NCBI RefSeq assembly: GCF_000143415.4
Contig: NW_003314270.1
Location: 310,001-374,000, forward strand
DNA from: Selaginella moellendorffii
Lineage: Eukaryota; Plantae; Lycopodiophyta
Direction: 5' to 3'
Length of the DNA: 64,000 nt
Every line of letters begins with the position of its first letter. Within the stretch, counting starts at the first letter, position 1. Under the pieces are notes generated by a model, which searched no databases, was not told the DNA's origin, and worked only from the letters and a program-made list of their open reading frames with translations. Shown piece by piece: positions 1 through 64,000 of this stretch. The position numbers were made by a program, and so were the translations under genes.

Positions 1-2
1 AA

Positions 3-194
3 TGGTATATACATACTCATACTCAAGGTCATGAAATCTCATTTTGGCAACATCCTATGAAGTGCTCCAAGTTTAAGGCTGAGGGATTTGTGGAGCATAC
101 CCATACTCAAGAGAGATGTGTGTGGAATCCACAGGATGGGCTGCTTGATGTGTACGAGAGGGACCTCCTTGCAAAGCTGTTTCAGGAGGACTGA
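3..194 (+). CDS. 3' end of an unidentified coding sequence entering from the left edge
   Basis: Open frame from the window edge to TGA at 192-194 (WYIHTHTQGHEISFWQHPMKC...EHTHTQERCVWNPQDGLLDVYERDLLAKLFQED*), followed by an abrupt shift to AT-rich UTR-like sequence. No family recognised. Confidence 0.4.
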   Translation, partial: WYIHTHTQGHEISFWQHPMKCSKFKAEGFVEHTHTQERCVWNPQDGLLDVYERDLLAKLFQED

Positions 195-680
195 AGATCA
201 TACCAATTGATTTATATTGTGTTTGTGTTACCAATTATTTTTTTTATCCTCTTGAATAACATTGCAAAACAAAAAACTAGTCTTTGTTCCTCTTGTGAAT
301 ATTTATATTATTATTATAATTATTAGTAACACTAATATTATTTGGTATTTTGGTTTGCTAGTAAATATATTTAGCTACATAATTGTATAGCTAAAAGTCT
401 TTTAGAATGAGTAACTTTTTTTTCTTACATAATTTCAAAATTAGAAATGTCACTTCCACATTCTTTCAAAGTTTAAGCGCATTTGCTTTTAGTCTCTCAT
501 AGCCCCTAAACAAACAAATAGAAATGTTGAGCACACTTCATCAATTCAAAAAAATTAATCATTAAAAGCTTACTAGATTATATACAGATCTACCAATAAA
601 GAGAGCCAGGTCAACAAAAAGAGTCATTAAAAATAAAATTTTAAAATATTTTAGTACACTAAAGAATATTTTCTTAATGT

Positions 681-820
681 TTTATGCACATTTCTATATT
701 CCATTTCCATATTCCATGCACTCACATTGGTGGAGATGAGGGGCATTATAATTGTCCCTGAGGAGTATTTGGATTTGGGATTTTAATTTAGATCTAGCTT
801 TTGCATCATTTAAATTTCCA
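681..820. repeat. About 140-bp dispersed repeat, inverted copy at about 10148-10285
   Basis: Reverse complement of 681-820 (aaatgatgcaaaagctagatctaaattaaaatcccaaatccaaatactc...atctccaccaatgtgagtg...gaaatggaatatagaaatgtg) aligns with 10157-10282 (aaataatgcaaaaactagatttaaaccaaaatcccaaatccaaacactc...atctccaccaatgtaagtg...gaaatggaatatagaaatgtg). Confidence 0.75.
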
Positions 821-849
821 TTTCCTTATAGTTTTTATGTTATGCAATT

Positions 850-3450
850 GTAATTGAATAATTAAACTCAATTCATGGCAGCATTTATGACGTGCAATAC
901 AGCTCTTCTTACTTTTGCTGCCAATCCTCGTGTTTGGATGGAGTTCTTCTATGGGAGTCCTAGGGATAATATGTACCATTGGTTTAATCACTTTATAATG
1001 ATTATTATATATAATTCTTGGGATGATGCTTGGTATTTGCATGAATTTCCCATATGTCTTTAAAGGATAGCACTGCAATTGTATAATAGTTTAAGCATAA
1101 CCACTCATAAGGATTGAAGCATTCTCCTAGACGTCTTCAAATGCGTATTTGGACATGCTAGTGATCATGATGATGCCTTCTAACAAATGCATCATCTTTG
1201 TCAAGGGCTATCCGAGTTTGTGATAAAAAAGCTGTATAGGTATTTCTATTGGCCGAAGATGTGATGTAATATTATCTAATATGTGCATAGCTATGTTTGG
1301 TGCCAGGCTCATAATATTCCCTTTCATATTGCAGTATGATGGTTGGCCTCCTTAATCAAGTGGTTTCAACATTTTTGTCCAAAGGAAATTTTTTTAGATA
1401 ATAGTCTCACATTTATAGTAGAAGCATTTCAAGTTTTGACATCTTATGCCACACTATTATCCATAGTTAGATGGTTTAGTGAAATACATTATTTGGATTT
1501 TCAAAGGGATAATCATGAAGTAAATGAACTTTTAGCAATTAAATTGGGATAGTTAGTTGCCATCTCTTTGATATGCATATGTCACAGGGGTATAGAGTTC
1601 TATTGGTGCTTTATTATATAAACTCTTATTTGGTTATGATTCAATACTATAACAGAGTTAAGTTTACCTTTACAATTGCTACGAGCTACTGATACTAGAT
1701 CTTGGGATCAATATTTAATGAAACTCTGAAGTGTATGAATGATGTGCAACACTTCCTGGGCAAGATGCAGTATCTCGGTAGTTTTGTTGATCATCTTTTT
1801 TATCACACTACACTGTTGCGAGTATTGCTAAAGTCATCAATATCATCTTTCATTTAGTCTACATATTGTGAGCGAGCATTTACAGATCTCAAAGAGCTAT
1901 TGACGACTCTTCCAATTTTGGTATATCCTAACTATACTTAACCTTTTATTTTGCATATGGATGCTTTTGACATTAGTTTTAGAGGTGTATTGATGCAAAA
2001 ACGCCCAAGTGTGTTTGATCAGCACAATCCCATTACATATATCAACTGTACATTACAACTAATGGAGGTGAATTACTCTATGATAAAAGAGTGTTTAGTA
2101 GTAGTTTGGGGTTTTAAAAAACTTCATATATATTTACATAGTTCTTAGACATTACTAAAAGGTGATCATGCTACTGTTACTTCATTATTAAAATAAAAGA
2201 ATTTAGTTGGTTGTATTGCTTAATGGGTTTTGAAGCTTTAAATATATAATTTTGATGTTGCTTATTACTTGAAGAGTTCTATGGTTGATGCTAATGCCCT
2301 TTCTCAAGCTCCTCTTCCTTCTTTAATCTTTTTTCATATTTTTAATAAGCCTATTGCTTTCACATCTATGGATTTTTTAAATGAGGATTCCATGCTGTCT
2401 GTGGTTGTTGTATTTGATGTTCAGTGTCCATAAGATGCAAAGCAAGATTTACCCTCTTTTGATGAGGTTTGCAAGGTTTAAAATATTGAATTATGGATTT
2501 GAAAACTTCATAATAGGTTTAAGAATTTTACATCACTTGCTGATGACTTGCCATTTCGGCATTTATATTTTTAATATCATCTTGAGGCTAGTCTTCTTTA
2601 TTTTGTAGGGATGAATCTTGATAATCATTTATAGTTAGTGTTACCTTTGATATTTATTCTATACTTTCTCTATACCTACCATGATTCTTTTATTCTAGGT
2701 AGGCATATAGGACATTGTCATATTGTTCTCATAAGATTCATCCTGTAGCCTTGGTAGAAATTGGTGATTCCCTCTTCCACCCAGATCTTTCTTATGCAAT
2801 CTACAACACTAGTGTATTTCATATGAGTAAAGGAGTTATATAAGTTTTTCCATTGGTTGGAGATGTGATGTAATGTTATCGGATATATGCATAGCTATAT
2901 TTGGTGCCAAGCTTGTAATATTCTCCCTCGTGCAATAGAAAGACAATTAGAATTAATTGTAATTTCCCTTTCATTTGAGTTAGTGGTGTTTGATATAATG
3001 GGGTTCTTTCCACAATAGACTACTAACAATGAGTATATCATTATTATTTTTGATTACTTGACTTATTAGGTTGAAATTGGTGCTCTTGGTAGTGCATCTG
3101 CCATTACTATTAGTTATTTCCTCTTTAATTGAGTGGTATTTTAATATTGTTGTCCGGAACAGATTCTTTTGGATAATAGTCCTGTATTTATAGTAGAGGC
3201 ATTTCACATTTTGACATCTCATTTAGGGATATTTGGTGGAACGGCTCTAAAAGGATGATATAAACTTTTAGCATTTGTATGCATATGTCATAGGGGTGGT
3301 GTTCTATTGGTGTTTCATTATAAAAACTTTTATATAGTCATAATTCAATATTATCAACAGAGTTGAGTTTACTTTTGCGATTGCTATGGGCTGTCGATGC
3401 TAGATCATGGGATTAATATTTGACAAACATTCTTCCATTTGTTTGAATAA
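850..3450 (+). mobile_element. Degenerate Ty3/gypsy LTR-retrotransposon relic (gag-like, RT thumb, RNase H, two integrase fragments)
   Basis: 1720-1965 reads DVQHFLGKMQYLGSFV...CERAFTDLKELLTTLPILVYPNYT*PFILHMDA; 1951-2148 LHMDA..GVLMQ..PITY..EVNYSMIKECLVVVWGFKKLHIYL is gypsy RNase H; integrase zinc-finger region FYWPKM..YVHSYVWCQA at about 1243-1310 and again at about 2846-2915. Many stops and frameshifts. Confidence 0.85.
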
Positions 3451-3710
3451 AATTTGTGAAACATTTAGGTAGTGTATAAGTGGGATAACAACAACACTAC
3501 AACTCCCATCATCGTCTATTTATGAAGTACAAAATGGATGATTTAATGTTATTTTGTTTTTTCAATCTTATGATACGTGATTTATTTAAAAGGCTCTTTA
3601 CTCAATGAAAAGGACCACATCAAGTATTGCAAAGCTTCACCTTATTATTTCCATTGTGTAAGTTATAAGTTCTCTCCACTGATGATAACTGTAGGGCCTT
3701 CTGAGCAATA

Positions 3711-3885
3711 GAGACTTCCAGCTTCCTTTCTAACATGTATTCTTCAGGTGAGAGTGCTGTCGGACATGGAAAAGTGTTCCGGTGTGAATATGAAATCCCT
3801 ACTCAACTCAAAAGAGCTCAAGTCGAAAGCACAAATGATAATGAAGTTTTCACTTTCATTGCTGGCAGCACTTAAAACTACCTGC
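3711..3885 (+). pseudogene. Degenerate copy of a Pol theta (TEB) intron end plus exon (copy alpha)
   Basis: ttcttcaggtgagagtgctgtcggacatggaaaagtgt...ggtgtgaatatgaaatcc...aaagagctcaagtcgaaagcacaaat matches the reverse complement of about 20600-20815 ([18 protein letters not shown]...KELESKAQI). Confidence 0.8.
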
Positions 3886-4011
3886 TGATCATCTAAGGGG
3901 ATGAAATGCATCCAGGAAACTACAGCATAGTATGCAAAAGCTTTGCCACCAGGAAGAAAGACCGTGAACAAACCCAGGATTTCAAATATAAAGCTGTGAG
4001 CCCTTGTTCTC

Positions 4012-4723
4012 TCAGGTCTTCCATATGTTCTCACTGTTCTCTTGGGTCGGGTCATGGCAAGTGGGAAACTCTGTCTCCGCAATGCTTCTTTGTTCGTGGC
4101 TCGCACTTGTTTCGTGGATTGGGCTCTCGACTGGAGTGGCGGGAGTGAAAACGAAAGCAAAGAGAAAGAAAGGAACTCTACAAAACGAGAAGAGATGTTT
4201 CGAAGCGGTCCGTAGCATCCGTGCCGCCATTGCTGCCGCTCGGCACTGGCGGCGATGACAATGGCGGGGGAGGTGGCGGTGGCGGAAGCGGCAGTTCCTC
4301 GACAAGCGGTCCATCGACAAGAGCCGATAAGCGGTGTATCACGTCCCACAGGACGTGGGCAGCATCCGAGGGAAAGCGTCGTTCGCGCCGAGAGCTCGGA
4401 GTAAAGTTGTCGCAGCTGAACGAGTCCAGAGTGTCCGGCTCATTGGAGAAGTTATCCGTGACTTCTTCCTCGTTGGGCGGATCGGGCTTGGGCGGATCAT
4501 TGCGTGAATTGGGCGGATTCGGCTCCCCTTCGCCAGCCGCCACCAGCTGCTGCTGCATCGCTGCTGGCTCACTGCTGCTCGGTTCGCCGCCGCCGTCGTC
4601 TTCTTCCCACACGGTCCTGCTCCAAGTGATCCGGGATTCTTTGTATGTCTCGAGCTCAACGCGTTTCCCGTAGAAACGGACACCTACGCAAATCAGACAT
4701 GGTGAGCAAGGATTGGAAAGCAA
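4012..4723 (-). CDS. Hypothetical Pro-rich, largely disordered protein (probable ATG near 4558; probably spliced near 4130-4185)
   Basis: GC-rich ORF 4178-4723 (MQQQLVAAGEGEPNPP...HVLWDVIHRLSALVDG...PPPPPPP), then a pyrimidine tract ending in CAG near 4131. Divergent from the F-box gene. Exon structure uncertain. Confidence 0.4.
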
Positions 4724-5041
4724 GAGAGTCGTGACAAACTTGAGCCGCGAACTCGAGTCCAGCCGTTGTGACTCCCGCCCAGAGCAACCAGAGGGGAGAA
4801 TGAATTAGCTAGGAGAAGAACAAGAGAGAAGAAGAAGACAAAGAAGAAACGGCTGCTGCGATCGCCGGGGGAGCCCGGAAAGCCGACACCTACACACAGC
4901 GATGAGACAAAGTCCGGAAGAAGAAAGGAACAAACTTGGGCAGCGACGAGTCCAGCCCATTTTTCGTGATCATCGATTGGCGATCAAAGATCTCGTCCGT
5001 ACGCGACTTCTATTCTCCGGCCCGGCGGCAAGCTCGTGGCT

Positions 5042-6712
5042 ATGGGTTCCTTCCAGCACGGATCACGGTGTGTGCTGGAAGCTTGGGAGCGTTCTCACGA
5101 CGAACATCACTGCGAGAAAAAGAAAGTTTCGCACTCCTCCTGGAGGCTTGAACCAAAAGCTCCGTCGTGTAGGGTTTGGATGTGGCGCTGTTGTGACGAT
5201 GTTCCGGATGAGCTGCTCATCCGGATCATGTCCCTCCTCCCCTCCTCCCGCGACTTGCATTCTTCTTCCCTGGTAAGCAAGAGGTGGGCGCGCCTGGCAC
5301 GCCTCGTCACGCATCTTTGCCTCGACTCGAGCAGTCCTGGCGTGGAGCAGGGCCTCGCGCGCTGGTTTGGTCATCACAACAGCCTCCGCCAGCTATCGAT
5401 CCAGAGCTTCTTCCAGCACCAGCCGGACTGCAGCTCCACTCGCTGGCTGCACCAGGTCGGGAAAAGTCTCCACTCGTTGAGCATCTCGAGCACCAGCTCG
5501 CAGCACAAGTTCGATGGCTTCTGGTCCAACGTCTCGGCCTGCCAGGAGCTCCGCTGCCTCCACGTCCATGGCAAGCAACTCGCCCAGCTTGGCGATGCAA
5601 CTTTGCCTTCACCGCTGCTGCCCAATCTCCTCTTCCTCACCCTCCGCGCAAGGGTGGACGTGACTTCCCTTCAGCAGCTGCTCGACCTCTGCCCCTCGCT
5701 CCTGGTGGTGCGCATCAACGGGCTATTGGTGAGATCCTCGGGTACGTAAAAGCCATAGCTCCATATGTTTGCCCAGTTCCAAGCTCGATCCTGATTCTCG
5801 TGAGTGTGGTTCATGCAGGGACCTACGTGCTCAAGAGCCGCACTCTTGTCAGCTGCCAGTCCGAAGGCTACTTTGATGGCGGCCTCGACAACGTCACCAT
5901 TGGTCTCGACGCGCCGAAGCTCCGGTGGATGTTCCTTGTCGCCCCGCGCATCGTGCTGCTGCCTGCTACGTGCAACATAGACTGGATCCGGATGACTGGA
6001 ATCATGGGTGGAATCCAGGGGCTGCGCTACTCGAGGCTCACAAAGCTTGCGTTCACCAACCCGTTCTACAGCTCCGCCCAAGTTATGGACAAGGTGGCGA
6101 GGTACTTCGCTTGCAGGAAGTCGAGCCTATGCGGGATCAAGACGTTCTACTATTCCGTTTTTGACGATGGCATGCCACTGTTTTCTGTCGATCTTGCTGC
6201 ATTGCTGGAGCCTTTCCAGGGCCTTGAGATGTTCATCGTCAGTTTCAAGAGCATCAAGGTTAGTGTTTTGGTAATTGTTCTCTTCCCCTCGTGATTTGTG
6301 TGTACGTGGTGACTGAATGCAGTTGCTCAACGTTGCAAACTGCACCAACCCCTTGACAGTCTATGTGGAGTACTTCTGCGTCACGCACGTCTGGGAAAGT
6401 GAAGGTCCCGAACTGGAGGTCATCCGCGAGCTGCTGAGGAGAAGCAGCGGCACCACTCTGGAGTTGAGGGGCTTCTACATTAGAGAGGATGTGAACCCCG
6501 AGATCCCTCCGTTGCTTCAGGAGCTTCCAAAGGAATTCCCAGGACGCGTCAAGCTGCCACCCCTGCAGCTTGTGCCCCGGCCCACCTGCGGCATTCTGTG
6601 GCGGTCCTGGCAAACAAGTGTTGCCATGGAAGATCCCTACACTGGATTCAGCAACCACTGGTGCAACTTAGTGTACGGGTGGCAGTCCGAAAGGCCATGC
6701 GCGTGGGAGTAG
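5042..6712 (+). CDS. F-box/LRR-like protein, copy 1 (exons 5042 or 5180-5741, 5819-6258, 6323-6712)
   Basis: F-box motif DDVPDELLIRIMSLLPSSRDLHSSSLVSKRW followed by LRR-like LRQLSI/LHSLSI/LRCLHV/LLDLCPSL; two GT-AG introns join three ORFs in frame. Confidence 0.85.
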
Positions 6713-6792
6713 CAGTCGCTCTTCAAGACGATGGCAACAATTTTGAGCTGCAAGGTATTCCAAGTACATTTGCAATCCTTCTTTTGATCACC

Positions 6793-7012
6793 TTCTGACA
6801 GATACTTTTCAGGTGAGAGTGCTGTCTCGGACGTGGAAAAATGTCCCATTGGTGTAACTTTGACGTCCTGATTTATTGCTCGTCATCTTCTCGAGGCAAA
6901 CTGAAAGCACAATTCATGGCAGTTTCACTTGCAGACTTTGCAGACCTTCTCTACAGGCACTTGAAGCTACTTGTGCCTCCTGGAAAACAATATCCTAGTA
7001 CGGAGAAGCAAG
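6793..7012 (+). pseudogene. Copy of Pol theta intron end plus exon in the F-box 3' region (copy beta)
   Basis: cttctgacagatacttttcag|gtgagagtgctgtctcggacgtggaaaaatgtcccattggtgt...gaccttctctacaggcacttgaagctacttgtgcctcctggaaaacaatatcctagtacgga matches the reverse complement of about 20540-20805. Confidence 0.85.
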
Positions 7013-7349
7013 CGCAAATTTGCGTTCACATCATGCAGCAGCAGCCTCAAGTATGGATTGCTGCTGCATGGCAATCTCAAGTGCTACACAACAGCTTCAA
7101 GAAAAACGATTTGCGCCACCTTCTCGGCTTTGGTCTGCGTCGACGTTCAGACTTGAAGTCACTCGCTCAAGATCATCCACAAGCAGAGCAACATCCTCTT
7201 GACTCAGGCTCTCGGCTCTTCTCTAGAGCAGCCTCTTGCTCAAGTCGGGATGGTGAAAACGTTTGACTGAAGCAAGGACGGGCTCTATAACTGATATGAT
7301 GCAATGTGCCACGTAGCATTATGCATACAATATTGGTTGTATGCATAGC

Positions 7350-7890
7350 ATGTTCTAACGACTTTGTATCATCGTGAGCCTGTGAGGTCTTTTGGAGCAT
7401 GAGTCAGTAACTTACAATGCATTGATTGGGTTCTACATCCAAAATGGCAATTGCAAGGGAGCTCTCAAAGTTTCTAGGCTCATGGTATCAAGCTCAACAT
7501 TAATATATAGCATCGTAATTATTTAGTTGGACTTTACATCATCTCCCTCATTTGGAGGGCAATTATCTCAGCTACTATCAATGATTAATGCTTGTGTTGG
7601 TATGGGGAATTTGCCACAAGAACACTATAGAAACCTGGTGTGGAGACTCTATATTAGTGTTCCACCATCATGATGTTATATCTTGGAACTTGATCCTCTC
7701 GTGCTATGCTCAGAATGGAAAAAGTGAGGAGTCTTTTGAGTTGGGAGATGAGGCTGGATGGATCTTGTCAACTAGACATGATCACTCTACATCCAGGTGG
7801 CTGTATGTGGTCTCAATAGGGCACACTATTCCATCCCATGTAGTAGAGAAGATGCTGGCATATTCTCAAACACACAGCCCAATGCAGGTC
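7350..7890 (+). pseudogene. Highly degenerate PPR relic
   Basis: Residual motifs VTYNALIGFYIQNGNCKGALKV (about 7407-7475) and HDVISWNLILSCYAQNGKSEESFEL (about 7669-7745), with frameshifts. Confidence 0.6.
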
Positions 7891-10444
7891 TAAGATGTAA
7901 CTGACTTATACTTGCCTTACAAAATGGGTTTGTGTTTTGGCTCTGGCTGCTACTCTAACCCTAAGTTTGGCAAGTTGACGGATTTTATTTTTTAACTCAA
8001 AGTTTTATTCTTTTTTATTTTCAATTCTTCAAAGTGAACTCTAGTTTTTTCTTGGCTCTTTTTACTTCAATAGAAACAAATTCTTGTGAAGGTTGGTTTT
8101 TCTTTTTATTCTTTAGTTTTTTTTTTTTATTTCTTTTTGGTTTTGTAGTTTCACAAGCAAAGAGGACAAAGTTGACCATCCTAAAAGCCATTATTGCATC
8201 ACTTGTCTTTGGAAAAGCAAATTCAGCCCAAATTCCTGAGCTTAAGATTTTATTTATATATGGTTTCGAAATCCTTTTTTTTTTTTATTTGTTTTTTTCC
8301 TAGGTATGGAACTTATAAAGTTCATTTTGAAAAGAACACTCTGCGAAGTGCAAAATACCTAACTTATATAATGGATTATACAAATATGCATGGCTTGCAA
8401 ACCTTAATTGTATATAGCAATTTATTCATGTTATGTAATAAGTTTACAGCTGGTAAATACTTTTCACTTACAAGGTTCGTAACTTATTCTTTAAAAATTA
8501 GCAAGTTTATAATTCTTTCCTTTTATATGGGTTGAACGACATAAAAACCCCAACTTACCACCATGGAACTTTAGGGAAAGTTCTTTATACAGATTATTTT
8601 GATGTTAAATAAAATAATAATCAACTAGAGGTGCTTCTATATCATCTTTAATGGCTACTAGAGTTTATCCACAAGCTATAAATGCTGTTGTAATCAAAAC
8701 TGGTATCTTTCTTAAAATAAAGATTGGTTTTTCTTATAATCCTTTAGACATGATTATAATAATATTTTTTCCTATTTAGTTTTCCATTTCTAAGATATTG
8801 TTCACAGCTCTATATGCATCTAGATCATGAAGAAAAATATCATTATATTGTAGCAGATCTATATGCTAGATACATGCTAAAGTTTTTATTTTTTAATATT
8901 ATGAAAAGCATGAATGTATCAAGTGATTTAGCAACACTTGGAAGTTGATTCAAATGAAATTAAAAGGCTTAATGAAGTTTATAAAATGCACTACGGCCTT
9001 ATTTCTAAAGACAAAGTAATGTAAATTATTTATATTTCATTTCAACTCTAATATTTCATCCCTAACAACCAATATAACCTTACTCAAGCTAAAAGTCTTT
9101 TCTCATTTTGCTCTCTTATAATGTTAGAGGAGACAAAAGATTGATGGAATATAAAGTTATAGTGCATGATAAAATGGTGGATAAAATTTATAATTTTGGA
9201 TGAAGGGTCTATGATTAAGTTTGATATGGAGTTCTCAAAAAAGATTGTTATTTATTTGTCTTCAACATGGTTTTTTCTATCGAATAAAGAAAATATTATT
9301 GTCTATTTTGAGACATAAAAAAATTCAACTGTGGAAATCGCCAACAACTAAAAATAAATACACTTGTCTCTTATCTATTTTTTAATTGCTTTTTCTATAA
9401 TACAAATATCTATTCGTGTAACTTTGAAGTAGTGTTTCTCTTAACAATTCTTAGACTTTAAAGCACACAAACTAGCAATCTAGAATAACTATCACAACAA
9501 CTCACAAAATTGTTATTAATTGGATGCATTATATAACAACTTGAAATTCCCTAGCTAAACAATGTAAGAACAATACAAGATAACTAGTGAATAAGATATA
9601 GAAAGCATACCATTAGTAGCAAAACTTCATAGTACTCATTATTAGTGTTATTGTAACTTGCTACAGCAAAGAAAGAAACTCTATCGAATCATACTTTTAC
9701 TTGAACAATTTAGTCTTTTTTGAACTAGGAACTCTAATGCACTTTAAATATGTTTGTTTTAAGTTTTAGCATTAATGTTTGACTTTATTGAGTGTAAAAT
9801 TTATGACTCCTTTCGCATATTAGAATCGAAAGTTTGTCTGAGGACATAATCAAAGAAAATTCGTTCTCTACAAAACAAACTTAAGAATTTGAGAATTTAT
9901 CTATCAATTATTTATACATCTCTTTCTTATGTTAGAAAAAAAAATACTCACTACTTTGAGTTTAACTGTTCAACTGCAACCGAATGGCATTGATTACTAC
10001 TCCAAAGTCAAAGGAAGAGAAAGTTGTTACTTTGCCATAAAGATGAATAAAAAGGAAAAAAAGAGGAGCAAGCTACTACTTTGTTATGAAGATGAACAAA
10101 AAAAAAAAAAAATTAAAAGAGAAGAAATGAAAAAAAATATAAAGAAAGGAAGATTTAAATAATGCAAAAACTAGATTTAAACCAAAATCCCAAATCCAAA
10201 CACTCATTAGGAAGAATTAAAGTTGTCTTTTATCTCCACCAATGTAAGTGTATAGTTTATAGAAATGGAATATAGAAATGTGTATATCAAACTTTAGCTT
10301 ATATTTATGAGCAAGTGGTCTAAATTAAAATCAATCTGACGGCTATTAAAATCCCATTATGCTAATATTAGTATATAGCATTATAGCCATACACTTGGAC
10401 TTCACACATACAAATGACTATAAATCAGAAAAAGTAGAACATTT

Positions 10445-10800
10445 AAAATAGAAACAATGGCAATGTCATATATACAAGAAAAAAATATAAAAATTACAGA
10501 TAATAGATTTATATAGAAACCTGGAATAAATATACAAATATGCAGAAAACAACTACAAAAATATATAAATAAAATAGATAATAAAAAACCAGTAATAATT
10601 ACAAGAGATTTCAATATTGACTATCGAAAAGAAGAAGCAAAACCACTTAAAACAATAATGGAGAAAGAAGGACACATACAAATAATAAAAGACAATACAC
10701 ATAATAAGAAAATAATAGATCATATATGGATAATAGATATAATATATACAAAAGCAGGAATAGCACTGTAGATCATAGCAAATTATATATCATAATAAAA
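10445..10800 (+). mobile_element. Relic of an APE-type (exonuclease-endonuclease-phosphatase) endonuclease, Helentron- or LINE-like
   Basis: Frameshifted translation gives LYR(K)PG...KKPVIITRDFNIDY...QIIKDNTHNKKIIDHIW...DHSKLYI, matching the EEP motifs YRPP, GDFN, IDH and SDH in the correct order. Confidence 0.7.
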
Positions 10801-11139
10801 AATATTTTTAAAAAAAAAGCAAACCAAGCATTGCTGCAACACAACACACAGCAAAAAATTTTTAATTAGAAACTGTTGTTTAAATGATATTGTAATTAAG
10901 ATTATATTGTAATATTGGTCTACTACCTGACTTTCGCCCTGATTTCTATCCAAAAAATGGAGAATGTAATAGCTTGAAGATGACAAGGTGACCAGTGTAC
11001 GCGCCGTTTTGTGTTATAAACTTGCACTACACATGAAAAAGGTTATGCTATGCATCACTATCATGCTGCACTGCTGCTACTAGAGCTGCCAACGTTGCAG
11101 TCATTCACGACATGACATGCGGAATTTTCTTTCTCTCTT

Positions 11140-12275
11140 TTGCCGCATACAGATTTGCTAGCAACACATAAGCGGAACCATTCGATGGGTCCAAGCCCAA
11201 GACGTTTTGACTCGCAAAACTTCCGCGCTTCTCATCCTGTGACTCTTACAGGCTCCTAATAGACACGTCCAGTCTAAATTCTCGGCCGCAAATGGCATGG
11301 TGGCTATGAGTTCTTCAGCCTCGCTCAAGTAACGAGCTCGACTGAGCAATCCCAGCAAGCAGCTGTAATGCTGCTTCTTGTGGGCCATTTCAAAATCAAA
11401 GCGAATCGATCGAAACAAGTTTCTTCCAGAGAACACCTCTCCTTTGTGTGACCACGCCAGGAGTACACACAAAAATGTGACTTCGTCCGGTGTTTCCACA
11501 AGGTTCATCTCGTAAAAGAGCTGGATCGCATCCCTCGACTCTACGTTTTGTGCGAAGCCACCAATAATCGAATTCCAAAGGAGTACATCTTGGCTTAGCA
11601 AGCCTTGAAATGCCCTTTTGGCTCGATCCAGATGACCGTTTTTGGCGTATGCAGTAAGCAAGGCAGTCCATGATAATAGATTTCTGATTTCCATTCTATC
11701 AAAAATTAGTTTCGCTTCTTTAAGGTAACCATGTTGTGCAACTGTGTTTAAGATACCTGTTTTGTGCGTAAGCTGACAACAATGAGGTTAACGCGTACAA
11801 GTTAATCTCGGGCATTCTCTCAAAGAGCTCCCTTACTTTCTCCACTTGGCCGTGTTGCGACCATTGCCGTCCACGTGTACGTGTTGGTTTCTTTCATAGC
11901 ATAGAATATTCTTTCGGCATCCTCGCGTAAGCTATTGCACGACACAAGATTCCATTCCGGCATAGAATCGAACATTTTCTTTGCGAAACCCAGATGCCCT
12001 CTTTCGGCATATGGTCCGTCCACGTGTAGATGTTCCGTTCCGGAATGGAATCGAACGTCTTTCTGGCATCCATCAGGTGGCCATTCTGGCCGTACGCCGA
12101 CATCATGCCGTCCAGGCCGACGTGTCGCGTTCCGGGATGGAATCAAATAGCTCTTTAGCTTCCTGGAGATTCCCCGCCTGCGCAAATGCCCAAAACAACG
12201 CAGTCCAGGAGACGAGATCGCGCTCCGGCATCGTATCGAACAGCGAATTTGCGCGCGCTAGCCGCCCACCACGCG
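11140..12275 (-). pseudogene. PLS/E-type PPR pseudogene (B')
   Basis: 11158-11694 NLLSWTALLTAYAKNGHLDRAKRAF...HYSCLLGLLSRA...MPF; upstream PPR motifs are spread over several frames. Confidence 0.85.
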
Positions 12276-13070
12276 CAAGCGATCTCGTTGTACTGTTGGC
12301 GTCTGGAACTCTCGTCCTTCTGTAGATAATTCTTCTCTGCAGCAGCTAAAAAGAAGTGAGCTCTTCCTGCTGGACCGACACAGCCAAAGAGAAACCTATG
12401 AAACTCACCGAGAAGAGCGACATCCACAACAAAGAAAGCTCTGTGCCGCCTCAAACTTCTTCCAGCCCGAGCTCTGCTCCTCTCCCACATTCCCTGGCTG
12501 CCGTAGATGCGGACTTTCAATTTCTGGAACGTCCAGCTTAACCAGGGCCTCAAACGCGAGCTCTTTCCTTTCTCTACGTTCTCTCACTTCCGGCAAGAGC
12601 TTTAAACTGTCCTCCATGTCACTGAGTCCGCTAACTTGCGTCTAGTTCGTTTGCTCTGGCCAAGATATCCCAACCATCAGTAACAAGTAAAAGTGACCGC
12701 ATTTTGTTGCAAACCTTTGCATCGCATCTTCTGGAAAGGACGAAGGCATCCTTTGCGTCCCTTGCGAAGTGTATCCAGATATCATCGAAGTCCAAAGTGT
12801 GTCAATGAAGAGCTGAGCGTCGTCCAGTTGGCTAGAACAGCAAAACCCGTGTAGATGTCCTCGAAGAGATCCAAGGCCACCTTGCCTTCACTGCTTTCAG
12901 CGTAAGAACGACGAAGGACTCCCAATTGAGACCACATTTAGCAGCTTCGGCGTGCATTATCCTCTCCAGTCAGCGATCTTTTGCTTCTCTTTTTGCCCGA
13001 AAGTCGCACAGCCTCCTCTTTTGATGCAGACTTGTGCAAGCCTTCACTGCAGCAACGTAGGTTCGAGCGC
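12272..13070 (-). pseudogene. Deletion-riddled copy of the DYW-PPR gene (source about 26234-27551)
   Basis: More than ten collinear blocks match the source, e.g. cagcagctaaaaagaagtgagctcttcc, cacttccggcaagagctt, gcgtctagttcgtttgctctggccaagatatcc, tttgcccgaaagtcgcacagcctcctcttttgatg. Confidence 0.9.
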
Positions 13071-13400
13071 AGTGTGCAAGTGCTTTGAAAGACTCAAATG
13101 TTCTTTGATTACAAGATGACGATTCCTGGGAATAAGTACACGTCAGGTAAGCCGTGTCATTAGAGTTGAAACCATTACCTCAGTTGATCAAGCGCTTGCC
13201 TCTCCGTACTAGGATGTTGTTTTCCAGGAGGCACAGGTAGCTTCAAGTGCCTGTAGAGAAGGTCTGCAAAGTCTGCAAGTAAAACTGCCATGAATTGTGC
13301 TTTCAGTTTGCCTCGAGAAGAGGACGAGCAATAAATCAGGACGTCAGAGTTACACCAATGGGACATTTTTCCATGTCCGAGACAGCACTCTCACCTGGAA
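13071..13400 (-). pseudogene. Copy of Pol theta exon-intron-exon segment (copy gamma; source about 20410-20790)
   Basis: gtgtgcaagtgctttgaaagactc...tagagttgaaaccattacctcagttgatcaagcgcttg; encodes [29 protein letters not shown] and keeps intron sequence. Confidence 0.9.
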
Positions 13401-13481
13401 AGGTGATCTTAAGAAGGATTGCAAATGTACTTGGAATACCTTGCAGCTTAAAATTGTTGCCATCGTCTTGAGGAGCGACTG

Positions 13482-15280
13482 CTACTCCCACGCGCATGGC
13501 CTTTCGGACTGCCACCCGTACACTAAGTTGCACCAGTGGTTGCTGAATCCAGTGTAGGGATCTTCCATGGCAACACTTGTTTGCCAGGATCGCCACAGAA
13601 TGCCGCAGGTGGGCCGGGGCACAAGCTGCAGGGGTGGCAGCTTGACGCGTCCTGGGAATTCCTTTGGAAGCTCCTGAAGCAACGGAGGGATCTCGGGGTT
13701 CACATCCTCTCTAATGTAGAAGCCCCTCAACTCCAGAGTGGTGCCGCTGCTTCTCCTCAGCAGCTCGCGGATGACCTCCAGTTCGGGACCTTCACTTTCC
13801 CAGACGTGCGTGACGCAGAAGTACTCCACAATGACTGTCAAGGGGGTGGTGCAGTTTGCAACGTTGAGCAACTGCATTCAGTCACCACGTACACACAAAT
13901 CACGAGGAGAAGAGAACAATTACCAAAACGCTAACCTTGATGCTTTTGAAACTGATGATGAACATCTCAAGGCCCTGGAAAGGCTCCAGCAATGCAGCAA
14001 GATCGATAGAAAACAGTGGAATGCCATCGTCAAAAACGGAATAGCAGAACGTCTTGATCCCGCGTAGGCTCGACTTCCTGCAAGCGAAGTACCTCGCCAC
14101 CTTGTCCATAACTTGAGCGGAGCTGTAGAACGGGTTGATGAACGCAAGCTTTGTGAGCCTCGAGTAGCGCAGCCCCTGGATTCCACCCATGATTCCAGTC
14201 ATCCGGATCCAGTCTATGTTGCACGTAGCAGGCAGCAGCACGATGCGCGGGGCGACAAGGAACATCCACCGGAGCTTCGGCGCGTCGAGGACAATGGTGA
14301 CGTTGTCGAGGCCGCCATCAAAGTAACCTTCGGACTGGCAGCTGACAAGAGTGCGGCTCTTGAGCACGTAGGTCCCTGCATGAACCACACTCACGAGAAT
14401 CAGGATCGAGCGTGGAACAAATGCCGAGACTGGGCAAACACTATGGCTTTTACGTACCCGGGGATCTCACCAATAGCCCGTTCATGCGCACCACAAGGAG
14501 CGAGGGGCAGAGGTCGAGCAGCTGCTGAAGGGAAGTCACGTCCACCTTTGTGCGGAGGGTGAGGAAGAGGAGATTGGGCAGCAGCGGTGAAGGCAAAGTT
14601 GCATCGCCCAGCTTGGCGAGTTGCTTGCCATGGACGTGGAGGCAGCGGAGCTCCTGGCAGGCCGAGACGTTGGACCAGAAGCCATCGAACTTGTGCTGCG
14701 AGCTGGTGCTCGAGATGCTCAACGAGTGGAGACTTTTCCCGACCTGGTGCAGCCAGCGAGTGGAGCTGCAGTACGGCTGGTGCTGGAAGAAGCTCTGGAT
14801 CGATAGCTGGCGGAGGCTGTTGTGATGACCAAACCAGCGCGCGAGGCCTTGCTCCACGCCAGGACTGCTCGAGTCGAGGCAAAGATGCGTGACGAGGCGT
14901 GCCAGTCGCGCCCACCTCTTGCTTACCAGGGAAGAGGAATGCAAGTCGCGGGAGGAGGGGAGGAGGGACATGATCCGGATGAGCAGCTCATCCGGAACAT
15001 CGTCACAACAGCGCCGCCTCCACATCCAAACCCTAGAAGACGGAGCTTTTGGTTCAAGCCTCCTCGTCGTTTTCCTGGAGGAGGAATCAAACCAAGCGTG
15101 CGATATTCTTCGTGAGAACCAGTTCTTCACGCAGCGAGTGGTCCCAGACTTCCACTCCACCCTTCGACTTCGCCGCTGCTCGCAGCACAGTGAAAGTGGC
15201 GGATCTCGCAAATTCCTCAATGCCGCGAAGCTCCAAGAACTTTGATGCCTCCTCCATGCTTTCTTTTTAATCTCGATCAT
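13482..15280 (-). CDS. F-box/LRR-like protein, copy 2 (exons 15280 or 15025-14458, 14375-13936, 13871-13482)
   Basis: Near-identical inverted copy of 5180-6712 with the same splice sites and open frames; the N-terminal extension differs. Confidence 0.85.
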
Positions 15281-15519
15281 CGATTGGCGCGCTCAAAGAT
15301 TTCTCATCCGTACGCGACTTCTCTTCTCCGGCAGCGAAATCGTGGAGCTCGATTCCTTCCAGCTCGCGATAGCTAAGAACAAGAACCCTAAAAGTTTGTA
15401 GATGCCCGAGAGAATCTTCTAGGGCATATTCAACCGTCGTTCATGGGAGGCTCCTAGGTCTTGCAATTCCCTGGCCGAGGTTCATCAAATTCACACCCAG
15501 ATCCGTCGCGATGGCCTCG

Positions 15520-16720
15520 AAGTCGATCCCTACACCTGAAGTGTGATGATCCAGGCGTATGGGCGATGCGGCAGCCCGATTGATCTTCGATGCGATGCAG
15601 AGAAGGGACAAATTCTCCTGGGACTCGATCCTCACGGCCTACACCCACAATGGGCACCTGGAAGACGCCTGGGCGATCTACACCGCCATGGAGGAATGGA
15701 AGCTCGTAGCGATGAATGCGATGCTAGCAGCCACGGTGCGAAGCAATTCTTCGATTCGATGCCCGAGAGGGATCTTATCTCCTGGACGCTGCTGCTCAAT
15801 GCACTGACGCGATTGGGGCTCTTGGACGAGGCCCAGGAGCTCTTCGATCGATTTCGTGCTGATACCCGCGTGGCGGGCGGCTGGCGCGCACAAAATCGCT
15901 GTTCGATGCGATGCCGAGCGCGATCTGTCGGGGAATCTCCAGGAAGCTAAAGAGCAATTTGATTCCAGGAACGGAGGAACGGGTGATCGGGACATTCTAA
16001 AGATGCCAAAAGAATATTCTATGCCAACGACGATAGCGGCAAGTGGAGAAAACAGAGTTCTTTGAGAGTGGTATCTTAAACACAGTAATCTCAGATGGGA
16101 GAATATTCTATAATTTTGTCGAGTGTGATGCTATGCCGAAGCCGAAGTTAAATTTGATTCTATGCAAGAAAAAGACCTTATTTCTTGCAATATAATGTGC
16201 ACAACATGGATATCTCAGAGGAAGCGAAAAATCTCATAGACTGCCTTGCTTAGTATTGTATGTGCCAAAAATGGTCATCTGGGATAGAGCCAAAAGAACA
16301 TTTCAACGCTTGCCAAGCCAAGATGTAATCCTTTGGAACTCAATTATTGGTGGCTTCGCACAAAATGTAGAGTCAAGGAGCTCCTTTACGAGATGAACCT
16401 TGTGGAAACACTGGACGATGTCACATTTTGGTGTGTTCTCCTGGCATGGTCACACAAAGGAGAGGTGTTCCATGGAAGAAGCTTGTTTCGATCGATTCAC
16501 TTTGATTTTGAAATGGCCCACAAGAAGCATCATTATATCTGCTTGCTGGGATTGTTAAGCCGAGCTGGTTACTTGAACAAGGCTGAAGAACTCATAGCCA
16601 CCGTGCCATTTGCGGCCGGGAATTTAGACTGTGTAGGAGAGGCGAGGAAGTTTTGTGGGTCAAAACGTCTTGGGCTTGGATTCGTTGAATGGTTCTGCTT
16701 ATGTGTTGACCTATTACTTG
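15520..16720 (+). pseudogene. PLS/E-type PPR pseudogene (B), inverted homologue of 11140-12275
   Basis: ARLIFDAMQRRDKFSWDSILTAYTHNGHLEDA, FFDSMPERDLISWTLLL and YEMNLVETLDDVTFWCVLLAWSHKGEV lie in different frames; 15868-16720 is homologous to the reverse complement of 11160-12275. Confidence 0.85.
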
Positions 16721-16979
16721 CACTGCCATGTCGGCAAAAATTACACTACTATCTAAATAATGCGTTATATTGATGTAGCAGCCAAATATTTGGTGAAGAA
16801 CAAAGAAAAATAAAAAATGTGAGCATATGCATATATTTCAAGTACACATGCATATATTTCAAACCAGTATGGTAGAATTTGATATATCACCTAATGTAGG
16901 ATTTGATTACAATCTTGAAATATTGGTAGCATTATATTATTTAAAGAATTTAATCTTACTGGAATTCTTTGTTAAATCA

Positions 16980-17948
16980 ATGAGACTTTCCTATTTTCTA
17001 ATAGCTCTTCTCATCCTAGTAGTATGTTGTGAGTGCTATAGAAAGAGTGTTCACTTTGTTCTTGTCCATGGAGCTGGACATGGTGCATGGTGCTGGTATA
17101 AGGTATCCTCCCGACTCAGGCAAATGGGCCACTATGTGGATTCAATTGATCTCACTAGTGCTGGAATTAATAGTCAAGATGCTACAACTGTTGGAACATT
17201 GGAGAACTACACAACTCCCTTGACACAACTTATTCAATCTTTGTCCCCTGATGACAAGGTTATAATGTTTCTGGCTTCTGTTGTTTGATGTTATATTCTT
17301 TGAAAAACTTCAGGTTGTGCTAGTTGGGCACAGTTTGGGGGGACTGAGTGTTACTTATATATTAGAGAAGTTCCCTGAGAAGATCATGGCTGGGGTTTAT
17401 TTAGCAGCTGTGATGCTACCTTCGGGCCCAGACGGTGGTGCCATTTTTTCACAGGTATACAAGATTTTAGATCTTTAAGCTTGGAGTTTTCTTTATAATT
17501 TTTTTCTGTTTTCAAGATTGTTGCAAATTTAATAGCCAGTGGCATCAGTTCTTTTGTCAATGGCTCAACAGCAGCAGCTTATTTCAAGCTGGATCAAGTT
17601 CAAAAGTACTTCTACAACATCTCCCCGCTAGAGGTAAAATTGGTTAAAGATGAATTGATTTTATATGTATTTGTTGCATAGAATGTGGAGCTGGCTAAAT
17701 CTTTGCTGAAGCCATGTCCTATATTTGATGGCACTGTGAATTTTACAAGCACTCGTTATGGCACTATTCCTCGTTATTTTATCAAAACATTGAGCAAGGA
17801 CAAATTATTCCTTAGTGCAAATCAAGAAGATCTTATCAGAAGGACTCCACCTAAAGAAGTGCTTAGTATTGACTCAGATCACTCGCCATTCTTTTCAAAG
17901 CATGACCAGCTTGTCCGCCAACTTTTAGAAATTGCTAAAGGATTATAA
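16980..17948 (+). CDS. MES: Methylesterase (MES/SABP2-like alpha/beta hydrolase) with N-terminal signal peptide; exons 16980-17258, 17314-17454, 17517-17633, 17682-17948
   Basis: HFVLVHGAGHGAWCWYK, nucleophile GHSLGG, acid near KDKLF, His in DSDHSPFFS; GT-AG introns splice in frame. Confidence 0.92.
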
Positions 17949-19065
17949 CAAAGAATTAGGGGGACATGCTTAATCTATTTTCATTTGTAACATTGAAAAA
18001 CTCCATATTGTTGTTGCTCACACCATAGGTGGCACTTCCAGAAGGGTTATAAAATTGACAAAATTCCAAAACATCTATTTAGGTGTAAGTTGTTTGTCCT
18101 CATTGATCCAGGGAACTTTCGTTGCAGCTATTCTCAAAGTTGCATTTCAACAATGCAATTACACACAAAAATTGACTTGAATAATTCATGCTAATGCCAA
18201 GATCAGTAGAATTGAGCAAATGAAACTAGAAACTTCTGCAGTACATTGCATGAGTGTATATAACTGAGTTGCAAGAAAGAGAAGATATAAAGCAGTGTCA
18301 TATGAGAATTAGGTGGTATACTGTATCAAATTCTAAGTTTGCTGCTTGGTTTATAGATTTGCCAACATATGAGTGTTATCTCCTTGGAGCAAGCATCTCC
18401 TTGAGCTCAATGCTCTTGAGCTGGTAATGAGTCTCTGTCTTAGCAAATTCATGTGGTACATGAGATGGTTTGATTGGTAGATCCTTCGGTACAATCAAAT
18501 CCATGCCAAGCAAGACCTTGCAAAAGATCATCATTATGGTTTTTCCAATTGAGAAATTATAGTAAATTGATGAATCTTAATTGTAATTACTTATAATAAA
18601 AACGTTTTTTCAATTTATAAGTTTTAAAATATATGTATAATACTTAATTAAAAGGTAGAGTATTTTAATTTTAGTGTACTCTTTCAACGAATACAAAAAT
18701 AGAATAAATATTATTAGGGTCCTTTGTAGTCATTTGTCGTTCACTGAAGTGCAAAGCAACTCAAATGGGGTCTGTCCCAAAATTTACAACACATCACGTC
18801 CATAGCCATACAGAACGTTCACATCAAAACCGAGCACTACTTTGTTCCAGCTTTGATAGAAATACTCTCCACAGGTTGATAGAGATACTCTCCGCACACC
18901 ATACTGCAGTCATGCAACATGAGAGAGGCAAAGTGTTATGAGGTAAGGAAACAAAATGAAAGAAAGAGGTGTTGCATGCGGAATTTAATTAAGGACCTAC
19001 GTGCTCGTTTCGGAAAACAAAATGCGCCATGTCATCAAAATAATTTATCAGTTTATCAAAACATT

Positions 19066-22000
19066 TTATATTGAAAGTGGGCTTAATTCTCCCCAAGAGG
19101 GACCAGACTGCACTTTCACAGTAAGTGGTACTGCAAGAACCAAAACCAAAAGTTTGTGAATCCATAGCTGTTCAAAGTTACCACTACCTGTTAAACTTGT
19201 TGCCCCTTCCATGCACGCTTTGACAATAGCAGCAGCATCCGTGGCTATGGCCTCCTCCACTTCCAGCAAAAGCTCGTCATGGATCTGTCATTCCATGCCA
19301 TGACTCCAAGGTAAAACCAAAAGAAAAGTACCTGAAGTAGTAATCTACATCGATTGTGGAGCATAGAGAAATGAATTGCTCTTGAGTTTCCCTGCGGGTC
19401 TGTGTATGCCAAAGTCTTATCGTTCTTTCCAACTAAAGCGGTGTGCAAATCGATCATTGCCATTTTTATAAGGTCTGCTGCCGATCCCTATTAGAAGAAA
19501 CGACTAGGGCCTTGGAGGTTAAAAGTTTTAATGAAGTTACCTGGCAAATGGAGTTCACTGCTTGTCTTTCAGCTTTGGCCTGGTCACCCCGTTTGGAATC
19601 ATTGATTTTCTCTAGATACCGTTTCCTACCTGCAAGCGTTTTTACGTATCTGGAATAAAAAAGGAAACACAGTAAGACTCAAAAACAACTTCAAAGTTTA
19701 CATAACATACCCGTTGCGACGACAGCCATCGACTGCTTGTTGGAGCCAAGCATTGACTCCAGGAAACGCTACCTTGAATTGTTCGTGATATCTGCTAGCC
19801 TCCCCAACGGTGCATTCCATCTTTTCAGCCAAGCTATTGATGCCCATCCCATACAGGATTCCATACACCATCCGTTTCGTTCTCTCTCGCTGTTTATCCG
19901 TCACAGAGGTTTCAGGCTGGCTGGTCCATTTCGCCGTCATCATTCGAAAGAGATCCCCAGTTGGCCTCCGAAGCAGCGAAAGCAGAGCTTCATCCCCAGA
20001 GAAGTGTGCCATTAATCGTAGCTCGATCTGAGAATAGTCAGCTGATAGGAAAACCCAGCCTTTCTGTACAAAATAAGATAAGCCATCGTTTCAGTGGGAA
20101 AACTTTGAGATAATACCTGCGTAGGAACAAAAAACTGTCGAGCATTGACTTCGACTTCTCTCGGTTTCCCAGTAGAATGCTCCTCAAGCAAAAAAGTTAT
20201 GGAATGCTCCACGCACTTCCTCACGATGTATAAAGTTTAGGAGAGGGATGAAAAAAAAAGTCAAATCTCTTACCTGAAGGTTGGGATCTTCCATAGACAG
20301 TCTGCCAGTACCTGTGGAGGTATGAAGCCACTGTCCGTTTATATACTGAATGACATTGTCTGCATCCTTCAAAGACTTGTCAGCAGTGGAAATTACAGCT
20401 CCAATCGTAGTGTGCAAGAGCTTTGAAAGACTCCGATGTTCTTTGATTAAGCTGACGACCGGATGTCGATCCCTGAAAAAAAGTAAAGTCAGGAAACCCG
20501 TGTAACTAGAGTTGAAACCATCACCTCAGTTGATCAAGGGCTTGCTTATCCGTACTAGGATGTTGTTTTCCCTTTGCACAGCCAGGAGGCACAGGTAGCT
20601 TCAAGTGCCTGTAGAGAAGGTCCGCAACGTCTGCCGGCAACGAAAGCGAGAAGTTCATTCCTGCCATGATTTGTGCCTTCGACTCGAGCTCTTTGAGTTT
20701 TGTCTCGAGAAGATGGCGAGCGGTAAAGCAGGACTTCATATTCACACCAATGGGACACTTTTCCATGTCCGACAGCACTCTCACCTGAAAAAGATCTGTT
20801 AGAAGGAAGCTTGGAATTCTCCGTAAGCTTACCATCGGCATCTCCAGCTGCATGAGTGGGTCATGGAGAGCTTCGGATAGCAATAATTTATACAGCACGG
20901 AATGCAGACCGCGGATTTGAGCGGCACGACGACAACAGCCATTGTGTGCTTCGTTTTTCATCTGGTTGGTCCATCTTCCTGCTCGGCTTGCAGCGGCAGC
21001 TACTTCACCAGGCAGACGCCTTTTCACTAGCTGTAAAACGAAACGGTGAGAACAGGCCCACACGAAAATAAGAATGCTAACCTGTTCTAGTGTCGAGGAT
21101 GGATTGTTTTCTTCATCTGGCCATAGTAACCAAGCAGCTATCCGGAAGTCAATATACGGCGCCTCCATTAGCAGTGGACTCAGAGGATTTAGTTTGCTTC
21201 CAGCCTGCTGGAAGAATTGTATTTCACCTCGTTCTTGAGAAAAAGCTGGAGTATCGAGGGCCTTCATCTGTCTTTTCAAGTCCCAACAAAACTTGTGCAC
21301 TCCCTTTCGAGAGAAAACTCTTGAAATCCTCCTCCAACTTTCTTCGACGACCCGAACGTAATATACTGGAGACTCTTGCCAGCAGACAGCAAATCCAAAT
21401 ATTTTGGAGAATGCACCTCGTTGGTCCTCAAAATGTAGATCGAAGAAGAAATCCTGAGACCCTTGCCAAGCCTGGAAAAAGGCTTCACGTGCAGTAGGTT
21501 CCAGTTTCTCGAAGTCTACAGGCCCGTTGTCTAAGACTTCACACTTTTGAATCTGTTGAACGGGCTGAGCGTTGATATCTTGTTTGATGAGGCTGCCTCC
21601 AAACGCATTGGAGCCATGGTTACCATTTTCTTGCATATTTACTGGTCGGTTTTCCTTGTCAGTGCTATGAACGTCGGCCTTGCCCTCGCCTTGCCTTGGA
21701 GATATGGCCATCTCGTCCGTCTCAGCCTCAGGCCTCTGAACTCTAGCATATAAAGACTGCGACAGCGAATGCGGAATCGTTGCTCCAAGAGCTTGAAAGG
21801 CCGAGAAAGCAGCTATTCGCGCCTCTTCTGCTCGATCCAGGACAATTCTCCTTGCTCCGTTTTTTATTTTCTTTGCCGCTGCAGCATACATCCACTGCTG
21901 CTTACCAGCATCTATTACAAAAAGCTTGTGAGTAAAAGCATCCGATATTTAAGATAAGCCAACCTGCATGTCCTTTGAATGAAGAATCGGACAGCGCGTT

Positions 22001-25000
22001 TGCAAGTTCAGGAATTGTAGCCTCAGCTACAGCTTCAACTGTTCGTAAGCCCGCTTTGTATAAAGCTCTAGCTCGTGCAGCCTGTGAAAACATAAAACAA
22101 AGGTAAAACAATGTTAATTTCTATCGTTGAAACCATACCTTCACGAAGGGAATTTCTGTGAGCCCCACAATCTCCGCTCTCACGCCGAAAGAGACGCGAT
22201 TCTGAAACTTCGATATTAATCCTTCCAAGTCATGCCATCCAAGTCTTTCACAAAACGTAGAGATCATAGCAGCAAATCGGCCAGAACTATCCTGAAGAGC
22301 TTGCACGGTGCCCCTCGGCACCTTGAACGTACTGCAGACGTCCATTAACGGCACTTCCTAGTGGCGAAACTTCAGTATTACGAAACAAAGGTCGACCATA
22401 CATACCTGAACAAGCTTGGACAATATAAGAGCCACAAAAAAGCGTCTGTACACACGCAAGTTTTGATCCGCCTCGCTAGCCTTCTCACTACCTTTTATAC
22501 TCCTTTTACGGCCCTGCATCGGTGCTCCATGAGCCATGCGCATCAGGGATGCCTCGGTCACCCCAACTCTGCTAGCAACTGCCTGTAAAATGCGAAAGCA
22601 TTACAGTGTATATTTCTAGCTTTCGTCTATAAGAACCTGATCGACATGGGACAATTCGACAAATCTTTGATAGTAAACTCCCCAGTCCGGTTCAAGCTCC
22701 ACGTGAATAGGAGTAACCTCGTAAACAAGGTGCAACTCTGACGCTAAAACAAAACTTTCACGGGCTTTAGCAAGATCCTCAAAGACAACCTGCATCCTCA
22801 TAATTAAAATTCGTCATTGCCAGAAAAAACGAGCGAGAACGTACCAAGCATTCCTCCGGGCTGAGCGAACTGCCAAACGCTGCTTTTCCTAATGGAGTTA
22901 TTTTGTAGATCTGTAACTCCTGATCCCACTCTATCAGTCGCTTGTGGCACAGCCATCTCAAAGAATCTTGAGCAGACTTCACGACGTCATCAAAAGGTTG
23001 TGTAGAGTTGAGAAGGGTACAGCGCACATAGCGGTTGACATCCTGTGCGCTTTGGACGATGCCACCAGCCACCACCTCCAAAAGAGCTCTCATCATTCCA
23101 TTCTTTTCCTCGGCGAGACATGACTGCAACGGTTGACAACCTTCTTTCAGAATGGGAAGAATCCTACTGAGCTCCTCACTTTTACAGATTAATATCTGCA
23201 AAACCAACAGTCGGAAAATTTCAGAATACATAAACGGGAGAAGTCTTACACTCTCGCCATGCGTGTCTATCCCTGCTCTTCCTGCTCTCCCAGCCATTTG
23301 CCTGTATCTCGTCCCATCCAAAAAGTCCCGCCCAATTTTGGGAGTCCGAAAGATTACTCTTCGAGCTGGAAGATTCACACCAGCAGCAAGTGTCGAGGTC
23401 GCTGTTAATACACGAACGATTCCTTGTCTGTAGCAAGTTTCTACAACTTCTCTTTCCTCGGCCTGTAAGATCAAAGTAGAATACAGAGGTTGAAAACTTC
23501 AGACAGAATTACCGTGAGACCCGCGTGATGGTAGGCGACACCAGCCGGCAGGGTATCTCCCAGCACAGGGTCCAAACCCGCGGGGCACTTACGCAATGTT
23601 TCAGCTGCTTCGGATCCATCTCTGTAGGTTGCTGCATTCCCTTGAGAAGACACTGAAAACTTTGGCAAATATTTTGCAACATGACGGGCAGTAGTTTCGC
23701 AGGCATGACGACTTGAACAAAACAAAAGCACAGAATGGCCTTTATTAACCACCTAGACAACAAAGAGCACAAACTGGAATCAGTAAGGCCTATGAAAGGG
23801 GTAAAACGCAGAAGTAACCTCATGGCACAGATGGACGATGTGATCTGGATCCTTGCCGCCAAGTTCAGAGCCTACTTTTAGAGCACGAACAGTATTCATA
23901 CTAGTATCGTAAATGGTGTTCCCGACTTTAATGTGTTCGTCTAAAGGAACCGGGCGAAAGTTAGTCTCATAAAATGCAGCCTGCAAAATATCATCATGGT
24001 CTATAAGACTTGAATAAAAGATTGCAATACCTGAAGCCATGATGCAACGGCTGCTACATTAGGCATCGTTGCACTCATTCCTATAATTTGTAAGCTCGTT
24101 GGGCCGTCGGGGCTGCTGTTTTCACAGTCACCTTTACCGACCGCATATCGTAGCTTGGTCAACAACAGTTCTAGCAAATAACCTCTTTCTTTATCTCCAA
24201 CCTGCACCAGACTGTTATAAGAAAGATATTGGGATGTCAGCATACATACCATATGAAGCTCATCTATAACTACAACTGCTAGTTCGGACAGCCGCCCATC
24301 CTCTACCAACTTATTGATGAGTGAGTTCGCTTTTTCGATGGTACAAACCGCAAGTGAAGTATCTGGAGGTAGCGTTTTACTCCCGTGAGTCCCAAAATAT
24401 CCACGGACACGCTTGCCAACATGTTCCAGTACCGCCTCTAAATGCTCTGTCTAGCAAAGCAAAAACCAGTTGACGTTTTGACAAAAGAAAACCAAGCGTA
24501 CCTTCTCAGAACACAACGCGACATATGGTAAAACCAGCATTGCCATTTTCCCTGTCGCCAGCACTCTTTTTAACATCAAGATTTCTGCAACAAGACTCTT
24601 TCCTGCACTGTCAAAAGTTTTCAGGATTACCATAAAAGAAAACTAAATAAGAAATCTCAAGTACCTTGTCGAGGCACAGTAAACAAGACTTTTACCATCC
24701 AAAACTCCATCAAGGCGTAGACAATCAACCTGTAGTTTCTTGTAAGTAGGCAGTAAAATCACAAACAGTTAGCATACCTGCCATTGATACAGTCTTCTAA
24801 CCCCCTTCCGAAAGTATCCTTCACATAATTCAGCCGGAAGCCAATCGGATAACTTCTCACCGGAGACTGAGGACGATGGATCGTTCACGATTGCCTTTCC
24901 TTCTTCAGTGGGAGCTGCAGCAGCTTCTTTGCCAACGTTGTCATGACTCGCAAAGTCGAAGCACACGACCGGTAGCGGAGAGTTCAATAAATTAGGACCG

Positions 25001-25946
25001 TCGGGGTTGATACGCGACTTCACTTCCGAGCAGTCACCTTTCTTGCTCCCAAGGACGCGTATTGCCTCGTCCCAGAAGCTATCTCCTGGTGATACATACT
25101 TGTTGTCGAGTAGCCAGTTCGGAGTCAGCTTGGGCTCGCCACCATTTCCAGCACTTGCATGAGGAGTGCATGGTGGCTTCTTCGCACTGTGCTGAAAGGC
25201 CGGTAATTGTCTGTCAGCCATTTCAACCATTTCAGCCGCTCGTTCCACTTCGTTGCACTGAGAGGAATCGCCAGGTCGCTTCTCAAAGCTTTGCTTTGGA
25301 GAGACGTCCATCTTCTCGCTCTTCTCTTGCAAAACATCTCTAGAGGTAGCTGCTACCTTTTTTGTCGGGGAAACACCACTGAAACCAAACAGACGCATCA
25401 GCAGAAAGGAATGAAAGAAAAAAGATCATCGTCACTTACTGGAGACAGATCGCCAGGAACTCGTTCGCTATTTCTTCTCGTTTGCTTTCCTGTCCCTCCA
25501 ACAATGCACTGAAAGCAGTGAGCTTATCTTCTGGCTGATTGTCGGGCTTGTGATTTTCCTCTTGCTTAATCTTCTTCTCCCGCTGTTCCTCGTTTTCCTG
25601 CCCGTGAATCGACGTAGAACACCTCTTAAGAGCGATGCGATCCTCAATCCGGTTGCAAAGACTCGTCCTCACGGAAGAATTCGCCTCCACGACGCTGCGC
25701 TTCTCCCGAGTAGCCTCGGCCACTGACACTGGACTCTTGTTACTCACAATGAACCCGTCCAGGCTGCATTTCCTGTGCGGCGACGAGTCGTCCAAACTCG
25801 CCCTCCTCGCGACCGGAGAGACCGATTTCGCCGATAGCTTCTGCTTCTTCTTCGATTGGACCTGGAAGAACGCGCGCCTCGATCAGAGCTGCGCAATCCA
25901 GCGATCGATGGGTCGAACTCACCTGGTCGAGCCGCGCCTTGTCCAT
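19066..25946 (-). CDS. TEB: DNA polymerase theta / TEBICHI (SF2 helicase plus family A polymerase), many exons
   Basis: Start MDKARLDQ|FFQVQSKKK; helicase motifs [51 protein letters not shown]; polymerase motifs [44 protein letters not shown]. Confidence 0.97.
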
Positions 25947-26053
25947 TAAGCCATGGAAGAATCCCTCGCCCTAGCCCTAGATCCGTTGGAAGCATAAAAA
26001 ATATGCTTAGTTTCAAATTTAAAAACTGGCGCGTTAACGTTAGCGCCCGATTT

Positions 26054-28288
26054 CTACCAGTGATCGTTACAAGAGCACGCTCCATCTTTGTAAGAATGGA
26101 AGCGGCTCGCGTCCCTGCAAATTATCGCCCGCTGCTCGATCTTGGAGATCAATCCAATAGCCCTGTGGCAATCGTCGCAAACTCTCAGATTCTTGGTCAC
26201 TCTGATCGTCGCGCCTGGGGCCGTGTTGATGAGCGCGCAAGCGATCGCTAGCCTCTCGCTGTGCCCGCACAAAGCGTCCTCTTTCTCCTCGCTTGAAATC
26301 CTGCTGCTGGCGTTGTTCAAGCTTCCAAAGTCTGGAACGTAGCCTTGGTCCTTCATTCTCAGCACAAGGCTGCTCAGCTTCGCCTGGATGTCGTCCCTCT
26401 GCGGATGATTCTTCTCTCCAGCAGCTAAAAAGGAGTGAACTCTTCCCGCTGGATCGACCCACCAGCTCTGTGCCGGCTCAAACTTCTTCCACGCTCGAGC
26501 TCTCGTTCTCATTCCCTCGACTCGGCTCTGCTCCTCCCACATTCCCTGGCTGCCGTAGATGCTTCCCATCAGCATATAGGCCGAGACGTCGCCCTCTTCC
26601 AGCTTAACCAGAGCCTCAAACGCGAGCTTTCCTTTCTCCAAGTTTTTCCACTTCCGGCAAGAGCTTAAAACCGTCCTCCATGTCACAGAGTCCGCTTCGA
26701 AAGGCATCGTTTTCACCATTGCCACTGCCGCGTCTAGTTCGTTTGCTCTGGCCAAGATATCCACCATGCAGGTGTAGTGCTGGATCCCGGGAGTTAAACC
26801 ATAGTCGGTGCTCATCATCTCGAAGTACCGTTTTCCCTGCTTAACCAGTCCCGCGTAGCTACAGGCCGTGAGAACGGATACGAAAGTGACCGCATTTGGT
26901 TGCAAACCTTCGTCTCGCATCTTCTTGAAAAAAACGAAGGCGTTCTCTGCGTCCCCTTGCGAAGTGTATCCAGATATGATCGAAGTCCAGGCGATGGAGT
27001 TTGCTTTGCAGAGTGTGTCAAAGAAGAGCTGAGCGTCATCGACCCTCCCGCATTTGCCATATGCATCAACGATACAGTTAGCTAGAACAGCATAGCTTTC
27101 GAAACCAAACCTGTAGATATCCGCGAGGACTGCTTTGACGTACTCGACAGCCACCACGCAGCTACAGGCCTTCAGAGCGGCGAGGAAGGTCCAAGCATTC
27201 GGTGTACAGCCCCGACATTGCATGTCCTCGAAGAGATCCAAGGCCACCTTGCCTTCACCATTTTCAGCGTAGCCCAGCACCAGCGCCGTCCAGGACACCA
27301 CATCGTGCAGTGGCATCTTGTCAAAAACTCTGCGAGCGTCTGCCGAGCTCCCACACTTGACGTAGAAATCCACCAGCGTGTTTGCGACGAAGTACTCCAA
27401 CTCGAGACCACCTTTAGCAGCTTCGGCGTGTATAACCATTCCTCTCTCCAGTGAGCGAACTTTTACTTCACGTTTGCCCGAAAGTCGCACAGCCTCCTCT
27501 TTTGATGCCAGACTTGTGCAAGCCTTCACTGCAGCAACGTAGCTCCGAGCGTTTGGCTGACAGCCCCGAGCTTTCATCTCCTGGAATAACTCTAGAGCCG
27601 ACTCTGGTTCACCATTGTCACCGTGTCCCACCATGACTGAATTCCAAGTAACGACGTCCCGCTGCTTCATACCGTCAAAAACTCTCCGGGCTTCTTTCAA
27701 GCTCCCACATTTCGCGAAAAGATCCACTGCCGCATTTGGAACAAAAATGTCGGAGTCGCAGCCGATCTCCACAGCTTGGTCGTAAATCGTGAGACCCTTC
27801 TGCAAAGATCCGATTTTTAGAGCTTTTCCACCCAGCTCCTGACCCTGTTCTTGGCTTGCGAGAGCGCTGCAAGCTTTCAGAGCCGCAACAAAAGTCCTGG
27901 CATTTGGAACGAAGCCTTTCCTTTGCATCAGTCCAAAAGAATCCAGAGCCATACCTCCATGCCCGTTGTTTGCATAGCCGAATATCAGCGAATTCCAGGA
28001 GACCACGTCTGGACGAGCCATTCTATCAAAGACCCTTTGGGCATCCACCATGCTCCCGTGCTTGGCGTACATCGAAACCAAGCTCCCGGCAACGTAAACA
28101 TTCGTGTCCAGCCCTCTTCCAGCAGCATCTCTGTGAATCCTCCTCCCTATGTCCAAATCTTTGCACGATTTCAGTGCTGCCACAACCCGCGATACCTCGG
28201 ATTGCCCTGCCGGAGGCGAAATGGAAAATCTCCTCACCAGAACGAAGACAATCCATCCAACACGCGCATTGGATCTCGATCGAAGCAT
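26054..28288 (-). CDS. PLS-class PPR protein with DYW cytidine-deaminase domain (organellar RNA editing factor), intronless, 744 aa
   Basis: PLS repeats, E domain, HSERLA...KNLRVCDDCH zinc-binding motifs, C-terminus CSCNDHW. Confidence 0.95.
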   Translation of the reverse strand: MLRSRSNARVGWIVFVLVRRFSISPPAGQSEVSRVVAALKSCKDLDIGRRIHRDAAGRGLDTNVYVAGSLVSMYAKHGSMVDAQRVFDRMARPDVVSWNSLIFGYANNGHGGMALDSFGLMQRKGFVPNARTFVAALKACSALASQEQGQELGGKALKIGSLQKGLTIYDQAVEIGCDSDIFVPNAAVDLFAKCGSLKEARRVFDGMKQRDVVTWNSVMVGHGDNGEPESALELFQEMKARGCQPNARSYVAAVKACTSLASKEEAVRLSGKREVKVRSLERGMVIHAEAAKGGLELEYFVANTLVDFYVKCGSSADARRVFDKMPLHDVVSWTALVLGYAENGEGKVALDLFEDMQCRGCTPNAWTFLAALKACSCVVAVEYVKAVLADIYRFGFESYAVLANCIVDAYGKCGRVDDAQLFFDTLCKANSIAWTSIISGYTSQGDAENAFVFFKKMRDEGLQPNAVTFVSVLTACSYAGLVKQGKRYFEMMSTDYGLTPGIQHYTCMVDILARANELDAAVAMVKTMPFEADSVTWRTVLSSCRKWKNLEKGKLAFEALVKLEEGDVSAYMLMGSIYGSQGMWEEQSRVEGMRTRARAWKKFEPAQSWWVDPAGRVHSFLAAGEKNHPQRDDIQAKLSSLVLRMKDQGYVPDFGSLNNASSRISSEEKEDALCGHSERLAIACALINTAPGATIRVTKNLRVCDDCHRAIGLISKIEQRAIICRDASRFHSYKDGACSCNDHW

Positions 28289-28319
28289 CGATATTTATCG
28301 GTTGCTTACATTTTCGCAG

Positions 28320-28690
28320 CTCCAACAAAACCCTAGAAATATTTCATTCCCTCGCTAGGGTTTAAGCCAAGGATATTCTGCCACGTGGCAGATAGGGGAC
28401 CGTCGGATCTCGATCGCGGCCGTACAAGTGTGCCCCATTTGCTGGCATATCGTTTTCGAAATTCGTCGCATATCTTTGAGAGACTCTCATGTTGGTTCTT
28501 CGCCTTTGCATAATTGACAAAGGTACACACTACGCACACACCACTTGCGAGTAAAAAAGGTTTACCTGCAGTGGTAGTAGCTAAAATGATAGACACTCTC
28601 TTTAAATATGCTGCTGCCTAGCTCTCTTTTTGTGTCACAGAGGAAGAGTAGTGTTTTGGATTTTACAAGCCCTAGGGTTTGGAAGGAGCT
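28320..28690. promoter_or_regulatory. Bidirectional promoter between DYW-PPR and AMP deaminase
   Basis: About 0.4 kb between divergent ATGs (28288 and 28696); telo-box AAACCCTA at 28328 and TAGGGTTT at 28356 and 28673; G-box CCACGTGG at 28381-28388. Confidence 0.6.
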
Positions 28691-28695
28691 CCGCC

Positions 28696-31600
28696 ATGGA
28701 ATCCTCGGCGGACAGCAGCAAAATCCCGTCGCTCGTCTCCCTGACGGCCGCAGCGATCGTCGGCGCGAGCTTCATGGCGATATCGGCCTACTGGATGCAT
28801 CAGAGATCCATGGAGCGGCTGCTGGAGCGCGGATTGGAGCGCCGGAAGCTTGGCAAGGAGGATAAGGTGAGGCGCTCGCAGTGTAGGCGATCCAAGACGG
28901 TGGTGGAGGCCAAGAGCTACGAAATTTTGGCTGTGGAGACGGGGATCGTGGCCAACGGGCTCACGAATCACTCCGATTCGAAGCTCGTCTCCTCCACCTC
29001 CCCGTCCGTGTCCGATCACGATGAGAAGATCGAAAAGGCTGCATTTGACCACAGTGCTTGCGCGATCCCTCCTGGATTGCCCAAAGTCAAGACCAAACGT
29101 GAAGGTCAGTGCTTTCCTTTCCTGTTACTGCAAATCGATCAAGTCTTTTTCTTGCTAGGCTCTTGCCAGTCTCTTCACTCTGCTAGAAGAGCTACTCCTT
29201 TGGGGAATTCCGTGATGCGCTCCTCTCCTACGGCAAGTAATGGTGCTTTTGGAAGTATGGAAGAATCAGACAATGAGAGTGATCTTGGCGAGGATGAAGT
29301 TGCTGTGGATGGTGTGACTCCCGAGCTATCGTCTCCGAGAGATAATGCCGTAAGTTTCCTTTTTTACTCCGTCAATGTTTTTTCTTTCTTTTTGCTTGCT
29401 TTCTACCAGTGATGATTTCTATGCTGTTGTAATCAGGTTGAGCCTCCCGCGGGCGCAGTTGTGAGCGACACTTCGGAGCAGCAGAAGGCCATGAATCGAT
29501 CGATCAGTATCCCGGGAGAGATGCATCACGCACCGGATCCTGTTGCTGCCGACATCCTCCGAAAGGAGCCAGAACAAGAGACTTTTGTTCGCCTCAATGT
29601 GGCTCCAATCGGTTTGTTTTCGAAGGTTGATGCGAGCGTTTTTAACACTTGGTCGTTATTCTAGACGCTCCTTCGGACGAGGAAGAAGAGGTTTGCTTGA
29701 TGATGCAAGAGTGCCTAGAAATGCGAGACAAGTACGTGTTTCGGGAAATGGTGCCTCCCTGGAAGAAGGGGATCTTTGACTCGTCAACACCCAAAGCAAA
29801 CCCGGATCCATTTCGATACGAGCCTCAAGCTCCCAGCAAGGTTCGAAACACGATATTTTGCGTACTGTATTTGATTTTGTTTTTATTATATAGCACGTTT
29901 ATCGCATGGAAAACGGAGTCGTCCATGTCTATACGGATGCTGATGGTACTTATTTTCTTACCAACTTTTCCTTGCAACTAAGGTTTTAATAACTGTGTAA
30001 TCAGCCAAAGAGGAACTCTTCCCGGTTGCTGATGCTACAACCTTTTTTACTGACATGCATAGGATACTTCGAATCGTCTCACTCGGCAATGTTCGAACTC
30101 TCTGCCACCACAGGCTTCGTCTCCTAGAGCAGGTATGTTGTATAAAAGTGCTTTGGTATTATGGTTAAGTTTATTCGGTTCCCGGGATGCAGAAATTTAG
30201 TCTGCACTTGATGCTTAATGCAGATCGGGAATTCTTGGCTCAAAAGAGTGCACCACATCGTGACTTTTACAACGTTCGTAAGGTTGACACTCACGTTCAT
30301 CACTCGTCGTGTATGAATCAGAAGCATCTCCTGCGTTTTATCAAGTCGAAGTTGAGAAAAGAACCTGATGAGGTGAGATTGTTATTTTCTTTTGACTTGC
30401 TAACGCCGTTTTTTGTGGACAGGTCGTTATTTTTCGTGATGGGAAGTATCTTACGTTGAAGGAAGTTTTTGAAAGTCTAGACTTGACAGGGTAATCTGCA
30501 AGTTTTCCACTCCGATTTTCTAACTCTCGTTTTCTCAGTTATGACCTCAATGTGGATCTTCTAGATGTACATGCGGACAAAAATACTTTCCATAGATTCG
30601 ATAAATTTAACTTAAAATACAATCCTTGTGGGCAAAGTAGGCTCCGAGAAATATTCTTGAAGCAGGACAATCTGATTCAAGGTATGTTAATTTCTCCGCC
30701 TATTCTTTCTTCTTTTTTTCCATCATTACGCTTGCTGGTTTACAGGACGTTTTTTGGCCGAGTTGACGAAGGAAGTCTTCTCCGATCTTGCTGGCAGCAA
30801 ATATCAGGTTTTTATTCGCTTACCTTCATGTGTCAATCTGAGCTTGTGTACAAATGCAGATGGCAGAATATAGGATCTCTGTTTATGGCAGAAAACAAAG
30901 CGAGTGGGATCAATTAGCAAGCTGGATTGTGAACAACGATTTGTATAGTGAGAACGTCGTCTGGCTAATCCAGGTTTGCGAATTATTCACTCGTTTGTCT
31001 TCTACATGCTTTGCGTTCATGCAGCTTCCGCGCTTGTACAATGTTTACTATGATATGGGCATTGTTACCTCTTTTCAGTCAATTCTTGACAACGTTTTTA
31101 TACCGTTGTTCGAGGTCACTGTGAATCCCGATTCACATCCTCAACTCCATGTGTTTCTTAAGCAGGTATTACTTTGTGTTCATCTCGAACTAGAGCTTAA
31201 TCACTGAACTTTATGCAGGTTGTCGGTTTTGACATGGTGGACGATGAAAGCAAACCCGAAAGACGGCCAACTAAGCATATGCAGACTCCCGAACAGTGGC
31301 AAATTTCTTTCAATCCAGCATACTCGTACTGGGCATATTACGTGTATGCCAATCTCTACACACTTAACAAGGTAAGCTTTTCTTAGTTTTCTCTTCAATA
31401 CGTTCGAACTGTGTTATTGTAGCTACGAGAGTCGAAAGGAATGTCTACGATCAAATTTCGTCCTCACGCTGGCGAGGTATGTTCTGATGAGACTAGGCTC
31501 GCTATGCTACTCTTACCTTGCCTACCCAGGCTGGAGATGTTGACCACCTTGCCGCAGCTTTTCTCTTGACCCATAATATCGCCCATGGAAATAATCTCCG

Positions 31601-32278
31601 GAAGTCGCCGGGTCTACAATATTTATTTTACCTCGCTCAGGTTTGTCTTGGTATCTTTGTGGTTGGTGACTGAGTCCTGTTTCAGATCGGCTTGAGCATG
31701 TCCCCTCTGAGTAACAACTCTCTTTTTCTGGATTATCATCGAAATCCGTTTCCAATGTTTTTTGCTCGCGGGCTGAATGTTTCACTGTCGACGGATGACC
31801 CTCTACAGATACATCTTACTAAGGAACCTTTGGTTGAAGAATACAGTATTGCGGCTCAGGTTTTATTGGTTTTTGTTCTTTTGATTGTAATAACTCAGCT
31901 AACCAGTACCATCTCGCAGGTTTGGAAGCTTAGCTCTTGTGATATATGTGAGATAGCTCGGAATTCGGTTAACCAGTCTGGCTTTGATCATGGAGTGAAG
32001 GTGTACTTTTTGTTGCTATTATTGTTGCCTTGTGCCTTGACTTGTCCGAGTTAACTGCAGTGTCACTGGCTTGGGAACAACTGTCACCTTCGAGGACCTG
32101 CGGGGAATGACATTCATAAGTCAAATGTTCCTCATATGCGAATCGAATTTCGGCATGAGGTATGGAGCTGCAGAGGCTTGTGTTGTGGCAACGTCTTTCT
32201 TTCCTGCAGGTTTGGAAAGAGGAATTGAATTATGTCTTCCTTGGACAAACCAAAATTCCAAACTACGTGGATATTTGA
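28696..32278 (+). CDS. AMPD: AMP deaminase (plant FAC1 type with N-terminal membrane anchor), many exons
   Basis: N-terminal [20 protein letters not shown]; [29 protein letters not shown]; [13 protein letters not shown]; [10 protein letters not shown]; ends [15 protein letters not shown]. Confidence 0.97.
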
Positions 32279-32569
32279 ACGAGGATAGCAGGTTTGGCTT
32301 TGCCAAGGATATCTTTAATCATTTCGGACATGAGGCCTTCCCCTGAGAGTGGTTATTGTACAGGCGTATAACTAGGACAGGAAGAGAGAGCCTTCTGGGC
32401 CTATACAACGCAAATCTTCCTTTTTTTTAAATTTATACTTTACTCTTTTCAGGTCAAGTTATCCGTGCTTTGCTTACATGATGAGCGTTTATGCGGTGAC
32501 AGGTTTCCTGACCTTTTCAACCGATCAGCTCACTCTTAGCAGTTCTTGCAGAAGAGCCTACCTGGTCGG

Positions 32570-34666
32570 TCATTTTCTACTGTCGTCCAATTTGTCAGTG
32601 GCTACGAGCTCCAGTGCTACTTTCTCAGAATCCAGACTGTCTTCGTCGGCAATAATCGATTTGTATCTGTACCAGCGAGCGCAAAACAGGAATATGACGA
32701 AGTTTACTGCAAACAGCACGGCCTGCAGCCAGTAGAAGTAATCAAGGTGGCCTTTGTTGAGGTTGTTGCTGAGCCAGCTTACTCGTCCCCCGCGGGAGGT
32801 CTCTCTGTTAACAACAGTGACGAGGATACTGCTGAGGTAGCTACCCAGCGCAGTGATGCTCGAAAACAACGCACTGGCAAGGCTGCGGAGATGCTCTGGA
32901 AACTGATCGTAGAAGAACTCCAGATGTCCGATGGATACGAAAGACTCGGACATGCCGATAAGGATGAACTGTGGCGCCAGCCAGAAGGCAGAGAAAGGAA
33001 CCGTTCGGTGGGGGTGGTCCAGGAGTCCGGCATTTAGTGCCGCCTTTCTCCGAGCTCCTTCGGCAAACGCCGCAACTACCATGGCCATTATAGAGATGAA
33101 GAGGCCGATTCCGATTCTCTGCAAGAAAGTAATGCCGCGCTCGTGGCCCGTGACTTTTCTGGCCAGCGGCATGAAGACCCGGTCGTATAGTGGAACGCAA
33201 GCGAGCAGTGTCAGGATTCCGAAGACGTGGAAAGTTGCAGGCGGTATGACGAAAGAGCGTAGGTGTCGGTCCATACTTCTGGCTTGCTGGATGGTGAAAG
33301 TGTTTTGGAGGCCGTGAGCTAGCGTGAAGACTATGCCAGTGGCCCATATAGGCGAGGTTCTTATGATGCATTTGAGCTCTTCTACCTGCTGGACGGAGCA
33401 CAGCCTCCATGGCAGTGGTTTACCGTCTTCGAAGTCTTCATCGGCTGGACAGGCCGACTTGTCAAGGAACCTGGGAGAGAGAGGCGAAGTCAGACTTTTT
33501 ACGAAGAGCAGAGAACGTCACCTGAATTGGTCCGTGTGTTGTAGACGAACTCCAGTTTCGGCTTCAACGTTGTAAAGGTGTGCGGGATCTTCCGGCAGGC
33601 TTAATCTGCGTTTCCGATATGCTGCGGCTACAACTTGGAGTAGCCTGATGAAGGGACTTCCATTTGGTGCAACGTGCCGGTACCATGGCGAGCCGACGAG
33701 AAAGAAGATGACGGATATGACCATAGCAACGGCAGGGATTCCGAAACCCCAGGTCCATCCGACGTGCTCCTGGACGTAGACGATGACTGTGACGGACAGA
33801 AGAATGGCGATTCCCAGGCCGAAGAAATACCAGTTGAAGAAGCTGAACGACTGCTTTCTTTGCTTCAAGTTCTTCTGATCGAACTGGTCTGCTCCAAACG
33901 CGGCAACGCAAGGCTTGATGCCTCCGGAGCCAAGCGCGAAGAACGCGAAGGAGATATAAAGGAAGGCCTTTTGAGCTGACGACGCCGGTTGACAGGCTAC
34001 TTCTTTGGCAGCGTTGCAATGCGGCGGCCGGAGGGATGAGAAAGTTGCATCGATTGTGAGCATCACAATTCCCTGAAACGCGAGGACAGGTAAAACTTTC
34101 AATGATTTGGTGTACGATAAAAAAGTTCTCCTTTTCTGTGACACAGATTACTCACAATGGCATATGTTAGAGAGCCGATAATGATCGTCATGTATCGTCC
34201 CAAGTGAGCATCCGCAACGTACGCACCCAGCAGCGGAGTGATGTTGTTCAAGCCATTGAAGTTAGTCAGAGTCACAGCCGCCTGAACATTGCTCATGTTG
34301 AGCTGTTGCACGAGGTACGTTATAAGATTTACATGAAGTCCGATCATTGCCAACTTCTCGGAGATCTCATTCCCTGCAGGCACAGAAGAACAGTTTGGAG
34401 TGAGCCAACGAGACAAGTGTTTACTGTTATATTTGTGCCTGATCACGTGTTTTCTGCAGGGGCTTTGGGAAACATAACGACAACGCACCTATGATGAAGG
34501 GGTAAGTTTTCCAGCCCCCCTTGTTCCTCGTCACGGTTTTCAAGCCCTCGAGCTGCTCGTTCTCCGCGGCACTTACTTGATCAGATGGAGTTCGCCTGTT
34601 GAATCTCCTAACCACAAAGCCAAGAGGTGAGCAACATTTCCAGTACACTTGCTGGCCATGCTCCAT
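32570..34666 (-). CDS. NPF: NPF (NRT1/PTR) transporter; exons 34666-34489, 34373-34156, 34072-33522, 33470-32570
   Basis: GGWKTYPFIIGNEISEKLA (ExxEK motif), GSGGIKPCVAAFGADQFD, SFFNWYFF, LEFFYDQFP, GHLDYFYWL. Confidence 0.95.
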
Positions 34667-35367
34667 TGTGACGTCTTCTCTCTTTTCAGATCCTTGAGGA
34701 GATTCTCGGCCTGCGCGTCAGCAACTTGTTAGTAGCGGCGGGCATTGTTTCCGTGACGACACTACACCGGGAACAGCAGAAAGAAAACACTCGGATACTC
34801 GAGACTCTCGGACTCTCTCCTCGAAACTAGAGCAGCAACATCAAACAGGCTCAAAACAAACTCAAGCTCGAGACGCAGCGAATGCAAAACTTACAGTTAC
34901 CGCCAACCGTAGCGAGCACAGAACTTTAGCTCTCGACGAGGCCAACTCCACTTGGAACTATCTCTCTCGCAAAATCATCGGGACTTCCAAGCAAAATACG
35001 AATGGAGCAGGAGCCAAAGCTAAGCAAACAAGTGCACTGCTAGCTGGGCTGTGGCTGGACGAGAAACAAGAGGAAGCGACAAAAGGGAAGAGGCGGCCTG
35101 GCAAAAGCGCGAAAGACAAAAACAACCAAATGAGCCGCTACTGCGACTACGATCTGCAAGCTGAGAACGCGGCCATGAATGAGAATGGTGGGGACGCCGA
35201 GTGGGAATAGATCAACTTTAAATGCACCAGACAGGGAGCAGCCTCTCGCCGCGGCTTTCGTCCAGGAAAACTTGATCACCCACCATCGCTCAAGGTAATT
35301 ATGATTCCCGATATCCGCAATTAGCCGCTAATCAATCTCTTGGCCTGTCTGTCTCGTTCGTGCAGCG

Positions 35368-35395
35368 GCAGCACAGCAGCACAGCAGCACAGCAG
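35368..35395 (+). repeat. Short tandem repeat of (cagcagca)-like units; copy at about 45340-45368
   Basis: gcagcacagcagcacagcagcacagcag read directly. Confidence 0.7.
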
Positions 35396-36684
35396 GCTTT
35401 TGTGCTCTTGTTCGGTTCGGTTTTTAATAACGCAGAGAAGAGAAGAGCCATGAACTTGCAGATACTGCGGCGTTTATAGCCTTTCTTTGAAAGCTTCACA
35501 TTCGATCCAGGTTCTTTAATTTTTCTTTTAGCTTATTTGCCAGCAGCCACTCATTCGTCTCGCTCTTTCAGATTTAATGCAGCGAACCTGTGCGTCATCG
35601 CGCAAAAGCTATACGAGCTTTTCCATCGCTGGAAAGCTTTTAGCTGCACTTCCCGAAAGATTCACTCTTTCCTTGTTTCGCTGTGTACCACGCCAGGCGT
35701 CGCTCTACCTCGTGGCTACGAGTGCGTCCGTTCAATCTGGCAAGAGCATTGCTTTTCCTCTTTGGCCGACCCACGTTGATAAGGCTGCAAACGCTCTGTC
35801 CAGTTTTTCGGTGGCCGTAAAGGAATCTTCTGGTCATGGCCGGTCAAAGTAATATGGTTGACCAGATTGTGGATGGTCAACGCCATATGCTCGCTAGTTA
35901 TCTAATTAATTGCACCGTACAAATTGTATGTCTCCCAGCTTGGTTTTGATTGATTTGATTTCCAAACTCGCATTGTCTTCTCTTTCATCCAGATGCTGTT
36001 ACTGATTCGCATCATGCACTTCTAGCAGGCGTTCTAGTAAGTTATTGTGAACATATAAAAACTTATCTCTAATAAATTTTCACTAATGTTGGAAGCTGCA
36101 AAAAGATTCGCTGGGTTTTAGCTGTAGGCATGCGCCCTCATACATTGACTAATTGTTACCAAGGCGGCATCTTTTTCATCCTCGGTCCAAATCTCGTGCA
36201 TTATATTCAAGGTCTTCCCCGGCCTGGTCTCTTCGTGCGTCCAATGTTCTTAATATAACTAATGCTTGCACAAATTCTCCTGAATATCAGAGGAGACTTT
36301 GGGAAGAATTCTTTTCCTTCTGTGATACCATGTGAACGTTCACAAAGAAAAAGGCTTCTGGAAAATCCGTGCTCTTAAGCTCGTTTGTAGACAAGGATTT
36401 GCCAGAAGAACCATTGGTCTTTTAAGGGAATGGGAAGCATCCACAACACTTTCGCCTCCAACTTGTAGTATGAAAACAAAAAGATGCCTTTACTTCACAT
36501 GCTTTTGTCCTAGTCTGAAGCAAGTAAAAGTGGGACAAAAGCATGTGAAGGCCTGATGCCACATCATCGTCAGGTAAGCGGAGAGAGAGTGAATCAGGAT
36601 GGTGTTTAACGGGAGGCGTCGGTCCTGGGCATGGCTTATATATGGCTGCAGTTGTGCGGCTGAATCATAGGATTATAACCTATA

Positions 36685-38698
36685 ATGGCTCAGGCAGAGA
36701 ATGTAGGCAGTAGTAGCTTCTGCAATTGGCTTCACCCCTCTCTGACAGGTATTCTCTTCTCGCTGCTTCTGCCCACAGCAACACTACTCCTGCTTCTCGC
36801 GCATTCTTGTCATGGATCCGACGATGAGCATTTCTACCTCGACCTCCCATCCAGAGAAGGTTTTGCATGCCCCGAAGTAAACAGCTTTGTAAACGAATTC
36901 GATCCGTTCTACAGATGGTCTCTGCGTTCTTCCCTTGCCAGTGTCCTCTCCACGACAAGTCGCATCGACATTGAGCTCGCCAATTCCGCCTACCAGCAAG
37001 CTAGTGCATGGAGAGTGATCAGCAACTGGACGAGTGATGAGGGAGCCAACAAGCTGTACGCCTCGGCCGATCCTCACATTGCAGGTGGTCACATGAAGCA
37101 GCACCGGCGCAACTGGCAATGGAGAATGCGAGTGGACTGGGGCATCAGCATCCGCATGTGCCTATCCACTGGTAATGACCACAGCAATCGGTCATGCCTC
37201 TGGACTACTCCCATCCTTCAGATGGAAAGAGAAGCGGATCTCAGCCTGCTCTTTATTGCTGTACCTTACAGGGCTGCAACTGCACCCAGCATTGAACCAG
37301 ATCTGAACAACATGCCGCGTAGCACATCAGGATTCTACCTTTCCAACTACGCCAGCAATGCAAGGACGGACTTCACCAAGTACCAGAAGATCAACACCTC
37401 CAGCCACTATTATCTCACGAACACTAAGGATGTACCAAAGTGTCGGTTTGCCCCATCTTACTACAGCAACGACGCCACAGCATACCTCGGGTTTCCCAGC
37501 CTCCAATGCGGCTGCTCCAATTCCTCCACCAGGGTATGTGTCGTGGTCACCAGGAACATGGACACCAGCAGCTGGGGATTGTTCGACTATCGTTCCTCCT
37601 GCGATTTGCTGACGTCTTACTGGGCTTGGAACACCGGTGGAAACACTTGGCTTGTTCTTACCGTACACAACACCTCATCTGACAAGCCTCTACCATTTCT
37701 TGCAACCTTTAAGGGGAATACCTCTTTCGGGTCCTCCCTCACTTGGGTTACAGCGAATGACTTCCAGGCCATGGCGAACACAACAGTCTGTGTGGAAGCA
37801 TTGATGCAGCAAACACCGGTGCCATCCAGTGTGGAGGTTCAGAACAGGTGCAGTACTGATCAGCTGGTATTAAGCACTCAAGATGGTGAGTACTACCTCA
37901 ACAAGATGAGACGGTTCCTCTGGGCTCCCACTCCCCCCCAGAACAAGATCAGTACACCCTGTTTCGGAGATCTGCCTATGGGACAGCTCGAGTTCAAGGA
38001 CAAGCTATGTGTGACAAAGCTGGACACTACTACCAGCACAGAGATTAAACTGATGGTCGAATCCATGTTACAGCTCAGAGACGTTAAGTTCAAGCAGAAG
38101 AAGCTGTGGAATGATGGATCAAACAACAGACACGAAGTCTATGGCGGGATTTTGTCAGCGATTGTGTCCTTCGTGGGAACATGTTTCTTGGCAACGAGTA
38201 ACAAGTTGCAGGATATTGAAGAGTCCTTTGAGAAATTCTGGCATCATGGTGGCGCCGTTGGGGACTCCAACACCGACGGCCAGGCTGCTCAGTCAAGCAA
38301 GGGATCAGTTTTTTCAAGCCAGGACCCCATCTTTTGGTTTAAGTTCCTTTATAGGACGCTCCTCGTACTCGCTTTTGCAGGTAATTTGACCTCTTCTTGC
38401 CACAAGTTGATTCACTAAGTTCATATTTTGTGCAGTTTTACTGTCATATACAGCATATAGTAGCGTGCAAAGTGTAAAGAAGGACCGGGACATCTTGCAA
38501 GCGCAAACAGTACCTCAGGTCCTCAGTGATGGTACCGTGGTGTTGCTCACCACCACAGCTACGTACGAGGTGAAACCCTTGTGGGCCAGCTTCTATGTTA
38601 TTTCTGTTCTTACGGCGCTGGCTGTGATAATCACACTGGTCGTTACATGGCGTCAACTTAAAACACTGCCGGCGAAAGAGAGCAGTGAAATGGAATGA
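36685..38698 (+). CDS. Orphan membrane protein, copy 1 (652 aa; signal sequence, large ectodomain, 3 C-terminal TM helices); exons 36685-38380, 38436-38698
   Basis: 577-codon ORF plus a 55-nt GT-AG intron joins in frame to the 38465-38698 ORF; hydrophobic N-terminus and three hydrophobic stretches near the C-terminus; frame conserved in copy 2. Confidence 0.85.
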
Positions 38699-38977
38699 TT
38701 CACTAATCATAACCGTCTTTGAAGATTTTGGTGTCACTAAGTTCTGCCGGCTAATTGCCCCAAGATAAAGGAGAAAGCGATCAAGCCTACTATGACCAGA
38801 CGGTCAATGGATGTCAACACTGTTCTGGTCTTACGGTGCTGGTTGTGATAATTACAGTGGTCATTGGAGGTAAAAAAGATCAGAATATTACCGTCTTTGC
38901 ATCACTAAGGGCTAACTAAAGTTGACCAGTGCAATAAAGGTCTGACCAGTCAGCAGGGTGGCAATGGCGGTCAACGG

Positions 38978-40924
38978 TCAAGGAACGTCAATCATCTTTT
39001 GAAGAATACTGTCCAGCTTACCAGAAGCAAACCGGCGCCCTTGATAAACACAAGCCGAATCATCGTCTTCCATCTCCAGTCCTCCCAAAACCTTGGCAAC
39101 CCCGCGATCAATCGGCAACCCCGCGGCAGCAAACACATTGGACAGCACCACGTACGTGGCCGAGTCTTCTGGGAAGAGCGCCATGGCGGCCTCGCCCACC
39201 CTCTCGGCGCACTCCACGTCCCTGTACACCGCACACGCCCCCAGCACGGACTTGCACGCCACCAGGTCGGGCTCGAACGGCATCCCGCGCAGCAGCTCCT
39301 CGGCCCCGGCCACCTCACCGGACCGCCCCAGCGTGTCGAGCATCACTCCAAAGTGCTCGCAGCTCGGCCAGATCCCAAAGTCCGCCACCATCATCTGGAA
39401 CTTCTCCACGCCCCGCCTCACCGATCCGGTGTGCGTCGCCGCCACCAAGATCCCCGTGAAGGTGATGTCGTCCGGGGTGACGCCCTCCAAGTTGAGCTCC
39501 CGGAAGAACTCCTCGGCCTCGGGGCCGTGGCCGTTCGCGGCATACATGACGATGAGCGCGTTCCAGGAGACGATGTCGGTCTTCTCCGGGGTGGCGTCGA
39601 AGATAGCCTTCGCCTTTGCGAGATGCCCGTGCTGTGCGTACGCGACGAACATCGCGTTCCAAGAGATGAGGCTCCGCTCGGGCATCGAGAAGAACATCGC
39701 CTCCGCCTCGGCGAGCTGGAAGTTCTGCGAGTAGGCCACCATCATGGTCGTCCAGGAGATCACGTTACACCAGGGCATTCGATCCAGCGCTGCCTTAGCG
39801 CGATCCAGCCGCCGGCTCTGTGTGTAGGCGTGGATCATCGCGTTCCAGGAGACGAGGTTCTTCTCTGGGATCCGATCAAACTCGAGCTTCGCCTGGTCGA
39901 TCTCGCCGTGCGCGACGTAGCTCCGGCACAGGATGTTCCACGCCACTACATCCTTCACGGGCATCGATTCGAAGCACCGCCGAGCATCTTCCAGATGCCC
40001 GTTCTGGGCAAATGCCGTCGCCATGGCCGTCCACGAGACAACGTCGCGGTGCGCCACCTTCTGAAAGATCTCTTTCGCCTTGTCGATCATCAGGGCCACT
40101 CCATAAGCAGTGATAAGGGCATTCCACGAAACGATATTCCTGGTTCCCATTCGATCAAACAGATCCTTTCCTTCCACAAGACGCCCGTTCTGGGCATACC
40201 CCTGGATCATCGCGGTCCACGAGACGAGATCTCTCTCCGGCATCGTATCAAACAATTCCTTGGCGTGAAAGAGATCTCCACTCTCGGCAGTGGTCGCGAC
40301 CATGGAATTCCACGACAATCGGCTCCTCGCGGGCATTCTCTCGAAGAACGTGTTCGCAATATCCAAATGCCCCTTTTGGGCAAGTGTTGTCACCATTGTG
40401 TTCCAGGACGCAAGATCCCGCTGCTCCATCGCCAGGAACATCGCCCTGGAGCGATCGAGGTACCCATTCCTGGCATATATCGCGACCATCGCGTTAGAGA
40501 GCACCACATCCCCGTCGACGATGGATTCGAACAGGGATTTGGCCCTCTCCAGATCGCCATTGCGCGCGTAGGCGACGATCATCGTCGTCCAGTGGACGGC
40601 GCTGCGCTGCGGGGTCCTGGTGAAGAGGAGCTCCACCTCGTCGATCCGGCCGCTGGCGGCGGACGCCGCGATGGCGATGCCCCAGGAGAACTCGTTCTTG
40701 TGCTGGATCGCGTGGAATGCCCGGCGCGATTCCTCGGCGAGCCCGAGGCGGCCATACATCTGGACCACCGCATTGGCCACGAATCGATCGGCGCCATAGC
40801 CACTGGCGATGATCTGTGCGTGGATCTTCCTGCCCACCGCGGCGTCGCCGGAATCCCCAGCCGCGCGGAGCGATTGGACGAAACGCTGGCATTCCACAAA
40901 TTTGCCCTTGTCAATGCAGGGCAT
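38978..40924 (-). CDS. PLS/SS-rich PPR protein with E domain, no DYW (PPR-A, intact copy)
   Basis: 648-aa intronless ORF with about 31-aa repeats (RDLVSWTAMIQGYAQNGRLVEGKDLFDRM) and E domain HFGVMLDTLGRSG...MPFEPD...YVVLSNVF. Confidence 0.92.
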   Translation of the reverse strand: MPCIDKGKFVECQRFVQSLRAAGDSGDAAVGRKIHAQIIASGYGADRFVANAVVQMYGRLGLAEESRRAFHAIQHKNEFSWGIAIAASAASGRIDEVELLFTRTPQRSAVHWTTMIVAYARNGDLERAKSLFESIVDGDVVLSNAMVAIYARNGYLDRSRAMFLAMEQRDLASWNTMVTTLAQKGHLDIANTFFERMPARSRLSWNSMVATTAESGDLFHAKELFDTMPERDLVSWTAMIQGYAQNGRLVEGKDLFDRMGTRNIVSWNALITAYGVALMIDKAKEIFQKVAHRDVVSWTAMATAFAQNGHLEDARRCFESMPVKDVVAWNILCRSYVAHGEIDQAKLEFDRIPEKNLVSWNAMIHAYTQSRRLDRAKAALDRMPWCNVISWTTMMVAYSQNFQLAEAEAMFFSMPERSLISWNAMFVAYAQHGHLAKAKAIFDATPEKTDIVSWNALIVMYAANGHGPEAEEFFRELNLEGVTPDDITFTGILVAATHTGSVRRGVEKFQMMVADFGIWPSCEHFGVMLDTLGRSGEVAGAEELLRGMPFEPDLVACKSVLGACAVYRDVECAERVGEAAMALFPEDSATYVVLSNVFAAAGLPIDRGVAKVLGGLEMEDDDSACVYQGRRFASGKLDSILQKMIDVP

Positions 40925-41508
40925 TTGCTAGGAATATATTTCAAGCATCATCATCTTTTCAGTTTCCTCTCTTCTGCTAATGTTTCTTTTCAGCTTGCAA
41001 AGATCTGATGCTGGAATATCAACAAGAATAACCTTTTTGCCAGTTTTCTTTTCCAGTTTTTTTCACGGGATGTTCCAGTTCGTAACAAGCCAGCAAAGTC
41101 TTTGTCACGTCTAAGCTTTTGGGTCCGTAGCCTACGCCAAGACAACTTCTGGCAACCCGAAGATGATCACGCAAACTCACATTGCAGTCTCTCTCCGGGT
41201 GGAATACAGCGAATGCATCAAAGAAAAGCAGAAGCTGTGGCTTCTACCTTGGATCCTAAACTGCCAAAGCATGGGAAGGAATCCTTTCTGCAAAGATGCA
41301 GTGCTTGTCCTGCGTAGCAGCTCCGATCCACTCGCGTGAACAATCGCGCTTCCACCCTTATACACTTCACACGGATTTACAAACACCACCACCTCAAACC
41401 ACATAGAGTTCAGTAATCTCTTCTTACTACTATGTCCTTCTGGGTCGATATCCGCAAGACGCTGCCATCTTTTTCTCCGGAGTCCTGACAGATGTGGAGG
41501 AGACGCTA

Positions 41509-43005
41509 TTACCCAGCCAACGAGCTGATGAACTCTGCCAAGTTATGCCCTGAGCTGCCCGGCTGGGTGGAGAGTGCAGCCTGTCGGACCAGCTTCCTCC
41601 TTTGCTTGGCACGGTTCCTGAGCTCTTGGTCCTCCATTACAGCACGCAAGCCTCGCTCGACGTCATCTGCGGACGGCACACCATCCACCCCAATATCCAC
41701 CGCAATTTTGTACTCGTCCACAAGGTGCCTGCAGGTTGGGAGCTGGTCACCTAAGAACGGCCAGGCCAGAATGGGAACACCAGCCAGCAGAATACACTCC
41801 ACCACGGAACTCCACCCGCAGTGTGAAACTAATGCACCAATGGCCGGATGAGAGAGAACCAGCTGCTGAGGCACCCAACCTGTAAGGATTTTCCCCCTAC
41901 CGGAGGTTCGCTCCGCAAAGTTTGGAGGTAGCACGCGGTTCAGGTAGGCGGTCGGCTCCTCGTTCCTGGGACTTGGAAGCGACCAGAGGAATCTAAAGCC
42001 GGACGATTCGAGTCCGTGTGCCAGCTCTCGAATCATCTCGTCGCCCAAGACTATAAAGCTGCCGAAGCATATGAGGACCAGCGACGCCGTGGGTTGCTTG
42101 TCCAGCCATGAGACAAGCGCCGTGGAATCCTCGCTGTTCTTGCCGATTGAGACCGCTGTTCCTCGAATGTCTTCTTGAGAGGGTCGATCATCCTGGAGGT
42201 AGGAAGATGGATACAGAGGTCCTATGGGAATGCACCGTATCTCGGGGTACTCGCAATGTAAAGCATCCAATATCTGCACGGACACGTGAGAAATCACCCT
42301 CCACTAAATGCCCGTCTTACTGGTCCTTCAAGCTCTTCGGAAGTATTCAGTAGTATCCCGTTGGAGTGGACAAAATGCTTGGCTACGCCTTCTTTACCCA
42401 AGTAGAATCTGTGAACAAAGATCACGGAAACAAACAGAAACATAGAAAGAATGATACCCATGGGATTTGACGACAACGTCCAAAGGTAGCTCAGCCCATC
42501 GAAGAGGTGGAAGTCCGGGAACATGAACTACGCTCTGCATGTCTTGGTCCACATTCCCGCTTCGGCTGGGGCCGTGGAAGGAGAGCATGACAGCGAGATG
42601 CGCCGAAGCACCTGTGTAGAGGATATACTTTGGGATGCCTCTCTCCTCAACAGTTTGACTTGCCCAGAACATCACCATTCGATCGAGAACCACCGCTTTG
42701 GGGCGCAGCACATCGAGGTGTTTCCGGAGCGAGTCAGGCAGGGCAGTGGGAAAACGGGATGATGGCAAAAGGTCGGGACGAGACTTGCGAACTCCAGGGA
42801 AAATGAAAGCCGGTCGAGGGGAAGGAATGGACTCCATGAGAGCGCGCATGTCAATGTTTGCTATGTCCGTGGTCATTCCAGATGGGTTCAGCCACGGCAG
42901 TAGCACCGTAACACGGCAGCCCTGAGAAGCGAGCTTCTTTGCAAAGAGCATACCTGTGTTGAAGTGACCACCGCCTTGAACCGTAACCAAAACGATGTCG
43001 GCCAT
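41509..43005 (-). CDS. UGT: UDP-glycosyltransferase (GT1), copy 1; exons 43005-42458, 42408-42321, 42273-41509
   Basis: N-terminal catalytic His in QGGGHFNT; WLDKQPTASLVLICFGS; PSPG box WVPQQLVLSHPAIGALVSHCGWSS...WPFLGDQ. Confidence 0.92.
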
Positions 43006-43340
43006 TCTCGACCTTGTCGGCCTTATCTTAACCAAGCGCTCTTGTTCTATTGCAACTCCAGACTCCTGTAAGACTCATTTTGATGAACTTGACTTGTTGT
43101 TAACCAAGGGTTTCGTCTAGCACTATTTTCATGCTTTGTTTTTTTTTCCACGTGGCCAGTTCAGCGGTCGAACGAATATGCCAACACAATGAACAGTTAG
43201 ATCTCTGATTCGCAGGCTAGAGAGATTCGAGCGCGGCCGCTCTAGCGGCTGGCGTGATAGTGTTTTATTTCGGCCGCCAAAAAGCCATTTGGAATGGCTT
43301 TTTGGCAAAGAAAAAGCCATTTCAAATGGCTTTTGTCGAC

Positions 43341-43849
43341 TCGAAGCAGGGAAGAACGCTGTCACCAAAGTAAAACCTCTCCTGCTTTGCAAGTCCGGGT
43401 GAGCCAAAAGATCGAAAAGAAAAGAGAAACAAGCAAACCTGGAGAGCGTGGATGTCAAGACTCGTCGGACCACCCCTGGAGATTGGAATGTTGGAGAGTG
43501 AAGGCCGATGTCACCCTCGTCTTCCATGCGCTCCAACGTTCCAGTCGGGAAGAACGGCACCACGACCGTGAAGGAAGCGATGAACATCCTGGGAAGAGCG
43601 TAGATCACCAAGAGCTCTCAAAGATCACGGCGGGAGAGCTGAACGGCGCAAGGAATGCAACGTGCTGGCCACGGATCCCAGCACGAACAAGTTTGGAAAT
43701 CCATCCTCGAATGCGGTGAAAGAAAAAAGAGATCGATTGCTCAAACCCACTCACATCCATTTGAGCTCGATGGAAACTGTCTCGGCAGCGACCCCTCCGT
43801 GCCACATCCTCGTACTCGTTGCAATATGTCGAGGAGATTAGTTCGAGAT
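43341..43849 (-). pseudogene. PRS: Class II PRPP synthase fragment (unit 1 remnant)
   Basis: [21 protein letters not shown] and [33 protein letters not shown] in different frames; both ends deleted relative to unit 2. Confidence 0.85.
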
Positions 43850-43854
43850 TAGTT

Positions 43855-45058
43855 CCAGCACGGAGGCAGCCGCGCAGAGACTTTTCGATTGTATGCCCGA
43901 AAAAACTATAGTCTCGTGGAACGCGATGGTCTCTGCGTATGCCGCGCAGGGAGACACTAGCATTGCGAAGCTTTTGTTTGGCAAGATGCCCCAATGGGAC
44001 GTGGCTTCTTTCAACGCAATGTTGACTGTTTGAACAAGAGGACTACGTTTTGGAATTGCGAAGATTTTTCAACGCTCTTCCGGAAGCCAATTTTGTCTCT
44101 TGGACTATCGTCTTAACAGCATATGCCCGCATTGGGCATCTTTGTGAGTGTAAGTTCCTCTTCGATGCGATGCCACAGAGAGATATAGTGGCATATAACG
44201 TAATGCTCTCGGCATTTTCCCAGCACAGTACTGGGAAAGATTCCAAAGCCTTATTTGATACCATGCCACAGTGGGATATGCTTTCCTGGACATCACTTTT
44301 AAACGCATATATCCAAGAAGGGCATATTGATCGAGCCAAACGTACATACGACACAATGCCAATGCAGGATACAGTATCATGTACTGTTATGCTCACGTTT
44401 CTCTCTACGTATGGTGCCATAGTCGATGCTAGGGTGGCCTATGAATCTTTGCCATGCAAGGATTTAGTTTCACAAAACGCAATGCTATCGGCGTATGCCT
44501 CAAAAGGGTACCTTGAAAAAGCTCGATTTTTGTTTGACTCCATGCCACAAGACCTTGTTTCTTGTACTAACATGCTCATTTCGTATGCCCAAGTCGGTCA
44601 TCTTAACGACGCAAAACTTGTTTTCATTTCCATGCCGGAGCATGACGTAGTATCTCGGACCGTCATGCTCATCGCATATGCCGTGAATGGGCATGTTTTA
44701 GAAGCCAAGAAAGTGTTCGATTTGATGCTAGAGAGAGATCTCACCGTGTGGAGCGTTATGCTGGCTGCGTATGCCTACACCGGCCACTCCTTTGAAGCCC
44801 GCCACCTTTTCCAAACCATAAATTTCATTGAAGCAGCTGGTGAATCCTGCTTTGCCCCCATTTTGATTTCCCTGGGACATGTTGGTGGACTCGACGCCGT
44901 GCTTCGTGTCGTTGCAAGGGGACTTCGCGTTAAAGCCTACCAAGCAACACTACGCGTGCATGGTAGACCTCATTGCCAAGGCAGGGCATCTGGAAGTTGC
45001 CGAGCTTCTCTTGGAAACCATGCCGTTTGTACCTGATGCTGTAGATTGGATGTCCCTG
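43855..45058 (+). pseudogene. PPR-B pseudogene (unit 1): 5' deleted, frameshifted, 3' cut by the duplication junction
   Basis: Matches 54782-56004 with frameshifting deletions near 44030 and 44900; ends at the junction 45058. Confidence 0.9.
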
Positions 45059-46655
45059 ACAAAAGGGAATAGACGGCCTGGCAAAAGCGCGAAAGACAAA
45101 AACAACCAAATGAGCCGCGACTACGATCTGCAAGCTGAGAACGCGGCCATGAATGAGAATGGTGGTGACGCCGAATGGGAATAGATCAACTTTAAATGCA
45201 CCAGACAGGGAGCAGCCTCTCGCCGCGGCTTTCGTCCAGGAAAACTTGATCACCCGCCATCGCTCAAGGTAATTATGATTCCCGATATCCGCAATTAGCG
45301 CTAATCAATCTCTTGGCCTGTCTGTCTCGTTCGTGCCGCGGCAGCACAGCAGCACAACAGCACAGCAGGCTTTTGTGCTCTTGTTCGGTTCGGTTTTTAA
45401 TAACGCAGAGAAGAGAAGAGCCATGAACTTGCAGATACTGCGGGGTTTATAGCCTTTCTTTGAAAGCTTCACATTCGATCCAGGTTCTTTAGTTTTTCTT
45501 TGAACTTATTCGCCAGCACCCACTCATTCGCTCTTTCAGATTTAATGCAGCGGACCTGTGCGTCATCGAGCAAAAGCTATACGAGCTTTTCCATCGCTGG
45601 AAAGCTTTTAGCTGCACTTCCCGAAAGATTCACTCTTTCCTTGTTTCGCTGTATACCACGCCAGGCGTCGCTCTACCTCGTGGCTACGAGTGCGTCCGTT
45701 CAATCTGGCAAGAGCATTGCTTTTCCTCTTTGGCCGACCCACGTTGATAAGGCTGCAAACGCTCTGTCCAGTTTTTCGGTGGGCGTAAAGGAATCTTCTG
45801 GGTCAAAGTAATATGGTTGACCAGATTATGGATGGTCAACGCCATATGCTCGCTAGTTATATAATTAATTGTACCGTACAAATTGTATGTCTGGTTTTGA
45901 TTGATTTGATTTCCAAACTCGCATTGTCTTCTCTTTCATCCAGATGCTGTTACTGATTCGCATCATGCAGTTCAAGCATGCGTTCTAGTAAGTTATTGCG
46001 AACAGATAAAAACTTATCTCTAATAAATTTTCACTAATGTTGGAAGCTGCAAAAAAGATTCGCTGGGTTTTAGCTGTAGGCATGCGTTCAGCAAACCTGT
46101 TGTGCGTGCTCAGATCTTTAGATCGTGTTAAAGTTCGCGGAAAAATAGTTGCCTCATACATTGACTAATTGTTACCAAGGCGGCATCTTTTTCATCCTCG
46201 GTCCAAATCTCGTGCATTATACTCAAGGTCTTACCCAGCCTCAGCTAGCGTTGGTTGACAAAGAAGATTAATAATGATAACCGAAACTTGTCAACTCGTG
46301 TATGCATATAATTTGTCACTTCGTGCGTCCAATGTTCTTAATATAAGTAATGCTTGCATACAGGTTAACATCACCAGCCATTGACAAATTCTCCTGAATA
46401 TCAGAGGAGACTTTGGGAAGAATTCTTTTCTTTCTATGATGCCATGTGAACATTCATAAAGAAAGAGGTTTATGGAAGATCCGTGCTCTTAAGCTCGTTT
46501 GTAGACAAGGAAGCATTGGATCTTTAAAGGAATAGGAAGCATCCACAACACTTTCGCCTTCAACTTGTAGTATGAAAACAAAAAAGCACGTAAAACGAAT
46601 GTCCTCATATCCTTATATATGGCTGCAGTTGTGAATCATAGGATTATAAGCTATA

Positions 46656-48670
46656 ATGGCTCAGGCAGAGAATGTAGGCAGTAGTAGCTTCTGCAATTGG
46701 CTTCACCCCTCTCTGACAAGTATTCTCTTCTCGCTGCTTCTGCCCACAGCAACACTACTCCTGCTTCTCGCGCATTCTTGTCATGGATCCGACGATGAGC
46801 ATTTCTACCTCGACCTCCCGTCCAGAGAAGGTTTTGCATGCCCCGAAGTAAACAGCTTTGTAAACGAATTCGATCCGTTCTACAGATGGTCTCTGCGTTC
46901 TTCCCTTGCCAGTGTCCTGTCCACGACAAGTGGCATCGACATTGAACTCGCCAATTCCGCCTACCAGCAAGCTAGTGCATGGAGAGTGATCAGCAACTGG
47001 ACGAGTGATGAGGGAGCCAACAAGCTGTATGCCTCGGCCGAGCCCCACGTTGCAGGTGGTCACATGAAGCAGCACCGGCACAACTGGCAATGGAGAATGC
47101 GAGTGGACTGGGGCATCAGCATCCGCATGTGCCTATCCACTGGTAATGACCAGAGCAATCGGTCGTGCCTCTGGACTACTCCCATCCTTCAGAAGGAAAG
47201 CGAAGCGGATCTCAGCCTGCTCTTTATTGCTGTACCTTACAGGGCTGCAACTGCACCCAGCATTGAACCAGATCTGAACAACATGCCGCGTAGCACATCA
47301 GGATTCTACCTTTCCAACTACGCCAGCAGTGCAAGGACGGACTTCACCAAGTACCAGAAGCTCAACACCTCCAGCCACTATTATCTTACGAACACTAAGG
47401 ATGTACCAAAGTGTCGGTTTGCACCGTCTTACTACAGCAACGACGCCACAGCATACCTCGGGTTTCCCAGCCTCCAATGCGGCTGCTCTAATTCCTCCAC
47501 CAGGGTATGTGTCGTGGTCACCAGGAACATGGACACCAACAGCTGGGGATTGTTCGACTATCGTTCCTCCTGCGATTTGCTGACGTCTTACTGGGCTTGG
47601 AACACCGGTGGAAACACTTGGCTTGTTCTTACCGTACACAACACCTCATCTGACAAGCCTCTACCATTTCTTGCAACCTTTAAGGGGAATACCTCTCTCG
47701 GGTCCTCCCTCACTGGGGTTACAGCGAATGACTTCCAGGCCATGGCGAACACAACAGTCTGTGTGGAAGCATTGATGCAGCAAATACCGGTGCCATCCAG
47801 TGTGGAGGTTCAGAACAGGTGCAGTACTGATCAGCTGGTATTAAGCACTCAAGATAGTGAGTACTATCTCAACAAGATGAGACGGTTCCTCTGGGCTCCC
47901 ACTCCCCCCCAGAACAAGATCAGTGCACCCTGTTTCGGAGATCTGCCTATGGGACAGCTCGAGTTCAAGGACAAGCTATGTGTGACCAAGCTGGACACTG
48001 CTATCAGCACAGAGATTAAACTGATGGTCGAATCCATGTTACAGCTCAGAGATGTTAAGTTCAAGCAGAACAAGCTGTGGAATGATGGATCAAACAACAG
48101 ACACGAAGTCTATGGCGGGATTTTGTCAGCGATTGTGTCCTTTGTGGGAACATGTTTATTGGCAACGAGTACCAAGTTGCAGGATATTGAAGAGTCCTTT
48201 GAGAAATTCTGGCACCGTGGTGGCGCCGTTGGGGACACCAACACCGACGGCCAGGCTGTTCAGTCGAGCAAGGGATCAGTTTTTTCAAGCCAGGACCCCA
48301 TCTTTTGGTTTAAGTTCCTTTATAGGACACTCCTCGTACTCGGTTTTGCAGGTAATTTGAACCTCTTCTTGCCACAAGTTGATTCACTAAGCTCACATTT
48401 TGTGCAGTTTTACTGTCATATACAGCATATAGTAGCGTGCAAAGTGTAAAGAAGGACCGGGACATCTTGCAAGCGCAAACAGTACCTCAGGTCCTTAGTG
48501 ATGGTACCGTGGTGTTGCTCACCACCACAGCTACGTACGAGGTGAAACCCTTGTGGGCCAGCTTCTACGTTATTTCTGTTCTTACGGTGCTGGCTGTGAT
48601 AATCACACTGGTCATTACATGGCATAAACTTAAAACGATGCCGGTGAAAGAGAGCAGTGAAAGGGAGTGA
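46656..48670 (+). CDS. Orphan membrane protein, copy 2 (652 aa); exons 46656-48351, 48408-48670
   Basis: Same exon lengths (1696 plus 263 nt) and splice sites as copy 1, with no stops or frameshifts. Confidence 0.85.
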
Positions 48671-48883
48671 TTAGGTAATTGTCTTTGAAGATTTTGGTGT
48701 CACTAAGTTCTGTTGGCTAATTGCGCCACTGGCTGTGATAATTACAGTGGTCATTGAAGGTAAAAAAGATACCGTCTTTGCATCAATAAGGGCTAATTGC
48801 GCCAAGATAAAGGAGAAAGCTAAAGTTGACCAGTGCAATAAAGGTCTAACCAGTCACGGCGGTCAACGGTCAAGGAACGTCAA

Positions 48884-50574
48884 TCATCTTTTGAAGAATA
48901 GTGGAAGCAAACCGGCGCCATTGATAAACACAAGCCGAATCATCGTCTTCCATCTCCAATCCTCCCCGGCCACCTCCCCGGACTGCCCCAGCGTGTCGAG
49001 CATCACTCCAAAGTGCTCACAGCTCGGCCAGATCCCAAAGTCCGCCACCATCATCTGGACCTTCTCCACGCCCCGCCTCACCGATCCGGTGTGCGTAGCC
49101 GCCACCAAGATCCCCGTGAAGGTGATGTCGTCCGGGGTGACGCCCTCCAAGTTGAGCCCCCGGAAGAACTCCTCGGCCTCGGGGCCGTGGCCGTTCGCGG
49201 CGTACATGACGATGAGCGCGTTCCAGGAGACGATGTCGGTCTTCTCCGGGGTGGCGTCGAAGATAGCCTTCTCCTTTACGAGATGCCCGTGCTGCGCGTA
49301 CGCGACGAACATCGCGTTCCAAGAGATGAGGCTCCGCTCGGGCATCGAGAAGAACATCGCCTCCGCCTCAGCGAGCTGGAAGTTCTGCGAGTAGGCCACC
49401 ATCATGGTCGTCCAGGAGATCACGTTACACCACGGCATTCGATCCAGCGCTACCTTTGCGCGCGGCTCTGCGTGTAGGCGTGGATCATCGCATTCCAGGA
49501 GACGAGGTTCTTCTCTGGGATCCGATCAAACTCGAGCTTCGCCTGGTCGATCTCGCCGTGCGCGACGTAGCTCCGACAAAGGATGTTCCACGCCACTACA
49601 TCCTTCACGGGCATCGATTCGAAGCACCGCCGAGCATCGTCCAGATTCCCGTTCTGGGCAAATGCCGTCGCCATGGCCGTCCACGAGACAACGTCGCGGT
49701 GCGTCACCTTCTGAAAGATCTCTTTCGCCTTGTCGATCATCAGGGCCACTCCATAAGCAGTGATAAGGGCATTCCACGAAACGATATTCCTGGTTCCCAT
49801 TCGATCAAACAGATCCTTTGCTTCCACAAGACGCCCGTTCTGGGCATACCCCTGGATCATCGCCGTCCACGAGACGAGATCTCTCTCCGGCATCGTATCA
49901 AACAATTCCTTGGCGTGAAAGAGATCTCCACTCTCGGCAGTGGTCGCGACCATGGAATTCCACGACAACCGGCTCCTCGCGGGCATTCTCTCGAAGAACT
50001 TCTTCGCAAGATCCAAATGCCCCTTTTTGGCAAGTGTTGTCACCATTGTGTTCCAGGACGCAAGATTCCGCTGCGCCATCGCCAGGAACATCGCCCTGGC
50101 GCGATCGAGGTACCCATTCCTGGCATATATCGCGACCATCGCGTTGGAGAGCACCACATCCCCGTCGCCGATGGATTCGAACAGGGATTTGGCCCTCTCC
50201 AGATCGCCATTGCGCGCGTAGGCGACGATCATCGTCGTCCAGTGGACGGCGCTGCGCTGCGGGGTCCTGGTGAAGAGGAGCTCCACCTCGTCGATCCGGC
50301 CGCTGGCGGCGGACGCCGCGATGGCGATGCCCCAGGAGAACTCGTTCTTGTGCTGGATCGCGTGGAATGCCCGGCGCGATTCCTCGGCGAGCCCGAGGCG
50401 GCCATACATCTGGACCACCGCATTGGCCACGAATCGATCGCCGCCATAGCCACTGGCGATGATCTGTGCGTGGATCTTCCTGCCCACCGCGGCGTCGCCG
50501 GAATCCCCAGCCGCGCGGAGCGATTGGACGAAACGCTGGCATTCCACAAATTTGCCCTTGTCAATGCAGGGCAT
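48884..50574 (-). pseudogene. PPR-A pseudogene (unit 2)
   Basis: Small-deletion frameshift near 49450-49465 and a 220-bp deletion at about 48965 that removes most of the E domain. Confidence 0.88.
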
Positions 50575-51176
50575 TTGCTAGGAATATATTTCAAGCATCA
50601 TCACCTTTTCAATTTCCTCTCTTCTGCTAATTTTTCTTTTCAGCTTGCAAGGATCTGATGCAGGAATATCAACAAGAATAACCTTTTTGCCAGTTTTCTT
50701 CCTAGATTGCCATCCAAATCTTTGTCACGGGATGTTCCAGTTCGTCAGTGAAGCAGCAAGCCAGAAAAGTCTTTGTCACGTCTAAGCTTTTGGGTCCGTA
50801 GCCTACGCCAAGGCAACTTCTGGCAACCCGAAGATGATCACGCAAACTCACGTTGCAGTCTCTCTCCGGGTGGAACGAGACCATTACAGCGAATGCATCA
50901 AAGAAAAGCAAAAGCTGTGACTTCTTTCTTGGTTCCTAAACTGCCCAGCATGGGAAGGAATCCTTTCTGCAAAGATGCAGTGCTTGTCCTGCGTAGCAGC
51001 TCCGATCGCGTGAACAACAGTGCTCCATCGCGCTTTTATCGGATTTACAAACACCACCACCTCAAACCACATAGAGTTCAGTAATCTCTTCTTACTACTA
51101 TGTCCTTCTGGGTCGATATCCGCAAGACGCTGCCATCTTTTTCTCCGGAGTCCTGACAGATGTGGAGGAGACGCTA

Positions 51177-52673
51177 TTACCCAGCCAACGAGCTGATGAA
51201 GTCTGCCAAGTTATGCCCTGAGCTGCCCGGCTGGGTGGAGAGTGCAGCCTGTCGGACCAGCTTCCTCCTTTGCTTGGCACGGTTCCTGAGCTCTTGGTCC
51301 TCCATTACAGCACGCAAGCCTCGCTCGACGTCATCTGCGGACGGCACACCATCCACCCCAATATCCACCGCAATTTTGTACTCGTCCACAAGGTGCCTGC
51401 AGGTTGGGAGCTGGTCACCTAAGAACGGCCAGGCCAGAATGGGAACACCAGCCAGCATAATACACTCCACCACGGAACTCCACCCGCAGTGTGAAACTAA
51501 TGCACCAATGGCCGGATGAGAGAGAACCAGCTGCTGAGGCACCCAACCTGTGAGGATTTTCCCCCTACCGGAGGTTCGCTCCACAAAGTTTGGAGGTAGC
51601 ACGCGGTTCAGGTAGGCGGCCGGCTCCTCGTTCCTGGGACTTGGAAGCGACCAGAGGAATCTAAAGCCGGACGATTCGAGTCCGTGTGCCAGCTCTCGAA
51701 TCATCTCGTCGCCCAAGACTATAAAGCTGCCGAAGCATATGAAGACCAGCGACGCCGTGGGTTGCTTGTCCAGCCATGAGACAAGCGCAGTGGAATCCTC
51801 GCTGTTCTTGCCGATTGAGACCGCTGTTCCTCGAATGTCTTCTTCAGAGGGTCGATCATCCTGGAGGTAGGAAGATGGATACAGAGGTCCTATGGAAATG
51901 CACCGTATCTCGGGGTACTCGCAATGTAAAGCATCCAATATCTGCACGGACACGTGAGAAATCACCCCCCACTAAATGCCCGTCTTACTGGTCCTTCAAG
52001 CTCTTCGGAAGTATTCAGTAGTATCCCGTTGGAGTGGACAAAATGCTTGGCTACGCCTTCTTTACCCAAGTAGATTCTGTAAACAAAGATCACGGAAACA
52101 AACAGAAACATAGAAAGAATGATACCCATGGGATTTGACGACAACGTCCAAAGGTAGCTCAGCCCATCGAAGAGGTGGAAGTCCGGGAACATGAACTACG
52201 CTCTGCATGTCTTGGTCCACATTCCCGCTTCGGCTGGGGCCGTGGAAGGAGAGCATGACAGCGAGATGCGCCGAAGCACCTGTGTAGAGGATATACTTTG
52301 GGATGCCTCTCTCCTCCACAGTTTGACTTGCCCAGAACATCACCATTCGATCGAGAACCACCGCTTTGGGGCGCAGCACATCGAGGTGTTTCCGGAGCGA
52401 GTCAGGCAGGGCAGTGGGAAAACGGGATGATGGCACAAGGTCGGGACGAGACTTGCGAACTCCAGGGAAAATGAAAGCCGGTCGAGGGGAAGGAGTGGAC
52501 TCCATGAGAGCGCGCATTTCAATGTTTGCTATGTCCGTGGTCATTCCAGATGGGTTCAGCCACGGCAGTAGCACCGTAACACGGCAGCCCTGAGAAGCGA
52601 GCTTCTTTGCAAAGAGCATACCTGTGTTGAAGTGACCACCGCCTTGAACGGTAACCAAAACGATGTCGGCCAT
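51177..52673 (-). CDS. UGT: UDP-glycosyltransferase (GT1), copy 2
   Basis: Near-identical to copy 1 with the same two introns and an intact PSPG box. Confidence 0.92.
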
Positions 52674-52964
52674 TCTAGATAGCCGACCTTGTCGGCCTTA
52701 TCCTAACCAAGCGCTCCTGTCAGACTCCTGTAAGACTCACATATCTAGACTATTTTGATGAACTTGACTTGTTGTTAGCCAAGGGTTTCGTCTAGCACTA
52801 TTTTCAATGCTTTGTTTTTTTTCCACGTGGCCAGTTCAGCTATGTAAATTTAAGATGCCGGTCGAACGAATATGCCAGTGTGATGCTTCTTCTTCACACA
52901 ATGAACAGTTAGATCTCTGATTCGCAGGCTAGAGAGATTCGAGCCCCAGCGGCGCAGCTGGCGT

Positions 52965-54100
52965 GTAACGTATGATCCACCAGCGAAATACAGTTAGAGA
53001 GAAGAAGTCACGGACTTAACTGTGGGGAAGTGCTCGAATTGCTTGTGGAAGCGCTTCCAAGCTCCCTCGTCGGGGAAAGCTATAGTCACCTGCAAGAGAT
53101 TTTTGGGACATCGCTTGCAAGCTCTCGACTGAGTCTCACATTTTTGGAATCCGGAAGCTTGAGCAGCGGGATGCCACTGTCGAAGCAGGGAAGAATGCTG
53201 TCACCAAAGTAAACCCTCTCCTGCTTTGCAAGTCCGGGTGAGCGAAAAGATCGAAAAGAAAAGAGAAACAAGCAAACCTGGAGAGCGTGGATGTCAAAGA
53301 TGACGAGACTCGTCGGACTACCCCTGGAGATTGGAATGTTGGAGAGTGAAGGCCGATGTCACCCTCGTCTTCCATGCGCTCCAACGTTCCAGTCGGGAAG
53401 AACGGCACCACGACCGTGAAGGAAGCGATGGACATCCTGGGAAGAGCGTAGATCACCAAGAGCTCTCAAAGATCACGGCGGGAGAGCTGAAAGGCGCAAG
53501 GAATGCAACGTGCTGGCCACGGATCCCAGCACGAACAAGTTTGGAAATCCATCCTCGAATGTGGTGAAAGAAAAAAGAGATCGATTGCTCAAACCCACTT
53601 ACATCCATTTGAGCTCGATGGAAACTGTCTCGGCAGCGACCACTCCGTGCCACATCCTCGTACTCGTTGCAATATGTCGAGGAGATTAGTTCGAGATGGA
53701 AACAAAAGGATTGTTCGCTTGAAGGAAGGCGAGGCCGCTGGAAGGCACGTCGTCATTGTGGACGATCTAGTGCGCTCTGGAGGCACTCTCAAGGAATGCC
53801 AGGTTCGTGTAGTAAGATTTCTTCATCGTTTCTTAGCCAGTGTCTTTCAGAATGTACTACAAGCGAATGGAGCCACGAAAGTGAGTGCTTACGCCACACA
53901 CGGCGACTTCCCTCACCAAACCTGGGAGCGATTTCTTCACGCGGCGGGAGGTACGTAGAAACTCCATTCTTTTCTTTCTACAGGAAACTTGTCAACGCTG
54001 TTAGCATTTCAGATAGCGAGAAAGAATTTTCTCACTTTTGGATCACAGATTCCTGAGTCCTAATTGGCAGGGCACCCTTTGAAGTTCTCGTGCTGGTTGG
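52965..54100. pseudogene. PRS: Class II PRPP synthase (PRS3/PRS4-type) pseudogene split by an internal inversion
   Basis: Minus strand 53680-52990: [10 protein letters not shown]...IRGQHVAFL...[16 protein letters not shown]...[21 protein letters not shown]...[21 protein letters not shown]. Plus strand from 53689: [38 protein letters not shown]...KVSAYATHG...HFWITDS. Confidence 0.9.
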
Positions 54101-54285
54101 TTCCTCCATCTCTAATTTTATTACTCTTCCTTTTGCTTGAGAGTTGATCCAGTTTTCTCCTCCACCTCCTTTTCAGGGCAGGATTTTTAATTTTTAATTT
54201 TTTCCTTTTGTTCTTCAGTTTATTGACAAGTAAATGAGCCTATCTTTCCGAATTTACTTACAAGCGTAGATTATGAGTTTTCCAC

Positions 54286-56136
54286 ATGGCTGAAAGAACT
54301 AGAAGATCTACAAACTATAATAGCGCATTTTTCCCGTCAATTAGCTGTCACTGGCTGGTGAAAACGAGTTGCGCCTGGTTGCCACGGTGGCGGTCCAAGT
54401 ACTTAAAGCATGTACTTTGTAGATTCTTTGAAGAATATGCCAGTTTGATGCTTCTTCTTCCTCTAGGCGTCCATAATGCGAACGATTTGATCAGGATGCA
54501 CGGGCGATTGGGAAATGCCGCCAAGGCTCGGGAGATTTTCGATCTAATTCCCGTGAAGGATCGTCTGAGCTGGGACTACATGCTGCTGGCCTACACCCAG
54601 GGCGGGTCGATCGACGAGGCATGGCGGATTTTCGATCAAATCCCGCAGCCCAGCGTGTTTTCCTTCAACATTTTGCTGTCGGCGCTCTCGCAGAGCGGGG
54701 ATTTTCGCGGGGCGCGCCGGATCTTCGACGGGATGCCGCAGTGGGATGTGGTATCGTGGAATTCGATGCTGTCCGCGCACATCCAGCACGGAGACCTGGC
54801 AGCCGCGCAGAGATTTTTCGATTGTATGCCCGAAAAAACTATAGTCTCGTGGAACGCGATGGTGTCTGCGTATGCCGCGAAGGGAGACACTAGCATTGCG
54901 AAGCTTTTGTTTGGCAAGATGCCCCAATGGGACGTGGCTTCTTTCAACGCAATGTTGACTGGGTTTGACCAAGAGGACTACGTTTTGGAATTGCGAAGAT
55001 TTTTCAACGCTCTTCCGGAGGCCAATTTTGTCTCTTGGACTATCGTCTTAACAGCATATGCCCGCATTGGGCATCTTTTTGAGTGTAAGGCCCTCTTTGA
55101 TGCGATGCCACACAGAGATATAGTGGCATATAACGTAATGCTCTCGGCATTTTCCCAGCACAGTACTGGGAAAGATTCCAAAGCCTTATTTGATACCATG
55201 CCACAGTGGGATATGCTTTCCTGGACATCACTTTTAAACGCATATATCCAAGACGGGCATATTGAGCGAGCCAAACGTACATACGACACAATGCCAATGC
55301 AGGATACAGTATCATGTACGGTTATGCTTACATTTCTCTCTACGTATGGTGCCATAGTCGATGCTAGGGTGGTCTATGAATCTTTGCCATGCAAGGATTT
55401 AGTTTCACAAAACGCAATGCTAGCGGCGTATGCCTCAAAAGGGTACCTTGAAGAAGCTCGATTTTTGTTTGACTCCATGCCACAACGAGACCTTGTTTCT
55501 TGTACTAATATGCTCATTTCGTATGCCCAAGTTGGTCATCTTAACGACGCAAAACGTGTTTTCATTTCCATGCCGGAGCATGACGTAGTATCTCGGACCG
55601 TCATGCTCATCGCATATGCCGTGAATGGGCATGTTTTAGAAGCCAATAAAGTGTTCGATTTGATGCTAGAGAGAGATCTCACCGTCTGGAGCGCCATGCT
55701 GGCTGCGTATGCCTACACGGGGCACTCTTTTGAAGCCCGCCACCTTTTCCAAACCATGAATTTCATTGAAGCAGCTGGTGAATCCTGCTTTGCACCCATT
55801 TTGATTTCCCTGGGACATGTTGGTGGGCTCGACGCCGCAAGAAATTGCTTCGTGTCGTTGCAAGGGGACTTCGCGTTAAAGCCTACCAAGCAACATTACG
55901 CGTGCATGGTGGACCTCATTGCCAAGGCAGGGCATCTGGAAGTTGCCGAGCTTCTCTTGGAAACCATGCCGTTTGTGCCTGATGCTGTGGATTGGACGTC
56001 CCTGCTTGGAGCTTCCAAATCTCAGGACAATGTCAAGCAGGGATTCTGTGTTGCAAAATCCGTGGTTGGCATGAACTCACAAGAATCAGCTGGTTATTTA
56101 CTACTGGCCAACATGTTACACGCAAACAAATCCTGA
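54286..56136 (+). CDS. PLS/SS-rich PPR protein with E domain, no DYW (PPR-B, intact copy; true start may be 54448)
   Basis: 616-aa intronless ORF with PPR repeats and HYACMVDLIAKAG...MPFVPDAVDWTSLLGA...GYLLLANM. Confidence 0.9.
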   Translation: MAERTRRSTNYNSAFFPSISCHWLVKTSCAWLPRWRSKYLKHVLCRFFEEYASLMLLLPLGVHNANDLIRMHGRLGNAAKAREIFDLIPVKDRLSWDYMLLAYTQGGSIDEAWRIFDQIPQPSVFSFNILLSALSQSGDFRGARRIFDGMPQWDVVSWNSMLSAHIQHGDLAAAQRFFDCMPEKTIVSWNAMVSAYAAKGDTSIAKLLFGKMPQWDVASFNAMLTGFDQEDYVLELRRFFNALPEANFVSWTIVLTAYARIGHLFECKALFDAMPHRDIVAYNVMLSAFSQHSTGKDSKALFDTMPQWDMLSWTSLLNAYIQDGHIERAKRTYDTMPMQDTVSCTVMLTFLSTYGAIVDARVVYESLPCKDLVSQNAMLAAYASKGYLEEARFLFDSMPQRDLVSCTNMLISYAQVGHLNDAKRVFISMPEHDVVSRTVMLIAYAVNGHVLEANKVFDLMLERDLTVWSAMLAAYAYTGHSFEARHLFQTMNFIEAAGESCFAPILISLGHVGGLDAARNCFVSLQGDFALKPTKQHYACMVDLIAKAGHLEVAELLLETMPFVPDAVDWTSLLGASKSQDNVKQGFCVAKSVVGMNSQESAGYLLLANMLHANKS

Positions 56137-56320
56137 GGATTTCCTACGACCATTGCAAGTTTTGTATTTTCTTTCCAAGTTTGTAGCTTGCAAGTTTCAA
56201 TCAATGATCCAAGCTATGAAAGAACAGCATGAAATCAGAAGAGAAACATGAATACCGTCAAACACAAGATTATCCTTGCAAGTTCTATACTCTCATAGAT
56301 GGAGAAAATACATTCTAAGG

Positions 56321-57394
56321 TTACATGAACTGGATGAAAGAAGGAGCTTGTACGCCATCCAAGCTAAAAACCACGCTCAGCCTCCCCGTTTCTACATTCC
56401 TGGAAAGAACGTTCACCTTGTTCGAGTTTTGGAGCCCAACCACGACCATCTCCCCGGACCGATCAAACGCAAAATGCCGAGGCCCAGAACCCCCGACTCG
56501 ATCCAGCCCAAGGAAGGTCAGGCCACCGTCACCTTCAGCGTCCACTCCAAACACCGCGATGGTATCCTCGGCGTTACCACGGTTGGACGCATACAAATAC
56601 CTCCCGTCCGGCGAGAGAGCCACCTCCGCCGCCGTGCACGCGCTCTTGTTCGCTACGCTATCATCCAGAGTGGACCAGCTCTGGATCAAACGCAGTGCTC
56701 CATTCCCCGGATCATACGAGAGCTGGCTCACGCTGTTTGCGAGCTCGTTGATCACGTACGCGAATCGCTCGTCGCGGGAGAAGATAAAATGCCGAGGACC
56801 CGACCCAGGCTCGAGTGAAACCTCCGGAGCAGCGGCCTCGTCGAGCTTCCCAGTCGAGACGTTGAGGACTCGGGTGTGGATCTTATCAGTGCCGAGATCA
56901 CAAACGAAGACAAACTTTCCCGAGGAGTCCGTGATGATCTGGTGGGGATGAGGAGCCTCTTGCCGGGGATTGTTGCTCGGCTCCGTCAGGCCTGGAACCT
57001 TGATCAGCGAAACCGGTTGCTGGTGATGATCCAAGAGCACACCGTGGTGGCGACTATGGTCGACTTGGAGAACGCCATAGCTGCCACCGTTGTAGTTCGC
57101 GAACAAGATCCACTTGCCGCTGGAGTGGATGCTAATGGCAGCCGGGTCCGCGCCGCAAGTGGAGGCGGGGTGGCCGAGACGAGTGAGAGAGGTGTGGTGT
57201 GGAGAGAAGGAGAATGCCTCGAGAGCGCCACTCTCCACTTCGTTTACGGCATAGAGAACGTTGCCCAGCGTGGCCAGAAAGGTGGGATTGGTACCTGATG
57301 GAAACGAGGCGATGGAGTAGAGATGGTGCTTGTCCAGCGCTAAGAGGTGGATTTCATCGCTGTAGCCACCGACCAACAAGAGCTGCTTCGTCAT
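56321..57394 (-). CDS. Seven-bladed beta-propeller lactonase (Pgl/YbhE 6-phosphogluconolactonase / muconate cycloisomerase family), intronless, 357 aa
   Basis: Family motifs NPTFL, LYAVNE, ANYNGGS, RQEAPHPHQ, VCDLGTDKI, GSGPRHF (twice), YVINEL, AAEVALSPDGRYLYASNRG. Confidence 0.93.
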   Translation of the reverse strand: MTKQLLLVGGYSDEIHLLALDKHHLYSIASFPSGTNPTFLATLGNVLYAVNEVESGALEAFSFSPHHTSLTRLGHPASTCGADPAAISIHSSGKWILFANYNGGSYGVLQVDHSRHHGVLLDHHQQPVSLIKVPGLTEPSNNPRQEAPHPHQIITDSSGKFVFVCDLGTDKIHTRVLNVSTGKLDEAAAPEVSLEPGSGPRHFIFSRDERFAYVINELANSVSQLSYDPGNGALRLIQSWSTLDDSVANKSACTAAEVALSPDGRYLYASNRGNAEDTIAVFGVDAEGDGGLTFLGLDRVGGSGPRHFAFDRSGEMVVVGLQNSNKVNVLSRNVETGRLSVVFSLDGVQAPSFIQFM

Positions 57395-57866
57395 CTTGAT
57401 CTAGAAAAGAAAAAGGGCTTTTGTGAAAGCAAAAGAAATGTGAAGGTTGCGTACCCGATGTGATGATGATAATGACGATCGAACAAGATAGATTGATACG
57501 AGGAGAAGGAGAAAGCGGCTGGAATCATGGAGAAATCCCATTGTTGGATTGTAGAATCTCCACGGGATTGGATTCGTACGAATTCTGTGACCTCCTTTTT
57601 CGTAACTCCTTTTCTTAAAAAAAATGGACCACGAAATTTGTATGGGAAAGCACTTCTGGAAGCACACATTCGTGCTGGGGACCTAAAGTCGCGGACAGAC
57701 AAAGCCAGCTATCCATCCGGGCATTCTCGAGAATAAAAAAGTTCTCAACTCAGAAGGCTGGGCACTTTGCTTTAGAATGTCATAGTTATATGTATGAGCT
57801 CTACAAAAATTGTCAGTGTACAGTGGCTGTGGTGGCAACCTCGTGTTTGGATCATAAGATAGATGA

Positions 57867-60250
57867 TCATCCTGGCGATTTTTCTCCGTCCTCTATGTTG
57901 TAGTGCGCAAGCATAAGCTGCATTCCATACCTGGGCTTGAGCGTGATGGCAGTGACCGGAGCGTGCCTGTAATTGGGAGAGATCTTGAACTCGAATCTCT
58001 GGAGGATCATTGCCAGGACCACTTTGGCCTCCATCATTGCAAAGCTCTGCCCGAGGCAAGCTCGCGGCCCCAGCGAAAATGGCATGAAACTCCACAGCTT
58101 TTGGTGCTGAAGCTTGCAAGCCGCCGCCACTCCATCGGCGAATCGGGCCGGGTTAAAGTGGAGGGCGTCGTCCCCCCACACGTCTTTGCTGTGGTGGAGT
58201 GCCACAATGGGTATCCAAAACGTAGTCCCCCGCGGATATTTCACGTCCTGGATGCTCAAGTCCACCAAAGATTCCCTCACCAGTGCCGGCGCCGGAGGAT
58301 ATAAACGGAGTACCTCGTTGAGAATCATTCCCAGCTGCAAGAAAGAAAAGAAAAAGGTGGCGAAAGATTAGTGTACACACAGAGAGAAAGAGAGAGAATT
58401 TCTTCCAAGACACTCAAAAGCAGCTACGTGGAGTTATGACTTTGGCCTAGGACAGGAGGTGGACTAGTTGGCGTGCAAAGTATACTGTAAAACAACTTAC
58501 AATCTTTAGCTTGGGAAGGACATCGGCATCCGGAACGGAGGACTTGGACGGGAGATGCTCCATCACTTCGGCACGGCCGCGCTGCTGCCACTCTGGATTC
58601 AAGGCCAGAAGCATCAGAGTCCAGGTGAGCAGCGCCGATGTGGTCTCGTGCCCCGTGAAGAAGATGGTTTTGCACTCCTCCACAAGCTCCGGCGTGTCAA
58701 ACTGCTGTGCAGCTGCTGCTGCTTCGGACTTGTCTCGCTCGCTCTCGGACAGCATCAGTCCCAAAAAGTCGCTTCCATACCCGTGCTTTTGTCGTCCCGC
58801 ACGGCGCTCCAGTACAAGCTCTCGCAGCGCTCGCTCCATGTCCCTTTTGATCCGGGAAGCTCTTCTATTGGCAGCCGTGGGGAGCATCCTAAATGATCTT
58901 TACTTTAGTACTGGCTGTTGCATGCATTATAAAGAAATATAACAATAGAATAAGGTGGTGGAAGAACCAGAAGCTAATGGAGGCAGGCAGGACTTTGATA
59001 TACAAGGTATATAAATGGAGGAATCATTGGAAATCATGCATGCTTTGTTCCACGCAAAGGTTGATGGCGATGGAGACACAAAATAGAGGGAGTGAAGGAA
59101 CCTTGAGTGCGAGAGAGGATTTTTGTGATATCATACCTGTTGCATGGAAGCCAGAGAAAACGATTGGACTGAGCGAAAACTTTCTGGAGGCACGTCAGGA
59201 GCTGGAACACCCTCTTGCCTTTTTCGTGACTGCTGGTGCTGCTAAACGCGGTACGAGCAATTACATCGGCCGTGGCCATGGATAAGTAATAGTTGATGTC
59301 GATCTCCGCGGATGATCCATCGCCGCTCCTCCTCGAGCTCTTGTTGTCAATGATTTGGCTCCACTGGCCCAGCATTTGAGACGTGCTCGCCACCATCTCG
59401 GGTACCATTTTCTGCCAATAATTATGCCTCATGAATTCATATCATATAGAAAGATAGAAAGTAAGAGCTTGCTCAAAGAAGAATTAACTTCTTCAAATCC
59501 AAAGAAGTATATGTCTTTGGGAGGGAAAGAGAGATCTTACCTTGAGCATTTCGGCATGGAACGCCGGGCCAACGATGCGTCTCCGGTGAGCCCAGCTCTC
59601 TCCATTGGCATACACCATTCCATTCCCAAGCAGCAGCACACCACCCTTTTTGAGTAGCAGCGACTTTCCAAAGTGCTCGGCCTTGGTGGACAAGATCTCC
59701 TTGATCATCTCGGGCTCCACAACCGTGATCCTCGGCTCCATTCCCCACCAGAAGAGAAACCTCTTCCCTGTCACACACACACATTAGTTAGTTTACAAGT
59801 CTTTGGAGAAGCTTGGCAGAGAAACAGAGGAATGTGTGCTAGAAGTGTGGATATGGGGGAGGGAAATTCGAGCTATATACCGTAGATGGCGGACCAGTAT
59901 GTAAAGTGGGGGCATATCCTGGGAAGAAGATCATGGTCGCCAACTCGCATGTCCTTGGATGTTGCCAGTTCTCTCATCTCGGATACTTGGTGCATGTTTC
60001 CAATCAGGAACTTTGGAGGGGGGCCATCCAGGCCTTGCTCGAGGAGACTCTTTCTCAGGTGGACATATCTGAAGGCCACGGACGCGCTCCACACCAGGAT
60101 CACGAGCAAAGAGGCGAGGAAAACGAGCATTGGCGCGGCAAGGAGGAGCATTGGGAGCTTGAGGGAGATTCCCTGGGAAAATGCAGGCAAATTATGACTC
60201 ATTCTCTGGAAGTCTGGAATCGATGAATTGCTGGGTGTGATTGACACCAT
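57867..60250 (-). CDS. Cytochrome P450, clan 72, CYP735/CYP715-like; exons about 60250-59881, 59767-59541, 59411-59137, 58888-58501, 58334-57867
   Basis: TM anchor, GPPPKFLIGN, I-helix ECKTIFFTGHETT, EVLRLYPP, FNPARF, heme motif FSLGPRACLG; five-exon clan-72 layout. Start codon uncertain (60250, 60202 or 60151). Confidence 0.93.
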
Positions 60251-62681
60251 CCCTGTGTCACCAGCTTCAAGGAAATTCCCGGCAGCGAAGAATGCAGCTG
60301 GATTTGCCAAGAAAAGTATAAGTGAAGTATGTGCCTGCCTTGATTGACAAAAAAAAAACAAACAAAAAGGGAGAATTGGAGAAGAAGATGAGCAAGTTCT
60401 CAAGGAATCTTTTAAATGGATAGAGAAAATATGAGCAAGAATGCTCTCTCTCTTTCCCTCTTTGCCTCTCTCCTCTCCTTGTCACACACTCTTTTCTTGT
60501 GGAGAACTTTAGAAGCACTCCCTATATACGCAAGGCCCAGAGCTTTGTGGAATTGTTATTTTAGCATAACTTGCTACCAAACAAATGGAGGCTCTACACC
60601 AGTAAATGCACTGGGAATCTAGCTGAAGAAAGAAGCAAGGAAGAAGAACTCTCTTATATCAACAATCACTATAACACTGAATCCACAACGCGGAACTGTC
60701 CAACTCCTCGCAGTAGTAGTGAAGTGAGGGGTTTTTTCTTTTCTTTAAAGCTTTTGAAAATGCATACATTAGTTTGTCACTGTGTTGATGTCAGTGCCAA
60801 GAATTGCTAGAGAAAAGGCCATGCTGACTTATGGCTAAGCTAAGTTAAAGGTTGTGTCGTATGTGTCGGTGTTTAGAGTGTTTGAACTCTCGTCCGTGGC
60901 CAGTTGTAAGAAATCCAAGCCCAAACCAAAAACGCCGATTATTTTACGTAAACACGTGCAAAACAACGCGCCACCTTTTGCAATGATCATCGCCATAATA
61001 CAATGTTTAAGATCTTAGGTTCGGGCAATGGAGAGGATTGAGTGAGATGTTGCAACTGTAAAACTAAAGCAAACAAACCCTTAGAAAAGTGCTTTAAGTA
61101 GATATATAAATGTTTTTCTCTTTTTCTTCAACTTGCTAGCCGGACAGCCAATCATCGAACAACCACGAGCAAGAAATTTCACATTTATTCTCCTTCAGAG
61201 GAATAAGGTGATGTAAGGAAAAATCTCTGATCTCTGCCACTCTTTGGCATCATCGTATTTCATTTGTTCGGACCGTAGGCAGGTTCTCAATAAACAGGAG
61301 CCTAAGTCTTTCCATGTTTCTTTTTCTCGCGGCTCAACACTTGGCACACAATTTAATTTGATTCCTCCACCAGGCATCACTGGATTTCACTTCACTCCCT
61401 CCTCCGAAGTGCAACCATGAGTCACTCATCAATTTCAATCACTTCGGACAGATAATATCATGGCTTGGAATATATCTAGGCACACTCTTGTCAAAACCAC
61501 CATGATTTCTACTTGTTCCAACGCTTTCTTTTCCAGTAGTGTGATCTCATGTAAGTTCAAAAACATGTAATAATTAATATATTTGGAAGGCCCTGCTCGA
61601 ATATTTAAAGTACCAACTTTTAAATATTTAATATTTCCATGTTAAACCCAGTAGTGGTGTAGCAAGAGCATGGCAGTAGCAGCAGCAATGGTTTGTGCAT
61701 CAGGGGGCCCTTTGGGATTCAGTCCAGTCCGCCTGGAAAGCAAGAATAAAGACCACATGTCATGCTAGAACATAATATTTTGGAAAAAGAGAGAACAAAT
61801 ATATAAAGCCAGAGAAACAAGCAACGAGAGGAGCTCTACGTGTGTCGTGGGCCTTCCAACCAAATTGAATGGAGCTTTCATGTTGATTCCCCCTACCACC
61901 TTGCAGCTTATTATTTTCCACAAGTCTGAATTTAGAGCGATCCAATGTATACATGGTTCCATACATTAACGTTTACTAACTATATATGGGTAAAAGTTGC
62001 TCCATTTACAATTTTATTCTCGGATTCGGCGGTCACCTCAAAAAAAAGGGTGAAAAAAAGCAAAATAACATGTATATGTCGTTTTGTGTCTGTTTGTTGT
62101 GTGGATCTTTATGCAGGAAGTCACATGGCTTTTTCTTGCATATTTATGAAAGCAGCAGCTCTTGCCCGAAGGATTTCTCTGGAAACCCTGATATTGATAT
62201 CGGTGGCTATAGTCCGGGACACGGGTCGTTAGTTTGGGGATCCATCCACCAAAGTATGCCAAAGGCTGCAGCTGGAATCCAACTATAACAAAAAGTGCAG
62301 CGAGATCTTTCGAAGGTGTACACAACCATTCCAGAATTGTTGGCTTATCAAAGTCAATGAAAAAACTATATGTGTTGCTTCATCAAATATAACTATATCA
62401 TTGTGTTTTCATGACAAGAAACTAGACACTAGGTAATATTTTATTGTCAAGACCCAGTCTTCTCACTTGGTGGGCCTCAAAATCATGTATTATTATCGAA
62501 AAAGGTGGAGAAAAACACTTTCGGGTGTGACGGTGATCCAAAAGACAAAAAATATGATACTAGAAATTCTTTTAAAATGATTTTGTGACATTCTAAAAGA
62601 TGATTTTGTGACAGTCAGACAAGTCAACTCCTTGGACTAAAAGTCAAATTCTAAAAGTCAACTCCTGAAAAAAATGGGTTG

Positions 62682-64000
62682 ATGGACGTGGTGGCAAGTT
62701 GCGAGCAATGGAATCGCCACGACACCATTCGCGCCATTGAATCGTGCAGGAGCTTAACAAGGGCTCTCGGCATCCACAGCCGCATCCCCAGAGATGCCAC
62801 TGACGTGTTCATCAGCAACAAGCTCGTGGACATGTATGGCAAATGTGCCGGCGGGATCGCCCATGCCAGGGCGGTCTTTGATTCCATGCCCGCCAGAGAT
62901 TCCTACTCTTGGGTCTCGATGCTCTCGGCATATGCCCGTTCTGGGAATCTGGATCTTGCCAAGTCCGTGTTTGATTCCATGCCGGATCTCAACACTGTTG
63001 CTCACAATTCCATGCTTGCTGCTTACTTACATAGTGGAGATCTTGATAGTGCAAAGAAATTCTTCGATTCAATGCCAAGAAAGGATGTGGTTTCTTGGAC
63101 GACTATTCTTGCAGCACATGCCCAATCAGGGGATGTTTTTCAGACAAAGGTTTTATTTGACTCAATGCCCTTCCACGATCTAGTCGCTATGAACGCAATG
63201 CTAAGCTCATACACACTAAATTCTCGAATGCATGAGGCTGAAATATTTTTCTCAAAAATGCCCGAAAAAGATTTAATCTCGTGGAATGCACTTGCGACTG
63301 GGTTTGCCCAGACCCGGCAAATTGACCGAGCTAGTCGGATCTTTGAATCGCTGCCTCTCTTGGACCTCGTCTCTTTTAATTCCATGCTATCGTCACTTGC
63401 CCAGGGCGGAAATTTGGAGCGCGCAGAAGTTTTTCTTGCACGAGTTCCAGAGTTGTGTTTGATCTCCTGCAATGCTATGGTTGCGGCATATGCCCAGTTC
63501 GGGCATCAAGAAGAATCAAAGAAGTTTTTTGATTCAATGCTACAGAGGGATCTTATCTCGTGGAATGCCCTTCTTGGAGCATACACTGAAGCTGGTCATT
63601 TAACTCAGGCTACTCGAGTTTACAGTTTAATGCCACAGCACGACCTCATTTCGTGGACGGCCATGATTGAGGCATATGCCCACAATGGGCATATGGACAG
63701 GGCTAGGGCGCTGTACGACTCTATGCCGCAGCGGGACATGGTGTCGGCCACTGCCATGGTGGCATTGTACGGACAAGCTGGATATCTGAAAGATTCTGTC
63801 GCTGTTTTTGAAAGTATGCCCAGCCATGACTTATTCTCGTCAAATGCGATGCTCTCGGCCTATGCCCAGAACGAGCATATGAAGGAGGCGAAGCTCATCT
63901 TTGAGAAGATTCCATATCCCGATATGGTATCTTTTAATTCTATGGTTTCTGGTCTTGCGCAGAATGGCCATCTTGAAGAGGCGAAACAGCTTTTCGAATG
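62682..64000 (+). CDS. PLS/SS-rich PPR protein, 5' part (runs off the window)
   Basis: ATG 62682: MDVVASCEQW...DVFISNKLVDMYGKC...ARAVFDSMPARDSYSW, with repeats continuing to the edge; absent from the ORF track, consistent with no stop inside the window. Confidence 0.9.
   Translation, partial: MDVVASCEQWNRHDTIRAIESCRSLTRALGIHSRIPRDATDVFISNKLVDMYGKCAGGIAHARAVFDSMPARDSYSWVSMLSAYARSGNLDLAKSVFDSMPDLNTVAHNSMLAAYLHSGDLDSAKKFFDSMPRKDVVSWTTILAAHAQSGDVFQTKVLFDSMPFHDLVAMNAMLSSYTLNSRMHEAEIFFSKMPEKDLISWNALATGFAQTRQIDRASRIFESLPLLDLVSFNSMLSSLAQGGNLERAEVFLARVPELCLISCNAMVAAYAQFGHQEESKKFFDSMLQRDLISWNALLGAYTEAGHLTQATRVYSLMPQHDLISWTAMIEAYAHNGHMDRARALYDSMPQRDMVSATAMVALYGQAGYLKDSVAVFESMPSHDLFSSNAMLSAYAQNEHMKEAKLIFEKIPYPDMVSFNSMVSGLAQNGHLEEAKQLFE

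Follow-up and report, generated by a model that had tools for sequence, protein, structure and literature searches.

Genomic organization and expression of the lactonase gene

We analysed a window of 64,000 nt from the genome of Selaginella moellendorffii, the window being the whole stretch of DNA considered here. An intact ORF of 357 amino acids lies on its minus strand at 56321..57394, as an earlier note on this DNA had claimed and as the ORF list confirms. This ORF belongs to LOC112345641, a lactonase gene that is copy A of two paralogues. The gene and its neighbours comprise the following features:

51177..52673, minus strand: UDP-glycosyltransferase (UGT) gene with two exons, co-oriented with the lactonase gene (ORFs 52062-52673 and 51177-51965; PF00201, E 2.4e-20)
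53674..56136, plus strand: PPR gene, convergent (ORF 54286-56136; PPR repeats, E 3e-66; NCBI model of 648 aa)
56183..56320, minus strand: 3' UTR of the lactonase gene, approximate (RNA contigs reach 56183 in X2 record 24 and 56186 in X12 record 11; contigs cannot show ends)
56321..57400, minus strand: coding exon 2, with linker codons I and K, the 357-aa lactonase body and the stop codon (ORF, PF10282, AF2 and Foldseek)
57401..57454, minus strand: intron of 54 nt, a multiple of three, GT..AG (sequence and RNA contigs)
57455..57541, minus strand: coding exon 1, with the start codon and 29 codons, encoding the signal-peptide-like leader MGFLHDSSRFLLLLVSIYLVRSSLSSSHR (read from the DNA; the spliced product is XP_024528602.1)
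57542..57724, minus strand: 5' UTR, of uncertain extent (contigs reach 57681 in X1 and X18 and 57724 in X12)
57867..60250, minus strand: cytochrome P450 gene with several exons, co-oriented and upstream (NCBI model of 575 aa)

The gene had been described as single-exon and intronless. This description did not hold: in RNA contigs, an upstream exon of 29 codons (57541..57455) is spliced to the enzyme-coding exon across the 54-nt GT..AG intron. The joint at 57400/57455 (skipping 54 nt, CT..AC) occurs within X1 and X12 contigs, and loose contig ends in runs X2 and X18 carry letters of its other side, bringing the evidence for the spliced joint to four runs. One contig (X1 record 7, 57372-57500) is unspliced. 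Translated, the spliced form matches NCBI XP_024528602.1 (388 aa) at every residue, and the lactonase stretch was found in RNA from 20 runs belonging to 11 studies. The gene is transcribed, and its mRNA joins a short leader exon to an uninterrupted enzyme-coding exon. The distance of about 470 bp reported earlier to the P450 stop codon is correct when measured from the ATG of the ORF, but from the real start codon it is only about 325 bp.

At 57669 the 5' UTR has an upstream ATG that is out of frame; the reading frame it opens (ORF 57391..57702 in the ORF list) closes at a TGA overlapping the internal ATG at 57394. In three runs, contig depth over exon 1 is several-fold below that over exon 2. 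A leaderless form of 357 aa, initiated at the internal ATG, may be made in addition to or instead of the 388-aa form. Allelic variants of the lactonase, including a 12-nt indel, are also carried in the RNA.

Integration in the host genome and a second copy

The earlier note had taken the PPR and P450 flanks as an argument against contamination, and this argument proved sound. The gene order P450, lactonase, PPR, UGT is identical on scaffolds GL377574.1 and GL377615.1, which cover both haplotypes (3.1 and 1.5 Mb), and RNA contigs from independent runs link the lactonase to both the PPR and the P450 gene. On the upstream side, Pfam p450 matches fall on the minus-strand ORFs 57867-58340 and 58447-58887, X2 shows splicing of the P450 intron at 58335-58500, and one contig of that run extends from the lactonase 5' region into a P450 exon. 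On the other side, about 50 bp separate the 3' end of the PPR gene from the 3' UTR of the lactonase gene. The GC3 of the lactonase is 0.69, compared with 0.68 for the P450 exon. Given the shared flanks on both haplotypes, the bridging contigs, the spliced intron and the host-like GC3, the lactonase is a functional nuclear gene that is truly integrated in the S. moellendorffii genome. An origin of the ORF in an associated microbe, through contamination or an assembly artefact, would account for the microbial affiliation of the family and for nothing further; it is already refuted by the observations above, together with the allelic variants in the RNA and the presence of a paralogue on a third scaffold.

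That paralogue, copy B, has no P450 neighbour. A working link between lactonase and P450, which the earlier note had raised, is not supported: nothing else ties the two genes, and adjacency that is kept between haplotypes is trivial. Comparison of copies A and B gave a dS of 0.21 and a dN/dS of 0.31, and the lactonase has thus been under purifying selection since the duplication. The enzyme-coding part is free of introns in both copies. We found no counterpart of the copy A leader exon in the DNA upstream of B, which does not align to the leader, and the NCBI model of B begins at the Met of the body.

Family, fold and conserved residues

Copy A matches PF10282 over its full length (E 1.2e-83, 281.6 bits against a curated cut-off of 21.7 bits; profile positions 2-344 of 344). 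The AF2 model (pLDDT 90.1, pTM 0.87) has about 28 strands and confidently predicts a seven-bladed beta-propeller. The top 10 Foldseek matches to this model were all structures of the PF10282 family, with TM scores of 0.74-0.92 overall and of 0.8-0.9 to 3scy, 3fgb, 6igb and 1ri6.

The Pgl/YbhE motifs quoted in the earlier note are present and fall in columns conserved across the family. The elements RQ-x2-H-x-H, DLG-x-D, GPRH, E, SNR, PR-x-F and Q-x-S are shared with the gluconolactonase PpgL and invariant in 50 sequences. At the level of single positions (388-aa numbering), copy A keeps R175/Q176, H180/H182, D197/D201, R232/H233, E248, R303 and R337, which are invariant or nearly so in the 50-sequence alignment A4, aligned with PpgL. 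Copy A therefore retains every family-invariant residue.

Distribution and phylogenetic placement

When 1.84 billion cluster representatives were searched exhaustively with phmmer, only Selaginella's own cluster and paralogue lay above 42% identity, a distribution with which a word search concurred. No other plant protein exceeded 42% identity among these representatives or in the 90% clusters, two protein sets from which other lycophyte genomes may be missing. Plant proteins besides Selaginella's were likewise absent from the best hits of the exhaustive search and from all trees. Even for S. moellendorffii, the 90% cluster received no full-length copy from the run assemblies, and orthologues in plants that lack annotation could therefore go unseen. 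The assignment to an otherwise microbial family was nonetheless borne out, by the PF10282 match and by the exhaustive search, in which no other plant protein came closer than about 40% identity.

By E-value and by identity (up to 40-42%), the best matches were bacterial or metagenomic, and their phyla include Planctomycetota, Chloroflexota/Thermomicrobiales, Acidobacteriota and Armatimonadota. These matches favour a direct transfer from a bacterium to Selaginella, the version put forward in the earlier note, under which any grouping with protists would be spurious, produced by long branches or by a secreted lifestyle in common. Scanning the GTDB genomes recovered only loci of 28-36% identity (in Tepidisphaerales, Verrucomicrobia, Chloroflexota, Agromyces and others), and no specific bacterial donor emerged. 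Because identity to any relative is only about 36-40%, sequence comparison does not allow a donor to be named.

Phylogenetic analysis under a site-heterogeneous model placed the Selaginella pair with Acrasis, Leptophrys, Blyttiomyces and eukaryotic metagenome sequences or unnamed transcripts (support 96/99). With denser sampling and the chytrid left out, the clade containing Selaginella received support of 100/100 under the same kind of model. The eukaryotic clade, composed of Heterolobosea, Vampyrellida, one chytrid and unnamed eukaryotic transcripts, is nested among lactonases of soil bacteria; its named members span four eukaryotic supergroups, and its internal branching departs from eukaryote relationships. 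The clade neighbours of the Selaginella lactonase are eukaryotes, as is evident from their names, the eukaryotic neighbours of the P0137 gene (PIP5K, Vps39 and HSP70), the 165-kb contig that carries the Acrasis member, the introns in the Blyttiomyces gene and the poly(A) tail on the contig of P0254. The Selaginella stem measures 1.1-1.25 substitutions per site.

Both support values speak against direct bacterial transfer, as does the persistence of the grouping after the long-branched chytrid was removed; the branches of the other clade members are not unusually long. A first AU test, in which a single constraint forced Selaginella out of the clade, did not reach significance (p 0.225) and to that extent was favourable to a bacterial source. 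It was superseded by a scan covering all 122 placements. AU left eight of these unrejected, seven of them within the eukaryotic clade or on the stem leading to it, and RELL weight was concentrated inside the clade (0.979), with all placements outside sharing 2%. Moving Selaginella to the best bacterial position costs 16.4 lnL units. Rejection of the bacterial placements was only marginal (best p 0.045-0.050), and a position next to Chloroflexota was borderline (p-AU 0.050). On balance we regard a direct bacterial transfer as improbable.

A source among Dikarya fungi was also considered and rejected: a sequence search with P0254 returned no named fungi, and the classical fungal 3-carboxy-cis,cis-muconate lactonizing enzyme (CMLE) is distant. 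Ascomycota PF10282 clusters are feature-neighbours of P0254 in a protein atlas. A profile search built from the clade alignment brought in nothing beyond a second Acrasis paralogue and two metagenome proteins; this search missed some of the clade's own members, and its word filter limits its reach.

The leader peptide and cell compartment

The leader encoded by exon 1 has, by inspection, a basic residue, an 11-residue hydrophobic core (residues 10-20, mean Kyte-Doolittle 2.96) and a Ser-rich tail, and the AF2 model places a low-confidence helix at residues 11-23 of the copy A protein. Judged from its residues, this is the layout of a signal peptide. The statement that the protein has no targeting peptide thus probably fails, since the extra exon encodes a signal-peptide-like leader. 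Signal-peptide-like N-termini were also seen in the clade members P0254, P0161, P0293, P0137 and P0291, and Tat motifs in the bacterial relatives P0003, P0005 and P0018; the Sec or Tat signals of these relatives sit at the position equivalent to the copy A leader. If the leader is read as a signal peptide, copy A would enter the secretory pathway. This reading would fit the signal peptides of most clade relatives and the Tat or Sec signals of the bacterial ones.

Origin of the lactonase

Taken together, these results make a good case, short of proof, for horizontal acquisition. The earlier note's proposal of a transfer candidate stands insofar as the family is microbial and the gene is integrated in a plant genome and nested among non-plant sequences; it needs changing as regards the source, as the closest kin are neither bacteria nor ordinary fungi. 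The reading that best explains the whole, to which we assign a probability of roughly 0.6, is that of an expressed lactonase, horizontally acquired from a soil microbe and later duplicated, which acts in secreted sugar-lactone hydrolysis. Since the closest relatives form a microbial-eukaryote clade, the likeliest donor to the Selaginella lineage would be a microbial eukaryote, or a bacterium near the source of that small clade. The long stem and fully host-like composition suggest that the transfer is old, with the duplication following later.

A horizontal origin depends on the absence of the gene from other plants, and the same data bear on vertical descent. A secreted PF10282 lactonase could be ancient in eukaryotes, possibly after one bacterial acquisition, and could have survived patchily in Heterolobosea, Rhizaria, a chytrid and Selaginella while disappearing from every other green plant and alga sampled. 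Such a history would suit a clade whose named members cover four supergroups and many of whose members share the signal peptide and propeller layout; placement of Selaginella on the clade stem is not rejected (delta lnL 0.82, p-AU 0.58), and the stem length and host-like composition are consistent with long residence. With no plant protein besides Selaginella's in the best hits or trees, it would also require the gene to have been lost independently in chlorophytes, several lines of streptophyte algae, bryophytes, ferns and seed plants. The lack of introns in the enzyme-coding part of either copy is unusual for an old plant gene, and the branching within the clade is at odds with vertical inheritance. 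We consider this history unlikely, although less so than a direct bacterial transfer.

Returning to horizontal acquisition, a more detailed version can be offered tentatively, as one that is itself rather doubtful. A protist or chytrid-like soil microbe may have given the Selaginella ancestor a secreted lactonase, whose leader exon behind the 54-nt intron was either gained after the transfer or split off by intron insertion. Its position between a P450 and a glycosyltransferase might then reflect a lycophyte-specific pathway in which lactones are made or opened.

Plants appear to have a modest number of microbe-derived enzymes, and most of the documented donors are bacteria or fungi. If horizontal acquisition is correct, the lactonase adds a case in which amoebae, a vampyrellid and a chytrid are the nearest kin, and in which steps of domestication are visible: a spliceosomal intron, a leader exon, host-like codon use, duplication and purifying selection. 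We found no match in the searchable papers for Selaginella combined with HGT and lactonase or 6-phosphogluconolactonase, no plant paper among those with PF10282, and none for any of the gene identifiers.

Function

A role in lactone hydrolysis, as the earlier note proposed, remains plausible, but a role as a 6-phosphogluconolactonase is not supported. Copy A scores far below both NCBIfam equivalog cut-offs, with 115.6 bits against 370 for NF008258 (6-phosphogluconolactonase, YbhE/Pgl type) and 133.4 bits against 500 for NF050136 (Staphylococcus type), and a secretory leader would be ill-suited to a phosphorylated cytosolic substrate. The '6-phosphogluconolactonase' label that UniProt attaches to the paralogue is, judging from these comparisons, probably an over-annotation, and would mislead attempts to reconstruct the pentose-phosphate pathway of lycophytes. 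If the periplasmic gluconolactonase PpgL is taken as a guide, copy A might hydrolyse sugar-acid (aldono-) or similar lactones outside the cytosol and without a metal cofactor, the substrate being a guess. Its role is probably secreted sugar-lactone hydrolysis of the PpgL kind. The finding also draws attention to a small group of eukaryotic PF10282 lactonases that has so far gone unstudied.

Comparison with known systems

PpgL of Pseudomonas aeruginosa (PDB 6IGB) is a periplasmic, metal-independent gluconolactonase, according to Song et al. (2019), as cited in PMC13578688. It shares PF10282 and the seven-bladed fold with copy A (TM 0.82/0.88, 30% identity, phmmer E 7e-36), and both proteins have RQ-x2-H-x-H, DLG-x-DK, PGSGPRH, NRG, PR-x-FAF and QNS. 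PpgL has an N-terminal export signal, and copy A probably has one too; unlike in PpgL, the copy A leader is on its own exon behind an intron. At about 30% identity, and located elsewhere in the family tree, PpgL is not an orthologue of copy A.

The 6-phosphogluconolactonases of E. coli (YbhE/Pgl) and Klebsiella (1RI6, 6NAU) share the family and fold (TM about 0.77-0.90) at 22-23% identity, but YbhE/Pgl-type enzymes are cytosolic, whereas copy A probably has a secretory leader. The best matches among solved structures, by sequence (E 1e-39 to 5e-38) and also by fold, are Bacteroides BF1038, BT Q89ZH8 and BACUNI_04672 (3SCY, 3FGB, 4QRJ); these proteins are uncharacterised and so uninformative about the substrate of copy A. 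CMLE of Neurospora crassa (1JOF) is the classical fungal member of the beta-propeller fold. It is seven-bladed and belongs to the same superfamily (TM 0.74/0.78), but is just 14% identical to copy A and was not recovered by sequence search at E < 0.01; the Selaginella lactonase is not of this fungal type.

Closest in evolutionary terms are Acrasis kona KAL0485081.1 and its paralogue, Leptophrys vorax EP00475_P040296 and Blyttiomyces helicus RKO87803.1, which share with copy A a supported clade, length and domain. They are 31-37% identical to the Selaginella protein, and several members of their clade carry signal peptides. We found no enzymology for this eukaryotic PF10282 clade in the papers searched.

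Reported transfers from microbes to early-diverging land plants include a DNA-3-methyladenine glycosylase (PMC5570899), AEE epimerases (PMC3605383) and metallophore synthesis genes (PMC12454661); the Selaginella lactonase gene appears in none of the searchable papers. The reasoning is alike in all of these cases, in that an enzyme of microbial type lies within a plant genome and its gene has introns and a host-like composition. The Selaginella lactonase differs from them in being known so far from Selaginella alone, and in having protists, rather than bacteria or Dikarya fungi, as its nearest kin.

Gene structure and leader peptide

The 357-residue reading frame that the earlier note had placed between a plant PPR gene and a P450 was found there, as were both flanking genes. 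We refer to this gene as copy A and to a paralogue on another S. moellendorffii scaffold as copy B. The best database matches to the copy A ORF are S. moellendorffii XP_024542384.1 (97–98% identity) and XP_002990983.2 (84%). The former has 27 additional N-terminal residues, and a near-identical peptide is encoded directly upstream of the copy A ORF in a different frame.

Features of the copy A locus
56321..57394, (-): copy A lactonase ORF, 357 aa, ATG to TAA
57541..57455, (-): copy A exon 1, ATG at 57541, then 29 codons (DNA reading)
57454..57401, (-): copy A intron, 54 nt, GT..AG ends
begins 57400, (-): copy A exon 2, reading I-K-M-T-K-Q onward
54286..56136, (+): neighbouring PPR gene
57867..58340 and 58447..58887, (-): exons of the neighbouring P450

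The spliced translation equals XP_024528602.1 residue for residue (388 aa, LOC112345641). The window is thus S. moellendorffii DNA, and XP_024542384.1 is the other haplotype of copy A, with a 4-aa deletion. Contigs from sequencing runs X1 and X12 omit exactly 57401–57454, and loose ends of X2 and X18 contigs bear letters from the opposite side of the joint. Given that the adjacent P450 intron is spliced out in this contig set and that a 12-nt deletion allele is also present, these runs contain RNA, with both haplotypes among the RNA contigs. The copy A stretch is present in 20 runs from 11 studies. The gene had been described as intronless; the DNA reading, the RNA contigs and the match to XP_024528602.1 instead establish a spliced 54-nt intron and an upstream coding exon.

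Allelic variation was also observed. The 12-nt in-frame deletion (LLDH, window 57025) marks the other allele and occurs in X1 and X2 RNA contigs, an insertion variant of ~10 nt lies between P450 and lactonase (57724–57726), and run X12, for which another organism code is given, has a third variant pattern that includes a 6-nt deletion at 56259.

Exon 1 encodes MGFLHDSSRFLLLLVSIYLVRSSLSSSHR. By inspection, this leader is built like a cleavable signal peptide, with a basic residue, a hydrophobic core of 11 residues (mean Kyte-Doolittle 2.96) and a tail rich in Ser; a signal peptide on a separate exon is therefore probable. The AlphaFold2 model renders the leader as a low-confidence helix. Relatives P0254, P0161, P0293, P0137 and P0291 have classical signal peptides at the same position, and bacterial relatives P0003, P0005 and P0018 have twin-arginine motifs. 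The earlier claim that the protein has no targeting peptide thus probably fails for the spliced form, although a leaderless 357-aa form may be made as well. Three observations suggest the latter: in three runs contigs cover exon 1 several-fold less deeply than exon 2, an unspliced copy A contig occurs once among the RNA contigs, and an upstream ATG at 57669 (-) stands in a different frame from the main start. The frame from this ATG (window 57391–57669) continues through the intron, whose length is divisible by three, and closes at a TGA that shares bases with the internal ATG at 57394 (ATGA). If transcription starts upstream of 57669, this frame could promote re-initiation at the start of the leaderless form.

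Integration in the plant genome

Contamination, against which the plant flanks had been said to argue, is excluded. GL377574.1 (3.1 Mb) and GL377615.1 (1.5 Mb), the two haplotype scaffolds, share one gene order: a P450, the lactonase, a convergent PPR gene and a UDP-glycosyltransferase. Contigs from independent runs connect the lactonase with the PPR gene (X1 record 1, 55897–56601) and with a P450 exon (X2 record 29, 57471–58304). GC3 is host-like (0.69 vs 0.68 in the P450 exon), and the paralogue lies on a third scaffold. The PPR and lactonase genes converge, their 3' ends lying within ~50 bp of each other and both covered by the X1 contig; an overlap of the two 3' UTRs, on opposite strands, is probable.

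Between the P450 stop (57867) and the true copy A start codon lie ~325 bp, which one RNA contig crosses. The UDP-glycosyltransferase (51177–52673, (-)) and the P450 (57867–60250, (-)) share the strand of the lactonase, with only the convergent PPR gene in between; this arrangement may be fortuitous or may mark a small cluster of metabolic genes. The P450 and UGT families of plants are very large, so adjacency alone says little, and copy B has neither as a neighbour. The suggested working partnership with the P450 thus finds no functional support here and is best kept as a lead for co-expression analysis.

Copy B (SELMODRAFT_132594 / LOC9660559) is an intact 355-aa ORF with neighbours unlike those of copy A (aegerolysin, X8, lipocalin, PPR-DYW). 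The copies share 91% DNA identity (dS 0.21), and their dN/dS of 0.31 indicates that both are under purifying selection. The RefSeq model of copy B, XP_002990983.2 (locus L014:6001-7277 (+)), splices out the end of the uninterrupted ORF and substitutes an unrelated tail. The plain ORF ends in ...FIQFM, as copy A does, and the 3' intron of the model may be a prediction artefact. An aegerolysin-family gene (PF06355; L014:3656-4876 (-), scaffold GL377678.1) lies ~1.1 kb upstream of copy B. The aegerolysin family is mainly fungal and bacterial, and the two adjacent microbial-type genes may both be transfer candidates.

Distribution and origin

An exhaustive phmmer search of 1.84 billion cluster representatives returned 8,992 copy A relatives at E < 1e-10; none outside Selaginella's own cluster exceeded 42% identity, and word-based searches agree. 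The top-scoring matches are bacterial or metagenomic (Planctomycetota, Thermomicrobiales/Chloroflexota, Acidobacteriota, Armatimonadota). Two giant proteins among the best matches, P0133 (2328 aa) and P0222 (3250 aa), contain 9 and 14 separate lactonase-propeller matches. Full-length copies are missing from the protein collections even for the run assemblies of S. moellendorffii, so plants that lack annotation are in effect outside the sample; absence from plants refers to the sampled green lineages, with other lycophytes outside the survey.

In a FastTree phylogeny of 268 sequences, the Selaginella genes fell within a 10-row set in which every named member is a eukaryote: Blyttiomyces helicus (chytrid), Acrasis kona (Heterolobosea) and Leptophrys vorax (Vampyrellida). 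These neighbours are eukaryotic on several counts. The contig of metagenomic member P0137 also bears PIP5K, Vps39 and HSP70 genes, the contig of Acrasis P0276 is 165 kb long, introns interrupt the Blyttiomyces gene, and the P0254 contig terminates in a poly(A) tail. IQ-TREE analysis (LG+C20+F+G4 PMSF, 90 rows) supported the clade at UFBoot 96 / SH-aLRT 99, rising to 100/100 with six members added and the long-branched chytrid removed. Within the clade, Selaginella grouped either with the chytrid (83/69) or with Leptophrys (87/67).

A first constraint test forcing Selaginella outside the clade gave no rejection (p-AU 0.225). Next, we detached the Selaginella pair from the tree and placed it in turn on each of the 122 branches. 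The seven top-ranked positions (delta lnL 0–6.1, p-AU 0.06–0.88) all lie within the eukaryotic clade or on its stem, and placements inside hold 0.979 of the RELL weight. An independent, direct transfer from a bacterium to Selaginella is quite improbable: a placement beside Chloroflexota is on the border of rejection (p 0.050), but the best placement outside the clade is 16.4 lnL units worse (p 0.045) and outside placements carry a RELL weight of 0.021. On this evidence, the Selaginella lactonases are members of a small, patchy microbial-eukaryote clade nested in soil-bacterial diversity.

Vertical descent with losses elsewhere would fit a clade that covers four supergroups, the long Selaginella stem (1.1–1.25 substitutions per site) and the restriction of the known absence to sampled green lineages. 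It is nonetheless rather unlikely, as it requires loss in every other such lineage and the enzyme body is intron-free in both copies. For the same two reasons, horizontal acquisition is the most economical reading for the plant, and we place at roughly 60% the probability that copy A was acquired from a eukaryotic donor or from a bacterium near the clade's source. The earlier proposal of horizontal transfer is thereby favoured, with the nearest kin of the gene now placed among microbial eukaryotes, whose clade is itself nested in bacteria.

Fold, function and comparison with known systems

The copy A ORF matches Pfam PF10282 (lactonase, seven-bladed beta-propeller) over profile positions 2–344 of 344 (E 1.2e-83, 281.6 bits). 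An AlphaFold2 model based on an alignment of 50 sequences is confident (pLDDT 90.1, pTM 0.87) and has ~28 strands, and its top structural matches are all PF10282 members (3scy, 3fgb, PpgL 6igb, 4qrj, 3hfq, 6nau and YbhE 1ri6; TM 0.77–0.92). The fungal muconate-lactonizing enzyme 1jof is far more distant (14% identity). Given that copy A keeps all family-invariant residues in the alignment, an intact fold and the signature of purifying selection, its protein is very likely an active enzyme.

As the earlier note rightly says, the 6PGLs of flowering plants belong to the unrelated DevB/SOL type. Copy A falls short of the NCBI criteria for a YbhE-type 6-phosphogluconolactonase (115.6 bits vs a cut-off of 370; 133.4 vs 500), and a secretory leader would set it apart from the pentose-phosphate pathway as well. 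Its closest characterised enzyme is PpgL (E 7e-36, 30% identity), an exported, metal-independent gluconolactonase of Pseudomonas according to a title cited in PMC13578688. By analogy with PpgL, we propose that the copy A protein might act in the secretory pathway or the apoplast, hydrolysing aldonolactones or lactones like them.

Copy A is an "uncharacterized protein" in RefSeq and its paralogue a "6-phosphogluconolactonase" in UniProt; the searchable literature does not mention copy A as a transfer candidate, whether under its name, its family or an identifier. Domestication of a microbial-type enzyme gene by an early-diverging land plant is a known sort of case. Less usual here are nearest kin that are protists and a chytrid, and a probable signal peptide on its own exon.
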